Source of the DNA: Clostridia bacterium
GTDB taxonomy: Bacteria > Bacillota > Clostridia > UBA1212
NCBI GenBank assembly: GCA_017461545.1
Contig: JAFTXP010000022.1
Coordinates: forward strand, 497-64,496
Direction: 5' to 3'
DNA length: 64,000 bases
Numbering within the stretch: the stretch's first letter is position 1; the number at the start of each line of letters is the position of its first letter. The notes beneath the pieces were generated by a model. It was not told the DNA's origin. It ran no database searches and was given only the letters and a program-made list of their open reading frames with translations. Made by a program: the position numbers and the translations under genes. Below are positions 1-64,000 of this stretch, piece by piece.

Positions 1-2
1 GT

Positions 3-482
3 TATTTAGCATGGCCTGGTGAAATACATAGATATGTACAGAATATTTTATCGCTATACATTTGGTTATTTTTAGGCTGCTTTACATATTCTGATTATTT
101 TATACGGTTCAATAGGTATAAATACGGATTCGCCGATTTATATGCAAAACGATGGAAAGAAATTTGGGAAGTAAAACCAAATAAAAAATCATATAAAACC
201 TCGGGCCCGAAACAACTAAAGAAATATTTAGATGGAATTAGTGGTTCAAAAAAAGGACGAAATTTAGGAACTTTTAAAACATATTATCATAATTATTCCG
301 GATTTTATGAGGTTAAGATTTATAGTAATAGCAATGATGGCATGATTTATTATGATTACAACTACAGTTGGAAGGTTAATACTACAATTCTGTTAGCGGT
401 AACCTCTATTGCTTTGATAGCAACAGGAGCTGGTTCATCTGTGGGAGTACCGATGTTGTCGAGGTTATTATTACCTATGTAA
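3..482 (+). CDS. 3-prime end of an ORF entering from upstream of the window (about 159 codons); hypothetical protein with hydrophobic C-terminal tail
   Basis: This frame is open from position 3 to TAA at 480-482. It is absent from the ORF track because its start lies outside the window. It ends ...TTILLAVTSIALIATGAGSSVGVPMLSRLLLPM, and the next ORF follows immediately. Confidence 0.4.
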   Translation, partial: YLAWPGEIHRYVQNILSLYIWLFLGCFTYSDYFIRFNRYKYGFADLYAKRWKEIWEVKPNKKSYKTSGPKQLKKYLDGISGSKKGRNLGTFKTYYHNYSGFYEVKIYSNSNDGMIYYDYNYSWKVNTTILLAVTSIALIATGAGSSVGVPMLSRLLLPM

Positions 483-498
483 ATTCATGGAGGAATGT

Positions 499-1209
499 AT
501 GAAAAAAATGAAAACAGAATGTCTTCCGTCGGAAATTCATACTAAAGAACCGTCAAAGTCTTTTTTAAATGAGTTATCGTTGCAGGTGACTCCAAAAATC
601 CAACGTCTGATAGAAGATAAGGATATAAGTGATAATTTATTTAAAACAATACGTTTTGACTTAAGACCGGAATTTTACCTTGAACCAATTTTTAAATATC
701 ATAAGAACTATATGAAAGCTTATATTTCCGCATATTCAACCTCTTTGATACTATGTGAAATCATTATTTGTTGGAGAAGTAGCAATGGAACTCAAATATA
801 TCCTTGGGAGAATTTAGCGGGAGAAATTTCGTTTGATGTATGCATATCTGATTACAATCTTAAATGCTTAAATAAAGTCATTCCGATGATATATCATCCT
901 GTTATAAAGTCTGAAGACAGCGGTCTTCATTTTGATTATCAGATATTTTACGGTGGTCAGTATTTGAATTTATATTTCAAAGAAAATATCACTCCGACTG
1001 ACTTATCGGAAGTAGGAAAAATAATCAAGGAATTTTTTACGGAGTGGAATTGTTCTCATGACATAAAGTTGCATCATATCGAAATCGTAAAGTATACGAA
1101 AAATACGCTCAAAATTGAAATAGATTTGGGCGGTTGCGGAAAAGATATGATTGAAAATATTATTAAGAGAATGAATATTCCTAAAATAAAAAGAATAGTA
1201 TTTAAATAA
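499..1209 (+). CDS. hypothetical protein, candidate immunity/partner of the upstream ORF
   Basis: ORF 487..1209. GGAGG at 489-493 sits 5 nt before ATG 499 (MKKMKTECL...). No motif recognised. It is tightly coupled to the preceding ORF. Confidence 0.5.
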   Translation: MKKMKTECLPSEIHTKEPSKSFLNELSLQVTPKIQRLIEDKDISDNLFKTIRFDLRPEFYLEPIFKYHKNYMKAYISAYSTSLILCEIIICWRSSNGTQIYPWENLAGEISFDVCISDYNLKCLNKVIPMIYHPVIKSEDSGLHFDYQIFYGGQYLNLYFKENITPTDLSEVGKIIKEFFTEWNCSHDIKLHHIEIVKYTKNTLKIEIDLGGCGKDMIENIIKRMNIPKIKRIVFK

Positions 1210-1404
1210 TGAAAACATTCTTAATAATTAGGCATAATAAGAATGTTATTTATCTAAATTCTAATAAGAACGCATTAAACAATGGGATTTTTGCTTCGTT
1301 GAGTGATGCGTTCTTATTTATCGAATACTTTGTAAAATAACATTTATACAATTGTCAAATTACTTTCTAAAAGTTATAATCTAACCGAAAACTGAATACA
1401 TAAA

Positions 1405-1896
1405 TTGCCACCCCGATGCCACGCCGGCATCGTAACCACAACAACCGACGACCTTGGTAGAGTGATAGGCTCCATATTGCAAACCACAGGTGACTTCGCG
1501 CTTATGGAAAGCTACAGCTATGACAGTATCGGAAACATTACAAGAGTGACCGAAAACGGCGTACTCATGCTCAGCTATCAGTATGACGGACAGGGTCAGC
1601 TTGTGCGAGAGGACAATGCATACGCGAGTGCAATATATGAATTTACATATATTTATTTGTTTAGTTGTAAAGGTGGAGCAGGTAGTGAAGGAAACAATGT
1701 TGCATGGATGTTTGCAAAACTAAGTAGCGTTGGAGTGCAAGCATATACTGGAAGCGTTTCTTATTCGAAAGTATTTGGTAAATACTTTGCAAGAAAGGCA
1801 TTGGACAACGGGAAGATCAAACTATTTTATTATCAAAAACGATATATATTTTGGGGCAAATTGGTTGCCAAGAGTTCATCAACAAGTCAATGGTAG
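1405..1896 (+). pseudogene. orphan Rhs/WapA-type YD-repeat fragment fused to an unrelated C-terminal (toxin-like) tail; no credible start
   Basis: The translation contains DDLGRVIGS, YSYDSIGNITRV and YQYDGQGQLVRED (YD-repeat signature). Homology stops at about 1625 and switches to novel sequence. There is no RBS or ATG at the 5-prime end. Confidence 0.6.
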
Positions 1897-1901
1897 AGAG
1901 G

Positions 1902-2324
1902 ATGTTTTTTACAGTGAAAAAATTTACCTTGTTTATTAATATATTGGTCATAGTAATGATTGTTGTTTGTATAATAGGAGCTTGCTCGATAACTAATAAG
2001 ATAAATATGGATTTTGTAAAGGATGCTAAGGTTATTTTTATATATAATGATGCCAATGTATCTCATAATTTATCTGACGAAGAATTGTTGATAATAAAAG
2101 ATATTTTTAATGGTAAAAAAATGTATAAAGACAATCTTTCATGTGGTTTCAGTGAAGATATATCTATTAAATTTAATAACTCACAAACTTTCTGTGTTGC
2201 TCGTGATTCTTGTCCCATAGTATATTGGAAGGAAGAAGATCGATTCATTAAGATTACTGAGGATGAAAAGTTTAAATTATATTCGGTGTTAGAAATGCAT
2301 GGATTTACATTTCCTTGTGTATGA
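1902..2324 (+). CDS. membrane-anchored hypothetical protein (candidate immunity for the 1405-1896 cassette)
   Basis: AGAGAGG lies before ATG 1902. The N-terminal signal anchor is MFFTVKKFTLFINILVIVMIVVCIIGACS. It starts 6 nt after the cassette stop. Confidence 0.5.
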   Translation: MFFTVKKFTLFINILVIVMIVVCIIGACSITNKINMDFVKDAKVIFIYNDANVSHNLSDEELLIIKDIFNGKKMYKDNLSCGFSEDISIKFNNSQTFCVARDSCPIVYWKEEDRFIKITEDEKFKLYSVLEMHGFTFPCV

Positions 2325-2331
2325 AGGAGAT

Positions 2332-2369
2332 AGAAATCAAGCAGGAAAATTATGTCCTGCTTGATTTCT
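2332..2369 (+). terminator. 15-bp perfect hairpin after the cassette
   Basis: agaaatcaagcagga (2332-2346) pairs with tcctgcttgatttct (2355-2369) around an 8-nt loop. There is no strong T-run. Confidence 0.45.
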
Positions 2370-2448
2370 GGACGGTGTAAAATAAATATTGTTTTTTGAA
2401 AGATAAATAGAAATGGAGACTAACACCCAGTATAATAAATGTGCCTAA

Positions 2449-2673
2449 AACAATTCACTTGTACTTTCCGAAATCAACCGAGAGGGAAGCTCCGAAACAG
2501 GCAGAATTCTTTCGGAAAATTTGAACACCTATGACGCAGACGGAAACCTCATAAAGGTTGAAACATATAAAAAATATGTTTATAAAATTAAAACTAGATG
2601 GGTTAAGATAGGATATTGGTATAAATATCAAGTGATAAGAATTTGGAATGTAAGCAGGAGGGTGTCTACGTGA
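2449..2673 (+). pseudogene. second orphan YD-repeat fragment with short novel C-terminal tail; no start codon
   Basis: The frame is open from 2449 to TGA 2671-2673. It reads ...LSEINREGSSETGRILSENLNTYDADGNLIKVETY, then KKYVYKIKTRWVKIGYWYKYQVIRIWNVSRRVST. Confidence 0.55.
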
Positions 2674-2840
2674 TAATTAGCTATAGTTGGATAATTATGT
2701 CGGTATTATTCTTTTTTGGTATAATAGCAAATGTTACAAGGCTATTTTTTGTAGAAAAAGATTTCTCATGGAGTAGCATTTTTGTTGTTGCGCTTTTTAT
2801 AGTACTGTTTGTTGTATCATTGATATTGGCTTTAAAATAG
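2670..2840 (+). CDS. 56-aa two-TM protein (candidate immunity)
   Basis: GGAGGG at 2657-2662 precedes GTG 2670, which overlaps the cassette stop (GTGA). The protein is hydrophobic: IISYSWIIMSVLFFFGIIANV...FVVALFIVLFVVSLILALK. Confidence 0.45.
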   Translation: MIISYSWIIMSVLFFFGIIANVTRLFFVEKDFSWSSIFVVALFIVLFVVSLILALK

Positions 2841-2988
2841 TATTTGGTACGGCTATCGTTTGATGATACAATCTTTCCAGGTTATCTGTCTTGTCACGGT
2901 AAATGGTAATTTTTCAAAATATGGATGGGCTAAGTTTTTTACTTCTATCGGAATTATGACCGGAATTGAAAAGTTCTATATCTACTGA
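2836..2988 (+). pseudogene. toxin-tail stub, copy A (...VNGNFSKYGWAKFFTSIGIMTGIEKFYIY*)
   Basis: A short open frame without a convincing start. It is homologous to stub 4944-5138 and sits directly upstream of a paralogous lipoprotein gene. Confidence 0.45.
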
Positions 2989-3470
2989 ATGTTATAGGAG
3001 GATTTCATGAAAAAAATACGTGTAGTTTGTCTACTTTTTATTACTGTGATATTGTGCAGTTGTTCATCGAATCAACACTTTGTATATGAGGAAATGTACA
3101 ATTATATGTGGGTACCGGATAGAGCTTCAGATTATTATTACAAAATTGAAAATTTTACAGATGGTGTTTATGTTTGGGGATTTGATTTGAAAGAGGATGA
3201 AGTTTCGGAATTAGAAGCATCTGAAAAATTCAACGTGTTATCGAAAGAAGATGTAAAAAATATTGAATTTAATGTTTTTCACGAAGGAATACCGGAGTGG
3301 TGGGGTTTAAGCCCAAACAGTGTGTTTTACATGTATGCACCATACAAAAATGAAGAAAGCACAGATACTTCGCTTTTGGGTAGTACATATTACATATACA
3401 TTTGGGATATAGATGCTAATGAATATTTTTGCATATATAAGTATTAAGAATATTCTTTTCATTGTCTAGA
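2898..3470 (+). repeat. duplicated module copy A (toxin tail + lipoprotein gene + about 20 nt past the stop)
   Basis: Similarity to 5036-5607 starts at ggtaaatggtaatttttcaaaatatggatgggct and ends at ttaagaatattctttt after the stop. Confidence 0.8.
3007..3447 (+). CDS. lipoprotein, paralog A (candidate immunity)
   Basis: AGGAGG RBS and lipobox LCSCS. About 62% identical (hand count 82/132, mature region) to the 5141..5584 product. Shared block EGIPEWWGLS..VFYMYAPY...YYIYIWD. Confidence 0.7.
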   Translation: MKKIRVVCLLFITVILCSCSSNQHFVYEEMYNYMWVPDRASDYYYKIENFTDGVYVWGFDLKEDEVSELEASEKFNVLSKEDVKNIEFNVFHEGIPEWWGLSPNSVFYMYAPYKNEESTDTSLLGSTYYIYIWDIDANEYFCIYKY

Positions 3471-3519
3471 ATAAATGGTGTAGTTTCGATTACATTGTTT
3501 ATGTCCAATAATGTAAAAG

Positions 3520-3729
3520 TTGAATACAGAAATTATCGCTCCAAATCCAAGCAGGTATCGTAACAACCGCAACAACCGCGAACTCGGCAGAGTAATCAGA
3601 AGTTTTGTGAGACACTGTGAAACCGAGCGAAAGCGAAGGCTGAACGGCAATGACGAACATATGCAGGGAGCGAATGAATCGAACAAAAGATTGATTATTT
3701 ATGCTTTAATATGGAGTGTGCAAATATGA
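3520..3729 (+). pseudogene. degenerate, frameshifted YD-repeat remnant
   Basis: ggtatcgtaacaaccgcaacaacc (GIVTTATT) matches 1432-1455 (GIVTTTT). The following ELGRVIRS lies in another frame, so the tracked 69-aa ORF is a remnant frame. Confidence 0.4.
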
Positions 3730-4214
3730 GAAGGATATATATTGTTTTTGTCATGGTTATTGTTTTTACAACAAGCGGTTGTACAATGAACACTTACAGG
3801 ACTTCAGAAATATCTGAATACGGAAGCTATAAAAGTACTATTATATATGACTATTTAGAATCGTTTCCTGATAAAGAAGTTGTGAATAAATCCATAAACT
3901 GCAATTATGAATATCGATACAGAGGAACGTTATTCTATGATGACCAGTGTATTTATATATGGTGTGAGTATTCGGAAGAAGATTATATATCAGAAATTGA
4001 ACGATTAAATATATCGCATGGTGAATATGATACAGTGTTGTTTGATTTGCCCGCATATGTATTTATATATGACGATATTTGTTATGAGTATGCAATAATC
4101 GACGATGAAAACAGGACGATTCACTACATTTATATACAATATTTGACTGATTTGTGTGAGGATGCCGGTATTCCTTATTTGCCACAAAAGAGTGCTGATA
4201 TATATGTGTACTGA
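3726..4214 (+). CDS. lipoprotein, hypothetical (candidate immunity)
   Basis: MRRIYIVFVMVIVFTTSGC lipobox. It follows the YD remnant. Confidence 0.55.
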   Translation: MRRIYIVFVMVIVFTTSGCTMNTYRTSEISEYGSYKSTIIYDYLESFPDKEVVNKSINCNYEYRYRGTLFYDDQCIYIWCEYSEEDYISEIERLNISHGEYDTVLFDLPAYVFIYDDICYEYAIIDDENRTIHYIYIQYLTDLCEDAGIPYLPQKSADIYVY

Positions 4215-4294
4215 AGCCGGGAAATATGAGAAAGGATTCAGTATCTATTATAAAACGATAGTATCGGTAAATTTAGTGTTTAAGGAATAAGACA

Positions 4295-4322
4295 GTCGGA
4301 GAGAAATTCAATTCTCTCCGAC
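4295..4322 (+). terminator. rho-independent terminator
   Basis: gtcggagagaa / ttctctccgac form an 11-bp stem with a 6-nt loop. A T-rich tract follows shortly after. Confidence 0.55.
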
Positions 4323-4437
4323 CGGTTCCTTTTACAATGATTGAAAAAAAGCTTTTCCGTAGGTATAATGTAAATAACAAATTGAACGTGAAGAGTATGT
4401 TTAATCAAACTTATATGAAAACTGCGAGGTCAAAATT

Positions 4438-4983
4438 ATGGATGAAAGAGTAGTTTCAAGAAAGTGCAATTATGTTATAAAACGTATACTTATTGTTGCC
4501 GGGGTGATTACTTGCCTGATAATTATAACTGTAGGCATTCACAATATATTCTTTTTGACTCCGAATGAGTTGCGTGATATGAGCGGTGAATACGTTTGTA
4601 GGATGGACGAATGTGTTATCAATGTGAATTTTTCTGAAGAAAAATATGGAGGAGATAGTGCATATCCATTAATCAATGGAACAGTCACTTTTTCGGACGG
4701 CAAAAGCTATGAAGCTTATGTTTCCGTTATGAACGGCGGTTGTGTTTACTATTATGATGAGCCTATAATTGCTGCACCTGATAGGCTTAATATAACAGAT
4801 GAAACCGAGTTTGAAAAGCAACTTGCAGAATATGATTTGTGGGTGAGCAAGCACTGCATTACACTTGCAGAAGATCGTGGCGGAAAATCTATATACGGCA
4901 CTGTAAGTAGGGCAAAAGGTGATGGCTTTTACATTGATGATGAGTTATCTGGCAGAAAGTATATTTTCACCGCGAAAAAGTAA
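4438..4983 (+). CDS. membrane-anchored hypothetical protein
   Basis: 181-aa ORF with one N-terminal TM (ILIVAGVITCLIIITVGI). No recognisable motif. Confidence 0.5.
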   Translation: MDERVVSRKCNYVIKRILIVAGVITCLIIITVGIHNIFFLTPNELRDMSGEYVCRMDECVINVNFSEEKYGGDSAYPLINGTVTFSDGKSYEAYVSVMNGGCVYYYDEPIIAAPDRLNITDETEFEKQLAEYDLWVSKHCITLAEDRGGKSIYGTVSRAKGDGFYIDDELSGRKYIFTAKK

Positions 4984-5138
4984 TTAGAGATACTATCAAA
5001 AATGGAAATGCATCTTTTTTGAGCTTACCTGCTTGGGTAAATGGTAATTTTTCAAAATATGGATGGGCTCATTTTTTTACTTCAGTAGGTGTGTTAAATG
5101 GCTGTTTTTGTATTGATGTGCCTTATCGAAGGAGTTAG
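4944..5138 (+). pseudogene. toxin-tail stub, copy B (...WVNGNFSKYGWAHFFTSVGVLNGCFCIDVPYRRS*)
   Basis: The frame is open from 4944 to TAG 5136-5138 and has no start codon. It is homologous to 2836-2988. Confidence 0.45.
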
Positions 5139-5607
5139 GTATGAAAAGATTTCTTAAAGTAGTAATTATTATTCTTGTTCCGATTCTGCTATGTAGTTGT
5201 TCGCTGAGTGAACGATATGCACATGAAGATATCCGTAAATACATGTGGATTCCGGAACGGACGTGTGATGATTTTTACAAAATCAATAGTTTTACAGATG
5301 GCGTTTGTGTTTGGAGATTTGAACTGAAAAAGAAAGATATTGAAGAATTGGAAAAGTCAGATAAATTTAGGGATTTATCTGACGAGGATATTCAGAATAT
5401 TGAATATAATGTTTTTTATGAAGGAATACCGGAGTGGTGGGGATTAAGTGAAAACAGAGTATTTTATATGTATGCACCGTACATAGATAAAGAATGTACG
5501 GATACTTCTTTTTTGGGTAGCAGATATTACATATATATTTGGGATATGGATGCTAATACATACTTTTGTGTAGATTGGTATTAAGAATATTCTTTTATTG
5601 GCTACAA
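5036..5607 (+). repeat. duplicated module copy B
   Basis: See copy A. The offset between copies is about 2134-2138 nt. Confidence 0.8.
5141..5584 (+). CDS. lipoprotein, paralog B (candidate immunity)
   Basis: AAGGAG RBS and lipobox LCSCS. Paralog of 3007..3447. Confidence 0.7.
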   Translation: MKRFLKVVIIILVPILLCSCSLSERYAHEDIRKYMWIPERTCDDFYKINSFTDGVCVWRFELKKKDIEELEKSDKFRDLSDEDIQNIEYNVFYEGIPEWWGLSENRVFYMYAPYIDKECTDTSFLGSRYYIYIWDMDANTYFCVDWY

Positions 5608-5738
5608 TAAATGAGGTTACAGCAGTAAAGGTCCGGTCGGTTATTGACAAGATTAATATGCGAGTAAAAACACAGGATGTTATTGACTTAGTTATGAACC
5701 GATACAAAGCAGTAAAATAGAGTATGTGAAACAACACA

Positions 5739-5769
5739 GCGCCCCGTGGATTTGTTATCCGCGGGGCGT
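5739..5769 (-). terminator. GC-rich hairpin downstream of acpS
   Basis: gcgccccgtgga / tccgcggggcgt form a 12-bp stem (two G-U pairs) with a 7-nt loop. Confidence 0.55.
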
Positions 5770-5786
5770 TATAATATCATAAATTC

Positions 5787-6170
5787 TCAATTTTTGCTCA
5801 ATATCACAACCGTTGCAACAGCAGTATCCTTTATGTGTGAGAGACTCAGATCGATCGATTCGATTTCCAGTTTCTCGGCTGCGGCAAGTGCCTTGCCGTG
5901 AAGCAGCAGATATGGCTTTCCGATTTCGTCCTTTGCGACTTCAATCATGTTAAGCATGATGCCCTCGGAGAAGCCTTTGCCGATAGCTTTTACAAAAGCC
6001 TCTTTTGCGGCAAAACGTGCCGCAAATCTTTCGAAACTGTTTACTGCTGAAACGCAGTATGCGGCTTCTGATTTCGTATAGACTTTTTCGATAAAATGAG
6101 TACCGGAATTTGCAATGCTGTTTTTTATTCTTGCAACCTCCACTATGTCAATGCCTGTATGAATAACCAT
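5787..6170 (-). CDS. acpS: holo-[acyl-carrier-protein] synthase
   Basis: GIDIVEVARI N-terminus and FAAKEAFVKA motif. ATG at 6170 is preferred over the tracked TTG at 6185. Confidence 0.85.
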   Translation of the reverse strand: MVIHTGIDIVEVARIKNSIANSGTHFIEKVYTKSEAAYCVSAVNSFERFAARFAAKEAFVKAIGKGFSEGIMLNMIEVAKDEIGKPYLLLHGKALAAAEKLEIESIDLSLSHIKDTAVATVVILSKN

Positions 6171-6245
6171 ATAAAACCCCGTCAAATGTATTCTTTGTAA
6201 AAAGTTTAGATTATTTATACGGGGTTGTCAAGACCCGCCGTATTG

Positions 6246-6965
6246 CTATTGTGCTGCGTCAAGTGTCTGTTTGTCATATCCGGCAGCTTGCTCTAAGCGA
6301 AGAATATCAGCTGCGCGGAGTGCGGCTCTGTCTTTCTTTGCGGCATAATCGAGTCTGTTGTAACGAAGACCGCTGTTTTCGGAGTTGAGCTGTTCTGTTG
6401 CAATGATTCGGGCGCACCGTGTATTCAATGAGCTTTTAAGCTTGTCGATTCGCTCTTTGATAGCGCCGCCCGATGCGGTTTCGTAAGAGTTTCCTATCTT
6501 CTGAATTTGCTCGCGGAGAACAACAAGCTTTGTCTGTGAACGCATTGTCTGAAGTTCGTAGAGCTTCATATTCATTTCATTCTCAAATTGCTTGAAATCG
6601 TCTCTGATTCTGATTGCCTCATTGACTGCGGCGTCATACAGCTGTTTTCGTTCATCGTAAAGATTTTCAAATTCTTCTTCACGCATAAGGAGTTCGACAA
6701 GAAGCTCTTTGTTGTTTTCTTTTACTGCAATCTGAATTTTCCGACGTGTGTCAGCAAGTTTTTTTTCGGCTTCCCTCATGTCGATTTTGACGGTTTCAGC
6801 CCATGTCTGAACTTCAACAAGCTGTTTCTGAGCTTCTTTTTTGCATTTCTTTATGCGGCTTTCCGTGTCTGCAATTAAGTATTCCGGATTTCTGTCCTCG
6901 GCTTTTGTTGTGAAGGATTCAAAAAAACCGTTTAAAACCGATTTTAACCTTTTAAATATTCCCAA
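6246..6965 (-). CDS. pspA: PspA/IM30 family protein
   Basis: GIFKRLK...KAEDRNPEYL N-terminus followed by long coiled-coil-like sequence. GGTGGTG lies before TTG 6965. Confidence 0.75.
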   Translation of the reverse strand: MGIFKRLKSVLNGFFESFTTKAEDRNPEYLIADTESRIKKCKKEAQKQLVEVQTWAETVKIDMREAEKKLADTRRKIQIAVKENNKELLVELLMREEEFENLYDERKQLYDAAVNEAIRIRDDFKQFENEMNMKLYELQTMRSQTKLVVLREQIQKIGNSYETASGGAIKERIDKLKSSLNTRCARIIATEQLNSENSGLRYNRLDYAAKKDRAALRAADILRLEQAAGYDKQTLDAAQ

Positions 6966-7065
6966 GATTAACACCACCGTGGTAAGACTATGTTTTATAG
7001 TATTCTGTTACTCAGCCTGGTATGCCATCTCTGCAAGTCCGTTTTTTAGTGAAGTTTCATAACTG

Positions 7066-7320
7066 TCAGTTGGTTATATTGATTTCCTTTGCCCTGCGTA
7101 TAAGTGAATTGTATTTAACCTCAAACGCCTTAATCATATAGGCATAGTAAGAAATCATATCTTTGTCAGACGCGTCGTTAAAGTGCAGATTGGCAAGCTC
7201 AATCTGTTCCTTGGTTTCTCTGATTTCTCTGCGAAGATAATCTTCCTCACATTCAACCGGTTTTGTAAATTTCTTTTCGATACCGGTTTTTACCGTCGTT
7301 ATAATTTCTTTAACTTTCAT
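7066..7320 (-). CDS. DUF2508 (YaaL) family protein
   Basis: MKVKEI...LHFNDASDKDMISYYAYMIKAFEVKYNSLIRRAK. The internal ATG at 7320 is preferred. Confidence 0.7.
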   Translation of the reverse strand: MKVKEIITTVKTGIEKKFTKPVECEEDYLRREIRETKEQIELANLHFNDASDKDMISYYAYMIKAFEVKYNSLIRRAKEINITN

Positions 7321-7409
7321 ATAATCACTCCCGTGAAATATTTCTATATAAAGTATTACCTTTACACTGAAAAAGTTATTCATAAAACAGATAACTTATT
7401 ACTAATTGT

Positions 7410-7438
7410 TTGACTTAAAAGCTCTTGTGTGATAGTAT
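7410..7438 (+). promoter_or_regulatory. sigma-A type promoter for the SCIFF gene
   Basis: TTGACT (7410-7415), 17-nt spacer, TAGTAT (7433-7438). Confidence 0.45.
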
Positions 7439-7476
7439 GTTCACATAATTTTGAATTATCTTGGAGGTTGATGGAT

Positions 7477-7626
7477 ATGAAACACATCAAAACTTTAGAA
7501 ACACGTGATTTGTGCAAGAGTGCAAAAAACGGCGGTTGCGGCGAGTGCCAGACTTCCTGCCAGTCAGCTTGCAAGACCAGCTGCGGCGTTGCTAACCAGG
7601 CATGCGAAAATGCTAAGGCGAAGTAA
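7477..7626 (+). CDS. scfA: SCIFF (six cysteines in forty-five residues) ranthipeptide precursor
   Basis: MKHIKTLETRDLCKSAKNGGCGECQTSCQSACKTSCGVANQACENAKAK. GGAGG lies 9 nt upstream of ATG 7477. It is adjacent to its maturase. Confidence 0.9.
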   Translation: MKHIKTLETRDLCKSAKNGGCGECQTSCQSACKTSCGVANQACENAKAK

Positions 7627-7647
7627 TTAATCACTATATTGTTATGA

Positions 7648-7680
7648 AATGCCGCCTTTTTTCAAAAAGGCGGCATTTTT
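7648..7680 (+). terminator. hairpin + T-run between precursor and maturase (probable partial terminator)
   Basis: aaatgccgcctttt / aaaaggcggcattt with a 4-nt loop, followed by ttttt. Confidence 0.7.
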
Positions 7681-7772
7681 ACTGTTGAAACTTTCAGACA
7701 GAAATGCTTTGAAACAAAAACTCCGGGCGTATTTCGCCCTAATATACAATCATACCGCAAGGGGAATAAACA

Positions 7773-9155
7773 ATGATACACAGATATAAAATGGGAAATC
7801 TCAATATAGTTCTTGACATATATTCGGGTTCGGTACATGCAGTTGACGAGGTAGCATATGAGATGATAGGCATGTACGAGACTTGCGAAAAACACGAAAT
7901 TATTGATGCGATGCTCGGAAAATTTTCAGGAAGCGAGGGTGTTACACGCGAAGAGCTTACGGAGTGTTACGAACAGATAGGCGAGCTCAAGGCAGCCGGA
8001 AAGCTTTTCAAAGAAGATTCGTACAAGCCGCTTGCAGGTGCGCTCAAAGAGAGGAGTGCAAATGTCGTAAAGGCGCTTTGCTTACATATTGCCCACACAT
8101 GTAACCTTAATTGCTCATATTGTTTTGCAAGTCAGGGAAAATACTCGGGCGAAAGAGGCCTCATGAGTTTTGAGGTGGGAAAGCGTGCTCTTGATTTTCT
8201 CGTAGAAAACTCAGCCGGCAGAAGAAATCTTGAGGTTGACTTCTTCGGTGGCGAACCGCTTATGAATTTTGATGTTGTAAAGCAGCTTGTTGCATACGCA
8301 CGTTCAATAGAAAAGGACGCCGGCAAAAACTTCCGTTTCACGCTTACAACAAACGGTGTTTTGATTGATGACGATGTCATTGATTTTGCAAACCGTGAGA
8401 TGAGCAATGTCGTGCTGAGCCTTGACGGCAGAAAAGAAATTCACGACCGTTTCCGTGTGGACTACGCAGGTAACGGAAGTTGGGAGAGAATAGTACCTAA
8501 GTTTCAGAAACTCGTAGAGGCTCGCGGCGGCAAAAATTACTATATGCGCGGCACTTTTACACATGCAAACCCCGATTTTCTTAAAGATATAGAAAAAATG
8601 TTGGAGCTTGGTTTTAAAGAACTCAGCATGGAGCCTGTCGTATGTCCGCCGGACGATCCGTCAGCGCTTACGGCAGAAGATCTTCCTGTAGTTATGGAAC
8701 AGTATGAAAAGCTTGCTGAACTTATGCTGAAGAAGCACCGCGAGGGTGATCCGTTCACTTTCTATCACTACATGATTGACCTGACAGGCGGCCCGTGTAT
8801 ATATAAACGTCTTTCCGGTTGCGGTTCGGGCACCGAGTATATGGCGGTTACTCCTTGGGGCGATTTGTACCCATGCCACCAATTCGTCGGCGATGAAAAG
8901 TTCCGCCTCGGTGACATATGGACAGGTGTGACAAACAAAGAGATTCAAAACGAATTTGCTTCGTGCAATGTTTACGCGCGATCCGAATGTGACGACTGCT
9001 GGGCAAAGCTTTACTGCTCAGGCGGTTGTGCGGCAAACTCTTATCACGCCACCGGCTCCGTAAAAGGCATTTATTCGCAGGGTTGCGAGCTGTTCAGAAA
9101 GAGAATGGAATGTGCCGTTTATCTTGAGGTCGCAAAGGCTCTCGGCGAAGATTGA
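7773..9155 (+). CDS. scfB: SCIFF peptide radical SAM maturase (thioether cross-link forming, SPASM domain)
   Basis: CNLNCSYC radical SAM motif and a Cys-rich C-terminal SPASM region (CGSG...CHQF...CDDCWAKLYCSGGC). N-terminus MIHRYKMGNLNIVLD is typical of the family. Confidence 0.9.
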   Translation: MIHRYKMGNLNIVLDIYSGSVHAVDEVAYEMIGMYETCEKHEIIDAMLGKFSGSEGVTREELTECYEQIGELKAAGKLFKEDSYKPLAGALKERSANVVKALCLHIAHTCNLNCSYCFASQGKYSGERGLMSFEVGKRALDFLVENSAGRRNLEVDFFGGEPLMNFDVVKQLVAYARSIEKDAGKNFRFTLTTNGVLIDDDVIDFANREMSNVVLSLDGRKEIHDRFRVDYAGNGSWERIVPKFQKLVEARGGKNYYMRGTFTHANPDFLKDIEKMLELGFKELSMEPVVCPPDDPSALTAEDLPVVMEQYEKLAELMLKKHREGDPFTFYHYMIDLTGGPCIYKRLSGCGSGTEYMAVTPWGDLYPCHQFVGDEKFRLGDIWTGVTNKEIQNEFASCNVYARSECDDCWAKLYCSGGCAANSYHATGSVKGIYSQGCELFRKRMECAVYLEVAKALGED

Positions 9156-9187
9156 TTAGCGGTTGATTATTTACTGATGTTTAATGT

Positions 9188-10552
9188 ATGACAGAAATGA
9201 ATTCGAATACACCTATATGCGATTTTGTAAATGAATATATAAAAAAAGATGCAATGCGTCTTCATATGCCCGGTCACAAGGGGGTTGCTTTTGTCGGCCC
9301 TGAAAAGGCTGATATCACCGAAATCGAAGGTGCTGATGTGCTTTACAATATGAATCCGTGCGGTGATGAAAACGGTATAATACGCCAAAGCGAAAAAATC
9401 GCATCGGATTTGTTCGGAAGCGCCGAAACCCTTTATTCGACAGAGGGTTCGTCGCTTTGTATTCGTGCAATGCTTTTTATGGCAAAGCAATACGCCGCAT
9501 TGCACGAAAAGCGGTCTTGTATCGTCGCGCCGCGAAATGCACATCGCGTATTCGTCACAGCCGCGGCGCTCCTTGACCTTGACATCAAATGGTTTTTTCC
9601 GAGTGACGGAAACCTTATTTCCTGTGATATTGACTTGCAAGAACTTGATAAAATGATTGCGGATGAAAAGCCTGTTGCCCTTTATATAACGAGTCCCGAT
9701 TACCTTGGAAATATCGCAGACATAAAGGGTATAAGTACAGTTTGTAAAAAACACGGCGTTTTGCTTTTGGTTGACAATGCCCACGGCGCGTATCTGAAAT
9801 TCTTGCCGAAATCATCACATCCGATTGACCTGGGTGCCGATATGTGTTGCGATTCTGCGCACAAAACATTGCCGGCGCTCACAGGTTCTGCATATTTGCA
9901 TATTTCATCAAGTGCAGACGAAATGTTTATAAAAAATGCAACATACTCTATGTCGATGTTTGCGTCAACGAGCCCTTCGTACGTCATTCTTCAATCACTG
10001 GACATAATGAATTTATATATTTCCGAGAAAATAAAAGATGATATCTGCGCGGCTGCTGCGTGCGTTACAGATTTGAAAAGACGGTTGGCTGATGCAGGGT
10101 ATACTTTGATGGGTGATGAGCCTCTGAAATTGACATTGAAAACAAAGCCGTACGGATACTGCGGCAATGATTTTGCGGAACTTCTTGCAGAAAAAAATAT
10201 AATATGTGAGTTTTCGGATCCTGACTTTGTTGTGATGATGTTCAGCCCGCAGACTGAAAAATCTGAAACGGAAAGATTGGCAGATACATTGCTCGGAATT
10301 CCGAAATTGAAACAGATTGAGCAGTCTGCGCTGAGCTTTGTTGCTCCTGTGCGGGAATTGAATACAAAAACGGCTGTTTTTGCTCCTTTTGAGATAGTTC
10401 CGATAAAAGACGCAGTCGGGAGAATTTCTGCCGCTCCGAGCGTGAATTGCCCGCCTGCTGTGCCGATAGTCGTTTGCGGCGAAGTCATAGATGAAGCGGC
10501 AGTGAAATGTTTTGAATATTACGGCATCGAAAATTGTGCGGTGGTAAGGTGA
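9188..10552 (+). CDS. Orn/Lys/Arg decarboxylase-family PLP enzyme (YaaO-like)
   Basis: LHMPGHKG N-terminal motif and DSAHKTLPALTGSAYLH (PLP lysine). Confidence 0.8.
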   Translation: MTEMNSNTPICDFVNEYIKKDAMRLHMPGHKGVAFVGPEKADITEIEGADVLYNMNPCGDENGIIRQSEKIASDLFGSAETLYSTEGSSLCIRAMLFMAKQYAALHEKRSCIVAPRNAHRVFVTAAALLDLDIKWFFPSDGNLISCDIDLQELDKMIADEKPVALYITSPDYLGNIADIKGISTVCKKHGVLLLVDNAHGAYLKFLPKSSHPIDLGADMCCDSAHKTLPALTGSAYLHISSSADEMFIKNATYSMSMFASTSPSYVILQSLDIMNLYISEKIKDDICAAAACVTDLKRRLADAGYTLMGDEPLKLTLKTKPYGYCGNDFAELLAEKNIICEFSDPDFVVMMFSPQTEKSETERLADTLLGIPKLKQIEQSALSFVAPVRELNTKTAVFAPFEIVPIKDAVGRISAAPSVNCPPAVPIVVCGEVIDEAAVKCFEYYGIENCAVVR

Positions 10553-10564
10553 GGAGCGTAGTTT

Positions 10565-10996
10565 TTAATCTTTATCAGATTCTTCTGCGAGCTTGTTTAT
10601 AAATGCGTCGGGCGTATAAATCGGAATATTTGATTTTTCAAAATCACAGACATTTCTGGTAATTATGCAGTCAATTTCAGAACGTAAGGCTGCTTCTTCT
10701 ATCAAAGCGTCTTCGTAATCTTTGATGGGAGAGGGGAGCGCACGAAGGCAATCTATTCCCATAGTGTCTGCGACATCAAAAAGCGTAAATAATTTGCTGA
10801 GAACGAGTCTTGATTCTTTGTCACTGTGTGTAAAACGGTGCATTATGTAATATATGTCCGATACGGAGTTTGCAGTTATGTATCCTATATAACGGTTATT
10901 TGCTGCCATCAAAAAAATATTTTGTGCGTCTTTCGCAAATGGTTCGCGGTTTTGCATAGCATCAATAATGATGCAAGTATCTATCAATGCTCTCAT
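10565..10996 (-). CDS. PIN-domain toxin (VapC-like)
   Basis: MRALIDTCIIID N-terminus. It has a 4-nt overlap with the upstream antitoxin ORF. Confidence 0.75.
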   Translation of the reverse strand: MRALIDTCIIIDAMQNREPFAKDAQNIFLMAANNRYIGYITANSVSDIYYIMHRFTHSDKESRLVLSKLFTLFDVADTMGIDCLRALPSPIKDYEDALIEEAALRSEIDCIITRNVCDFEKSNIPIYTPDAFINKLAEESDKD

Positions 10997-11208
10997 TTTT
11001 TATCTTTTCTTTCCTTACGTACATCATCTGTTGGAAAGTCGTCCGGTATGATTCCGAAAAGCGACTTTGCAATATCGACCTTTTCCTGAAAAGGATTTGT
11101 CAGTTTAGATATTACTTTCCCGTTTTTTGTTATATATATATCCTCTGTTGCGGAGAGCAGAAGATATTTGCCGAGATTTTTTTTGAGTTCGGTTGCTGTA
11201 ATTGACAT
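10993..11208 (-). CDS. Phd/YefM-type antitoxin
   Basis: MSITATELKKNLGKYL...ITKNGKVISKL. 71 aa, with an ATGA overlap onto the PIN gene. Confidence 0.7.
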   Translation of the reverse strand: MSITATELKKNLGKYLLLSATEDIYITKNGKVISKLTNPFQEKVDIAKSLFGIIPDDFPTDDVRKERKDKK

Positions 11209-11233
11209 GGAAATTTACCTCCTTTTTGTTTAT

Positions 11234-11262
11234 AGTATATGTAAATCGTACGATTTTATCAA
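11234..11262 (-). promoter_or_regulatory. TA promoter with operator palindrome in the spacer
   Basis: Minus strand reads TTGATA (11262-11257), 17 nt, TATACT (11239-11234). The perfect 14-bp palindrome aaatcgtacgattt (11243-11256) lies inside the spacer. A half-site aaaatcgtac sits at 11264-11273. Confidence 0.5.
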
Positions 11263-11402
11263 TAAAATCGTACAAAAATATTTTCCCGGGAAATGTAAAA
11301 TTTTACATTTTGCATCCGATTGATCATTGTTTCTTGCTTGAAATAAAATAATACTGTATTATTGATAGCAATAATACACATGAATTACGGAGTGATAATT
11401 AA

Positions 11403-12134
11403 ATGAGAAAAAGTAAAATATTAAGTTTTTTTGCAATAGTTTTCACTGTTGTGACTTTAGTTTCTATGATGTGGCCGCTTGCCGTATATGCAGATGGAGA
11501 GAGCTATACCGTCATATTTGATGCAAATGGTGGTGTTTGTGATACGGAGAGTATGGATACCGGTGCGGACGGAACTTTGGAATCACTTCCTGCTGCAACA
11601 CGTGAGGGTTATGAGTTTGCTGGCTGGTACACGGATATTGAGGGTGGAGAATATGTTTTTGAAAATCATATCTATGATATTGATACAACTCTTTTTGCTC
11701 ATTGGGATTATGTGACGGTTCCCTTTGTGGAAAGTCCTACAGAGGCTCAGATTATAACTGCAAAAGTCGGTGAGACAGTGTCTTTCTCAATATCGCAGAA
11801 ATATGCAGATGATATTCGCTGGTTTGTTAACCGCAATGACGGAGGCGATCCTTCGGAGTTGGAAGAAGACTTTTACACAACCGTTACGATAGAAAATATT
11901 CCGGAAAGTTACGAGGGATATGTGTTTTTTTGCGAGCTCACAAACGAAATGGGAACCACACTCAGCCCGTCATTTACCATTGATTTAGAGGGTGTGGAGA
12001 TAGAGTACAAGACTGAAACCCCGGAGCCTGAAGACGGTTTAAATGTTGGAGCAATAATTGCGATTATTGTAGTTGCTGCGATTATCATAACGGCTGTTGT
12101 AACTGTCATAGTAATAAAGAAAAAGAAAAAATAA
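11403..12134 (+). CDS. surface protein with Listeria-Bacteroides (Flg_new) repeat, signal peptide and C-terminal TM anchor
   Basis: YTVIFDANGG...LPAATREGYEFAGWYTD motif, N-terminal signal sequence, and C-terminal IIAIIVVAAIIITAVVTVIVIKKKKK. Confidence 0.7.
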   Translation: MRKSKILSFFAIVFTVVTLVSMMWPLAVYADGESYTVIFDANGGVCDTESMDTGADGTLESLPAATREGYEFAGWYTDIEGGEYVFENHIYDIDTTLFAHWDYVTVPFVESPTEAQIITAKVGETVSFSISQKYADDIRWFVNRNDGGDPSELEEDFYTTVTIENIPESYEGYVFFCELTNEMGTTLSPSFTIDLEGVEIEYKTETPEPEDGLNVGAIIAIIVVAAIIITAVVTVIVIKKKKK

Positions 12135-12135
12135 A

Positions 12136-12627
12136 TTATTGGCACTTGCCGTTTCGCCAGCCTTTGATTTCGCCGCATGCAATTTTTTTTCCGGAATTTC
12201 CTGCCGGCTGTGATATAAAGTCGTCTGTCCCTGAATGTATGATGACGGTTTTTCTCAGGATTTCATTTACACAAAATCTGTCTGTTAAAAAAAGGCTGAA
12301 GGCATATCCTTTATTGCCGAACAACGGCGGCATATCGCCGGCGTGGCGGGGATGTGTACAATTATTTGGATTATAATGTACGCCGGACTTCGGAAACGGA
12401 GTTTCGGCGTTTTTGTCTTCGCAGCAGGAGTTTCCGTCATGAATGTGAAATGCAAATATATCTTTTTTGCATATTTCGTTTCCGCACGGCAGTCCGAATA
12501 TTTCTGCTGCAACAAGAGTTCCCTTTTTGGTTTGGTAAAAATTAACGCATCCGCGAATGTTCGGGAAAGATTCGCTTCCTTTGATCTGCGCAATCGCATT
12601 TGGTTTTTGTTTTAATATTGAAAACAT
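12136..12627 (-). CDS. sodC: Cu/Zn superoxide dismutase family protein (no signal peptide)
   Basis: FHIHDGNSC, HPRHAGDMPPL and VIIHSGTDD ligand motifs. Confidence 0.75.
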   Translation of the reverse strand: MFSILKQKPNAIAQIKGSESFPNIRGCVNFYQTKKGTLVAAEIFGLPCGNEICKKDIFAFHIHDGNSCCEDKNAETPFPKSGVHYNPNNCTHPRHAGDMPPLFGNKGYAFSLFLTDRFCVNEILRKTVIIHSGTDDFISQPAGNSGKKIACGEIKGWRNGKCQ

Positions 12628-12742
12628 AATAACACGCCCTTTGTATTTGTAATGTTATTATATTTTTTTCTTCTGCAATCTGTGATTATATTTATATTAA
12701 CAAAACGGATTACACTGCAGTAAAGAGTAAATAAAAAAACTA

Positions 12743-12773
12743 TTGACAATATATACTATGCGACGTATAGTAT
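12743..12773 (+). promoter_or_regulatory. padR promoter with overlapping inverted repeat
   Basis: TTGACA (12743-12748), 17 nt, TATAGT (12766-12771). Inverted repeat ATACTAT (12753-59) / ATAGTAT (12767-73). Confidence 0.5.
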
Positions 12774-12793
12774 TATGCAAAAGGAGGTATGAC

Positions 12794-13114
12794 ATGGACA
12801 TTCAGTTAAAGAGAGGTCTTTTAGATGTTTGTGTTCTTGCTGCTATAAAAAATGAAGATTCCTACGGGTATCAGATTATTAAAGATATGAAGCCTTATGT
12901 AGAAATTTCTGAATCCACTCTTTATCCGATTCTCAGAAGGCTTGAAGCAGGAGATCTTTTGACGGTAAGAACTGCTGAACATAACGGAAGACTCCGAAAG
13001 TACTACCATATCACTCCGTTGGGACTTAAGCGTATTGAAGCGTTTAAAGAGGAATGGAATGAGATAATGTCGATTTATAAGTTTGTTATCAGGGAGGAAA
13101 CAACTAATGAATAA
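12794..13114 (+). CDS. PadR family transcriptional regulator
   Basis: LDVCVLAAIKNEDSYGYQIIKDM...STLYPILRRLEAGDLL. AAGGAGG lies before ATG 12794. Confidence 0.85.
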   Translation: MDIQLKRGLLDVCVLAAIKNEDSYGYQIIKDMKPYVEISESTLYPILRRLEAGDLLTVRTAEHNGRLRKYYHITPLGLKRIEAFKEEWNEIMSIYKFVIREETTNE

Positions 13115-13709
13115 AGATGAATTTCTTTCTGCTCTCCGTGGTAAATTATCCGTATTGCCGAAAGAAGATATTGAAAAATCAGTTGAATATTACAGTGAAA
13201 TTGTAGATGACCGTATTGAAGATGGCATAAGCGAAGAAGAAGCGGTAAATGCGATAGGCACCGTTGACGAAATTGCTTCGCAGATTTTGTTGGAGACATC
13301 ACTTCCGAAATTGGTCAAAGAGAGGATAAAGCCGGGACGTGCATTGAAAGCATGGGAAATTGTACTGCTTGTATTGGGTTTTCCTGTATGGTTTCCGTTG
13401 ATTTTGGCTGCAGTTATTATTGTACTTGCGGTGTACATAGTTATTTGGTCACTCGTAGTGAGTTTATACGCGATAGTTGTTTCAATTGGTGCGTGTGGAA
13501 TTGTGTTGCTCCTTATGAGTGGAATATTTTTGTCAACCGGGAGAATTCCGCAAGGCTTGCTTTGCATAGGAGCGGGTTTGTTATTTGCAGGAATAACAAT
13601 ATTGGCATTCTTTGCATCTAACCAAGCGGCCAAAGGTATTTTATGGATTAGTAAAAAATTTTTATCGGGCATTAAGCTTTGTTTTGCAGGAAAGAGGGAT
13701 GTACAATGA
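13107..13709 (+). CDS. DUF1700 membrane protein
   Basis: MNKDEFLSALRGKLSVLPKEDIEKSVEYYSE followed by a multi-TM C-terminus. It overlaps the padR stop. Confidence 0.75.
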   Translation: MNKDEFLSALRGKLSVLPKEDIEKSVEYYSEIVDDRIEDGISEEEAVNAIGTVDEIASQILLETSLPKLVKERIKPGRALKAWEIVLLVLGFPVWFPLILAAVIIVLAVYIVIWSLVVSLYAIVVSIGACGIVLLLMSGIFLSTGRIPQGLLCIGAGLLFAGITILAFFASNQAAKGILWISKKFLSGIKLCFAGKRDVQ

Positions 13710-14668
13710 AAAAGTCTAAAAAGATTGCGTTGGCGGTTGCATGTATTCTGATAGCCGGCGGAATTTGTATTTCCGTAGGTGCAATGTTTGTAATGGATTT
13801 TAAATTAGAGGAGATAAGCAGTGTGAAGCCTGTAAGCAATTCATATAATATAAGTGAAAATTTTTCGGGAATATCGGTAGATGGTGCGGAGTGTGATGTT
13901 TTGTTTGCCGTTTCAAACGATGATACCTGCAATGTAGTTTGTGATGAAAGCGACAAGGTTTATCATTTGGTAACGGTTGAGAATGATACATTGACAATTA
14001 AAAGAAAGGATACGCGAAAGTGGTATGAATATATAGGATTTTTTTGGACGAAGATGAAAGTTACGGTGTACTTGCCGCAAAGTGAATACGGTGCATTAAA
14101 TGTTTCGATCGCAAGCGGCGATGCGGAAATCGGAGGCAACTTACATTTTGAGGAGGCAAAACTGTCCTCTGCGAGCGGCGATATCATTTTTTCGGGAACT
14201 GTACAAAAATCATTGTCATTAAAAGTTGCAAGCGGCAATGTTAAAGTCAGTAATTCTTTCTCAGAGAGTCTGGATGCAAAGTCTGCCAGCGGTGATATAA
14301 AGATAAGTTCTTTTAAAGCCACGGGAGATATGCATTTAAAGTGTGCGAGCGGCGATATTGAAATTGTCGATGCGGAGTGCCTGAATATGAAGGCAGAAGC
14401 CGCAAGCGGCGATATAGAATTTTCAAGGGTTGTTGCCGTGGGACATTCAGCTGTTGAGACTGCAAGCGGTGATATTGAACTTTCGGATTGTGATTCTGCG
14501 ACGCTTTTTCTTAAGTCCGGCAGCGGAGATATTACGGGAACATTGCTTACTGAAAAGATTTTTTATACTGATACCGGCAGCGGAAAGGTAAGAGTACCTT
14601 ATTCGTCTGATGGCGGAAAGTGTGAAATAAAGACCGGCAGCGGTAATATAGAATTCAGTATAAAATAG
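13706..14668 (+). CDS. DUF4097 (putative adhesin/beta-helix) protein
   Basis: Eleven [AG]SG[DNK][IVA] repeats at roughly 19-21 aa spacing, an N-terminal TM, and an ATGA overlap with the upstream gene. Confidence 0.75.
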   Translation: MKKSKKIALAVACILIAGGICISVGAMFVMDFKLEEISSVKPVSNSYNISENFSGISVDGAECDVLFAVSNDDTCNVVCDESDKVYHLVTVENDTLTIKRKDTRKWYEYIGFFWTKMKVTVYLPQSEYGALNVSIASGDAEIGGNLHFEEAKLSSASGDIIFSGTVQKSLSLKVASGNVKVSNSFSESLDAKSASGDIKISSFKATGDMHLKCASGDIEIVDAECLNMKAEAASGDIEFSRVVAVGHSAVETASGDIELSDCDSATLFLKSGSGDITGTLLTEKIFYTDTGSGKVRVPYSSDGGKCEIKTGSGNIEFSIK

Positions 14669-14705
14669 TTTTAAAAGAATATTTGAGAAGAGAAATTATA
14701 ACAAA

Positions 14706-14732
14706 AACGCCATCTGCGATGCAGATGGCGTT
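14706..14732. terminator. bidirectional terminator
   Basis: aacgccatctgc gat gcagatggcgtt forms a 12-bp stem, flanked by an A-run and a T-run. Confidence 0.6.
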
Positions 14733-14737
14733 TACTA

Positions 14738-14809
14738 TGACTCCTAGGGGAATCGAACCCCTGTTTTCGCCGTGAGAGGGCGACGTCTTAGCCTCTTGAC
14801 CAAGGAGCC
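14738..14809 (-). tRNA. tRNA-Glu (anticodon CUC), CCA not encoded
   Basis: The reverse complement folds as a cloverleaf: acceptor GGCTCCT/AGGAGTC, anticodon stem TCGCC/GGCGA, loop CTCTCAC, T-loop TTCGATT. Length 72 nt. Confidence 0.85.
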
Positions 14810-14852
14810 GTATACAAATTTGTAAGTGCTGTGTTTTCGCAACAGCTTTGAC

Positions 14853-14881
14853 ATTATAACCTATGTATTGTAAAATATCAA
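14853..14881 (-). promoter_or_regulatory. near-consensus promoter for tRNA-Glu
   Basis: Minus strand reads TTGATA (14881-14876), 17 nt, TATAAT (14858-14853), about 42 nt upstream of the tRNA 5-prime end. Confidence 0.55.
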
Positions 14882-14913
14882 CATCTAATTTCAAAAAATT
14901 TTGAAAAAAATTT

Positions 14914-16464
14914 TTGGGGATTAAGTTTTCTTTTTTAGAGGTTTTTACTTTGAGGTTACCTGAAGAGTTTGAAAAGAATATGATTTCGCTTTTAGGCGAA
15001 GATGAATTTAAAGAGTATAAAGCGGTGCTTGATGATGAACGTTACTACGGCATGAGGGCGAATACTCTTAAAATATCGGTTGATGATTTCAAAAAAATTG
15101 CGCGCGATAAACTCGGAGCTTATGATGATGTTCCGTGGTGTTCAGAGGGTGTTTACTATAAAGACAGTTTTCCCGGAAGGCATCCGTTTTATCATGCGGG
15201 ACTTTATTATATCCAAGAGCCGAGCGCTATGTATCCTGCGGCTTCGCTCAGACCTGCTCCGGGAGAGAGAGTTCTTGATATATGTGCGGCTCCGGGCGGA
15301 AAGACTACGCATCTTGCGGCAAGTCTTTGCGGAGAGGGTATTTTAGTTTCAAACGATATAAGTGAGGAGCGCGTAAAGGCTCTCGTTAAAAATGTAGAGC
15401 TTGTCGGCGCAAAAAATGTAATTATTACAAACGAGACGCCGGAGAAGCTGAGTAAAAATTTTCCGGAGTGGTTTGACAAAATACTTGTTGATGCGCCTTG
15501 CTCCGGAGAGGGAATGTTCAGAAAAGACGAAGATGCCGTAAAAAGCTGGGAGAATTTCAAATCTCAAAAATGCCGTGATATGCAGGATGAGATACTTGAC
15601 AGCGTACACAAGATGCTTAAGCCCGGCGGACTTCTTCTTTATTCAACATGCACATTTTCTCCTCTTGAAAATGAACAGACGGTTTCAGATTTCATTGAAA
15701 AATACGGTTGTTATGAGACTGTTCCTCTTAATAAATGTGCGGGGATATGTGACGCTGTCCCTGCTTGGTGTGATAACGGCGCAGAGTATAATCTTGAGAA
15801 TGCCGCAAGGCTTTGGCCTCACAAGATAAAAGGCGAGGGTCATTTTACAGCACTTCTCAGAAAAACAGGGGAAAGCGAAGCAGATGTCGCTTACTCGAAT
15901 GGCTCAGACGGTGTATATTACGAAGAACCCGTTTCTAAAAAGAAGAAAAAAGATAAAAACCGTGAGTCAAACAAATCAAAGAGCTACAAAAAAATTCAGG
16001 GTATTCCCGAGTCGCTTAAAGCTTTTTATAAAAAATATATGCAAAGTGAACCGTGGGAGGGCAGTTACTTTATAATGGGTACGAATATGTATTATCTGCC
16101 TGAAGAACCGCCGATGATTGACGGCCTGAAAATAGCCCGTGCAGGCGTTTTCGTAGGTTCGGTGGAATACGAGAAGTTCAAACCGTCGCATCCTTTTGCA
16201 ATGGCTCTAAACGCCTCTGATTTCAAATCCATTATTGACTTTGAACCTGACGGCAACGATATTCAAAGATATCTTAAAGGCGAAACTATTTCATCGTACG
16301 AAGACGGCTCGCTTGCTTTTCGATGCGGAGAGAAATGCAACGTTTCGGAGCTTCCCGACGGGTACGCGGCAGTATGTGCCGGCGGATATATTGTCGGACT
16401 CGGAATGATACAGGGCGGCGTGATGAAAAATCTTTATCCTAAGGGCTGGAGGCGTATGCGATGA
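14914..16464 (+). CDS. rsmF: NOL1/NOP2/Sun family rRNA m5C methyltransferase (RsmF/RsmB-like)
   Basis: DICAAPGGKT and DAPCSGEGMFRK motifs. The true start is possibly TTG 14950 (MRLPEEFEKNM). Confidence 0.8.
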   Translation: MGIKFSFLEVFTLRLPEEFEKNMISLLGEDEFKEYKAVLDDERYYGMRANTLKISVDDFKKIARDKLGAYDDVPWCSEGVYYKDSFPGRHPFYHAGLYYIQEPSAMYPAASLRPAPGERVLDICAAPGGKTTHLAASLCGEGILVSNDISEERVKALVKNVELVGAKNVIITNETPEKLSKNFPEWFDKILVDAPCSGEGMFRKDEDAVKSWENFKSQKCRDMQDEILDSVHKMLKPGGLLLYSTCTFSPLENEQTVSDFIEKYGCYETVPLNKCAGICDAVPAWCDNGAEYNLENAARLWPHKIKGEGHFTALLRKTGESEADVAYSNGSDGVYYEEPVSKKKKKDKNRESNKSKSYKKIQGIPESLKAFYKKYMQSEPWEGSYFIMGTNMYYLPEEPPMIDGLKIARAGVFVGSVEYEKFKPSHPFAMALNASDFKSIIDFEPDGNDIQRYLKGETISSYEDGSLAFRCGEKCNVSELPDGYAAVCAGGYIVGLGMIQGGVMKNLYPKGWRRMR

Positions 16465-17186
16465 GAGTAGACAAATTCTTGTCCAATATGGGGTGCGGAT
16501 CAAGAAAAGACATAAAACATTTTGTGAAAATAGGTGCCGTATCGGTAAACGGAAAGCCTTGCAAAGATTCCGGACAGAATGTTGATGAAAATTTCGATAT
16601 AGTGACGCTTTACGGTGATCCGGTCGTATACAAGGAGTTTGTGTACCTTATGATGAATAAACCGCAGGGCGTGATATCCGCTACAGAGGATTTTCGTGGG
16701 GCAACGGTTGCAACGGAACTTGTAGGCGATGACTTTAATTTCTATGATCTGTCGCCTGCAGGAAGGCTTGACATCGACACGGAAGGGTTTCTTTTGCTTA
16801 CGAATGACGGCAAGTTCATTCACGACATAATTACTCCGTCGAGGCATGTGGACAAGGTTTACTACTGCGAAGCTGACGGCGAGATAGAAGATTCTGATTT
16901 TGTTGCTTTCGAAAAAGGTCTGACACTTGCGGACGGTTTTAAATGTATGCCGGCAAAGCTCGAACTTATCGAAAATCTTGACGGAAAGTGCAGGGCAAAG
17001 GTTACAATCTGTGAGGGCAAATTTCATCAGGTAAAGCGAATGTTTCTTGCAAGGGGGAAAGAAATAACTTATTTAAAGCGAATTTCAATCGGCGGTGTTG
17101 CGCTTGACGAAGAACTTGAGCCGGGCGCATACCGTGAGTTTACCGAGGACGAATTAAATATTTTAAAAAGGAAAAATGACTTATGA
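16461..17186 (+). CDS. rsuA: pseudouridine synthase, RsuA/RluB family with S4 domain
   Basis: MRVDKFLSNMGCGSRKD (S4), GRLDIDTEGFLLLTNDG, HQVKRMF. Confidence 0.8.
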   Translation: MRVDKFLSNMGCGSRKDIKHFVKIGAVSVNGKPCKDSGQNVDENFDIVTLYGDPVVYKEFVYLMMNKPQGVISATEDFRGATVATELVGDDFNFYDLSPAGRLDIDTEGFLLLTNDGKFIHDIITPSRHVDKVYYCEADGEIEDSDFVAFEKGLTLADGFKCMPAKLELIENLDGKCRAKVTICEGKFHQVKRMFLARGKEITYLKRISIGGVALDEELEPGAYREFTEDELNILKRKNDL

Positions 17187-18346
17187 ACAAGAAAAACATT
17201 GATAAAGTATCACTTTTTTTGTACGGAATCTGCGGAAGACTTTCCGAAAGCATCGAATATTTTGATTGCATTGACGTATCGTTCAATGCAGGTATGAAGA
17301 AATTCACTTTGAAAGCAGTTTTGCAGGGCGAAAAGCTTGAATTTATATACAACGGCGAGCGATATTCACTGGACGGAAACGGTTTTTTGGCTTTTATCTG
17401 CAAAGAACTCGAAAACTACGACGGTATGACACTCGAATACATCGAACGCGGCAAGATTATCACGATAACCGCCGACGCAAAGGGTGTTACATCAAATACA
17501 AAGAATCAGGCCGTAAAGGAAGAAAATTCAAAAGTTGCGGCAAGTCACACAGGCACTTCTTCAATGCTGAACCGTGAATATTATATCAAACCGAATGAGG
17601 CGTCGGAACTTCTTAAAGTTATCGGAATTATGGGTCAAAACGGCAAAGTAAAGAATGATAAAATCCGTAAATACAACCAGATCGACCACTTTATAGAGCT
17701 TATCCACCCGCTTTTGGTGTCGCTCTGTCAAAATAAGCGTCCGATAAATATCATCGACTGTGCTTGCGGAAAATCGTATCTGTCATTCGTTTTGAACTAT
17801 TACATAAAAGAAGTTCTCGGTCACAAGTGCTCGTTTACCGGACTTGATTACAACAGCATCGTCATTGCAGATTCAAAGGCTATGGCGCAGGAGCTTCGAT
17901 ACAACAATATGGAATTTATTGAGACAGACATCATGAAATACACTCCCGACAAGCAGTATGATTTGCTTCTGACTTTGCACGCATGTGATGTTGCAACTGA
18001 CTACGCATTGAACTTTGCAATGAATAATAAAGTGAAATCTATTGTGTGTGTTCCTTGCTGTCACCGTGAAATGAATTCGCAGTACAATTTGAGCGGTTTT
18101 GAGTCGGTAATGAAACACGGTGTTTTGAAGTCAAGAATTGCGGCATGTCTCACGGATGGTATGCGTGCGATGTATCTCGAATCACAAGGCTACGATGTTT
18201 CGGTGGTGGAATACGTTTCACCGCTTGATACTCCGAAGAATATAATGATAAAAGCGGAGAAGAAGTCAGGCGAGAATATGGACAAGGTAATGGATTTTTA
18301 CAATCTGTGCGGAGAGATCGGTGTGGAGCTGTCTATAGGGAAGTAA
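17183..18346 (+). CDS. class I SAM-dependent methyltransferase
   Basis: IIDCACGKSYLS motif. Translationally coupled to rsuA (ATGA overlap). Confidence 0.65.
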   Translation: MNKKNIDKVSLFLYGICGRLSESIEYFDCIDVSFNAGMKKFTLKAVLQGEKLEFIYNGERYSLDGNGFLAFICKELENYDGMTLEYIERGKIITITADAKGVTSNTKNQAVKEENSKVAASHTGTSSMLNREYYIKPNEASELLKVIGIMGQNGKVKNDKIRKYNQIDHFIELIHPLLVSLCQNKRPINIIDCACGKSYLSFVLNYYIKEVLGHKCSFTGLDYNSIVIADSKAMAQELRYNNMEFIETDIMKYTPDKQYDLLLTLHACDVATDYALNFAMNNKVKSIVCVPCCHREMNSQYNLSGFESVMKHGVLKSRIAACLTDGMRAMYLESQGYDVSVVEYVSPLDTPKNIMIKAEKKSGENMDKVMDFYNLCGEIGVELSIGK

Positions 18347-18401
18347 AAAAAGAGTAGTTTAAATTTTATGAAGAAAATAAAATTTAAACTACTCTTTTTT
18401 T
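18345..18401 (+). terminator. 23-bp perfect hairpin terminator
   Basis: aaaaaaagagtagtttaaatttt (18345-67) pairs with aaaatttaaactactcttttttt (18379-401). Confidence 0.65.
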
Positions 18402-18442
18402 ACTTTTAGGGGGTTAGCGGTTTAGGGATAGGGTAAATTTTA
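18366..18442 (+). repeat. intergenic direct repeat, copy 1 (77 nt)
   Basis: ttatgaagaaaataaaatttaaactactctttttttacttttagggggttagcggtttagggatagggtaaatttta. Confidence 0.8.
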
Positions 18443-18483
18443 TTTTTAGCAAGGCAGTAGCGATTATAATATTTGGTAAATTC

Positions 18484-18562
18484 TTATGAGGAAAATAAAT
18501 TTGACATCACTCTTTTTTTACTTTTAGGGGGTTTTGGCGGTTTAAGGATAGGGTAAAATTTA
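18484..18562 (+). repeat. intergenic direct repeat, copy 2 (79 nt)
   Basis: ttatgaggaaaataaatttgacatcactctttttttacttttagggggttttggcggtttaaggatagggtaaaattta. The period between copies is 118 nt. Confidence 0.8.
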
Positions 18563-18620
18563 CCGTTATGTTTTTACTGTTAGTTGATTTCGGTGGTTTT
18601 GGTTGATATAATCGCAGAAG

Positions 18621-19808
18621 GTGAAAATTATGATTGCAAAAGTTACTCAGACACAAGCAAATGGTAAAAATTGTTTTGAAATTTCAACTTCAACCGGTGT
18701 ACTATTTTATGCGCAGACATCTTGGATGAATATAAATTTGCCTTTTGATGCTCAAAATATCAGAGAGCTTGTATTTACCGATTGTAACGGTGAAGTTGTA
18801 TATACCACATCGTATTCAGTTATTGAAAACACCCTTGAAAGGGCTTTGCCGTTTAAATATCTTTATGCCGGTGAACAGCGTTTCGGTCAGTATTCTGTTA
18901 TCGGAAAAAACGGGATAGAAGGATCGTTTTACAGCAGACAAGACGGATTTTTTGACAAAAAATACTGTATTGAAAAGAACGGACGGTTTGTTTTAGGTTA
19001 TTCGATTTCAAAAGGAAGTTTTGAAGCTATAAGCTTTTATGAAGGTGGACGCCAGATAGCCCAAATTACAAAACCTTTAAATGTGGAGGATAATCTTGAC
19101 GTATATTTTATTCATCTTTCTGCGGACAGAGATGAATTGTTTCCGATAATAGCCTTTTTTTGCGTGTATTTTGATTATCAAAAATATAATCGTGCAGGTG
19201 AAATTGTTGCAAAAAAGACAGAAGTAAATTTAAGATATACACTTGATAAAAATAATAAATTCTACAACCCTGACTGGATAAAGAATGAATTCGGTAAGGC
19301 TGAAGCTGACAGATTTAAGTCAGAATTAAAGGCTCATAATCAAAGAGTGTCGAATAAGTTTAGAAAAAAGTTGAAAATTTTTGCAATAGTATATTTTTCG
19401 TTGCTTGCTTTTTTTCTTCTTCTTTTCGGGATTTTGTGTATATGGTTCTTTCAGCCTAAAACTCCTGTTGATGCTGCCGAATTTACAGACAGATTGGAGA
19501 GTTTAGGTTATCAGGTAGAAAGTTACAGCGAAGATACGCTTCGTGCTTATAATAAAAATTTTGAATTGTTTTTTCACATATCCGATACGGAAGAAGAGGC
19601 GGAAGAACTATATAACAGTATAAAAGAGGATTTTGAAGACAAAAAGACCGAAAAATGTTCATATTCTTCGTGGCCGGACAGTTATCAGCTGAAAACAAAC
19701 AACGCTTTTTATCTTGTCTGCTGTGTGGAGAATACTTTGCTTATAGCGGAAGTTCCGGCAGAGTATGCCGATGAAGTTAAAGATATCCGTGATGCAATAG
19801 AATATTAG
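18621..19808 (+). CDS. hypothetical single-pass membrane protein
   Basis: 395-aa ORF (alternative ATG at 18630). Central TM IFAIVYFSLLAFFLLLFGILCIWFF. No motif recognised. Confidence 0.55.
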   Translation: MKIMIAKVTQTQANGKNCFEISTSTGVLFYAQTSWMNINLPFDAQNIRELVFTDCNGEVVYTTSYSVIENTLERALPFKYLYAGEQRFGQYSVIGKNGIEGSFYSRQDGFFDKKYCIEKNGRFVLGYSISKGSFEAISFYEGGRQIAQITKPLNVEDNLDVYFIHLSADRDELFPIIAFFCVYFDYQKYNRAGEIVAKKTEVNLRYTLDKNNKFYNPDWIKNEFGKAEADRFKSELKAHNQRVSNKFRKKLKIFAIVYFSLLAFFLLLFGILCIWFFQPKTPVDAAEFTDRLESLGYQVESYSEDTLRAYNKNFELFFHISDTEEEAEELYNSIKEDFEDKKTEKCSYSSWPDSYQLKTNNAFYLVCCVENTLLIAEVPAEYADEVKDIRDAIEY

Positions 19809-19848
19809 TTGAGCTAATCATATAAGTCAAATTTGTTTTGATATCAAC

Positions 19849-19887
19849 AAACCACACCCTTCTGTTTGAAAATAAAGGGTGTGGTTT
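19849..19887. terminator. bidirectional terminator
   Basis: aaaccacaccctt / aagggtgtggttt form a 13-bp stem, followed by a T-run on the plus strand. Confidence 0.6.
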
Positions 19888-19906
19888 TACTTTATTGTGA
19901 AATTCG

Positions 19907-20155
19907 TCAACTGTTCTGCTGTTCAATTTCCCATAACTCGTTTATGGATTTAAAATTATAGGGGAACCCAAAAACTGATGTTTTTTTGTAATACTCAAAA
20001 CCTTCCGATACGCTGCCTTCCAGCCTGTTCCATCTTATGATTTTATATGTTGCTGCAGAGCAATACCATGGTACCGCCATCATTTAAAGTGGTAGAAATC
20101 GAACAAACAACAGTAAAAGTAGTACTGTTAAAATTATGATAGTTCGTTTTTTCAT
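19907..20155 (-). pseudogene. 82-codon reading frame interrupted by one in-frame TAA (23-aa hydrophobic peptide + 58-aa ORF)
   Basis: AGAGGA RBS and ATG 20155. MKKRTIIILTVLLLLLFVRFLPL, then TAA (20086-84), then ATG 20083 MMAVPWYCSAATYKIIRWNRLEG...WEIEQQNS, then TGA 19909-07. Both parts fall below the ORF-track cutoff. Confidence 0.3.
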
Positions 20156-20251
20156 AATTTATCCTCTTTTAGTCAAATATCTTTTTTGCATTCTTTGTGT
20201 ACTAATGTTCCTTAGTTGTAATTTTGCCAGAATTTTGCAATATTATAAAAA

Positions 20252-20282
20252 GGCACAAAACTAATTATACAAGTTTTGTGCC
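20252..20282 (-). terminator. cysS terminator
   Basis: ggcacaaaac / gttttgtgcc form a 10-bp stem, with a T-run on the minus strand. Confidence 0.65.
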
Positions 20283-20293
20283 AATAAATAGAT

Positions 20294-21751
20294 TTATTCA
20301 ACTGTCTTAAACTCAATATCCCAAGTTGTTCCGAGGGAGCTGTCCATGATGATGATTCCTTTTGCGGAAAGTCTTTCGCGGATGGCATCTGCCTCTGCAT
20401 AGTTCTTCTCGGATTTTGCAGAGGCGCGGAGCGCGATTTCAGTCTCGATTTCGTCTTTTGTGATGCCGATAGCCTTGATATACTTATCTTTCATTGCTTC
20501 GACAAATTCAGCCGGGTTTTGCTCGAAAAGACCGAGAACTTCTCCGTGACGGCGAACTGCTTTTACGAGTTTTGCAATCTTCTTTGCATTTTCTTCGCGG
20601 ACATTCTTTTTGCACTTCAAAAGGCTGTTGCCGTACTTAAAGAGCGGGAAGAGCTCTGCCAAGACTGCAGAGGTATTGAAGTTGTCGTCCATGCTGTTTA
20701 CGAACTTTTCTTCGATAGAATCAATGATTTCATCAGGTGCACTGTCATCGGCGCTGAAACCTTCCGCAAACGCATCCATGTTGAGAAGCGAACTGTAGAA
20801 ATAGTACATATGCTTTTCTGCAATCGTGAATGTGTTGTTGTTTATATCAAGGTTTGAAGAGTAGTGGTTTGAGAGCATTACGTATCTGATAACATCAGAG
20901 TTGTAAAGCGCAAGTGCTTCGCGGATAGTCATGGAGTTTCCAAGAGATTTACTCATCTTCTGACCGTTTACGGTGATAAGTCCGTTGTGAATCCAGTATC
21001 TCGCAAAAGGCTTGCCGGTAAGAGCTTCGCTCTGTGCTATTTCGTTTTCGTGGTGGGGGAATATAAGATCTCTTCCGCCGCCGTGAATGTCAAATGTTTC
21101 GCCGAGTGTATCAATACTCATCGCGGAGCACTCAATGTGCCAACCGGGACGGCCTGCACCCCATGGAGATTCCCATGAGATTTCGCCGGGTTTAGCAGAT
21201 TTCCAGAGAGCAAAATCCAAATCGTTTCTCTTTCCGGGAGCAATCTCTTTTCTGACGCCTTTTCTTAAGTCCTCAACGGTCTTGTTTGAGAGCTTTCCGT
21301 AATCTTTGAAACTCAACACGTCAAAGAAAACATCGCCGTTTTCGGTCGGATATGCGTGTCCTTTTTTGATAAGTCCGTCAACAAATGCAATGATTTTATC
21401 AATATATTCTGTCGCTTTCGGTTTCTTGTCGGCATCGCGGACGCCGATAGCATGCAAATCTTCTTCAGCTTCGGCAATTTTTCTCTTTGAATATTCAATG
21501 GCATTTACGCCTTCGCTGTTAGCTCGGGCTATGATCTTATCATCTACGTCTGTGTAGTTTCTTACATAAGTAACGTCATAACCTTTGTAACGGAGATATC
21601 GGCTGATAACATCGTATACTATAGCCTGAAGAGCATGGCCAATATGGCACGCGTCATATACGGTGATACCGCAGGCGTACATATTTACTTTTCCTTCGTT
21701 AAGAGGTATAAACTCTTCTTTTTTACCAGTAAGTGAGTTGTATATTTTCAT
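20294..21751 (-). CDS. cysS: cysteine--tRNA ligase
   Basis: CHIGHAL (HIGH) and KMSKS motifs. N-terminus [14 protein letters not shown]. Confidence 0.95.
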
Positions 21752-21769
21752 AATATAACCGTCCTTTTA

Positions 21770-22999
21770 TCAATCAAATATAAAGTGATCCATAAGTCTG
21801 AATCCTATTTCTTTGTAGATACCCGTCGATGCGGCGTAGGCTTCGTCGTATACGGCATTTGCGTCAACAGGCTCGCTGCTTTCGTTTCTGCTGTCGTAAA
21901 TCATATACGGAACAGGTTCGTGTGTATGTGTACGAATAGCAAGCGGAGTGGGGTGATCGGGCATTATAAGAATCTTGAAATCTTCGCCGGAAGCCTTTAA
22001 TGCCTCGTAAATGGGTTTTACAACCTTTGTGTCGATGATCTCTATAGATTTCTTCTTGTTTTCTATCTCATGTCTGTGACCGCACTCGTCGGGTGCTTCC
22101 ATGTGTAGATATACGAAGTCGCCTTTGTTTGTCAGGTAGTCGATAGCAGCCTGTGCTTTTCCGTCAAAGTTTGTCTTTATGTTTCCTGTGACGTCGGGAA
22201 CTTTTATGACTTCCATATCTGCGCAGATACCGAGGCCCATAACAAGGTCAACAGCGGAGATAACCGCGCCTTTGAGGTTGTATTTTTTCTCGAAGTTGCT
22301 GAGACCGGGTTTTCTTCCCTCGCCCCAAGGCCAGATTGAGTTTGCAGTGTTAAGTCCTTTTGCACGGCGGGCTTCGTTTATCGGGTGGTGAAGGAGCAAA
22401 TCGTAGCTTTTCTTCATATAGTCGATAAGGAACTTTCCGTCCTCGCCTGCGGGCATGTAATCTTCTATACATCGTCCTGTGATATCGTGCGGGGGAGTAC
22501 AACCCAAAACGACCTTTCCGGGCATATCGGCTATAATACAATGTCTATAGCTTACTCCGGGATAGAACTTCATTTTAGGACAACCGAGTTTTTCGTTTAT
22601 ATATTCCATGAGAACTTTAGACTCTGCTGTGGAAATCTCATCTGAGCTGTAGTCAACCATTGTTTTCTTTTCGTAAACTTCTTCGTCTTCGGAGAGGTGA
22701 ACTACGTTACATCTGATAGCGAGGTCGTCGTCTTTCATTGTTATGCCCATGCTGACTGCTTCGAGCGGAGAGCGTCCTGTGTAATATACATCCGGGTCGT
22801 ATCCCATAACAGACATATTTGCGATATCGCTTCCGGGCGGTTTGAGATGATCCGGAACAGTCTTTACAAGACCGATTTCGCTTTTTTTAGCCAGTGCGTC
22901 TATCATAGGTTTGTTTGCTGCTGTGAGAGGGGTTTTGTTACCGAGTTCTTCTACCGGGTAGTCTGCCATTCCGTCTCCTAAAATAACTATATATTTCAT
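21770..22999 (-). CDS. apgM: cofactor-independent phosphoglycerate mutase, archaeal-type family
   Basis: MKYIVILGDGMADYPVEELGNKTPL N-terminus and HMEAPDECGH motif. Confidence 0.85.
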   Translation of the reverse strand: MKYIVILGDGMADYPVEELGNKTPLTAANKPMIDALAKKSEIGLVKTVPDHLKPPGSDIANMSVMGYDPDVYYTGRSPLEAVSMGITMKDDDLAIRCNVVHLSEDEEVYEKKTMVDYSSDEISTAESKVLMEYINEKLGCPKMKFYPGVSYRHCIIADMPGKVVLGCTPPHDITGRCIEDYMPAGEDGKFLIDYMKKSYDLLLHHPINEARRAKGLNTANSIWPWGEGRKPGLSNFEKKYNLKGAVISAVDLVMGLGICADMEVIKVPDVTGNIKTNFDGKAQAAIDYLTNKGDFVYLHMEAPDECGHRHEIENKKKSIEIIDTKVVKPIYEALKASGEDFKILIMPDHPTPLAIRTHTHEPVPYMIYDSRNESSEPVDANAVYDEAYAASTGIYKEIGFRLMDHFIFD

Positions 23000-23020
23000 A
23001 AAATTTCCTCCTGTACTATA

Positions 23021-24772
23021 TTATTCTTGTGTATCGGTTTCATTTACTCCGTCAATTTCTCTTTGATGGCTGTCAAGAAGCTGCTGCAAGCTGATACCGT
23101 ATGTTTTTGCAATATCAAGAGCAAAGCTTTTGCCCTGCGGAGGCATCGGAGTGATTTTGTAAGTTCGCTTGGAGCCTGCATATTTCTTTATACCTTCCTC
23201 CGTCATAACTTCCATATCGGAGTCTGAGTCAACTCCTGCAACAAGGCTCATCATATCGCTGAGTCCTTCTTCTTTGTTAAGCTCGGGAATGTCTTCCGCA
23301 AGCTCGTGAATATGTGTCGCAAATATCGCTCTGCTTCCTATTTTTCTGAGATATCTCATTATCTCTGTCGCAATGACAAAACATTCCTGATGGCTTGTAC
23401 TCGAAAGTGACTCATTCATAAGAATAAGGCTGTATTTTGAGAGCTTCGGGAGTATCTGCTCGAGTCTTATACATTCCTCGCCGAGACGTCCTTCGCTTAT
23501 GGAGTTCTTCTCAAGCTCGGGGAAGTGAGTATATACATTGTCACAAGGACTTATGCGCCCTGATGTACCCGATATAGGGAGACCTGCCTGAAACATTATC
23601 TGTGCGAGTCCGACCGCTCTTGTGAACGTCGTTTTACCGCCCTGATTTGCTCCGGTGAGTATACCTATTCTACCTGCTTTGTCGTCCATGTCAACATCAT
23701 TTGTTACAACAACCTTGTCAAGAGTCGTAAGGCCTGTGTCATATATAAGCCTGATGACGAAACTTACGTCATAGATATCTTTAACATTAAAAACTCTTTC
23801 CTCTGCCGGTGCAGGTTCGGGGAAACATGTCGGAAGACCTGCATCACGAAGCATCGCAACAAGATGGCTGCCGCCCGTGTAGTAATATATCTCCGGCATC
23901 AGTTCAAACAAAAACGATGCGTTTATTTTCTCAAACTTCTGCAATGTATTTGAGAGATGCTTAAATGTGTCTGCCATTACATTTGATAAGTCTCTCATAA
24001 TCGCAGCGTCAAGTGACCCTGCGGCGTTGTCCTTGAGAATGGAGTAGAATGTACCCATGCCGAAGTATGTCTCATCATTTTTAGAAGTTCCGAAAATAGA
24101 GGAGAGCACTGATTTCTTTTTAAAAGGCTTTTCGTCAATCGAAAGGAGCACCGCTTCGGTAGGTCTGAGCTCGTTGTCGAGATTTATACCGAGAGTTACA
24201 CTCGATGCAGACTGGAGTCTTGCGCTGAGCTGCGGAATCACTTTGAGAAGTTCGTCATAAGCAGGGTCGTTTACGATACCGTTTAAAAGTGCCTGCAAAT
24301 TCTGTATGCCCTCTGACTCAAACTTTCTGCCTGTCTGACAAAAAAGTTTATGAAGAATGGATACACATTTTACGTAAACTTTGAGAAGTTCTATTCGCCA
24401 CGCGGACTTACGAGCCTCGTCGTCATGAGAAATATTTGTCTTCTCCATACGCTGAAGCTGGAGAACTTCGGGAAGCAACTCCGTGTTACAAACCGTTTCG
24501 ATTTCGGGGTAACGTATGAAGTCTTTCATAATATCCTGACGGTACTTTATAACTTTCTCGTCAAATACCATGTCCATCAATCTGTCACTGATATATTTTT
24601 TATATTCATTTCTTATCTGCATACCTTCGGTAATCATATTCTCATTCATATCTCTCTGGAGAATATCCTGATTGTAAAGATGTATGCTGTTATGTTTGGT
24701 TTTGTATTCGTGCTCTCTGCCTTTTTCATAATCTGTCCAAAGCAAGCTGAAAGTATATTTTTTGTCTATCAT
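23021..24772 (-). CDS. MutS-family ATPase paralog (domain V only; no mismatch-binding or Smr domain recognised)
   Basis: GANQGGKTTFTRAVGLAQIMFQAGLPI (Walker A), LILMNESLSSTS and ATHIHELA motifs. Confidence 0.75.
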   Translation of the reverse strand: MIDKKYTFSLLWTDYEKGREHEYKTKHNSIHLYNQDILQRDMNENMITEGMQIRNEYKKYISDRLMDMVFDEKVIKYRQDIMKDFIRYPEIETVCNTELLPEVLQLQRMEKTNISHDDEARKSAWRIELLKVYVKCVSILHKLFCQTGRKFESEGIQNLQALLNGIVNDPAYDELLKVIPQLSARLQSASSVTLGINLDNELRPTEAVLLSIDEKPFKKKSVLSSIFGTSKNDETYFGMGTFYSILKDNAAGSLDAAIMRDLSNVMADTFKHLSNTLQKFEKINASFLFELMPEIYYYTGGSHLVAMLRDAGLPTCFPEPAPAEERVFNVKDIYDVSFVIRLIYDTGLTTLDKVVVTNDVDMDDKAGRIGILTGANQGGKTTFTRAVGLAQIMFQAGLPISGTSGRISPCDNVYTHFPELEKNSISEGRLGEECIRLEQILPKLSKYSLILMNESLSSTSHQECFVIATEIMRYLRKIGSRAIFATHIHELAEDIPELNKEEGLSDMMSLVAGVDSDSDMEVMTEEGIKKYAGSKRTYKITPMPPQGKSFALDIAKTYGISLQQLLDSHQREIDGVNETDTQE

Positions 24773-24878
24773 AAAGAGTCACTTCCTTATAAAAAACATA
24801 TATAATAATTTTAACATAAAACGGTAGGAATTCCAATATATTTTCAGTGTTTTACCGCATGTAAAATAGTAAATGAAT

Positions 24879-24916
24879 AAAAAAGCTGTACTTCGTTTAT
24901 GAAGTACAGCTTTTTT
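24879..24916. terminator. bidirectional terminator
   Basis: aaaaaagctgtacttc / gaagtacagctttttt form a 16-bp stem. Confidence 0.65.
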
Positions 24917-24937
24917 ATTCATTCAATATAATTGATA

Positions 24938-25390
24938 TTATCCATCAACCTCTACAATACCGTTTGCTTTGACGGTGATTTTCATACCGTCTTTGACATA
25001 ATTTAAGAATTCGTCTCCGAGCGAGTCTATGACGGGCATTGAAACATTGTCCACCCATACATCTGCTAAAACCGCACCGGCTGCTGCTAAAGAGTCAACG
25101 TGGTTTGAGAACAGCATACATGCAGGATTTTTCTCCATAGCGCATGCACAATAAAGTACAAGTCCTCCTGTTGTGGAGCCTATCGTCTGGGGAAGACAGA
25201 GTGCCTTTCCGATGAGCGGTTTTCCGTGGAGTTCTTCGTTGTTCTGGTCGCCGCATTTCACTTCTTTATCACCGAACTGCAATGCCATTTGAAAAGATGC
25301 AAGCGTGTTAAATCCTTGTGTTGTAACAACTGCCTCTGCTGTTACCTCTCCGGGAGTAATTATTCTTCCTTGAAACTGTTTCATAGTCAT
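24938..25390 (-). CDS. aconitase X swivel-domain (small) subunit, DUF126
   Basis: GRIITPGEVTAEAVV...LHGKPLIGKALCLPQTIGSTTGG. Has an ATGA overlap with the large subunit gene. Confidence 0.8.
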   Translation of the reverse strand: MTMKQFQGRIITPGEVTAEAVVTTQGFNTLASFQMALQFGDKEVKCGDQNNEELHGKPLIGKALCLPQTIGSTTGGLVLYCACAMEKNPACMLFSNHVDSLAAAGAVLADVWVDNVSMPVIDSLGDEFLNYVKDGMKITVKANGIVEVDG

Positions 25391-26661
25391 TTACCTCCGT
25401 CAGTTATTATTTTCAGGATTTCGCTGTCTGTATAGTACCTTGCGCTCGTATATGTACGAAGTTTGTTTGAAGAGGTGATTACAGGCATTTTCTTGCAAAG
25501 CGGGTTGTTCATATACATAAGAGGGCATATGTACGATGTTATTACACCTGTGGCTTTGAGACGAGCCTCGTAATCGGTTTTTGCGAATGCTTTGAGAACT
25601 TCGGGCGCTGCTGTGAATACCGTAGGTATAATAACTTTTTTCTTGCCGTTTTTCTTGAGTTCGGCTTCGATTTTATCGGTCCAATCTTTGAGCTGCTGCA
25701 GTGAGAGGTGAGGACAGCCGACGAAGCAAAGCTTAGGTGTTGCATCGGGATTCTTCCATATAACCGGATAGTTTTTTTGAACTCTTTCGAGTTCTGCATC
25801 ATCGATTATGTATTCCTTCGCACCTTCTGCTATGAGCTTTTCTCCGAGTTCTACCGCTTCCGGTGTGAGGTTTTCGATATGATAAAGTCCTACAGCTCCG
25901 TTTGATGCTGTTGCGGCGCCGAAGTCCTTAAGGTAAGCGCAAGCTGAGTCATTGAGCTCAGCGCCTATCCACTTGTCGAGGCCTACTACATACGGAACAT
26001 CTTCCATGACTTTCATGCCTATAGCGGAGCCCAGAAGCTGTGCTTCGGGTTTTTTAGTTGTATTTATCTTTACAATCCAAGTTGCTTTTCTTCCTTCGTC
26101 GGTGAGAAGTCCGAAGTAGGGAACATAGCCTACAATAGAACCCATGATATCAATGATGCCTGAATTTCTGTTGCATCTTGCACCGAGTACAGAGTTTGCG
26201 TAAACAACTGCGCTTGATTCTGCCCATGAAAGGACATCACCTTTTTGCGGTTTGTTTCCTACTTCATCCATGTAGCATGTACAAGTGAATGCTTTGTCGT
26301 TCATGAGACCGAGCTCTTTTAACTGTTTTTCGTAGAAATCCTGCTTTGTGTACATGAATTTGTTAAAAACTAAATTCTGTAAAATATTTGCAGGAACATT
26401 CTTGTCAAGAGGCCTGGGATCGACCGAGAAATTTTGTCCGGACGCAACTCCTGCATCAAGGAGCTGCTGCATAAGATCATAAACCGGTGACATTACTTTA
26501 AGACCGAACGATGTTACAAGATGGTTGTATTTTGATGTAATCGGAACAAGCTTTTCCGCTTCGAATGCTTCTCCGTACATGACAATGGTTTTCATAACTT
26601 TTGCCATTGTTTCTCCTTTTGAACCATCAAGGATAGCTTGCTGTTCTTGTGTTAGAATCAT
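25387..26661 (-). CDS. aconitase X catalytic (large) subunit, DUF521
   Basis: MILTQEQQAILDGSKGETMAKVM N-terminus and 424 aa, typical of the AcnX large subunit. Confidence 0.8.
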   Translation of the reverse strand: MILTQEQQAILDGSKGETMAKVMKTIVMYGEAFEAEKLVPITSKYNHLVTSFGLKVMSPVYDLMQQLLDAGVASGQNFSVDPRPLDKNVPANILQNLVFNKFMYTKQDFYEKQLKELGLMNDKAFTCTCYMDEVGNKPQKGDVLSWAESSAVVYANSVLGARCNRNSGIIDIMGSIVGYVPYFGLLTDEGRKATWIVKINTTKKPEAQLLGSAIGMKVMEDVPYVVGLDKWIGAELNDSACAYLKDFGAATASNGAVGLYHIENLTPEAVELGEKLIAEGAKEYIIDDAELERVQKNYPVIWKNPDATPKLCFVGCPHLSLQQLKDWTDKIEAELKKNGKKKVIIPTVFTAAPEVLKAFAKTDYEARLKATGVITSYICPLMYMNNPLCKKMPVITSSNKLRTYTSARYYTDSEILKIITDGGK

Positions 26662-26683
26662 TTATCTCTCTCCTTTACATGAG

Positions 26684-28753
26684 TTATATTTTCATTGCGA
26701 CATCCCACGCACCCCATATAACGGTACGAAGGTTTCCTACCTGAGCCGCGTCGCCGATAACGTGAATATTTCTTCCTTTTGAAACGAGCGGATCAGGGTT
26801 GTAGCCGACAGACTTGATGACGGAATCTCCTGCAATTTTAAATATTTTGCCGTCCTTGCCTTTAACATTTACACCGCCGTCAACGATTTCACACAGTGAT
26901 GTTTCGAGGTGAACTGGAACTTTGTTGGTTTTGAAGAAATCACGCAGGAAACTTGTATTTGCAAGACATATTCCCTTTGCAGTAATGAGGTCATCCTGCA
27001 TTTCGACGATGGTAGGATTTTTTCCTTGCAGATAAAGTTCGTAAGCAATTTCGCAGCCTGTGAGGCCTCCGCCGATAATTGTGACGTTGTCTCCGACCTC
27101 TTTTGTTCCGAGAAGGAAGTCGATTGCTTCTATTGCCATATCAGCACCTTTTACCGGTATTTTCTTAGCTTTAGCACCTGTTGCTACGATGACTTCGTCA
27201 GCGCCGAGAGAATTAACGTCGGTTATCTTGGTATTCATTTTAACTTTGATAGGGTACTTTGAGAGCTCGCGTATGTACCATGCAATAAGTGCTCTGTCTT
27301 TTTCTTTGAAGGAAGGTGCGGCTGCTGCAATGAATACGCCGCCGAGCTTGTCGGATTTTTCGTAAAGAGTTACTTTATGACCTCTCTTTGCACATACTAT
27401 AGCTGCTTCCATGCCGCCTATACCTCCACCGATAACAGCGACATTTTTAATCTTCTTAGCCGGTTGAATGTTGTATTTTTTAGACTGCATTGTTTCCGGA
27501 TTAAGGGCGCATCGTGAAAGCCCCATCGTATCGGAGAGATCCTGTGTATTTGCATGCCCCTTAGATGAAGAGAAGTTGAAACAGCCGCTGTGACAGCAGA
27601 TACAAGGTTTTATGTCCTCGATTCTGTCTTCTATCAATTTTGTTATCCACTCGGGATCAACGAGGAACTGACGCGCAATACCGACCGCGTCGATTTTTCC
27701 TTCGCTTATGGCTTCCGAACCTGTTTCGGGATCCATCCTTCCTGCACATACAACAGGAATATCAACAAATTTCTTTATGTGAGCAACATCGTCAAGGTTA
27801 CAATTTTCCGGCATGTACATCGGCGGATGTGACCAGTACCATGAATCATATGTACCGTTATCCGCATTAAGCATATCATAGCCTGCATCCTGAAGATATT
27901 TTGCCGCCTTTTCCGATTCTTCCATGTTTCGACCGACTTCAGTATATTTTTCTCCGGGCATAGCCCCCTCGCAGAAGCCTTTCATTTTTGATTCGACGGA
28001 GTAGCGAAGTGAAACAGGATAACCGTCACCGCAAGCCTCTTTTATAGCTTTTACAACTTCTACTGCAAAACGGTAACGATTTTCGAAACTTCCGCCGTAA
28101 TTGTCTGTACGTTTATTGAAAAATTCAATTGCAAATTGATCAAGCAGATAACCCTCGTGTACTGCATGAACTTCGACACCGTCAACTCCGGCGTCGCGGC
28201 AAAGCTTTGCCGTCTTTGCAAATGCCTCGATGATTTCGTGAATTTGTTCTACCGTCATTTCAGGGCAGATGATATCATGCGCCCAACGTGATGGCTGAGG
28301 ACTTGGGCTTGCAAGTTCGTGCGATGTATCAATAATAGGTTTTACTATAGCACGGGTGAATTTGTTTCGGTGAAGAGGTGCAACCAGTTCAGTTATAGCC
28401 CATGAACGCCCCATACCGGCCGTAAGCTGAATGAAAAGTTTTGCTCCTGTTTTGTGAATTTCGTCCATGAATTCTTTGAGATCCTCGAACATTTTGGGAT
28501 TTTGCCAAAGCCATTTACCCCAGAAAGTGTCTCGCAGAGGAGCAATGCCGGGAATTATAAGTCCGACATTGTTATTTGCTCTTTTAAGAAAAAGCTTTGC
28601 AGCTTCCTTGTCAAAGTGACAACCGCCGAGCTCAAACCAACCGAACAGTGATGTACCGCCCATAGGGCACATTACGATACGGTTTTTGATCTCGACATTG
28701 CCGATTTTCCACGGAGTAAACAGGGCTTCGTACTTTTTGTCGATTTTGTCCAT
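26684..28753 (-). CDS. OYE-like flavin oxidoreductase fused to FAD/NAD(P)-binding domain (enoate / 2,4-dienoyl-CoA reductase family)
   Basis: NRIVMCPMGG (OYE N-terminus), Fe-S motif CICCHSGC, GGGIGGMEAA and GGGLTGCE dinucleotide folds. Start taken at MDKIDKKYE. Confidence 0.85.
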   Translation of the reverse strand: MDKIDKKYEALFTPWKIGNVEIKNRIVMCPMGGTSLFGWFELGGCHFDKEAAKLFLKRANNNVGLIIPGIAPLRDTFWGKWLWQNPKMFEDLKEFMDEIHKTGAKLFIQLTAGMGRSWAITELVAPLHRNKFTRAIVKPIIDTSHELASPSPQPSRWAHDIICPEMTVEQIHEIIEAFAKTAKLCRDAGVDGVEVHAVHEGYLLDQFAIEFFNKRTDNYGGSFENRYRFAVEVVKAIKEACGDGYPVSLRYSVESKMKGFCEGAMPGEKYTEVGRNMEESEKAAKYLQDAGYDMLNADNGTYDSWYWSHPPMYMPENCNLDDVAHIKKFVDIPVVCAGRMDPETGSEAISEGKIDAVGIARQFLVDPEWITKLIEDRIEDIKPCICCHSGCFNFSSSKGHANTQDLSDTMGLSRCALNPETMQSKKYNIQPAKKIKNVAVIGGGIGGMEAAIVCAKRGHKVTLYEKSDKLGGVFIAAAAPSFKEKDRALIAWYIRELSKYPIKVKMNTKITDVNSLGADEVIVATGAKAKKIPVKGADMAIEAIDFLLGTKEVGDNVTIIGGGLTGCEIAYELYLQGKNPTIVEMQDDLITAKGICLANTSFLRDFFKTNKVPVHLETSLCEIVDGGVNVKGKDGKIFKIAGDSVIKSVGYNPDPLVSKGRNIHVIGDAAQVGNLRTVIWGAWDVAMKI

Positions 28754-28882
28754 TGATATCGTTCCTTTCATTGAAATATATATATATTCGTAAATTGTTT
28801 TTGTTGAGTAGTCAACTAATGTATATCATAAAAATAGAAAAATGTAAATCGATACGGAATTTACGTCTAAAATTCGGAATTT

Positions 28883-28923
28883 AACTAATTATATTTAACG
28901 AGTATCGGCAAATATAATTAGTT
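28883..28923. other. perfect 14-bp inverted repeat with 13-nt spacer
   Basis: aactaattatattt (28883-96) / aaatataattagtt (28910-23). Nearby direct repeat cggaattta occurs twice. Confidence 0.3.
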
Positions 28924-28989
28924 ATTTGTATGTGAGCTGTTATCAATTCCGCTGCCCATTATTGCATCAAGTTATTCTGATGTCTGCCT

Positions 28990-29664
28990 CTAGTCATATG
29001 TAGTGTAGCGCATATGGGGAATATCTCCTTCGCGAATGGCTTTGCTCGTGTGCTTGCTTTCAGATGCGGCACCTGAATGACCATGCTTCAGAGAGAGAAC
29101 AAAAAGGCTCGGCACCCCAAAAATATCTCTGACTTCTTTGCCGACTGCAAAAGTCCCATAATAAGACCTATCAAGATGTGTTTTTAGCAAGTGTGGAAAC
29201 TGTTGCGTTTACTATCGCTGTACCCATCTGAACAGAGGGTCTTTCGTTTCCCAAAGGTACACCGATAAGGAGAGTACCGAGTGATAAAAAGAAAACTCCT
29301 ATGAGATTTCTTTCCCATTAAGTAATAATTCCTCTGAGAACTGCAATTGATGTAGGCATACCGCAGCCTTTGAGGTTGGGTGCTTTTTGTGAATAAAGGC
29401 TATAAGAAAAGCCGCACCGAAGAATGCAACCGCTGCTAAAGGAACGTAGTATAGATGTTCTCTGAGAAAAGTGTAAGCTTCTTCTGATATGTGAATTATA
29501 TGATTTGCGCAGAATTTATAGAGCATAACGACAGCACCGGTTAAAACGCCTGTGGTTGAGCCGAAAATGATTGCAGGAAAAATCAAATTTATAAGGTGAT
29601 TTTTTAAGTCTTTTTCATGTTTCATATGACCCGGTGTTTTTTGTATGAGTATACCGCCGTACAT
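28990..29664 (-). pseudogene. ClC-family chloride channel/antiporter remnant (frameshifted and truncated)
   Basis: The ClC-like N-terminus is in the 29299..29664 ORF. The hallmark GVPLGNERPSVQMGTAI (compare GREGPSVQ) lies in another frame at about 29200-29290. The total is far shorter than a ClC gene. Confidence 0.6.
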
Positions 29665-29757
29665 TTATTACTGTCAATGTTTTTGAACGAGGTGTAACTG
29701 AGATTGATTAAAGGTGTGCAATCTGTTATCTTAATAGCAAAAAGGAGTGGTGAATTT

Positions 29758-30699
29758 ATGACGGAAAAGCAATATTTAAAAAATCTGACCGTACCGGCTG
29801 AAAGAGTCGATGTGGTGCTTGATACCGATGCTTATAACGAAATAGACGATCAGTTTGCGATTGGTTATATGCTTGGAAATAAGGATAGATTAAATGTTAA
29901 AGGTATTTGCGCCGCACCGTTTATGAACAGCAGGTCTGTTTCGGCAAAAGACGGCATGGAAAAGAGTTACCATGAGATTTTAAAACTTCTGAAGATTACG
30001 GGAAATGATGAACTTTTGAGAGTAGTTTTTAAAGGTTCTGACGGTTACATGCCGGACGAAAAAACGGCTGTTGAGTCGGATGCTGCAGATTTTATGGCAA
30101 ATCTGGCAAATGAATATTCTACCGAAAAACCTCTTTATATCATAGCGATAGGTGCAATAACTAATGTTGCGTCTGCGATATTAAAAAATCCGGCGATGAA
30201 AGAAAAATGTGTGGTGGTATGGCTCGGCGGACACGGAACGCATATGCCGCGTCCTGCATCGGAATTTAATATGCAGCAGGATATTGCTGCGGCGAGAGTA
30301 GTTTTCGGTTGCGGTGTACCGCTTGTTCAACTGCCTTGTTTCGGGGTTGTTGACCATTTTGTGACATCAAAATACGAACTGGAGTATTGGCTTAAAGGGA
30401 AAAATACTTTATGTGATTATCTGTGTGAAAACACCGTAAAAGAGGCTGATTCTTATGCTTTCGGAAAGCCTTGGACAAGAGTAATCTGGGATGTAACCGC
30501 GGTTGCATGGCTTTTGAATAGTGACTCTCGCTTTATGGCTGAGACACTCATCCCGAGCCCGATTCCTGAGTATGACCATACATATTCCTACGATGAAAAA
30601 CGACATAAAATAAGATATGTGTATCAAATATACAGAGATGCTCTGTTTGAAGATTTGTTCGGAGTTCTTGGCAGCCATGGATGTGATAAAAAAATATGA
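29758..30699 (+). CDS. nucleoside hydrolase (IUNH family)
   Basis: VVLDTDAYNEIDDQFAI aspartate cluster. AAAGGAG lies before ATG 29758. Confidence 0.85.
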   Translation: MTEKQYLKNLTVPAERVDVVLDTDAYNEIDDQFAIGYMLGNKDRLNVKGICAAPFMNSRSVSAKDGMEKSYHEILKLLKITGNDELLRVVFKGSDGYMPDEKTAVESDAADFMANLANEYSTEKPLYIIAIGAITNVASAILKNPAMKEKCVVVWLGGHGTHMPRPASEFNMQQDIAAARVVFGCGVPLVQLPCFGVVDHFVTSKYELEYWLKGKNTLCDYLCENTVKEADSYAFGKPWTRVIWDVTAVAWLLNSDSRFMAETLIPSPIPEYDHTYSYDEKRHKIRYVYQIYRDALFEDLFGVLGSHGCDKKI

Positions 30700-30778
30700 T
30701 GTATTTTATTTTTTGTTGCAGAATATATTTGCATTATGATATCATTTCAATGCAATAATTTTATGGGGGAATTGCAAT

Positions 30779-31390
30779 TTGCTTTCAGCAGCGTGGAGCT
30801 ACATTGATAACACGGTGCCCTTCATACTGATAGCGGCGCCCTTTATACTTTGCTGGAGAATAGTCTCTGCTTTTATGACGTCGAAAAGCAGGGGTTGCAC
30901 CTTTTTTAAATCGATAAATGTCCTTCGTGAGATATTGATTATATTGTTTTCTGTTTTTGTTATCGGGCTGGTGTCACAGACCGTAATTCCGCATATGGAG
31001 TGGTCAGACGGCGGATTTACGGTAAGCATTCCCGAAAATTATGTCGCAAAGTATAATTTTATTCCGTTTGCGGCTATATCAGATGCGTTACACAAAATTT
31101 TTGTAGATATTAATTTATATTATGTTATTTATCTGGTGGGAAACATTATTGTTTTTGTTCCCGTCGGATTTTTTATTGCCTTGTTGCCGCAAAAAGAGAT
31201 TAAAGCTTGGCATGCGGCAGGGATATCATTTCTTGTCTCCGTATTTATCGAAATGGTACAGATGTTTCTTCCGCGGATGGTGGATGTTGACGATATTATA
31301 TTAAATACCTTAGGCGGTTTTAGCGGATATTTGTTATATCTTTTGCTGAAGAAAGCGGCGCCTGCGTTTGTTAAAAGGGTGAAAATGTAG
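30779..31390 (+). CDS. VanZ family membrane protein
   Basis: NIIVFVPVGFF...SVFIEMVQMFLPRMVDVDDIILNTLGG. Confidence 0.75.
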   Translation: MLSAAWSYIDNTVPFILIAAPFILCWRIVSAFMTSKSRGCTFFKSINVLREILIILFSVFVIGLVSQTVIPHMEWSDGGFTVSIPENYVAKYNFIPFAAISDALHKIFVDINLYYVIYLVGNIIVFVPVGFFIALLPQKEIKAWHAAGISFLVSVFIEMVQMFLPRMVDVDDIILNTLGGFSGYLLYLLLKKAAPAFVKRVKM

Positions 31391-31438
31391 AAGTTTTGCA
31401 TTTGACATATTATTTTAGATTCGGAAAGGATTAAACTA

Positions 31439-33181
31439 ATGGATTTTTTTTCAATTTTACAATTGCTCGGAGGTCTTGCATTCTTTTTCTACGGAATGAA
31501 TTCTATGTCGAGCGGTCTTGAAAGCATGGCCGGCGGAGCACTTGAGAGAGCGCTCAAAAAAATGACTTCGAACAGAGTAAAGGGTTTTGCTCTCGGTGCT
31601 GGTACTACCGCGATTATACAGTCATCTTCGGCTGTTACCGTAATGCTTGTAGGTTTTGTAAGCTCCGGAATCATGACACTTCGACAGACCATCGGCGTTA
31701 TAATGGGTTCAAATGTCGGAACCACCGTTACGGCGTGGATTTTGTCACTCGTCGGGATTGAGTCGGACAACCCGTGGATGAAACTTTTAAAACCCGAAAA
31801 CTTCTCACTGATTTTTGCTTTTGTCGGAATTCTTCTGATAATGATATCAAAGAGCCAAAAGAAAAAAGACATAGGAACTATCTTAATAGGTTTTGCTGTT
31901 CTGATGTTCGGTATGGAGATGATGAGCGGTGCTGTAGAACCTTTAAAGGATATTCCTGAGTTTAAATCGGTACTCACTGCGTTCAATAACCCTATATTCG
32001 GTGTTTTCATCGGTGCGTTAGTAACCGCTATAATTCAGAGTTCTTCGGCGTCGGTAGGTATATTACAGGCGCTTGCGCTTACCGGAGGTATCACATACGG
32101 AATGGCTATCCCGATTATCATGGGACAGAATATCGGTACTTGTATCACCGCAATCATATCAAGCGTTGGTGCTTCGAGAGAGGCGAAGAAAGTCGGTGTC
32201 GTTCACGTTTCATTTAACTTGATAGGTACTGCTATTTTTCTGAGCGCATACTGTATCGTAGATGCTGTGGTGGGCTTGGCGATTACGACAATGCCTATTG
32301 ATGCAGTCGGTATTGCTATAGTGCATACGTTGTTTAATGTATCAACATCTCTGCTGCTTCTCCCGTGTGCAGGGTTGCTCGAAAAGATTGCAAACTTTGT
32401 ATACAAGGATACTGACAAGAAAGAAAAGAAGGAGCTTCTCAGCGAAAGACTTCTTGCGACACCTTCGGTGGCTCTTGCAGAGTGTGAATCCGTATCGTCA
32501 GTTATGGCGCTCACCGCTCAGAAAACTATACAAAAAGCAATTTCTGCGATGGACAATTATTCGGAGGCGGTGCATCAGGAAATTCTTCAGATTGAAAATA
32601 CGATTGACAAATATGAAGATGAAATCGGTACATTCCTTGTAAAGCTTTCAACAAATAAAATTTCCGAGCATGATTCGCAGGTTTCATCTTTGATATTGCA
32701 TTCAATCGGAGATTTCGAGCGTCTAGGCGATCATGCTGTAAATCTTATTGCGGTGTCAAAAGAGCTTCACGACAAAAAGTATGCTTTTTCGGAGCAGGCT
32801 GTACAGGAGATACATATTCTTAAAAATGCTGTTACCGAGATACTGAATCTTGCTACGGAGGCGTATGTGAACCGCGACATTGAAATGGCGGAGCGCGTAG
32901 AGCCTTTGGAACAGGTTATTGACGAACTTGTTGCAGGCATAAAGAACAAGCACATAGAGCGTCTTCAGACCGGAAATTGCAGTATCGAAATGGGATTCAT
33001 CCTGTCAGATTTGCTTACAAATTACGAGAGAATTTCCGACCACTGCTCAAATATTGCAATTTCGGTCATAGAGATAAACAACAATTCTCACGACGCCCAT
33101 AAGTATTTAAAGCACGTTAAATTCTCAAGTGATGAATATAAGGATTCGTACGAACAGTACAAGCTTAAATACGATATATAA
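31439..33181 (+). CDS. Na/Pi cotransporter family protein with PhoU-like C-terminal domain
   Basis: Duplicated QSSSA motifs in the TM region and a helical C-terminal half. Confidence 0.85.
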   Translation: MDFFSILQLLGGLAFFFYGMNSMSSGLESMAGGALERALKKMTSNRVKGFALGAGTTAIIQSSSAVTVMLVGFVSSGIMTLRQTIGVIMGSNVGTTVTAWILSLVGIESDNPWMKLLKPENFSLIFAFVGILLIMISKSQKKKDIGTILIGFAVLMFGMEMMSGAVEPLKDIPEFKSVLTAFNNPIFGVFIGALVTAIIQSSSASVGILQALALTGGITYGMAIPIIMGQNIGTCITAIISSVGASREAKKVGVVHVSFNLIGTAIFLSAYCIVDAVVGLAITTMPIDAVGIAIVHTLFNVSTSLLLLPCAGLLEKIANFVYKDTDKKEKKELLSERLLATPSVALAECESVSSVMALTAQKTIQKAISAMDNYSEAVHQEILQIENTIDKYEDEIGTFLVKLSTNKISEHDSQVSSLILHSIGDFERLGDHAVNLIAVSKELHDKKYAFSEQAVQEIHILKNAVTEILNLATEAYVNRDIEMAERVEPLEQVIDELVAGIKNKHIERLQTGNCSIEMGFILSDLLTNYERISDHCSNIAISVIEINNNSHDAHKYLKHVKFSSDEYKDSYEQYKLKYDI

Positions 33182-33215
33182 TATATGTGTAAACAGAGCC
33201 ATATGGCATTCGAAA

Positions 33216-33242
33216 CGGTGCATAACGTAACGTTGTGCACCG
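33216..33242 (+). terminator. rho-independent terminator
   Basis: cggtgcataacg taa cgttgtgcaccg, followed by ccttttta. Confidence 0.65.
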
Positions 33243-33416
33243 CCTTTTTATATTCGCTTCGCGTCAAAAGAAAGAATGAATCGTTTACAAAAAGTTAATA
33301 TCGGTCATGCAAAGTTTACTGCGTCGGTATTGAAAATTTCCGGGAAATTTTATATGATAAACATATAGTTTTATTCGGTTTTATATTTAAATTTTTTGTG
33401 GGAATGGGGGATTGTT

Positions 33417-35036
33417 ATGAATTTAACTTTTTTAGGTGCCGCACACGAAGTTACAGGCTCCTGTACATTGCTTGATGCTTGCGGAAAGCAGATTCTGATT
33501 GATTGCGGTATGGAGCAGGGCGCCGATATTTACGAAAACTGCGACCTTCCTATTTCACCGGCGGACATAGATGCTATTTGCCTGACACACGCACACATCG
33601 ACCATTCGGGTCTTGTTCCGGCTATGGTGGCGCAGGGATACAAAGGTCCCGTATATTGCACGCAGGCGACAGGCAGACTGTGCAATATTATGCTTCGCGA
33701 TTCTGCATATATTCAGGAGTCGGAGGCAGAGTGGAGAAACAGAAAGGCTAAAAGAAACGGTACCCCTCCGTATGTTCCGGTATACACCGTAAATGATGCA
33801 GAACAGGCTTTGCGGCAGTTTGAAACTTTTGGGTACAACGAAACCGTCGAGCTTTTTGAAGGTATAAAAATATCTTTTTCCGATGCGGGCCATCTCTTAG
33901 GTTCTTCTTCTATTCATTTTACTGTTACGGAAAACGGAGAGACGAGAACGCTGCTTTTCTCGGGTGATTTGGGAAATGTAAGAAGGCCTCTCATAAGAGA
34001 CCCCCAGAGTCCTCCCGATGCAGACTATGTAATCATAGAGTCTACATATGGAGACAGACTTCACGGCGAAAGACCTGACTACGTAGTTCAGCTTTCCGCT
34101 ATTATGCAGGATACTTTTGACAGAGGCGGAAACCTTGTTATTCCTTCTTTTGCTATCGGCAGAACACAGGAGCTCTTGTACCTCATAAGAAATATAAAAG
34201 AACAGAAACTTATAAAAGGTCATGACGGATTTCTTGTGTATGTGGACTCACCGCTTGCGGTAGAGGCTACAAAGATTTACAGTGACGGACTTACGGACTA
34301 CTATGACAAAGAGACTCTTGAGTTGCTTGACAAGGGTATAGACCCGATAAATTTTGACAATCTCAAACTCAGTATCACTTCGTCGGAGTCCAAGGCGATA
34401 AATTTCAATACTACGCCGAAAGTCATAATTTCGGCTTCCGGAATGTGTGAGGCGGGCCGTATAAGGCACCACCTCAAACATAATCTCTGGATGTCGTCCA
34501 GTACGATTTTGTTTGTAGGATACCAGTCTGAGGGCACGGTCGGACGAAAACTTGTTGACGGAGCAAAGTCTGTACACTTGTTCGGAGAGGAAATTCAGGT
34601 AAACGCAAAGATTGCTTCGCTTGCCGGGATAAGCGGTCATGCAGACCGTGACATGCTGCTTGATTGGCTCGGTTCGATGAAACAGAAGCCGAAAAAAGTT
34701 TTTGTAAATCACGGAGACGATACGGTATGTGATGATTTTGCACAGACGATAAGCGACAGACTTTATATAAATGCGACAGCTCCGTACAGCGGTGACGAAT
34801 ACGATCTGCTTACAGGTGTATGCGTTGAGAAAGGCAAAGTTGTAAAAGTCAGCAAAGTTTCAAACGGCCGTCGCAGAGCTAACACTCTGTATAACTGCCT
34901 GATAGAAGCGTACAAGAGACTGCGTGTTGTCATTGACTCAAACCGCGATATACCGAACCGTGATGTTGAAAAGCTGACTGCGAAGATAAATTCACTCTGC
35001 GAGGAATATGCAAGGGAGATAAATGATAAGAAATAA
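33417..35036 (+). CDS. MBL-fold beta-CASP ribonuclease family protein
   Basis: HAHIDHSG motif. Start taken at MNLTFLGAAHEVTGSC. GHADRDML is the C-terminal motif. Confidence 0.8.
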   Translation: MNLTFLGAAHEVTGSCTLLDACGKQILIDCGMEQGADIYENCDLPISPADIDAICLTHAHIDHSGLVPAMVAQGYKGPVYCTQATGRLCNIMLRDSAYIQESEAEWRNRKAKRNGTPPYVPVYTVNDAEQALRQFETFGYNETVELFEGIKISFSDAGHLLGSSSIHFTVTENGETRTLLFSGDLGNVRRPLIRDPQSPPDADYVIIESTYGDRLHGERPDYVVQLSAIMQDTFDRGGNLVIPSFAIGRTQELLYLIRNIKEQKLIKGHDGFLVYVDSPLAVEATKIYSDGLTDYYDKETLELLDKGIDPINFDNLKLSITSSESKAINFNTTPKVIISASGMCEAGRIRHHLKHNLWMSSSTILFVGYQSEGTVGRKLVDGAKSVHLFGEEIQVNAKIASLAGISGHADRDMLLDWLGSMKQKPKKVFVNHGDDTVCDDFAQTISDRLYINATAPYSGDEYDLLTGVCVEKGKVVKVSKVSNGRRRANTLYNCLIEAYKRLRVVIDSNRDIPNRDVEKLTAKINSLCEEYAREINDKK

Positions 35037-35062
35037 AGAGCAAAATCAATGGTTTTTGTAAG

Positions 35063-35100
35063 ACGAGCCTCCATCCGGAATTAACGGGATGGAGGCTCGT
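35063..35100. terminator. bidirectional terminator
   Basis: acgagcctccatcc / ggatggaggctcgt form a 14-bp stem. Confidence 0.6.
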
Positions 35101-35107
35101 GCATTGT

Positions 35108-35836
35108 TTAATCATCCAAGAATATATTACAAGCAATATCCTTTATAACTTCACCTGCGAGAATCAAACCTGCGACTGACGGTACAAAGGAAATGCTTCC
35201 GGGATAGCCGAGGTCGTTTTTTATCGGCTCTTCTTTGGAGTAAACAACTTTTACCGGGGGCAGGTTTCTTTTTCTGAGCTCTGTGCGGATAACTCTTGCT
35301 AAGGGGCACACAGAAGTCTTGTCTATTCTCGCGACTTCAAATTGTGTGGGATCGAGTTTGTTGCCGGCGCCCATGCAGCATATTATCTTAGTGCCCGAGC
35401 TGTGAGCTTTTTCTATAAGAAGTAATTTTGATGAAACACAGTCGATGGCGTCCACGATATAGTCATATTTTGAAAAATCAAACTGCGAGGCCGTTTCGGC
35501 GGAGTAGAACACGGGGAATTCTTCCGTAACGATGTCAGGGTTTATGTTGTGAATACGCTCAGCCATGATTTCTGTTTTATTTCGTCCTACAGTGTCTGAA
35601 AGAGCAATTATCTGCCTGTTTATATTTGAGCGGCTTACCGTATCGTTGTCTACAAGAGCAATGTGTCCGACGCCGGCTCTTGCAAGTGCTTCGGCGCAGT
35701 AACCGCCGACTCCGCCGATGCCGAATACTATTACGCGTGAATCGGCGAGTTTTTTTACACCGTCCGCACCGAGCAGAGCCTCGGTGCGGCTGTATATGGA
35801 TTCATTTTCTTTAAATTCTTTATCAATAGGTTTCAT
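35108..35836 (-). CDS. tcdA: tRNA threonylcarbamoyladenosine dehydratase (ThiF family)
   Basis: VIVFGIGGVGGYCAEALARAGVGHIALVDNDTVSRSNINRQ. Confidence 0.8.
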   Translation of the reverse strand: MKPIDKEFKENESIYSRTEALLGADGVKKLADSRVIVFGIGGVGGYCAEALARAGVGHIALVDNDTVSRSNINRQIIALSDTVGRNKTEIMAERIHNINPDIVTEEFPVFYSAETASQFDFSKYDYIVDAIDCVSSKLLLIEKAHSSGTKIICCMGAGNKLDPTQFEVARIDKTSVCPLARVIRTELRKRNLPPVKVVYSKEEPIKNDLGYPGSISFVPSVAGLILAGEVIKDIACNIFLDD

Positions 35837-35864
35837 AATTTTACCGCCGTTTTTTAAAAAATAC

Positions 35865-35902
35865 AGCCGCGGCGCCTTAAGTCGGTCAAGGGCGCCGCGG
35901 CT
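35865..35902 (-). terminator. ychF terminator
   Basis: agccgcggcgcc / ggcgccgcggct form a 12-bp GC stem, with a T-run on the minus strand. Confidence 0.65.
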
Positions 35903-35921
35903 TCCGATTTACATTGAAATA

Positions 35922-37016
35922 TTAAACATTAAATCTGAATAATGTAACATCGCCGTCGTGCATTACATATTCTTTGCCTTCGGAGCGAACCAATCCTTTT
36001 TCCTTAGCGGCGTTGTATGAGCCGCATGCGATAAGGTCGTCGTATGCTACTATTTCCGCACGTATAAAGCCTTTTTCAAAATCTGAGTGAATTTTGCCTG
36101 CTGCGCCGGGAGCTTTTGTTCCTTTTGTGATAGTCCATGCGCGTACTTCTTTGGGGCCTGCGGTGAGGTAACTGATTAGACCGAGGAGTGCGTAGCTTGC
36201 TTTTACGAGTTTATCGAGGCCGGAGCTTTCAACACCGAGCTCTGCGAGGAATTCTTTTCGTTCTTCTTCGTCAAGCATAGAAGTATCTTCTTCAAGTTTG
36301 CTGCATACCACAATGATCTGTGCGCCCTCTGCTTCAGCAACTTTTGAAAGCTGCTGAACGTATTCGCATGAATCAGGATCTGCGAGGTCGTTCTCGGAAA
36401 TGTTTGCTGCGTAAATGACAGGCTTCGATGTGAGAAGAAAGAGGGAATTTATGTATTCTTTTTCTTCGTCGGACACATCCATGGTGCGGGCGGGTTTGCC
36501 GTTTTCAAGATGCTCCTTTATTTTACCTAGGAATGCGACCTCTGCGATAATCTTTTTGTCGCCGCCCTTTGCCATTTTGCTTGTGCGGTCAATTCTTCTT
36601 TCGATGAGTTCGATATCGGAGAATATGAGCTCAAAGTTTATGGTTTCGGCGTCCCTTGCAGGGTCAACGCCGCCGCTTACGTGAATTATGTTTTCGTCAT
36701 CAAAACATCTGACCACGTGTATGATAGCGTCTGATTCGCGGATGTTTGCAAGGAATTTGTTTCCGAGACCTTCGCCTTTGCTTGCTCCTTTTACAAGTCC
36801 TGCGATGTCAAGGAACTCTATTGTAGCCGGAGTGACTTTCTCCGGATTATACATTTCGGAAAGAACGTCAAGTCTTGCGTCAGGTACTGTTACGATACCG
36901 ATATTCGGCTCGATGGTGCAGAACGGGTAGTTTGCGCTCTCCGCACCCGCCTTTGTAAGAGCGTTAAAAAGTGTACTTTTTCCGACGTTCGGAAGTCCGA
37001 CAATTCCTAGTTTCAT
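35922..37016 (-). CDS. ychF: redox-regulated ATPase YchF
   Basis: MKLGIVGLPNVGKSTLFNALT N-terminus and a C-terminal TGS-like region. Confidence 0.95.
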   Translation of the reverse strand: MKLGIVGLPNVGKSTLFNALTKAGAESANYPFCTIEPNIGIVTVPDARLDVLSEMYNPEKVTPATIEFLDIAGLVKGASKGEGLGNKFLANIRESDAIIHVVRCFDDENIIHVSGGVDPARDAETINFELIFSDIELIERRIDRTSKMAKGGDKKIIAEVAFLGKIKEHLENGKPARTMDVSDEEKEYINSLFLLTSKPVIYAANISENDLADPDSCEYVQQLSKVAEAEGAQIIVVCSKLEEDTSMLDEEERKEFLAELGVESSGLDKLVKASYALLGLISYLTAGPKEVRAWTITKGTKAPGAAGKIHSDFEKGFIRAEIVAYDDLIACGSYNAAKEKGLVRSEGKEYVMHDGDVTLFRFNV

Positions 37017-37121
37017 TTATTGTGTACTGCGCCGGCAAATATCGTGCAATGTTGAATTCAGCCGTGCAGTTCCTCCTCTCAGTTAATTATTTGTTTGTCA
37101 GCAAATAAAACATTTTTGTTT

Positions 37122-37260
37122 TTAAGATTTTTTTAAGTAATTGCTTCTATACTGCAAACCATAAAACAGTATAAGCTATTTTGCTGAAATTGTTAAGTAA
37201 GATTTTTTAGAAGAGTTTTATTCGGGTTATCTTAAAAAATATAGTTAAGATTAAGTAAGA
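37122..37260 (+). promoter_or_regulatory. three TTAAGTAA direct repeats upstream of the response regulator gene
   Basis: TTAAGTAA occurs at 37133-40, 37193-200 and 37251-58 (spacing 60 and 58 nt). Two copies are preceded by TTAAGA. Confidence 0.3.
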
Positions 37261-37270
37261 GGTGACATAA

Positions 37271-38002
37271 TTGGAAAAACAAATAATAATGTTTGTAAGT
37301 AAAAAAAATGATGATGACCGTGCAGTTGTTGATAAACTTGCGGAAATGGGTTATGAGATTATTACAGCGGATTTTAATGCTGATCCTTCGGATGTTTGTT
37401 CGGAATGCCGCAAAAAAAACGTTGACGTGATGGTTATTGATGATGCTGCAGGTGGGTTAAAAGGGTATGACTTTTTAAAAGTTGCATCACAAAAATGTGA
37501 GTGCGGAATAATTTACGCAAGTGTGAACACAGACGTGATGAAAGAAATTTTGGCTCTCGAAATCGGTGCTGATGATTTTATAAAATCTCCTATTCATCCG
37601 GGACTGCTTGCTGTACGTATAAGAAACCTTTTAAAGAGAAAAGATTATAAGGAGATTAAGAAAGAAGAGGAAATCAGATATCCCGGGCTTATTGTAAATC
37701 TGTCACAGTACAGAGTTGAGGTTGACGGCGAACGTATAAAAATGCCTCCGAAAGAGCTTGAGTTATTATATTTACTTGCGTCAAATCCAAATATTGTATA
37801 TACTCGAGAAAAGTTGCTTGACATAATTTGGGGTTATGATTTTGATATCGGTTCCAGAACTGTCGACGTACATGTAAAAAGACTACGGGATAAAATCGAG
37901 AAAGACTCAAATATCTGGCAAATCGGCACTGTATGGAGTGTAGGATACAGATTTGAATTTAAAGACGAATGTCCTGATACAGGGACATCTGAAATTTTAT
38001 AA
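37271..38002 (+). CDS. OmpR-family response regulator, atypical receiver, no adjacent kinase
   Basis: C-terminal winged helix (ELELLYLLASNPN...TVDVHVKRLRDKIE...VWSVGYRF). The receiver has VMVIDD and K-S-P, but the usual N-terminal acidic pair reads SKKNDDD. TTG start. Confidence 0.75.
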   Translation: MEKQIIMFVSKKNDDDRAVVDKLAEMGYEIITADFNADPSDVCSECRKKNVDVMVIDDAAGGLKGYDFLKVASQKCECGIIYASVNTDVMKEILALEIGADDFIKSPIHPGLLAVRIRNLLKRKDYKEIKKEEEIRYPGLIVNLSQYRVEVDGERIKMPPKELELLYLLASNPNIVYTREKLLDIIWGYDFDIGSRTVDVHVKRLRDKIEKDSNIWQIGTVWSVGYRFEFKDECPDTGTSEIL

Positions 38003-38043
38003 AATTAAAAAGAAAAGTTAATCATACGAAAAGAGGTATTTAT

Positions 38044-39516
38044 ATGAGTGACGATACAAATTTTAATCCTGAGGAAAACAAAGCGGAAAACAAAAGAGAG
38101 TTTTTCTTTGATAACAATTATCAGTCATTTTTTTCCACATCGGAAAGTGTACAGGAAAAAAATTTTGTAACAGAAAATAAAGAAAACTGTAAGGACGCGA
38201 CCGGAAATATTCAGACTGCTTCCCCTGTTTACAATGATGCAGCCGGCCGCAGCGCAGCTTATGGGCAGGCAGTTTCTTCCCCTGTTAAGAATGTCAAGCA
38301 GAAAAAAGAAAAAAAACCGGTGACTTTCGGCGCGTGTGTTGCGATTTCTTCTATATGTACTGTCATAGGATGTCTGATACTTGCGGCGGTATTGTTTATT
38401 GCAACCGGATTGCCGTCGAAGCTGAAAGATTCTCTCAGTTCTAAAAGCGACACATCATCTTTAAACAGCGGTGTTGTTCAAAGCGGAAGTGATACTGTTG
38501 TTTCGGGTACGGTAGTGGAATCAGGAAGTAATGTCACGATAAATGTTGAAACGGACAGCGTAGCAACTGCAGTATACGCAAAAGCTAACCAATCTGTAGT
38601 AGGTATAAGAGTTGTATCTTCGTCATCATATGCTCCGTGGGCATCCGAAACATACACAATAGTGGGCGAGGGTTCCGGAATTGTATATTCATCAGACGGA
38701 ATTATTGTAACAAACTACCATGTTATAGGTGATGCACTCACCACAAAAGGTGAGTTGGATTCAAGCTACGAAATAAGGGTGTATTTAGATACTTCCCTGA
38801 AAACATACTCTTTGGCAGAGCTAAAAGGTTATGACGTGACTACGGATCTTGCGGTTTTAAAAATTGATATAACAGGGCTTACTCCGCTTGAACTTGCAGA
38901 GGTTGATGAGATAGAGATAGGTGAAACTGCAATTGCAATCGGCAGTCCCGGCGGCCTTGAGTTTATGAATTCTGTGAGCAGCGGTATTGTAAGCGGTCTT
39001 AACAGAAATTTACAGACAGAAGATGGTATTTCATATAATCTGATACAGACAACGGCTGCGATAAACCCCGGAAACAGCGGCGGAGCTCTTCTCAATGCAG
39101 AAGGAGAACTGATCGGTATTTGTGTAATGAAACTTGTTTCTACAGGTTATGAAAGTATGGGATTTGCAATAAGCGCAGATACCGTAAAGGATATAGCTTC
39201 ACAGATTCTGCAGAGCGGAAAAGTTACAAGAGCATATCTCGGAGTAACTATCAGCAATAACTACACAGAGACAGAAGCTAAGCAGTACAATATGCCTGCA
39301 GGTGCTTGGGTACATTCTGTTAACAGCGATTCTGCCGCTGATAAAGCCGGTATAAAATCGGGAGATATCATTGTCGAAATTGAAGGAACATATATTTCAA
39401 ATTTTTACGATTTGAGAAATAAACTTTTGGAATATGACCCGGGAGAATCAATTTCCGTAAAAATATACAGAGATGGTAGTTATTCGACATTGACAGTTGT
39501 TCTTGATGCGCAATAA
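38044..39516 (+). CDS. htrA: HtrA/DegP-family serine protease with PDZ domain
   Basis: TNYHV, DLAVLKI and GNSGGALLN catalytic triad contexts, an N-terminal TM, and a C-terminal PDZ (GIKSGDIIVEIEG). Confidence 0.85.
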   Translation: MSDDTNFNPEENKAENKREFFFDNNYQSFFSTSESVQEKNFVTENKENCKDATGNIQTASPVYNDAAGRSAAYGQAVSSPVKNVKQKKEKKPVTFGACVAISSICTVIGCLILAAVLFIATGLPSKLKDSLSSKSDTSSLNSGVVQSGSDTVVSGTVVESGSNVTINVETDSVATAVYAKANQSVVGIRVVSSSSYAPWASETYTIVGEGSGIVYSSDGIIVTNYHVIGDALTTKGELDSSYEIRVYLDTSLKTYSLAELKGYDVTTDLAVLKIDITGLTPLELAEVDEIEIGETAIAIGSPGGLEFMNSVSSGIVSGLNRNLQTEDGISYNLIQTTAAINPGNSGGALLNAEGELIGICVMKLVSTGYESMGFAISADTVKDIASQILQSGKVTRAYLGVTISNNYTETEAKQYNMPAGAWVHSVNSDSAADKAGIKSGDIIVEIEGTYISNFYDLRNKLLEYDPGESISVKIYRDGSYSTLTVVLDAQ

Positions 39517-39541
39517 TATATGGTATATGGAGAAGTGAAAT

Positions 39542-39571
39542 GCAGAGGTTCGCTTTAAAGCGAACCTCTGC
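39542..39571 (+). terminator. hairpin after htrA
   Basis: gcagaggttcgc / gcgaacctctgc. No clear T-run follows. Confidence 0.45.
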
Positions 39572-39591
39572 TGTAAAAAGCGGGAGTTTTT

Positions 39592-40251
39592 ATGGATAAA
39601 AAACTTAAAAGAGAAGCCGCGGCAAAATTGCCGCGGCTTCTTGAAGAATTTGATAAACTGTATCCTGATGCGGAATGTTCGCTTACGTATGAAAATCCGT
39701 TGCAGTTGTTGATAAGCACGAGACTTTCGGCGCAGTGTACCGATGCCAGGGTTAATATGGTGACGCCGGCGTTGTTTAAGAGGTATCCTGATTGCAAGGC
39801 CTTTGCAGAGGCTGATGTAGAAGAACTCGAAGAATACATACGTTCCACCGGATTTTTCAGAAGCAAAGCGCGAAACATAATCGATTGCTGTAAAGCGCTT
39901 TTAGAACGCCATAACGGCCAGGTTCCGGATACGATGGAAGAATTGGTTGCGCTTGCAGGCGTTGGCCGCAAAACAGCCAATTTAGTGCTTGGAGATGCAT
40001 TCGGAAAGCCGTCGTATGTAGTTGATACTCATTGCATCAGGTTGTGCAACAGGATAGGGCTGACGGACAATTCCGATCCGGTAAAAATTGAAAATGATTT
40101 GAGAGAGATAATTCCTCCTGAGCGGAGCGGAAAATTTTGTCACCAGATTGTGTTACACGGAAGAGCTTATTGCACTGCAAGAAAACCTAAATGTCCTGAA
40201 TGCAGTATTCGACCAGTTTGCCGGATGGCAAAGAATCTCCGGATAGAGTGA
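39592..40251 (+). CDS. nth: endonuclease III
   Basis: HhH-GPD region (LAGVGRKTANLVL) and 4Fe-4S cluster CTARKPKCPECSIRPVC. Confidence 0.9.
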   Translation: MDKKLKREAAAKLPRLLEEFDKLYPDAECSLTYENPLQLLISTRLSAQCTDARVNMVTPALFKRYPDCKAFAEADVEELEEYIRSTGFFRSKARNIIDCCKALLERHNGQVPDTMEELVALAGVGRKTANLVLGDAFGKPSYVVDTHCIRLCNRIGLTDNSDPVKIENDLREIIPPERSGKFCHQIVLHGRAYCTARKPKCPECSIRPVCRMAKNLRIE

Positions 40252-40792
40252 CAGATTTTTTTATTTTATCAAATACTTCATCTAATATTGCTATTTGCTC
40301 GGTGTTGTCGGGAGCGGACAGACTTATGACATACATATTATTATCTCTTTGCCATATTGTTTGTCTGACGAAAGTGTTTCCGTTATCTCCTTTGATAGCA
40401 AAACTGATATCGAAGCCGGTGCTGCCGTTTTGCAGCACCGGCTTTTTCTCGTAGTTATACACTGATGCTGAAAGATTTTCTTCGGCTTGTTTAATGTAAT
40501 CCGTAATAGGTGACTTTAGATTCCATACCTGAATATATCCGTTAATAGATGAATAATCATCGCTGCCTTGCAGTATATAATGTTGTGTTATTTCTTTGCT
40601 TATAACATAATCTGCTTTCTCATAACTTATATTGGGCGGTATATTTACAGTGAAAGTATTGTTTAAATTTAACGAATGTGTGGATGATAAAGATGCAAAA
40701 GCAATTAAGCAACATGCAATCGATATTATTGATACCGTTATAAAAAGTACAGTAAAAATCCGTTTTATGCGCTTGATTTTTTTTAATGACAT
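40187..40792 (-). CDS. membrane-anchored hypothetical protein
   Basis: 201-aa ORF with an N-terminal TM. Its 3-prime end overlaps nth convergently by 65 nt. Confidence 0.5.
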   Translation of the reverse strand: MSLKKIKRIKRIFTVLFITVSIISIACCLIAFASLSSTHSLNLNNTFTVNIPPNISYEKADYVISKEITQHYILQGSDDYSSINGYIQVWNLKSPITDYIKQAEENLSASVYNYEKKPVLQNGSTGFDISFAIKGDNGNTFVRQTIWQRDNNMYVISLSAPDNTEQIAILDEVFDKIKKSVTLSGDSLPSGKLVEYCIQDI

Positions 40793-41045
40793 TGTATTCC
40801 CTGATCTTTGGTGTTTCTGAAATAAAGATATGTTTAATCTCCTTTCTTAATGCCTAAAACTAACTTTAAGAATCCACTGAACGGTTTGCACGGTTTGATA
40901 ACTAAAATTTTCATACTGATTTAACTCCTGTTAAATATTATGCAATATCAGTATATTAATTCAGTTCGGATACGGTTACATAAGACATGAATATTTCGTG
41001 AAAATCGGACAAATTTACGAAACAAAAAAAAATTAATTTTTGGTA

Positions 41046-41075
41046 TTGATTTTTTTATGACAACTATGCTAAAAT
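41046..41075 (+). promoter_or_regulatory. rpmB promoter
   Basis: TTGATT (41046-51), 18 nt, TAAAAT (41070-75), preceded by TG. Confidence 0.45.
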
Positions 41076-41117
41076 ACATACCGCTGTTTAGTAGATAAGA
41101 TTAGGGAGGTGTGTTAG

Positions 41118-41336
41118 ATGGCAAAGTGTGAAATATGTGAAAAGAACATGTTGTTTGGTCGTCACATCAGCATAACACGTTCACAGGTGAGTAGACGTGC
41201 AAAGAGAAACTGGAAGGTTAATGTTAGACATGTAAAGATTGATGACAATGGCACTCCCAGATATGCTTATGTGTGTGCTTCTTGCCTCAGATCCGGTAAG
41301 GTGACAAGAGCTGTGAAGCAGGCTGCAGCAGAGTAA
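41118..41336 (+). CDS. rpmB: 50S ribosomal protein L28
   Basis: MAKCEICEKNMLFGRHISITRSQVSRRAKRNWKVNV. Confidence 0.95.
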   Translation: MAKCEICEKNMLFGRHISITRSQVSRRAKRNWKVNVRHVKIDDNGTPRYAYVCASCLRSGKVTRAVKQAAAE

Positions 41337-41377
41337 TATCACAACAAATTACAGAAACGATTTTTTTTGATAAATCG

Positions 41378-41405
41378 GGACATGTGAGCAAGCGCTTGCG
41401 TGTCC
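41378..41405 (+). terminator. rpmB terminator
   Basis: ggaca...gcaagcgcttgc...tgtcc is a composite hairpin followed by tttt. Confidence 0.55.
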
Positions 41406-41457
41406 TTTTCTGGTTTTATGTTATGTATTTATTTTCGGAATGAGTATTTGAAGAAGG

Positions 41458-41952
41458 TTGATGCAGTTGAAAAAAATAGTATTAAATCCTATCGGTATGT
41501 TTGCAATAGGCCTGTTTTTGGGTATTATCAGCCGTCTATTGGATATTTACACTTCAAATTTGGGCAATATGTTTTCTCAAATGGCAATATGGATATTATT
41601 CGGTGTCTTAATTTCCGTGTACAGTAGTTCGAAACGCGAAGCAATGTTTAATATATTGCCTTTTTGCTTAGGTATGCTTATAACATACTACTTCGTCGCA
41701 TTTGTTACAAAAGGTGTTTACAGCACTGTCTTCATCGCTGGATGGACCGTATTTGCGTTATGTTCACCTGTGCTTGCATACTTTACTTGGATGACCAAAG
41801 AGAAAGGCATGCTTCCTAAAATTATAGGACTTGGGATAGTATCGGTATCCGTATTGTCATCGATTGTATTATTCGATAAGTTAAGAGTTTATGATATTAT
41901 TATAGATGCTGTGATGATATACTTTTTGTTTATAAAGAAAATAGAAAGATAA
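41458..41952 (+). CDS. multi-TM hypothetical membrane protein
   Basis: 164-aa ORF with 4-5 hydrophobic segments. The start is ambiguous (TTG 41458 or ATG 41461). Confidence 0.5.
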   Translation: MMQLKKIVLNPIGMFAIGLFLGIISRLLDIYTSNLGNMFSQMAIWILFGVLISVYSSSKREAMFNILPFCLGMLITYYFVAFVTKGVYSTVFIAGWTVFALCSPVLAYFTWMTKEKGMLPKIIGLGIVSVSVLSSIVLFDKLRVYDIIIDAVMIYFLFIKKIER

Positions 41953-41990
41953 ATGAAATTATATTGAATGCAACAGAAAGGTTTCGGATA

Positions 41991-42884
41991 ATGAAAAACG
42001 CATCTGCATTATATGTTTTACTCGCAGGAATTCTATGGGGCACGATGGGCGTGTTTTCGACTTATCTCAACTCGCTCGGAATGGGTTCCTTTGAAGTGGC
42101 ACAGGTTCGTATCACGCTCGGTCTTGTAATAGTCGCGGTATATCTTGTGATTTTCAATAGAAAAATGTTTAAAGTAAAAATTAAAGATTTATGGTGCTTT
42201 TTCGGCACGGGTGTAATCAGCCTATTGTTTTTCAGCTGTTGCTATTTTGCATCAATAGAGATGACAAGCCTTTCGGTTGCCGCAGTTCTTTTGTATACTG
42301 CCCCGACTTTTGTTATGGTAATGAGCTTGTTCCTATTCCGTGAAAAACTAACGGGGAATAAAATTCTTGCGCTTCTGATGTCATTCGTCGGATGTATATT
42401 GGTTTCCGGTGTGCTTACGGGCGGAAAGGTCAGCACCGTCGGAATACTTCTCGGTCTAGGCTCGGGATTTTTCTACGCTTTGTATTCCATATTCGGCCGT
42501 TATGCGATAAACCGTGGGTACGAGTCATGGACGATTGTCTTGTATACATTTTTGTTCTGCTCGGCAGGCTGTGCATTTTTTGCCGATTGGAGCGTTATCT
42601 GTGATGCGGCGGTATCTTCTCCGAATATATGGTTGATTCTTTTAGGACTGGGTTTTGTCACGGCGTTTCTTCCGTACGTATTTTACTCAAAAGGACTCGA
42701 GAAATTAGAATCATCAAAGGCGTCAATCATTGCTTCCGTAGAGCCGGTTGTCGGCACCATAATGGGAATGATATTTTTTGACCAATTTCCCGACGTATGG
42801 GGCTATATCGGAATTGCTCTTGTTATCGGAGCGATTGTTATGTTGAATGTGAAATTCAGGGCTAAAGAGAAATCCATAAAATAA
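41991..42884 (+). CDS. EamA/DMT family transporter
   Basis: Ten-TM pattern with two EamA-like halves. Start taken at MKNASALYVLLAGILWG. Confidence 0.8.
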   Translation: MKNASALYVLLAGILWGTMGVFSTYLNSLGMGSFEVAQVRITLGLVIVAVYLVIFNRKMFKVKIKDLWCFFGTGVISLLFFSCCYFASIEMTSLSVAAVLLYTAPTFVMVMSLFLFREKLTGNKILALLMSFVGCILVSGVLTGGKVSTVGILLGLGSGFFYALYSIFGRYAINRGYESWTIVLYTFLFCSAGCAFFADWSVICDAAVSSPNIWLILLGLGFVTAFLPYVFYSKGLEKLESSKASIIASVEPVVGTIMGMIFFDQFPDVWGYIGIALVIGAIVMLNVKFRAKEKSIK

Positions 42885-42941
42885 ATAAGTGATTTTATAC
42901 AATAAAGAACGCCGCCCATAGTGCGGTGTCCGTAAAACAGT

Positions 42942-42977
42942 TAATCCTCCGTATGGTTACGATCATACGGAGGATTA
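42942..42977 (+). terminator. rho-independent terminator
   Basis: taatcctccgtatg / catacggaggatta form a 14-bp stem, followed by ttttatgcttttt. Confidence 0.7.
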
Positions 42978-43000
42978 TTTTATGCTTTTTCTTCAAACTT

Positions 43001-43226
43001 GATAGCGGCGAACGGTTTGTCAAAACCGTTTGCGGACGGCAAGTCCACAGAGGATAGCCGCTTTAGCGGCGTAAGGGGGTGTAGCCACCTTGACGGAACG
43101 AAGTGACGCAACATTCTGGGTCAAGCAGTTTTCTTCTGCTGGCAGAGAAGGAAGCTCCGCAGATGCACGATACTCCCGATAGGAGAGTATAGAAGTGCGC
43201 CCTTTAGCGCCTAAAAGGATTTTTCA
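43001..43226. ncRNA. candidate structured noncoding RNA (family and strand unresolved)
   Basis: No ORF of 60 aa or more on either strand. Hand count gives 118 G+C in 220 nt (54%), versus 27/100 in intergenic 40861-40960. Several stems are present: 43008-33, 43057-70, 43078-89, 43089-94/43120-25 and 43170-90, plus alternative hairpins at 43197-210 and 43201-18. Confidence 0.3.
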
Positions 43227-43255
43227 ACAGCTCGACAAATTGGAATATTCCCGGC

Positions 43256-43642
43256 TCATTGTTCAGCGTTGAAATGGCAAAGTTCGTTCCATTGACAGTT
43301 TCCGCACATCTCTTCCCGCTTGTTGGGAATAAGAATATTCTCATAAACAGCCTTTTTGAAATCTGCATAGGGCATAACCGTACCCTCAGACAAACCGCAA
43401 TACTTCAAAACCTGTCTGTCATACTCAATAACTTTCCTTTCCGTTTCACATAATCCCTGTTTGTTTTTAGGGCATTTGGAGCAGATAATATCCGTCTGTG
43501 TTGAAATACAGATTGTCGGATTGCTTTCAAGTTTATGTATTATCTCGCCCATGTGGGCTGTAAACTCACTACTATATCCCTTGCCTTGAAAAAACGCCAT
43601 ACACATACCATGATGTGTCCGGATTTTGTACTGATATTTCAT
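43256..43642 (-). CDS. DUF1284 domain protein
   Basis: IRTHHGMCMAFFQGKGYS N-terminus, Cys-rich (CSKCPKN...CGNCQW). Confidence 0.7.
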   Translation of the reverse strand: MKYQYKIRTHHGMCMAFFQGKGYSSEFTAHMGEIIHKLESNPTICISTQTDIICSKCPKNKQGLCETERKVIEYDRQVLKYCGLSEGTVMPYADFKKAVYENILIPNKREEMCGNCQWNELCHFNAEQ

Positions 43643-43655
43643 TTTAACGCTCTCC

Positions 43656-44201
43656 TTACATTGTTTTTGTGATTTTATTCAGTCTTTGCGTAAACCACAA
43701 TACCAACACCAATTTTGCTAAATCTGGTATGATGAACGGAAACACGCACCAACAGAGGACAACCCATAGCCCAACTGCACCCGCTGTCTGTGCATATACA
43801 ACCATAAACCACGCTGTACCGATTGCATAGCAGACCAACAAGCCAACCAACATAGATATGAATTGTGCCCATATTTTTCTGCCGATAAGAGTTTCAAAAA
43901 AACACATTACAAGCCCGGAGAATATCCAACCAATCATATAGCCGCCTGTCGTTCCCATAATTATACCAATACCCGCCGTACCATTTGCATAGACAGGTAT
44001 ACCAATAATGCCCATTAGCAAATATATCACGACGCATATAGTCCCCTTTTTTCCGCCCCAAAAGTTCAGCGCAAAGAAAACACCAAAGGTCTGCATGGTA
44101 AAGGGGATTGCCGTTGGAATGGAAATCCAAGAGCAAACCGCAATTAGAACGGCAAACAATGCTATAAATACCGCATCTCTTGTTTTACTTGTGTTATTCA
44201 T
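43656..44201 (-). CDS. bioY: biotin transporter BioY
   Basis: ISIPTAIPFTMQTFGVFFALNFWGGKKG and a 6-TM profile. Confidence 0.85.
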   Translation of the reverse strand: MNNTSKTRDAVFIALFAVLIAVCSWISIPTAIPFTMQTFGVFFALNFWGGKKGTICVVIYLLMGIIGIPVYANGTAGIGIIMGTTGGYMIGWIFSGLVMCFFETLIGRKIWAQFISMLVGLLVCYAIGTAWFMVVYAQTAGAVGLWVVLCWCVFPFIIPDLAKLVLVLWFTQRLNKITKTM

Positions 44202-44418
44202 ATCTTTTCTCCGTCAAATTTGAATTTTTCTCGCTCGTTCGCTGGATAAAGTATATAAGAAAAATGTACAAAATTCTACCATCAGCACATAGAAACGCCC
44301 GAAGAAGATGGATCTTCTCCGAGCGTATTATATACTGTTTTACAAACACCGCACCATAGCTGCAAGGTTGCGGCGGCATATTAATGTCTCGATTGCGAAA
44401 TCGCAACAGAGACTTCCG

Positions 44419-46539
44419 TTACAGCTGCACCATATCAGTTATTCTCGATGCAATATATTCAATATATTCTTTAAATTCGGCTTCATCTGCTTTTTCTGCA
44501 ATGATTGCAGCCGCTCTTTGTGCGTCTTTTAAGATTGGGATATCTTCGTACAGATTGGCAACTTTAAATGCCGGAATTCCGTGCTGGGCTGTTCCGAAAA
44601 ATTCGCCGGGTCCTCTGAGTTCGAGATCTTTTTCCGAAATTGCAAAACCGTCACAGCCGGAGGTCATAACTTTCATACGCTTTTTTACAAGCTCTGACTT
44701 GCTGTCGGTTATGAGGGTGCAGTGTGACTGGAGTGCGCCTCTTCCGACGCGCCCTCTGAGCTGGTGGAGCTGTGCCAAGCCGAAACGCTCGGCGTTTTCG
44801 ATAACCATAACGGTTGCATTGCTGACGTCAACTCCGACTTCTACAACGGTGGTCGTGAAAAGAACTCTTATTTCTCCGCTTGCAAAACGGCGCATGATTT
44901 CATCTTTTTCCGCCCCCTTCATCTTTCCGTGTAGAAGGGCGGTGGGGATACCTTCAAATGCGGTGTCTGACAGCATCATATAGTTTTCCGTTGCGGAAAC
45001 AATGCCGTTATCTTCTGTTTCATCGTTCGTTTCAATCATCGGATGAACAATATACGCCTGCTGTCCTTCTTTGACGAGTTTTCTTACCCATGTGTAGACC
45101 CTGTAGTGCATATCACTGTTTGCAAGGTATGTCTTTATCGGAAGTCTGCCGGTCGGAAGTGTTTTTATCGAAGAAATGTCCATATCGCCGTACAGAATCA
45201 ATGCCAGAGTTCTTGGTATAGGAGTCGCGGTCATTACGAGAATGTCGGGCATGGTCTCTTTGTTTGAAAGCATTGCTCGCTGGCGCACGCCGAAACGGTG
45301 CTGTTCGTCCGTGATGACGATTCCCGGTTTGAAGAACTGCATACCGTCCTGTATAAGTGCCTGCGTTCCTATAATGCAGGCAATATTTCCGAGAGCAATC
45401 TCTTTCTTTATTTCCCTCTTGTTCTTTGCGGTAAGAGCACCGGTGAGAAGTCCTACAGTGATGCCGAGAGGCTCTAAAAAACGCCTGATATTTGAGTAGT
45501 GCTGTTCAGCAAGGATTTCGGTGGGAGCCATGTAGACTGCCTGATAACCGTTTCGTATGGCTTTGAACATTGCCATGACAGCGACGATGGTTTTTCCGGA
45601 GCCCACATCGCCGATAACCAGTCTGTTCATTATTTTTTGTGATTCCATATCGCTTTCGATATCATCCCAAACCGACTTTTGTGAATCTGTCAATTCAAAA
45701 GGCAGGGTGGAGGTGAGCTCTGTTATATCTGTCTTGCTGAACCTTATACCCATGTTGCCGTTTCGGTCACAATTTCTTTTCATGTTGAACAACATAAGTT
45801 GTAATTCGAGCAATTCGTCAAATGCGAGACGTCTGCGTGCTTCCTCCGCTTCCGTGATACTTTTTGGGAAATGAATAGAAGCTTTTGCATCGTGTTCCTT
45901 CATCAGGTTGAATTCTTTTAAAATTTCCACGGGTAATTCACAGCGGCTGTTGATGCCGGACATTGTTCTGATATGCGCATCGGAGTCCGTTTCATTTACC
46001 GATGTGATTTCACGGCTTAATTTCAGCGCTTCGCTGACAGCGTTTCTGACGGTCTTTTGGGTCAATCCGTTCACGAGAGGGTAAATTGGCTGAAGCTGCG
46101 TGAATTTATTGACTGCATTTTCGTCATCTGCTTTTTCAAATACAGGATTTTGCATGACAAGAGTGCTTCCGAAGCCTTGTGTAACAGTTCCGAAGAAAAT
46201 ATATCTGTAATTGTACTTTAATGTCTGCTGAATATAATTTTGATTATAGAACGATATCTGAAGATTTCCCGTTCCGTCGGAAACCGTGACTGTGTAAAGC
46301 GTAAGGTTACGTCTGAGCGTTTTTTTTACAATTTTATTTACGTATGCAATGACGGAAACTTCGTCATGCTGCTTAAGTTCGTCTATCTTTTTTACAACAG
46401 CTCTGTTTTCATATCTTATGGGGCAGAGCGAAAGCAGATCGCCCACGGTATAAACGCCCAGCCGTGCAAAAGCTTTTGCACGGACGTCTTTTATTCCTTT
46501 TATATCTGTAATGCTTTTTTCTTTAAATGAGTTTTCCAT
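44419..46539 (-). CDS. recG: ATP-dependent DNA helicase RecG
   Basis: GDVGSGKT, DEQHRFGV, and TATPIPRT followed by QLHQLRGRVGRG. Start taken at MENSFKEK. Confidence 0.9.
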   Translation of the reverse strand: MENSFKEKSITDIKGIKDVRAKAFARLGVYTVGDLLSLCPIRYENRAVVKKIDELKQHDEVSVIAYVNKIVKKTLRRNLTLYTVTVSDGTGNLQISFYNQNYIQQTLKYNYRYIFFGTVTQGFGSTLVMQNPVFEKADDENAVNKFTQLQPIYPLVNGLTQKTVRNAVSEALKLSREITSVNETDSDAHIRTMSGINSRCELPVEILKEFNLMKEHDAKASIHFPKSITEAEEARRRLAFDELLELQLMLFNMKRNCDRNGNMGIRFSKTDITELTSTLPFELTDSQKSVWDDIESDMESQKIMNRLVIGDVGSGKTIVAVMAMFKAIRNGYQAVYMAPTEILAEQHYSNIRRFLEPLGITVGLLTGALTAKNKREIKKEIALGNIACIIGTQALIQDGMQFFKPGIVITDEQHRFGVRQRAMLSNKETMPDILVMTATPIPRTLALILYGDMDISSIKTLPTGRLPIKTYLANSDMHYRVYTWVRKLVKEGQQAYIVHPMIETNDETEDNGIVSATENYMMLSDTAFEGIPTALLHGKMKGAEKDEIMRRFASGEIRVLFTTTVVEVGVDVSNATVMVIENAERFGLAQLHQLRGRVGRGALQSHCTLITDSKSELVKKRMKVMTSGCDGFAISEKDLELRGPGEFFGTAQHGIPAFKVANLYEDIPILKDAQRAAAIIAEKADEAEFKEYIEYIASRITDMVQL

Positions 46540-47401
46540 ATACGACACGCTCGATTCCGCCGTAATCACGGACTGTGTAAATATCGGTAAAATCTTTTTT
46601 CAGCAGTTTTCTTACATCATCTGCCTGACCGACTCCGACTTCAAATAAAATCATACCGTTTTTGTTAAGATAGAGCGGTGCCTCAGAAATGATTTCTCTG
46701 TATGCCGAAAGTCCGTCAGCACCGCCGTCAAGTGCGCTCATAGGCTCATGAAGCCGGACGTTGACGCTCAATTCTTTAATATCATCTGTAGGAATATACG
46801 GCGGATTTGAAACTATTATATCAAATTTTGAATTTTCGGAAGAAGTGCAGTTTACTTTTGCGGCGAAAGGCACAAAAAAACTGCCGGAATGAAAAGTAAT
46901 TTCGGTATTGCCCGGCTGTTCTGCGGCGTTTCTTTTCGCGGTGGCTAAAGCTTTTTCGGAAATATCCGATGCGTGTATCTCTGCGTTTTTCAGAAAATGA
47001 GAGAGCGCGATTGCGATACAGCCGCTTCCGGTACACATATCAAGTATTTTCGGTTGCTCCTGTATTTTTTCAGCGCATTTTATTGCTTCCGTGACAAGTA
47101 TTTCGGTGTCGGGACGCGGAATTAAAACATTTTCGTTCACATTGAATTTTATACCCATAAATTCGGTATATCCTAAAATGTGCTGGAGCGGAATTCCGTT
47201 GCCACACTCTTTTGCTGCGTTTATGACGGTGTTTGCGACTTTTTCAGACACCGTCAGGTTACTTTCTGTCAGGAACATCAGCTTTGTTATGCCTGCGAAA
47301 TGTTCTAAAAGCAAGTCGGTATTAAACGACGCAGGAGATACTCCTGCGTCGTTTAATATTTTCATTATTTTGTTTTTTAATTCGCGTACTGATATTTCCA
47401 T
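46523..47401 (-). CDS. prmC: release factor glutamine N5-methyltransferase
   Basis: DMCTGSGCIA and IVSNPPYI motifs. Confidence 0.9.
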   Translation of the reverse strand: MEISVRELKNKIMKILNDAGVSPASFNTDLLLEHFAGITKLMFLTESNLTVSEKVANTVINAAKECGNGIPLQHILGYTEFMGIKFNVNENVLIPRPDTEILVTEAIKCAEKIQEQPKILDMCTGSGCIAIALSHFLKNAEIHASDISEKALATAKRNAAEQPGNTEITFHSGSFFVPFAAKVNCTSSENSKFDIIVSNPPYIPTDDIKELSVNVRLHEPMSALDGGADGLSAYREIISEAPLYLNKNGMILFEVGVGQADDVRKLLKKDFTDIYTVRDYGGIERVVYGKLI

Positions 47402-47418
47402 AATATTCTATTAGTTTA

Positions 47419-48597
47419 TTATTCTGCAACTGTTTCGGAAGACTCTGCATTTTCGTTATCGTAGGCAGAAACTTCGGCTTCGTTTTCGTCAGCTGCACCT
47501 ATTATTTTTTCTTCCGCGTCTGTCGCTTCTGTTTCTTTTGCGGAGTAGTCGGGCACTTCGTTCTCAATATTAAGCGCTTCTGTGAGTGCGATAATAGCGA
47601 GTTCTATCATATCGTCCTCGGGTTCAACTGTTGTGAAACGCTGCATAGCCATACCGGGCGCTCTCAGAATTTTTGTGAGCTTGTTATCGTGAGCACCTGC
47701 GTATCTGTTGAATTCGTAAGCTATACCTGCAACGACGGGAAGTAATACTAATCTTAATAAGATATTGAGAATATATGCAAGAATTCCGTTTGAAACAACT
47801 ATGGAGTAGCCTGTGGCTTCAGTGCTGAAGCTCGGTACAATCGCAAAGAGCAAAATACTGATAATCATTACGACGAACAGGAATGCTGTTCCGCATCTGG
47901 GGTGGTGTTTTGACATTTTGCGGACATTTTCTACAGTGAGGTCAAGTCTGTGCTCGTAGCAGTGAATAGTTTTGTGCTCCGCGCCGTGATACATAAATAC
48001 TCTGCGTATCTCTTTCATTCTGGAAACAGCGAGCATATATATCAAAAAAATCGTTATTCTTACGATGCCCTCTACTGCTCTGGAAAGAAAATGTACAAGC
48101 CATGCGTTTTTTATAAAAGGCTCAAGTAAATACTTTTCTATAGGAGAAGAAATTACAAGCGGCAAGATAAAGAAGAGCGTTACTGAAATGATAAGCGCAA
48201 GCACAAGGGATATGCCCATTATGACATTCATCGCTTTATCACCGAGTTTTTTCTCCACCCAAAGGTCAAATTTAGTAGGAGTATATGCAGGGTCATCTTC
48301 TGTTGCACTGATTTCAGCTGAATTAAACAGAGCTCGCATTCCGACAACCAATGAATCTGCGAGTTTTATAGAACCTCTGACAACCGGCAAATTGAGGAAT
48401 TTATTTCCTGCGCCGAAAGGAAGCTGTCTTTTCTTCTCGATAACGAGCTCGCCCTGAGGATTTCTTACGACCTGCGCATATCCTTTCGGAGAACGCATCA
48501 TGATACCCTCCATCAAAGCTTCTCCGCCGATGCTGCAGATTATATTTCCGTTTTTGTCACATTTTTCGTTTCCTGTATATTTTATTTTTTCACTCAT
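47419..48597 (-). CDS. DUF1385 (YqhQ-like) membrane protein with acidic C-terminal tail
   Basis: GGEALMEGIMMRSPKG and YHGAEHKTIHCYE motifs. Confidence 0.8.
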   Translation of the reverse strand: MSEKIKYTGNEKCDKNGNIICSIGGEALMEGIMMRSPKGYAQVVRNPQGELVIEKKRQLPFGAGNKFLNLPVVRGSIKLADSLVVGMRALFNSAEISATEDDPAYTPTKFDLWVEKKLGDKAMNVIMGISLVLALIISVTLFFILPLVISSPIEKYLLEPFIKNAWLVHFLSRAVEGIVRITIFLIYMLAVSRMKEIRRVFMYHGAEHKTIHCYEHRLDLTVENVRKMSKHHPRCGTAFLFVVMIISILLFAIVPSFSTEATGYSIVVSNGILAYILNILLRLVLLPVVAGIAYEFNRYAGAHDNKLTKILRAPGMAMQRFTTVEPEDDMIELAIIALTEALNIENEVPDYSAKETEATDAEEKIIGAADENEAEVSAYDNENAESSETVAE

Positions 48598-48764
48598 AAG
48601 TAATCACCTTAAAAATATAGATATTCAAAGTATAATGCTTAACCGTGAATTGTGCAAGCATTTAAGCTTTTACAATAGTATATAAGGTGTTAAATAATTG
48701 TTAATGCTAAGAAAATATTAAAGGTTGTATAAATAATATGGAAGAAATTACCTGAAAATAAATG

Positions 48765-48803
48765 AGAACAAATGTTTGCAAAAATAAAAATAAATGATAT
48801 AAT
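48765..48803 (+). promoter_or_regulatory. LexA (Cheo-type) box overlapping the promoter of the Y-family polymerase operon
   Basis: AGAACAAATGTTTG (48765-78; GAAC-N4-GTTT). TTGCAA (48776-81), 16 nt, TGaTATAAT (48795-803). Confidence 0.6.
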
Positions 48804-48863
48804 TTCATAGAGTCCGCATTGCGAGATGGGCGGATTATAAATTTATCCGGGGATGAGATTGTT

Positions 48864-50159
48864 ATGCATCAGAAGAATACCGAGAAAAAAGAAATGCAAA
48901 AAGTATATATGTGCATAGATCTGAAATCTTTTTATGCGTCTGTCGAATGTGTAGACCGGGGTCTTGATCCTATGATTACAAACCTCGTGGTGGCAGATCC
49001 GGAACGTACGGACAAGACTATATGCCTTGCGATAACGCCTTCGATGAAATCTTTGGGCATAAAAAATCGTTGCAGACTTTTTGAAATACCTAAAAATATT
49101 GAATATATAATTGCACCGCCGCGTATGAAACGCTATATAGACTGTTCAGCCGAAATTTACGGAATCTATCTTAAATATATCGCCAAAGAAGATATACACG
49201 TATATTCGATAGATGAGGTTTTTATGGATGTGACGGCATATCTGGGATATTATTCGGTGACGCCTGAAGAGTTGGGACAAAAAATCATGCAGGATATTTT
49301 ATCTCAGACGGGGATAAGAGCCGCCTGCGGAATAGGAACAAATCTTTATCTTGCCAAAATAGCACTTGATATTACTGCGAAACATTCACCTGATTTTATA
49401 GGATATCTTGATGAGGAAATTTTTTGTCAGACATTAAGCCGTCACAGACCGCTGACCGATTTCTGGCGCATAGGAAGGGGCACGGCAAAACATCTGGAGC
49501 GCCTCGGAATATACGATATGCAGGGTATATCATCAGCTCATGAAGATTTGCTTTACCGCCATTTCGGAGTAGATGCGGAACTTTTGATTGACCACTCGCG
49601 AGGCAGAGAAACCGTAACTATGCATGATATAAAGACATATGTGTCAAAGGCACACTGTATCACAAGCGGTCAGGTACTTATGCGCGATTATGATTTTGAA
49701 GAGGGACGGCTGATTGTTAAAGAGATGACAGACCTGTTGTGTCTTGATCTTGTAGAACAGAATCTTGTGACAAAATCGATAACGCTGCATGTAGGGTATT
49801 CAAACTCTCTCTCAAAAGCTCCGGCTCACGGAAGTATTTCAGTTATAAGTGAAACAAATTCCTATAAAATACTGATACCTGCTGTTACCGAACTCTACGA
49901 CAGAATTGTCGAAAGGGAATATCCTGTCAGGCGAATAAATATTTCCATGAATGATGTTTCGGACGAAGTATTTTTGCAAGGCAGCTTATTTGATGATTTT
50001 GAAATGCTTGGGAAAAGCCGCAGTATACAAAAGGCAGTTATAGGAATAAAGAAGCGTTTCGGAAAAAATGCTGTTCTTAAAGGTATGAATTTCGAAAAAG
50101 CCGCTACAACAGCGGAACGGAACAGACAGATAGGAGGTCACAAGAGCGGTGAAGGATAA
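48864..50159 (+). CDS. Y-family DNA polymerase (UmuC/UvrX-like)
   Basis: YMCIDLKSFYASVECVDRGLDP and HVYSIDEVFMDVT motifs. Start taken at MHQKNTEKK. Confidence 0.85.
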   Translation: MHQKNTEKKEMQKVYMCIDLKSFYASVECVDRGLDPMITNLVVADPERTDKTICLAITPSMKSLGIKNRCRLFEIPKNIEYIIAPPRMKRYIDCSAEIYGIYLKYIAKEDIHVYSIDEVFMDVTAYLGYYSVTPEELGQKIMQDILSQTGIRAACGIGTNLYLAKIALDITAKHSPDFIGYLDEEIFCQTLSRHRPLTDFWRIGRGTAKHLERLGIYDMQGISSAHEDLLYRHFGVDAELLIDHSRGRETVTMHDIKTYVSKAHCITSGQVLMRDYDFEEGRLIVKEMTDLLCLDLVEQNLVTKSITLHVGYSNSLSKAPAHGSISVISETNSYKILIPAVTELYDRIVEREYPVRRINISMNDVSDEVFLQGSLFDDFEMLGKSRSIQKAVIGIKKRFGKNAVLKGMNFEKAATTAERNRQIGGHKSGEG

Positions 50160-50184
50160 AAATTTGTCAAATTGTCGGGGGAAA

Positions 50185-50496
50185 ATGCCACAGTCTGTAC
50201 GTGCGAAACAATTTTTGCCGTTTGCTGCGCTGAAAGGACTTCCTGAGGCTCTTGCCGAAAAAGAGAAGGAAACGGTCGTCAGAGCCTCGCTTTCCGAAGA
50301 AAGCGAGGCTCTGATTGACAGTACACTTCGTACATTGCAAAAAGGAATGACTGTAGAATTGACATATTATGACTATGATTCCTGTGTGAAAATCCGTGGT
50401 ACAGTAGATAAAATATACAGCGAATTAAGGATAATCCGTATAAATGGTAAAGATATAGTTTTTGATGATATATCCGATGTCGTAATTTGTCCTTAA
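50185..50496 (+). CDS. YolD-like protein
   Basis: RAKQFLPFAALKGL motif. Overlaps or abuts the polymerase gene. An alternative GTG start is at 50149. Confidence 0.6.
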   Translation: MPQSVRAKQFLPFAALKGLPEALAEKEKETVVRASLSEESEALIDSTLRTLQKGMTVELTYYDYDSCVKIRGTVDKIYSELRIIRINGKDIVFDDISDVVICP

Positions 50497-50590
50497 TTTA
50501 ATAAAATATAGCTATTATAGTCTTGCAAAAAAAACATAATTAATGTAAAATTCGAATATATATTATTTTTAGTATTTGGAGGACGATTTT

Positions 50591-53347
50591 ATGTTAAAGA
50601 TGAAATCTAATAACAAGATACTTGCTTTGGCATTGTCATTGATGTTACTCGTGAATACATTTGCAGGTTTGACTTTCAGCTCATCTGCTGCTGTATCTCC
50701 TTGGATTTGGGAGCCGTACACAACAGGTTATGCTGCTGCAACTAACGTTACGACTACAGACAATGCAGCAAGCGGTTATACGACGTTTGCTGTTACAGGC
50801 GACGATCCGTATGTTTATCCGGGTGCAGGCGGTGCAGGCAGTCTTGCTGCTACTCCGGCTTTGGGTAAGATAAATGCTACATCCCTTAAGTACGGTCTTG
50901 TACGTTACAGAACAACTACTGCTGCTCCGGGATCTATTCTTGCTAATTCGGGAGTTCCGACAGTGTCGCTCGGTTCATATAACGGAACTGGTAAGTGGAC
51001 TGACCTTGAGCTTGATTTGAACACAAATGAGTTATGGGATGGCGAAATTGACTGGTTCAGATATGATATGTTCGACGGAAATACAGGTACTGTTGATGTT
51101 GCTTTTATCGCTTTCTTCGAAACTGATACAGAGAGAGATACATATGCCGCAAACAGAGCTATGCCTGTAGACTATACTACTACTGACATAAGCGTTTACG
51201 GTCCTGATCTCCAGGCTATAAACAGCACCGGCACTTATAATATTGATACGGTGCCCGGTTGTGAACCGTTCAGTACATCTTGGACAGATGCAGGCTTTGC
51301 TGCGGGTTCGTCACTTGTAAGATTGAGTTACAACAACTTCGTATATGTTGGAGACTACAATTTTAAAAATGTTACAAAGATTGAGATTACATATCACACA
51401 GATGGTACCCTTGCAGCTGAAGACAGCGCTAATCCGGGTACGATGTATACACTCGGTCTCAGCAAAGTTCCCCAGTCATTCGGTTGGACCGGCGGTGAGG
51501 CAGCTCACTTTAATAATGCGATTGCATACGATGCTATATCGAACGGAACTACTAACGGTTGGCCGGCAGCAAGAACTGTTACTATCACTGAATGCATCGA
51601 TACTTCATATAACGGCGGTGTATGGCTTACAACATACGGCTGTAACGGACAGCCTGTTGTTGTTACAGGAATAAAACTCTACAGTGTAGTTCCTGATAAA
51701 TATGATGTTTCAGTCGGAACTGTTACAAACGGTACAGTTACAGTATCTCCTGCAGGAGAAGTAGAAGAAGGTACAACAGTAACAGTTACAGCATCACCTG
51801 ATTCAGGATATAAACTTGATGAGATTCTTGTAAACGGATCAGCTATCACAGGCACTACATTTGAGGTTACAGAAGATGCAGTTGTTACAGCTACATTCAC
51901 TTTGATTCCTCCCAGTGTAACAACATACGAAGTTTCAGTAGGTACAGTTGAAAACGGTACGGTTGCAGTTTCTACTGAAGGAACAGTAGAAGAGGGTACA
52001 ACAATAACTGTTACAGCTACTCCTGACACAGGTTATGAGCTTAATCAGATTCTTGTAAACGGAACAGCTATCACAGGTAATACATTTGAAGTTGCTGCTG
52101 ACTCAGTTGTTACAGCTACATTTACAAAAACTATTTACGAAGTTTCAGTAGGCACAGTTGAAAACGGCCGAGTATGGGTTAACGACAGTTCAGCTGTTGG
52201 TTGTGTTATGGGATCATTGATTGTTGTAACAGCTACTCCTGATGAGGGTTATGAACTTACAGCTATCCTTGTTGACGGAGCTCCTATTACAGGCACTTCT
52301 TTCAATGTTACAGGTAACCATGTTGTTACAGCTACATTTACATCGACTACACCTGATCCTACACCTACTTATGACGGTTCAATAAATATCGATTCTATTA
52401 ACTCAAACATTTGGGCAGGAAATACAACCATTGTTTTTGGCGATTCATATGGCGGTGAAGTTAACGGAACTTGGCATAACGCTATTCTCTGTGAATACAA
52501 TTCATCTCTTGATGCATATGTAGTTGTTGAAAAATGGAATCAGGGCGAATCTCGTTCGATGCAGCTCGGTGCAGGAAAAATCATAATTGACTCTGCAGGA
52601 ACAGGTGTTACAGATAACCAGTCAGGCTGGGATGCAGTTCAAGTAGGATCTGTTATTTACCTCGAGGGTGTTGACTTTACAACTAATACTCTTTCTCCTA
52701 ACGGTGCAGTTGCATATATAAGCAATAACACAAACGTTCCTACAGCTACATATACAGTTACAGTAGGTTATGTTGAGAACGGAACAGTTACTGTTTCTCC
52801 CGAAGGAGAAGCAGATGCCGGCACAACAGTAACAGTTACCGCTACTCCTGATGAAGGCTATGTTCTTGAGAATATAATTGTAAACAGTGAGCCTATTGAC
52901 GGTAATACATTTGTTCTTGAAGCTGACTCGGAAGTTATCGCTACATTTGTAGAGGATTCTACAGGCGATGAGAACACAGGTGACGAAAACACAGGCGACG
53001 AAAACACAGGCGATGAGAACACAGGTGACGAAAACACAGGTGACGAGAACACAGGTGACGAGAACACAGGTGACGAAAACACAGGTGACGAGAACACAGG
53101 TGACGAAAACACAGGTGACGAGAACACAGGTGACGAGAACACAGGTGACGAAAACACAGGTGACGAGAACACAGGTGACGAGAACACAGGTGATGAAAAC
53201 ACAGGTGACGAAAACACAGGTAATGACAATACAGATGATGAGAATGATAATGCAGAAACTGATGATGCTGCTGTTACAGCCCTCATTTCTCTTATGATTG
53301 CTGCTGCATTCCTGGCAATTCTTCTTAAGAAGAGAAGCGCATACTGA
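50591..53347 (+). CDS. large secreted, C-terminally membrane-anchored surface protein with four divergent InlB B-repeat-like domains and a (TGDEN)n tract
   Basis: GGAGG lies 8 nt before ATG 50591. Signal peptide MLKMKSNNKILALALSLMLLVNTFAG. C-terminal TM ALISLMIAAAFLAILLKKR. Confidence 0.8.
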   Translation: MLKMKSNNKILALALSLMLLVNTFAGLTFSSSAAVSPWIWEPYTTGYAAATNVTTTDNAASGYTTFAVTGDDPYVYPGAGGAGSLAATPALGKINATSLKYGLVRYRTTTAAPGSILANSGVPTVSLGSYNGTGKWTDLELDLNTNELWDGEIDWFRYDMFDGNTGTVDVAFIAFFETDTERDTYAANRAMPVDYTTTDISVYGPDLQAINSTGTYNIDTVPGCEPFSTSWTDAGFAAGSSLVRLSYNNFVYVGDYNFKNVTKIEITYHTDGTLAAEDSANPGTMYTLGLSKVPQSFGWTGGEAAHFNNAIAYDAISNGTTNGWPAARTVTITECIDTSYNGGVWLTTYGCNGQPVVVTGIKLYSVVPDKYDVSVGTVTNGTVTVSPAGEVEEGTTVTVTASPDSGYKLDEILVNGSAITGTTFEVTEDAVVTATFTLIPPSVTTYEVSVGTVENGTVAVSTEGTVEEGTTITVTATPDTGYELNQILVNGTAITGNTFEVAADSVVTATFTKTIYEVSVGTVENGRVWVNDSSAVGCVMGSLIVVTATPDEGYELTAILVDGAPITGTSFNVTGNHVVTATFTSTTPDPTPTYDGSINIDSINSNIWAGNTTIVFGDSYGGEVNGTWHNAILCEYNSSLDAYVVVEKWNQGESRSMQLGAGKIIIDSAGTGVTDNQSGWDAVQVGSVIYLEGVDFTTNTLSPNGAVAYISNNTNVPTATYTVTVGYVENGTVTVSPEGEADAGTTVTVTATPDEGYVLENIIVNSEPIDGNTFVLEADSEVIATFVEDSTGDENTGDENTGDENTGDENTGDENTGDENTGDENTGDENTGDENTGDENTGDENTGDENTGDENTGDENTGDENTGDENTGDENTGNDNTDDENDNAETDDAAVTALISLMIAAAFLAILLKKRSAY
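51701..52339 (+). repeat. three tandem domain repeats of about 66-70 aa (Y[DE]VSVGTV.NG.V...ATF)
   Basis: Units are at 51701-51899, 51926-52123 and 52136-52339. A fourth copy lies at 52751-52948. Confidence 0.75.
52961..53245 (+). repeat. 15-bp in-frame tandem repeat: 17 units encoding TGDEN plus 2 degenerate units
   Basis: acaggYgaYgaRaac repeats from 52961 to 53215, then TGNDN and TDDEN. Units differ only at synonymous third positions. Confidence 0.95.
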
Positions 53348-53384
53348 TATTGAATTGTCAGCTGATATCTTATAAGTAAATTTT

Positions 53385-53421
53385 AAGAAGCTTTGATTGT
53401 ATTATACAATCAAAGCTTCTT
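53385..53421 (+). terminator. rho-independent terminator
   Basis: aagaagctttgattgta tta tacaatcaaagcttctt forms a 17-bp stem, followed by ttttt. Confidence 0.75.
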
Positions 53422-53568
53422 TTTTATTGACAGAATCGTACTGCGGTTATATACTGGAAATATGATTTAGAACGATTATTCACAGATATTTTCCGGTATT
53501 ATCCGGGTTGTTTTCGTATATAAATTTTTGTGGATAGATAAAAAATATTTAATAGAGGAGGAGTTTTT

Positions 53569-55644
53569 ATGAGAAGCGCTGATTTGCGTAATGTTGTATT
53601 ACTTGGACATGGAGGTACCGGTAAGACATCGATAGCAGAGGCTATGCTTTTTAATGCAAGATTGATTGACCGTATGGGAAGGATTGCAGACGGAAATACT
53701 GCTCTTGATTACGATCCGGAGGCGATAAGACGCAGTGCTTCTGTAAGTGCAAACGTTACTCCTATCACTTGGCTTGCGAGAAAGATAAATATTATAGATA
53801 CTCCCGGTTACTTTGATTTTACCGGTGAAATGCTGCAGGGTCTGTCCGCTGCCGCATCCGCCGTTATAGTTGTTGCAGGCGGAGTGGAAGTCGGTGCGGA
53901 AAAAGCTTGGGATTTAGTCGAAGAGCGGGAAATTCCCAGAGCTATCCTTATAAACAAAATGAATGACGAAAATGCGGAGTTTGAAAAAATTTATGCAAAG
54001 GTTCGTGACAAATTCGGAAAGTCATGTGTTGCGCTCCAGCTTCCCATAAGAAAAGACAGAGCTCTTTACGGTTATGTTGATACAGTTACATTAAAGGCGA
54101 AAGTATTTGATAAAAACGGCGATGTGTCCGACTTGGACGATATTCCAGAGGACCTTCTTGCAGAGGCTAAAATGCTTCATGAGCGTATTTCGGAGGCAGT
54201 TGCAGAGTCGGATGATGAGCTTATGGAAAAATACTTTGCAGGAGAGAAATTCACACAGGAAGAGGTTATACGCGGACTAAAAGCGGCAGTCAGAAAATGT
54301 GTATGTACTCCCGTGCTTATTGCTTCAGCTTATGAAAATCTCGGTATAAAAGAACTTGCCGACAATATTATAAAATATATGCCGTCTCCCGTTGATATAG
54401 GCGACGTCACAGCGGAAACTCCGTCGGGTGATATTGTAAATATTGCAAAAGACGAAGATGCTGCACCTATTGCATTTGTATTCAAGACAGTTGTGGATCC
54501 TTTTGTCGGAAGACTTTCATACTTTAAAGTATTTTCGGGTACAGTTAAATTAGATTCAGTGCTCTATAATCCCGAAAAGGATGCGGAGGAGAAAATCGGT
54601 CAGATTTATAATATTAGAGGAAAAAAGCAGATTCCCGTAAGCGAACTTGTTGCAGGAGATATTGGTGCTGTAGCAAAACTTTCGGTTACTGCTACAAACG
54701 ATACCCTTTGCACAAAAGCAAACCCCGTTATTCTGCCTAAAATCAATTTCCCCGCGCCTCAGCTTGCACGAGCAATATCTGCTAAGGCCAAAGGCGATAC
54801 CGACAAGATCGTTCAGGGTCTCACAAAACTTAATGACGAAGATAAGACATTTAAGTTCGAACAGAACCCTGTTACATCTCAGCTTATAATTACAGGCGTA
54901 GGCGAGCAGCACATTGACATTATAGTCAGCAAGCTTGCAAGCCGTTATGCAGTGAACTGTGAGCTTTCTGACCCGAAGGTGGCTTACAGAGAGACAATAA
55001 AGAAGAAAGTTACTGCGGAAGCTACCCATAAGAAGCAGTCGGGCGGAAGCGGACAGTACGGAAAAGTTGTTATCGAATTCGAACCCGGTTACGACGATGC
55101 ACTTGAGTTTGGCGAAAAAGTGGTTGGCGGAAGTGTTCCGAAACAGTTCTTCCCGTCAGTCGAAAAAGGCTTGCAGCAGAGTATTGAGCACGGTGTTCTT
55201 GCCGGATATCCGGTAGTGAAGTTGAAAGCAACTTTGCTTGACGGAAAGTATCACCCTGTTGACTCAAAAGAAGTTGCGTTTATAAGCGCAGCAAAGATGG
55301 CTTATAAAAAAGCTATGCCGGATGCGCAGCCAGTATTGCTCGAACCTGTATATACGGTAAATATTTATGTTCCCGATAAGTACATGGGCGATATAATCGG
55401 CGATATCACAAAACGCCGCGGCAGAATTCTCGGAATGAATCAGATGCCCAAAGGTATACAGGAGGTAAATGCGGAGGTTCCGTATGCGGAGATGTTCAGC
55501 TACGCAACAGACCTTCGTTCGATGACTCAGGCAAGAGGTTATTTCAATATGGAATTTGTACGTTACGAAGAAGTTCCGTCAAATATTGCGATTAAGATTA
55601 TTGCCGAGGCAAAGAAAGACTTTGTTGATGACGATGAAGATTGA
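53569..55644 (+). CDS. elongation factor G paralog
   Basis: GHGGTGKTS (G1), DTPGYFDF (G3) and NKMD (G4). EF-G domain IV/V-like C-terminus. Confidence 0.8.
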   Translation: MRSADLRNVVLLGHGGTGKTSIAEAMLFNARLIDRMGRIADGNTALDYDPEAIRRSASVSANVTPITWLARKINIIDTPGYFDFTGEMLQGLSAAASAVIVVAGGVEVGAEKAWDLVEEREIPRAILINKMNDENAEFEKIYAKVRDKFGKSCVALQLPIRKDRALYGYVDTVTLKAKVFDKNGDVSDLDDIPEDLLAEAKMLHERISEAVAESDDELMEKYFAGEKFTQEEVIRGLKAAVRKCVCTPVLIASAYENLGIKELADNIIKYMPSPVDIGDVTAETPSGDIVNIAKDEDAAPIAFVFKTVVDPFVGRLSYFKVFSGTVKLDSVLYNPEKDAEEKIGQIYNIRGKKQIPVSELVAGDIGAVAKLSVTATNDTLCTKANPVILPKINFPAPQLARAISAKAKGDTDKIVQGLTKLNDEDKTFKFEQNPVTSQLIITGVGEQHIDIIVSKLASRYAVNCELSDPKVAYRETIKKKVTAEATHKKQSGGSGQYGKVVIEFEPGYDDALEFGEKVVGGSVPKQFFPSVEKGLQQSIEHGVLAGYPVVKLKATLLDGKYHPVDSKEVAFISAAKMAYKKAMPDAQPVLLEPVYTVNIYVPDKYMGDIIGDITKRRGRILGMNQMPKGIQEVNAEVPYAEMFSYATDLRSMTQARGYFNMEFVRYEEVPSNIAIKIIAEAKKDFVDDDED

Positions 55645-55666
55645 TATTTGTATATGAGGTTATAAA

Positions 55667-55702
55667 GAAAGCGGCTTGCTCAGTAAATTGAACAAGCCGC
55701 TT
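55667..55702. terminator. bidirectional terminator
   Basis: aaagcggcttg / caagccgcttt form an 11-bp stem. Confidence 0.6.
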
Positions 55703-55714
55703 TTAAAATAGACT

Positions 55715-58396
55715 TTACTGCTTTTGTTTTGCGGCAGTAACGTGGTAACTGCCGTTTGAAATACTGAATATAATATTTCCCGGAAAATCGATTTTTGCAG
55801 GGATTTCACATCCGTTTTCATCAAAACATTTAACCGAAGACTGTGGAAAACCGTTTACTTTCGGAATTATAACGGTACCATGCGTGTTTGGCGGAGTTTT
55901 TATGTTGTACGTGAAAAGTTTCGTATCAGAGTCAATATTCCAATTTGCAACGATTTTACCGTAAGGACTTTCAAAGCTTCCCTCTGCGCTTGTTATGCCG
56001 TCAAATACGTACGGCTTGAAGATGATTTCCCTGAAGCCCGGCATATTTTCAGACGGGTTTATTCCGAGAATATGTGAATAGTACCAGCTTGTAAAGGCGC
56101 CCTGCATCGGGTGATTCAGTGATGCAGGGTCAACTGTGTCATGAGGCACAACAAAGCATTCGTAAAGGCTTGTAGCGCCTGTTTCGATCATTTTTCTGAA
56201 GTTGTTGTTGTTTTCAGAGAAAAGCGCTTTGAGCATTTCCGCACCGTAGCCGTACTCAGTCATTGACGGAACGGAGTGTTTGTTTGCAAAAATGCCTGTG
56301 TACATCTGATAGCCGGATTCTTCAAGCAGTTTTATATAGTCCGCGGCAATCTTTTCGCCGGCACCGTCCGGATAAAGACCGTAACGGAGAGCAACACCGT
56401 CAGCACCTTGTGTTCCGTAGGAATTATTTTCAAAGTCAAAGAAGGCGTTTATAAAGGCTTTCTTAATTTCTGCGGCAAGCTTTGCGAAATATTCTGTGTC
56501 GGATGATTTTTTTAGTATTTTTGCAACTTTTACCATCGTGTAAGCACAGCGATAAAATTCAGCGGTGGAGCTTACCTTTACGGGGATTCTGTACCGTTCT
56601 CCGCTTGGGTCATCTTCCGTCTTTTCTGCATGTGGAGGGCACCAATCGCCTAAGCCTTCGTCTATTATATAATCTTTTGACCGGTTAAGCTCATGCTGTA
56701 CCCATTCACACATCAAGCCGTAGTATTTTTCGAGTACAGCTTTGTCGTTGTAGTAAAGATACATATTCCACGGAATTACAATCTGAGCGCAGCCCCAAAG
56801 CGGTGTAGCTTCGCCGCATGTTCTTCTTCCGGGGGATATCATCTGCCATGTGCCGTGGATTTCTTTCGTTGTTCTGATATCTTCCAAATACTTCTCGTAA
56901 GAATTGGGCATATAAAAGTTATAAATTGCCGTTTCTGATACAAGCTGGGCATCTCCGAGCCAGCCGCATTTTTCTCTGACAGGGCAATCTTCCGGAAAAC
57001 CGTGATAGTTAGAAAGAAATGTGCGGCGTGTAAGTTCATGGATTTTATTTATATATTCGTTCGAACATGTAAATTCGCCGGCTGATTTAAGGTCTGTATT
57101 TACGGCATAGCCTGTGAGGAAATCTTCTGCCGGCATATCGTATGTCTGAACGCCGATGACTTCAACGTATCTGAACCCGTGATATGTAAATCTCGGCTCC
57201 CACTCAGTATCTTTTCCGAAGCCTTTTGCAATATATATGTCCTGTTGTATGGCGGCTGTGTGCTGAGCACCGCTTGATGCATACCAAAGTTCTCCCGACG
57301 GGTCAATTTCCTCGGAAAATCTCATGACATATCTTGCTGCAGGAGGTGAATCAGGAATTTTGATTTTAACAAAACCGGAGAAATTTTCTCCCATATCGTA
57401 AATAAAAACCTGGTCCTTTGAACCTTTGTGGCGTGTAGTGACACTTATCGGCTTTACTTCCCTGACTTTTCGGATGGGTGGAATAATGATGCTTGTAAGC
57501 GTTCCTCCGGGCGCCTCCGTTTCGGTTGCATATGTCCATGCAGAATCATCAAAGCCGATATTGCACCAACCGTTCTGTTCGAGTCTTGCGTCGTAGGTTT
57601 CGCCGCAGTGAACGTTGTTTGTGGTTATCGGGCTGAAATCACATTTAAAGGACTCGTCTGATAAAATTTTCTGAATGCTTCCGTCTTCAAATACAATATG
57701 AATTTCGAGAAGAGTTCTGCAATCTCCGTAATGTGTCCAGGGATACCAGGCGTGACGCTGACAGTACCAGCCGTCGCCGAGAAGAATACCGATTGCATTA
57801 TCTCCCTGAGAGATATTTTCCGTGATGTCATAGCATACATACGGCGAAATTTTTTCGTAGTTTGTAAGAGCCGGGTCAAATATCGAGTCACCGATTTTGC
57901 TGCCGTTTATGTATAGTTCTCCGCAGCCGAGCGCGCTGAAATATGCGCGGCAGCGGACTATCTTTTTGCTTTCGTCGGTTCTGAACTCTTTTCTTAAATA
58001 TTGAGCCCAGCTGTATCGGAAGTTTTTCTGGCATATCCACTTTGCTGAGAAGTTTTCATCGGAAAGTGCAGTTTCAAAGGAACATATTCCGGATACCGTT
58101 TCCGTCTTTTCGGAATTTCCGGCATTTACCGTTACTTTTACCCAATACTGAGTTGCGGGCTCAAGTTTTTTGCCTTCGTATACAATATTATCCGATATAT
58201 CGCTTTCGATAACTCCGCTGTCCCACAGATCAGGGCTGTCCATATGATTTTCAGATGTCGCAACTTTGATTGAATAGTTTTTTTGCATAATACAGCCGAC
58301 ATCACCTGATATTTTCCAGCCGAAACGAACCTTCCGGTTTTCGATACCGAGGGGATTTTTAAGATAATCAACTGTCAGATCTGTTAAAGTGACCAT
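55715..58396 (-). CDS. alpha-L-rhamnosidase (GH78)
   Basis: 893 aa. N-terminus LTVDYLKNPLGIE, ...FRYVEV..., and a six-hairpin region typical of GH78. Confidence 0.85.
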   Translation of the reverse strand: MVTLTDLTVDYLKNPLGIENRKVRFGWKISGDVGCIMQKNYSIKVATSENHMDSPDLWDSGVIESDISDNIVYEGKKLEPATQYWVKVTVNAGNSEKTETVSGICSFETALSDENFSAKWICQKNFRYSWAQYLRKEFRTDESKKIVRCRAYFSALGCGELYINGSKIGDSIFDPALTNYEKISPYVCYDITENISQGDNAIGILLGDGWYCQRHAWYPWTHYGDCRTLLEIHIVFEDGSIQKILSDESFKCDFSPITTNNVHCGETYDARLEQNGWCNIGFDDSAWTYATETEAPGGTLTSIIIPPIRKVREVKPISVTTRHKGSKDQVFIYDMGENFSGFVKIKIPDSPPAARYVMRFSEEIDPSGELWYASSGAQHTAAIQQDIYIAKGFGKDTEWEPRFTYHGFRYVEVIGVQTYDMPAEDFLTGYAVNTDLKSAGEFTCSNEYINKIHELTRRTFLSNYHGFPEDCPVREKCGWLGDAQLVSETAIYNFYMPNSYEKYLEDIRTTKEIHGTWQMISPGRRTCGEATPLWGCAQIVIPWNMYLYYNDKAVLEKYYGLMCEWVQHELNRSKDYIIDEGLGDWCPPHAEKTEDDPSGERYRIPVKVSSTAEFYRCAYTMVKVAKILKKSSDTEYFAKLAAEIKKAFINAFFDFENNSYGTQGADGVALRYGLYPDGAGEKIAADYIKLLEESGYQMYTGIFANKHSVPSMTEYGYGAEMLKALFSENNNNFRKMIETGATSLYECFVVPHDTVDPASLNHPMQGAFTSWYYSHILGINPSENMPGFREIIFKPYVFDGITSAEGSFESPYGKIVANWNIDSDTKLFTYNIKTPPNTHGTVIIPKVNGFPQSSVKCFDENGCEIPAKIDFPGNIIFSISNGSYHVTAAKQKQ

Positions 58397-58589
58397 TTTA
58401 TAAATCTCCTTAAACTTTAAGAATTATTTACAGTATTATTAGGCAGAATATATCATAAAAAAGGTTTTGATACAATACGATAAATCTTGTATATCAGCCG
58501 TATCAAATTAACTGGGAGGGCGGTTTAAAATAGATAGCATAAATGAAGATAAAAATGAGAAAAATGCGGTAAACCGGATAGAAACTACG

Positions 58590-58832
58590 GTGGACAAAAT
58601 AGCACAGAAGATTGAAAAAATGCGGACTCTTGACTATGTTTTCTTTGTAGAGCATCCGTATAAGCGAATTTGGCATAATTTTGTAAACGGTATTGCAAGA
58701 GGAGTAGGTTCCGCGATAGGTTTTTCCGTGATTTTTGCTCTTATCGTTATGATTCTGGAGTGGATAGGAAAAATAAACGTACCGTTTATAAGTACGTTTG
58801 TCAACTTTATTCTCGGATTGACCGAAAAATGA
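58590..58832 (+). CDS. DUF5665-like small membrane protein
   Basis: HPYKRIWHNFVNGIARGVGSAIGFSVIFALIVMILEWIG. Confidence 0.55.
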   Translation: MDKIAQKIEKMRTLDYVFFVEHPYKRIWHNFVNGIARGVGSAIGFSVIFALIVMILEWIGKINVPFISTFVNFILGLTEK

Positions 58833-58923
58833 ATCGTTAAAAAGGATTTACTTTCCATTGATGCGTAGCTTTCCGAATATTAAAATAAGAGAGCAAAATC
58901 ATTGATACGGAAGGTGAATTTAT

Positions 58924-59202
58924 ATGAAAGTAAAATATTTTATAAAACATATGGATGAAGCTGCATACAATGTTTTTGAAAAAATGTCAGCTTGTTCCAA
59001 GAGCCTGATAATGGGCGGACTTGTTGGAAGTATACTTGTTGCGATATGTTCGGTCATTACAATACTTTACATATTGTTTAACGGATATACAATGGAATTG
59101 GGCGATATTGTAAATTCTTTTATTGACAGAAGTGCGGCGTTGCCTGCCATTTCCGCTTTTATTTGCCTGATTTCCGAAATTTCTTTAAAAAATATTAAAT
59201 AA
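58924..59202 (+). CDS. hypothetical small membrane protein
   Basis: 92-aa ORF with AAGGTGA upstream and two hydrophobic segments. Confidence 0.4.
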   Translation: MKVKYFIKHMDEAAYNVFEKMSACSKSLIMGGLVGSILVAICSVITILYILFNGYTMELGDIVNSFIDRSAALPAISAFICLISEISLKNIK

Positions 59203-59251
59203 TTCGTATATTGCCTGCGGTCTTTCTTTGTGATACCATAACCAGTGGTGA

Positions 59252-62002
59252 ATGCACATGAAGGATAAGAAAAAATTAAAGAGAAACATAATTATAATAT
59301 CAGTGATTGTATTATATATAACTGTATCTGTTGTCTTGTCGGTATTTCTTTGGAAAAAGAACGGCGGATTGACTCCCGGAGTGACTGTATACGGATTAAG
59401 TGATGCATATATAACTGACAATCTTACTGTGACAGAGTACGGTGACGGAGGCCCTGTACTCATTACAAACGGTATAAATAATTCCGTATATTATACTGCG
59501 CCTGAGTTGGATATGGGTTATATATCAGAATACTTCGGCGGGCAGTCGGATGCTGATTATTATTCTCCTTCTATGGTTATAGGCGAGGGTGAAGCTTCGG
59601 GTAACAGTACCATAGTAAGAGTTTATAACGAGCAACAGGTATGTACTGCACAGTTTCCGGCATTTCCGTCGACCGTTTCCGGAGGAGTGGCTGTTGCTGC
59701 GTGTCAGACACAAATAGACGGAGAATCAGTTACATTAATTGCGACTTCCGCATACGGAGTATACTGTGACGATGCAAGATGTGTAAGAGTGTATGATACA
59801 TCCGGAATGCTGTATATGAAGATTGTTCCGGAGTTTTATGAGGATGCTCCTTTTGCAATTGCTACCGGTCATTTTGTGGCAGGTGATACAAACGAATATT
59901 TATTGATTGCATCTTCCGTTATCACTGACGGAAAGATTGATGCAGCACTTTATTCTCTTTCAGACGGTTCTGTAAAGGGCGAATACGTCTACAAACTCGG
60001 TGACGAAAATAACGGGAAAAAGATATACTTCAGCGTCAGAAACAAAACAGACGGAAATGACAGCATAATTGCTTTCGCAAAAGGCGAAGAGGATAAAGCA
60101 TATCAGTATCTGGGGATTGATGAGGATGATATTGATGTTGAGACCATTGACACAACTGAGCTGTATGCGGTATTTGAAGGTGTTCCTTCAGGTGATTTAC
60201 AAAAGGTAGATATCGTGCTTCCTTACGGCGCTGCAGGCGTGTATTCATCGGTAAATTCCGACGAAAAGTATATTGTAACAGCTGAAAATGAATTGTTTGA
60301 TAATTATGTATCTTACGTTTTTGTGTACGGACACGGAGATCGCGAAGGCACGTTACTTTATGTAGATTATGAAGAAAACCGTTTTTATTGGAATGCAGAT
60401 AAGTCTGTTCTCGAACTGGGTACTTTTTCCGACGAAAAGGATTCATATATACGGTATGCTGATGAATTCACAGTTGACGTATCGGAAAATCCATACGAAA
60501 CAATAAAAAACATAGAAAAAACGGCGGAGTTTGCTTATTGGAAGGTAAAACTTTCTGAATACGGTCTGTCTCCTGCGAGATCTTTATATGATGCTTTAGT
60601 AAAAGAATACAGAGAAAATCCGAGCAGTGTAGTTTCGATAGAACTATTTTCAATTTCTGATATTTTGACTGATATATCACTTGACGACAAAGACGAGGAT
60701 GCAAGAAAAGCTTTTGCTGATTATCTTATGAATTTGTATATTTCGGTAGAAAATATTAATGAAAAATTCGGTACGGCATTTACATGCGAAGAGGATATAA
60801 ATATTCCGTTAAAACCGGAGCCTGAAGTTGAAGATGATTTGTCTGAAGAATACACTTCTGAAGAAGATGTCTCTGAAGAATCCATCTCTGATGAGGACAT
60901 TTCTAAAGAAGAATTATATTATGATGAATGGTTCAAATTCTGCAGATACAGAGTAAGCATGCGAATAACTTCTCTGTACAGCCAGGCAGTATCCAGCGGA
61001 TTATCACCTGAAATATTGACATGTAATGCCGAACTTGCGGATTATCCGCCAAATGTAAATTTTGCTGAAGATTATAATATAGAAAATACAGCATATATAA
61101 ATGAGTACTCTTTAGTATCCGAAAGTGGTTTATATAATATAGGTGCTTCATTGGGTATCAGCAGAATGGGTATATGGTACGAAAATCCGAGACGTGCATC
61201 TGCTTTTGCTTTTTCAGCCGGATTTAAGAATATTACTTTATCATCATATTCGGGCGAAACAGATTCTTACAGCCAATCTTTTTATCAGATGCTTTATTTG
61301 TTCCGCAACGGATGTAAGTATATAGGTATAAAAAGCAGTGAGAATGACTACGGTGCTGCAGAACTCAATGGGCTCGATTTGCTGAAGTCGAGAAATGAAT
61401 CCAGAACAGGATATGCTCACGGCACACGTGGTTCTTTGGCAATAGATTATAATGGCAAGAAGTATAATCTTGTTACAATAGGATATAACACGAATGGGCT
61501 TCTCAAATCTATAAACAGCGACGGAACGCGTGAGGGTTCAGTATATGTTGTTCCTTTCCATTCCAGAGTTGAGACTATTGGCGCTGACATTCATAATAAT
61601 CCGAGGCGCGGTTTAAATTTTGCCGAGTTCAAAGATTTAGCGGGCGGTTCACAGATAGAAGTGAGATTTACTGCATCGTGTCAGAACAGCAAGAATTCTT
61701 ATGTAAAAATAAATGTTTATCATGAAGGCTTTTTACTTGAAGATGCTTGCGTAAGTTATAAGCTTGATTCTGTAGACAGATACTACAGATATGTTTTCAT
61801 AAACAATCTTGAAATCGGAGATATAAAAGTCGAAATCGAGTTTGTTTGTGAAGACTATTCGGATTACAATCTGAATGATATTGATATGATTTTTCAACGT
61901 GAGAATACTGTTTATCCTTTAGCCGGAGATTTTAACGGTTCTACTGCTTACGGAAGTGTAACAGTGGATGTCCTTAATAGAGAAGCTGTATATGAGGAAT
62001 GA
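59252..62002 (+). CDS. large hypothetical membrane-anchored protein
   Basis: 916-aa ORF with an N-terminal TM and an acidic SEE-rich linker at about 60820-60915. A faint GH42-like segment (NINEKFGTAFTCEEDI) gives low-confidence similarity only. Confidence 0.65.
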   Translation: MHMKDKKKLKRNIIIISVIVLYITVSVVLSVFLWKKNGGLTPGVTVYGLSDAYITDNLTVTEYGDGGPVLITNGINNSVYYTAPELDMGYISEYFGGQSDADYYSPSMVIGEGEASGNSTIVRVYNEQQVCTAQFPAFPSTVSGGVAVAACQTQIDGESVTLIATSAYGVYCDDARCVRVYDTSGMLYMKIVPEFYEDAPFAIATGHFVAGDTNEYLLIASSVITDGKIDAALYSLSDGSVKGEYVYKLGDENNGKKIYFSVRNKTDGNDSIIAFAKGEEDKAYQYLGIDEDDIDVETIDTTELYAVFEGVPSGDLQKVDIVLPYGAAGVYSSVNSDEKYIVTAENELFDNYVSYVFVYGHGDREGTLLYVDYEENRFYWNADKSVLELGTFSDEKDSYIRYADEFTVDVSENPYETIKNIEKTAEFAYWKVKLSEYGLSPARSLYDALVKEYRENPSSVVSIELFSISDILTDISLDDKDEDARKAFADYLMNLYISVENINEKFGTAFTCEEDINIPLKPEPEVEDDLSEEYTSEEDVSEESISDEDISKEELYYDEWFKFCRYRVSMRITSLYSQAVSSGLSPEILTCNAELADYPPNVNFAEDYNIENTAYINEYSLVSESGLYNIGASLGISRMGIWYENPRRASAFAFSAGFKNITLSSYSGETDSYSQSFYQMLYLFRNGCKYIGIKSSENDYGAAELNGLDLLKSRNESRTGYAHGTRGSLAIDYNGKKYNLVTIGYNTNGLLKSINSDGTREGSVYVVPFHSRVETIGADIHNNPRRGLNFAEFKDLAGGSQIEVRFTASCQNSKNSYVKINVYHEGFLLEDACVSYKLDSVDRYYRYVFINNLEIGDIKVEIEFVCEDYSDYNLNDIDMIFQRENTVYPLAGDFNGSTAYGSVTVDVLNREAVYEE

Positions 62003-62040
62003 TTGTCACTGACTGTTGACGGTCGGGAAAGGAGAAGAAA

Positions 62041-62727
62041 ATGTTTATAGATCCGTTGTATATAATATTGGTTATGCCTGCTGTTTTATTGGCAATGTTT
62101 GCGCAGATAGGAGTTAAGTCTACTTTTTCAAAGTATTCAAAAGTTGCTCCCAAGAGACGTATTACAGGCGAGGATGCGGCAAGAGCCGTGCTTCGTGCCA
62201 ATGGAGTGGAAGGCGTTCGTTTTGAATATATAGCAGGAGACCTGACTGACCATTACGATCCTAAGACAAATACGATAAGATTGTCGGGTTCTGTCGGCAG
62301 TGCGTCATCTATCGCTGCAATAGGTGTTGCGGCGCACGAGGCGGGTCATGCAGTACAACACGCAAAAGGGTACGGCCCGATAAGATTGCGTATGGCTATT
62401 ATTCCTATTACAAATATTGGCTCAATGTTGTCCATTCCGCTTATATTGATAGGATTACTGGTAGAAATGACAGAACTTGCATATCTCGGGCTTGCATTCT
62501 TTGGTTTATCTACTGTGTTTCAACTTGTAACATTACCTGTGGAATTAAACGCATCCAAACGTGCTGTACAGGCCATAAGAAATGAAGGATTGCTTGACGG
62601 TGAGGAACTTAGAGGCGCTAAAAAGACGCTTACGGCAGCCGCTATGACTTATGTTGCGGCGTTATTTGTATCTCTTATGCAGTTGCTCAGATTGATATTG
62701 ATGGTTAAAGGCAGAGACAGAGATTAA
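62041..62727 (+). CDS. zinc metallopeptidase (YugP/Zn_peptidase_2 family)
   Basis: MFIDPLYIILVMPAVLLAMFAQ N-terminus and HEAGHAVQH motif. Confidence 0.85.
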   Translation: MFIDPLYIILVMPAVLLAMFAQIGVKSTFSKYSKVAPKRRITGEDAARAVLRANGVEGVRFEYIAGDLTDHYDPKTNTIRLSGSVGSASSIAAIGVAAHEAGHAVQHAKGYGPIRLRMAIIPITNIGSMLSIPLILIGLLVEMTELAYLGLAFFGLSTVFQLVTLPVELNASKRAVQAIRNEGLLDGEELRGAKKTLTAAAMTYVAALFVSLMQLLRLILMVKGRDRD

Positions 62728-62740
62728 AATAGTAAAGAAA

Positions 62741-62801
62741 AACAGCAAAGATATGAGCGGCGTCAATAGGTTAAATTGACGCCGCTCATATCTTTGCTGT
62801 T
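62741..62801. terminator. 27-bp perfect inverted repeat (bidirectional terminator)
   Basis: aacagcaaagatatgagcggcgtcaat (62741-67) / attgacgccgctcatatctttgctgtt (62775-801) with a 7-nt loop. Confidence 0.7.
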
Positions 62802-63704
62802 TTATATGCCGCTAAAGTCAAAATCCGGAATATATTCTTCTTTTGCCGAGGAAATCTCTTGTATATAACCGTCGCATATATTCGTGTTGTACATATAATC
62901 TTTCGCTTTTTCGTATTCATATTTTGTAAGTCTTCTGTCAAGTTCTTTATACTGAGTTTTCACATATGGAGTATACTGACTCATAAGACTGAACATTATA
63001 TCACCGGGATTGAATGTTTCGTTCACCCAATCGATAACTGCAAAGGTGTTTCTCAAATTTCCTGGAATGATCATATGCCTGATCATAACGCCTTTTTTCA
63101 TAAGTCCGTCTTCGCCGATTTTATAAGGGCCGGTCTGGCGGAACATCTCAAGTATCGCCTGCTTTGCGATATCGGGATAATCGCCTGCGCTTGAATACTT
63201 TTTGGCAGTTTCGGGAATACCGTACTTCATGTCCGGAAGATAAATATCGACTTTTCCATCTAATTTTTTCAGTGTTTCGACACTGTCGTATCCGCTGCTG
63301 TTGTAGACCAGCGGTACCGAAATCTCTCCGTGTATTTCGAGTGACTTAAGTATTGCATCGGTAAAATGAGACGGTGTAACTAAATTTATACAAGTCGCAC
63401 CTTGCAATATCAGTTCGTGGTATATTTCACTGAGCCGTTGGGGCGTAATGAGTTTTCCCTTGGCATTTTTTGCGTTTATTCCGCTGATATCGCTGTTTTG
63501 ACAATAACAGCACTTTAAATTGCAACTGCTGAAGAAAACGTTTCCTGAACCCTTTTTGCCGCTTATACAGGGTTCCTCCCAGCGGTGAAGCGCGGCTTTT
63601 GCGCAGACAGGGTAAAGCCCGCTTGCACAAAAGCCGCGGCCTGATTCTGCATCTCTGTATGCGTTACATTTTCTGGGGCAGTCATTACAAATCAAAAAAG
63701 TCAT
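62802..63704 (-). CDS. radical SAM protein, PflX-like (putative glycyl-radical activating family)
   Basis: CNLKCCYCQN radical SAM motif and an N-terminal Cys cluster CNDCPRKC. Confidence 0.8.
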   Translation of the reverse strand: MTFLICNDCPRKCNAYRDAESGRGFCASGLYPVCAKAALHRWEEPCISGKKGSGNVFFSSCNLKCCYCQNSDISGINAKNAKGKLITPQRLSEIYHELILQGATCINLVTPSHFTDAILKSLEIHGEISVPLVYNSSGYDSVETLKKLDGKVDIYLPDMKYGIPETAKKYSSAGDYPDIAKQAILEMFRQTGPYKIGEDGLMKKGVMIRHMIIPGNLRNTFAVIDWVNETFNPGDIMFSLMSQYTPYVKTQYKELDRRLTKYEYEKAKDYMYNTNICDGYIQEISSAKEEYIPDFDFSGI

Positions 63705-63931
63705 CCTTTGAAATTATTTGCGAAATCTTCTTGAATTTTACATTTATGAGTAAAATAGTCAATATAAAAATTATACCAATGAATTAGATTTTTAAAGTGC
63801 ATTATACAAAAAGTTTCAACCTGTCCGTAGAGATTCTCTTTTATCGGTGAGTACTTTTGCTTTTGTTATTGTAAAAACCGTCAATACTTTGTAATGTGTT
63901 AAGACATATGTTACAAAAATAAAAGAAAAAA

Positions 63932-63996
63932 GAGAGGTACTCTGGTACAATGAGTTTTACCACAAACAAAAAAGTACCGAAGGGAGTCCTCTCATG
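63932..63996 (+). promoter_or_regulatory. structured 5-prime leader sequestering the RBS of a gene starting at 63994 (gene body outside window)
   Basis: gagaggtactc (63932-42) pairs with gagtcctctc (63984-93). The inner helices are mutually exclusive: tggta/tacca (63943-47/58-62) or ggtac/gtacc (63944-48/74-78). An A-rich tract lies between them. Confidence 0.25.
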
Positions 63997-64000
63997 AGTA

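Follow-up and report, generated by a model that had tools for sequence, protein, structure and literature searches.

We found that positions 1-5600 of the window, the 64,000-nt stretch of DNA that was analysed, very probably are the far, degraded end of an rhs (WapA-like) polymorphic-toxin locus that spans roughly 20 kb and belongs to an uncultured Clostridia bacterium. All seven small genes within the window were open, and every toxin partner after the first cassette (A) was destroyed. The preliminary description of this DNA, which had proposed a decaying array of orphan Rhs/WapA-type toxin cassettes, was confirmed in its observation, and its interpretation was supported with one refinement. 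Unless noted otherwise, the window features given below lie on the plus strand.

A public metagenome scaffold was found to match the window at 100% identity, with 0 mismatches over the 11,209 nt compared, and to reach further upstream; the L001/L069 sequence is likewise identical to the window. The full-length YD-repeat gene that had been predicted to lie upstream was recovered as a complete main Rhs/YD-repeat gene of 2091 aa (L069 1355-7630), ending 8048 nt before window position 1. It encodes, in order, an N-terminal signal peptide, a DNRLRE domain, a YD-repeat shell, the Rhs-associated core (aa 1824-1917) and a variable C-terminal toxin. On its 3' side stand its own immunity gene and then four orphan toxin/immunity cassettes, all in the orientation of the main gene and each opening with a segment of the main gene. 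Three of the orphans (1, 3 and 4) are whole, the last running into the window and ending there, and orphans 3 and 4 have 920-950 nt in common with the main gene at about 96% identity. Six degraded cassettes (B-G) make up the rest of the array: in B, C and E a short tail is joined to a small piece of the middle of the shell, in D and G only a short tail is left, and F has no remnant. Past the array the conserved genome starts with acpS (5787-6185, minus strand), and the G+C content of the island (0.33) is lower than that of the rest of the window (0.41).

The open reading frame entering the window at 3-482 and its partner at 499-1209, which had been suspected of belonging to the same locus, proved to come from the fourth orphan (cassette 4, or A), as its toxin tail and its candidate immunity gene. 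The toxin ORF is 480 aa long and starts 961 nt upstream of the window, and window position 1 is exactly the boundary between core and toxin (...CENEPVKHIDKLGY and LAWPGE...), so that the complete C-terminal toxin domain of 159 aa occupies 1-482, as seen in the ORF translation and the L001/L069 identity. From its motif ADL...EIWEVK, this toxin may be a PD-(D/E)xK nuclease; its match to Tox-REase-9 was weak (E 0.036) and below the cut-off. The name given to the ORF by NCBI is 'RHS repeat-associated core domain-containing protein, partial'. The candidate immunity gene (499-1209, 236 aa) follows the toxin directly behind a GGAGG ribosome-binding site, and its product showed no hydrophobic segment and no family match among Pfam and NCBIfam profiles. 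An inverted repeat at 1263-1318, with 20-nt arms that are 85% complementary and a T-rich run behind them, is likely to be the terminator of cassette 4, and the 43-aa ORF spanning it (1209-1340) is probably not a gene.

The YD-repeat peptides that had been reported in three start-less frames were found by six-frame translation at, or within a few bases of, the places described. All three fragments were homologous to the main gene and, as had been noted, each turned abruptly into unrelated sequence, the fusion partner being shown for B only. Remnant B (1420-1650) aligns with main-gene aa 1541-1574 and 1604-1652, 33 codons having been deleted in frame between SYSY repeats, and matched the main gene at 89-90% nucleotide identity (E 2e-33 and 6e-41). 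When RHS_repeat and TIGR01643 models were applied, as had been proposed, this first fragment (1405-1625 in the preliminary description) passed both, with 23.3 bits for Pfam RHS_repeat (cut-off 22) and 20.7 bits for TIGR01643 (cut-off 15.8), but the second (2449-2560), remnant C, gave no HMM match of its own. The YD piece of B is fused in frame to a tail (1651-1896) representing the last 81 residues of a toxin domain of about 175 aa, whose N-terminal half, with the invariant LYLHGG motif, is gone. The tail was 67-76% identical to the C-termini of proteins P0002-P0010, where it is intact after ...NPIMYVDPTGY, and 66% identical to the C-terminus of P0104, a 611-aa Rhs protein; the domain itself is intact behind the end of the Rhs core in P0002, P0005, P0007 and P0104.

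Gene B (1890-2324, 144 aa) is an immunity-type gene with a hydrophobic N-terminus and a lipobox-like IGAC. Its existence had been noted with a start at 1902, which gene callers instead place at the ATG at 1890, overlapping the toxin stop (ATGGTAG). We found that its product was 56% identical to that of the gene following the intact toxin P0007 in L061 (dN/dS 0.26) and belongs to a large family, which accounts for most of 482 matches, although no Pfam family covers it. As far as sequence comparison can tell, the reading of the B tail as a true toxin remnant, and of the small ORF as its conserved partner, is supported. Gene B is followed by a terminator-like hairpin (2330-2373), for which Rfam gave a spurious sub-threshold hairpin match and nothing else. 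Just upstream of remnant B lies a promoter-like site (1352-1380, TTGTCA-17-TATAAT, 11/12) that is part of a leader of about 70 nt common to remnants B and E in their alignment.

Remnant C (2450-2568) corresponds to main-gene aa 1242-1279 and matched the main gene at 96% nucleotide identity over 119 nt (37 of 38 aa identical). A promoter-like site (10/12) precedes it at 2408-2436. Its 34-aa tail (2569-2673), unrelated to the YD shell, found no homologue in the protein comparisons or, among the matches listed, in 1.84 billion representatives; judged from the junction only, it is presumed to be the last residues of a lost toxin domain. The stop of the tail overlaps the start (GTGA) of a 56-aa membrane protein with two hydrophobic segments and an AGGAGG ribosome-binding site (protein C, 2670-2840), which among the matches listed found only itself in the same 1.84 billion. 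Remnant E (3548-3612) is the oldest YD piece, at 83% nucleotide identity to the main gene over 54 nt; the frame shift previously seen in it is explained by one indel, and its 5' breakpoint is that of B (main aa ~1541). The tail behind it (3613-3729) gave no fold signal and shares 46 nt, at 93% identity, with the region upstream of orphan 1, and its stop overlaps the start (ATGA) of lipoprotein E (3726-4214, 162 aa, TSGC lipobox). These two small ORFs, C and E, stood as first described. Lipoproteins homologous to E fall into at least 12 representative clusters, and an SGC lipobox is found in most of them; no Pfam family covers lipoprotein E.

A strong hairpin at 4293-4324 (13 pairs, 7 of them G-C) is terminator-like on both strands, and behind it a promoter-like site (4341-4369, TTGAAA-17-TATAAT, 11/12) lies upstream of gene F (4438-4983), which encodes a membrane-anchored protein of 181 aa with one N-terminal hydrophobic segment. 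No toxin remnant was found in front of F. Its homologue (61%) in a second decayed rhs array, L072-L074, lies beside a YD fragment and an immunity gene of the B type that is truncated. Cassettes D and G are paralogous. The two start-less tails that had been noticed before their lipoproteins are real, but demonstrable homology begins at 2898 and 5036 rather than at 2836 and 4944: tail D (VNGNFSKYGWAKFFTSIG..., 2898-2988) and tail G (VNGNFSKYGWAHFFTSVG..., 5036-5138) have in common a 48-nt block (5036-5083 in G) at 96% identity. Sequence comparison found no homologue of tail D other than tail G, and it is presumed to be a toxin 3' end. Lipoproteins D (3007-3447, 146 aa, AGGAGG ribosome-binding site) and G (5141-5584, 147 aa, the last gene of the array) both have an LCSC lipobox and are 59% identical (dN/dS 0.24). 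Lipoprotein D had no relative in JGI metagenomes, and neither the D/G pair nor protein C had homologues outside the lineage among the matches listed.

Cassettes B-G look dead as toxins, because the fragments are mid-shell and lack the Rhs-associated core, which is absent from all three window remnants (B, C and E), and because the B tail is only the end of its domain. Beyond orphan 4, internal deletions took away the remainder of the shell together with the core; in B half of the toxin domain went too, a loss shown for B only. Sequence comparison gave, among the matches listed, no full-length toxin homologous to the tails of C, D/G or E, which are presumed to be toxin remnants from their position and the preserved gene junctions. 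We considered whether the start-less pieces could instead be live recombination substrates, whose retained core homology would let a recombination with the main gene deploy the tail as a new toxin, as the preliminary description had implied. Over 100-120 nt, fragments B and C are indeed still 89-96% identical to the main gene, and the mechanism is proven for intact orphans (PMC3967940). The homology, however, is mid-shell (aa 1242-1279 in C, 1541-1652 in B) and not the toxin-adjacent stretch that had been assumed, and recombining there would delete the shell after aa 1279 or 1652 together with the core. Moreover, the B toxin has lost the half with its invariant HGG motif, E is frameshifted, the tails of C and E measure only 34-42 aa and, in D/G, the segments with demonstrable homology only about 30-34 aa, which makes this explanation highly improbable. 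The stumps of B-G would thus yield no functional toxin and no rescue by recombination; only orphans 1, 3 and 4, upstream of or entering the window, look switch-competent, and homologous recombination could put the toxin of orphan 3 or 4 in the place of the main one.

That repeated rhs pieces were wrongly stitched in metagenome assembly or binning is barely conceivable. The NCBI MAG contig does break inside orphan 4, and Logan contigs break at repeats (1598, 2902 and 5040), but the same order and sequence, with 0 mismatches, were found in two independent ENA assemblies over 11.2 kb, and overlapping Logan contigs from several sequencing runs bridge most junctions. All other copies of the locus that were recovered were 99.8-100% identical. 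A more serious alternative is that 1210-5600, small ORFs included, is non-functional cassette debris not yet deleted, in which the ORFs are open because they are short. Most of the small proteins fall into single-member 90% clusters (one member each for D/G and protein C), D/G and C lack outside homologues among the matches listed, G+C is low and promoter-like sites are at chance level; furthermore, the B-type immunity gene is truncated in L073, so immunity genes do decay. Against this, dN/dS was about 0.25 in both comparable pairs (D versus G, and B versus its L061 homologue), seven small genes are open while their toxin partners after cassette A are destroyed, the small genes have kept their ribosome-binding sites and coupled stop/start junctions, and the B and E families are widely conserved. 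We regard neutral debris as unlikely, and favour retention of the small genes as putative immunity genes of a degenerate toxin array.

The arrangement of toxin stumps with intact immunity-type genes is already well known and is not a new kind of system. Arrays of orphan cdiA-CT/cdiI modules in contact-dependent inhibition loci were reportedly described by Poole et al. in 2011; these are similar in being displaced toxin-tail/immunity modules that keep short upstream homology, whereas their delivery protein is a two-partner-secretion filament and here it is a YD shell. Orphan rhs-CT/rhsI modules in Enterobacteriaceae, such as STM0292 in Salmonella Typhimurium (Koskiniemi et al. [quoted passage not shown] They differ in that the host here is a Gram-positive-type Clostridia bacterium whose Rhs has a signal peptide, the sequence examined showed no type VI secretion genes, the array of four orphans and six degraded cassettes is much longer, and the window fragments are mid-shell with truncated toxins. 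In Gram-positive bacteria, wapA 'truncated duplications' are known from Streptococcus suis (PMC12704120). WapA of Bacillus subtilis and the S. suis wapA loci (PMC12704120) have in common with this locus a signal peptide, a YD-repeat shell, a polymorphic C-terminal toxin with an adjoining immunity gene, and downstream truncated copies bearing other toxin/immunity pairs; a further proposed likeness is that some of those toxins act outside the cytoplasm. By contrast, the protein here carries a DNRLRE domain in place of a wall-binding or sortase signal, neither of which was detected, its toxin and immunity sequences showed no relation to those published within the comparisons made, and decay is greater. 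Strings of immunity-type genes that have no functional cognate toxin, and are believed to defend the cell against the toxins of its neighbours, also occur as acquired interbacterial defence clusters in Bacteroidales (PMC10470768) and as tandem esaG/tsaI genes in firmicutes (PMC9484751), but the genes here are left over from cassettes in situ in the rhs locus of the cell itself, belong to different families except for the D/G duplicate, and are accompanied by no recombinase or mobile-element genes.

A Shine-Dalgarno sequence precedes every one of the small genes, and the ATGGTAG, GTGA and ATGA overlaps are kept. The best promoter-like sites were those in the intervals preceding B, C and F, although such sites are not above chance overall (27 found versus 31 expected), and terminator-like hairpins follow A, B and E; transcription is probably from cassette-internal promoters and by read-through. 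The suggestion that these are new toxin/immunity pairs held only in that no curated family in Pfam or NCBIfam was matched by any of the small genes or tails; the toxins have been reduced to stumps, and two families of small genes, though uncurated, are already widespread in metagenomes; members of the B, E and F families are conserved elsewhere. Where they can be compared, the small genes are, on the dN/dS measure, under purifying selection. Five of the seven products have an N-terminal hydrophobic segment, four of these with a lipobox-like motif, and of the other two one is a two-segment membrane protein and one (A) has no hydrophobic segment. This membrane or lipoprotein location suggests that the lost toxins acted on the cell envelope, and the likely reason for the retention of the small genes is that they would still guard the cell against matching toxins made by neighbouring strains.

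The first ~5.6 kb of the window is an orphan-cassette array of a Rhs/WapA-like toxin locus, which is a known kind of feature and not a new system. The NCBI MAG contig of the window (proteins MBQ8165222-229) breaks within a repeated rhs cassette, and the remainder of the locus was recovered from other assemblies. Looking up exact matches to the 236-aa protein encoded by 499-1209 retrieved an ENA metagenome scaffold of 105.5 kb and another, independent assembly, and walking upstream gave the complete locus in the metagenome sequence L069 (window position = L069 position minus 15678). Both ENA assemblies were identical to the window at 11,209 of 11,209 compared positions, and short contigs from several other sequencing runs were 99.8-100% identical. 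An assembly artefact was considered as the origin of the array and was ruled out by this identity across independent assemblies and runs. Since every other contig carrying these genes was 99.8-100% identical to the window, there was no scorable cassette presence/absence variation among strains. The G+C content was 0.33 in the array region and 0.41 in the remainder of the window. The closest named relatives of the Rhs protein were from Ruminococcus bromii and Ruminococcaceae, and a GTDB scan with orphan 4 (one genome per species, this species being absent) returned just distant Rhs core matches in unrelated phyla.

The preliminary description had predicted a full-length rhs/wapA gene upstream of the window, and we found it at L069 1355-7630, encoding 2091 aa. 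Its translation opens with a signal peptide (MKKTGKNFKRFLSLLLVVCTVCSVLPKNLRAQ; residues 7-29 form a hydrophobic segment), followed by a DNRLRE domain (aa 303-468), YD repeats (65.7 bits with PF05593 and 51.8 bits with TIGR01643), the Rhs-associated core (TIGR03696, aa 1824-1917, 66.4 bits) and, at the C-terminus, a domain of 174 aa that contains hydrophobic helices. The end of this gene is overlapped by a gene of 139 aa. Pfam and NCBIfam matched the DNRLRE domain, the YD repeats and the Rhs core only, with no cell-wall-binding or anchoring region, and we therefore regard its delivery logic as WapA-like without calling the gene a WapA orthologue. The gene directly 5′ of it (L069 1-1155) encodes a 473-aa SH3_6 and NlpC/P60 cell-wall hydrolase, which could aid wall passage of the 2091-aa protein, a hint from position only.

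Four orphan cassettes follow the main gene in the same orientation, each opening with main-gene-homologous sequence and each having a small gene directly downstream. PxxxxDPxG-type core/toxin boundary motifs could be read directly in the main gene and in orphans 1-4. Orphan 1 retains just 109 nt of core homology, and orphans 3 (478 aa) and 4 (480 aa) each retain 920-950 nt at ~96% identity to the main gene. In orphans 1, 3 and 4 a complete toxin domain is preceded by the core end. The main-gene homology of orphan 2 starts from nt 3554 of the main-gene part compared, and is broken by two insertions. These are related ~110-nt sequences in the same orientation, 69 nt apart, which interrupt the coding sequence upstream of the window (L069 10659-10768 and 10838-10951, equal to 4483-4592 and 4662-4775 of L001, which covers the same upstream DNA). 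Both take the same two-hairpin shape (MFE z = -5.05 and -3.29), in which the first stem is conserved and the second varies in sequence yet still pairs. They had no Rfam match, and neither the window nor the retrieved loci nor the viral contigs contained a further copy; they may represent a small MITE-like or structured element. An Rfam search of window 1-6000 and of the upstream array returned nothing.

Orphan 4 is the cassette that runs into the window. The window starts at its exact core/toxin boundary (...CENEPVKHIDKLGY|LAWPGE...), so that 3-482, where orphan 4 ends, encodes the toxin domain in full (159 aa) and 499-1209 encodes the partner. The suggestion that these two reading frames might be part of the same rhs locus was thus borne out. 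The toxin domain matched Tox-REase-9 below threshold, with a D...ExK motif read by eye, and had no PDB match; the partner has no hydrophobic segment.

Beyond this cassette the array is decayed. All YD-repeat peptides quoted in the preliminary description were present in the six-frame translation of window 1-5800, where frame 1 reads ...HAGIVTTTTDDLGRVIGSILQTTGDFALMESYSYDSIGNITRVTENGVLMLSYQYDGQGQLVREDNAYA... from 1405 and NNSLVLSEINREGSSETGRILSENLNTYDADGNLIKVETY from 2449, and where ~3548-3612 encodes AGIVTTATTA in one frame and ELGRVIRS in another; the small ORFs and the two further start-less tails were also located as described. Detection by the YD models held for fragment B, which passed both (Pfam RHS_repeat PF05593, 23.3 bits against a cut-off of 22; TIGR01643, 20.7 bits against 15.8), and failed for fragments C and E, which are too short for the models. 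Protein- and DNA-level comparison with the main gene mapped all three remnants. Remnant B consists of two pieces, 1420-1520 (main-gene aa 1541-1574, 89% nt identity) and 1511-1650 (aa 1604-1652, 90% nt identity over 1511-1625), parted by a 33-codon in-frame deletion between SYSY repeats. Remnant C (2450-2568) corresponds to aa 1242-1279, with 96% nt identity and 37 of 38 residues identical, and remnant E (3548-3600) corresponds to the main gene from aa ~1541, with 83% nt identity and one indel. All three thus lie in mid-YD-shell, and the later shell repeats and the Rhs-associated core are missing from each of them. The view that these fragments are 3′ core segments kept ready for recombination was accordingly abandoned; they are instead mid-shell stumps lacking the Rhs-associated core.

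Remnants B and E break at the same main-gene position (aa ~1541) and have in common a ~70-nt non-rhs leader with a TATAAT-like element (window 1340-1420 and 3470-3550), indicating that their 5′ ends are of common origin. By sequence this would imply that the two cassettes share an ancestral 5′ end or that a single junction was used again. A separate 46-nt segment, 93% identical, occurs both in the remnant E tail (window 3632-3677) and immediately 5′ of orphan 1 (L001 2087-2132), and reads in frame at both sites as LNGNDE(H/R)MQGANE. No homologue of it was found; it gave no fold signal as a structured RNA, and it did not align as a copy of the ~110-nt orphan-2 insertions.

Cassette B preserves half of a toxin. 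Apart from the fragment's own product, a homology search with 1396-1893 found 14 proteins, which matched the second half of the query only. Sequences and alignment showed that the matched domain is ~175 aa long and begins directly after the Rhs core end (...GFNLFAYCGNNPIMYVDPTGY), and this domain is also found at the end of P0104, an RHS-repeat protein of 611 aa. Of the ~175 residues, window 1651-1893 aligns with the final 81, starting (V/I)YLFSCKGGAG, and is without the domain half bearing the invariant LYLHGG; a deletion therefore fused the shell (...AIYEFTY) to a point midway through the toxin domain. All aligned family members that span LYLHGG and SC.GG conserve these motifs. The domain matched no curated family and no PDB sequence, and Pfam matches fell below cut-off (DUF4347, E 0.004; Peptidase_C13, E 0.09). 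A structural model with a mean pLDDT of 63.9 gave metacaspase, CHAT and caspases as its best folds, all weak (E >= 0.03, TM <= 0.35). Together these are weak hints that the domain could be a caspase/CHAT-like cysteine peptidase (clan CD, His-Gly...Cys dyad).

The small gene of cassette B (1890-2324, plus strand) is conserved elsewhere. In L061, a locus from a different genome, a 142-aa gene comes after the intact toxin P0007, with overlapping stop and start; its product is 56% identical to that of 1890-2324, with a dN/dS of 0.26. When 1.84 billion representative proteins were searched exhaustively, 482 significant matches were obtained, most of them belonging to this family. Cys, Gly, Phe and Asp positions are invariant among its members, and Pfam has no model for it. 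We consider 1890-2324 a conserved immunity-type gene and a candidate for neutralising the cassette-B toxin.

The other small genes, all on the plus strand, differ in how widely they are represented. Lipoprotein E (3726-4214) has homologues in at least 12 representative clusters, the majority carrying an SGC lipobox, and no Pfam model. Protein F (4438-4983) has a 61% identical homologue in a second decayed rhs array, found on other contigs from the same samples (L072, L073 and L074), where it is preceded by a YD fragment and followed by a truncated B-type immunity gene, which ties the F and B immunity families to rhs arrays. The L073 contig also carries a toxin tail with a membrane protein, a 146-aa cytoplasmic protein and further small membrane ORFs, and its YD fragment is 76% identical at the amino-acid level to main-gene aa 1616-1775. 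The two arrays have small-gene families in common, in shuffled order. Lipoproteins D (3007-3447) and G (5141-5584) are paralogues, 59% identical with a dN/dS of 0.24, and had no relatives in JGI metagenomes nor among the matches listed in the search of 1.84 billion representatives; in that search the 56-aa two-helix protein C (2670-2840) found itself only, among the matches listed. The start of the duplicated D/G unit contains 33 perfectly identical nt (window 2899-2931 and 5037-5069) within 48 nt at 96%, and the rest of the unit is just 73% identical; possible readings of the identical stretch are a conserved toxin C-terminus, a recent gene conversion or a functional site.

The tails in front of these genes are short, with 30-42 residues left in C, D, E and G, none in F and 81 of ~175 toxin residues in B. 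Homologue and metagenome searches found no full-length toxin for tails C, D/G and E, nor did the representatives search among the matches listed; in JGI metagenomes the D/G tails gave two spurious matches only, inside a cobalamin-binding protein gene. These tails are presumed toxin ends, on the basis of position and preserved junctions only. The tail/small-gene junctions are preserved as ATGGTAG at 1890, GTGA at 2670 and ATGA at 3726, with spacings of 18 and 2 nt at 3007 and 5141, respectively, and a Shine-Dalgarno sequence precedes every small gene. The window has seven small genes, of which five encode an N-terminal hydrophobic segment, in four cases with a lipobox-like motif, and one encodes a small membrane protein with two hydrophobic segments. 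The three best promoter-like sites lie in the gaps before B, F and C, with an overall count not above chance, and hairpins follow cassettes A (orphan 4), B and E.

Orphan modules originate as incoming or rearranged rhs 3′ ends push older toxin/immunity pairs downstream. It was established directly how the locus is built, where the fragments come from, that toxin B is truncated and that three small-gene families are conserved; cassettes B-G are best read as remnants of such orphan rhs-CT/immunity modules, none with a complete toxin domain behind a core end. Window 1210-5600 holds six intact small genes, and all its toxin parts are truncated. An intact orphan can return to service by homologous recombination with the main gene, for which 522 bp at 95% sufficed in Salmonella (PMC3967940), and truncated wapA duplications are known in Gram-positive bacteria (PMC12704120). 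Orphans 3 and 4 would be switch-competent. Cassettes B-G are probably beyond rescue as toxins, because recombination at their fragments would delete the remaining shell and core. The surviving small genes may act as stand-alone immunity to the toxins of neighbours, and the predicted extracytoplasmic location of their products suggests envelope-acting toxins.

Compared with classic enterobacterial orphan arrays, this array differs in host, Sec-type export, array length and extent of decay. It resembles the acquired interbacterial defence islands of Bacteroidales in having immunity-type genes without working cognate toxins. We found no integrase or transposase anywhere in the locus or its flanks, and the tRNA closest to it lies at 14738. 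Since it lacks a recombinase, we do not place the array among the mobile immunity islands of Bacteroidales. A joint reading would make the lipoprotein and membrane genes a working immunity island against envelope-acting Rhs toxins that gut Clostridia exchange, a Gram-positive counterpart of Bacteroidales orphan-immunity clusters, and the cassette-B pair an undescribed family in which a cysteine-rich extracytoplasmic lipoprotein, from a family with hundreds of 50%-identity clusters and no Pfam entry, neutralises a caspase-like cysteine-peptidase toxin. We offer this as a speculative proposal that is rather unlikely to hold in full. The reading as a decaying orphan Rhs/WapA cassette array was upheld, apart from the recombination-ready core.

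Two further loci were observed elsewhere in the window. A SCIFF-type cysteine-rich peptide (...GGCGECQTSCQSACKTSCGVANQACENAK) at 7429-7626 adjoins a radical-SAM maturase at 7773-9155, named 'thioether cross-link-forming SCIFF peptide maturase' by NCBI. On the minus strand, 10565-11208 contains a PIN_3-domain gene and a 71-aa upstream partner (precomputed Pfam matches), likely a VapBC-type toxin-antitoxin pair.

Collectively, these data add a well-resolved rhs orphan array for an uncultured gut Clostridia lineage, and flag two widespread uncurated families of small extracytoplasmic proteins (the cassette-B immunity family and E) and one uncurated toxin domain for curation and testing. One locus displays the full life history of such arrays, from a working gene through switch-competent orphans and a frameshifted orphan to stumps, and its asymmetric decay, in which toxins were lost and immunity-type genes were kept, fits the idea of immunity outliving offence.
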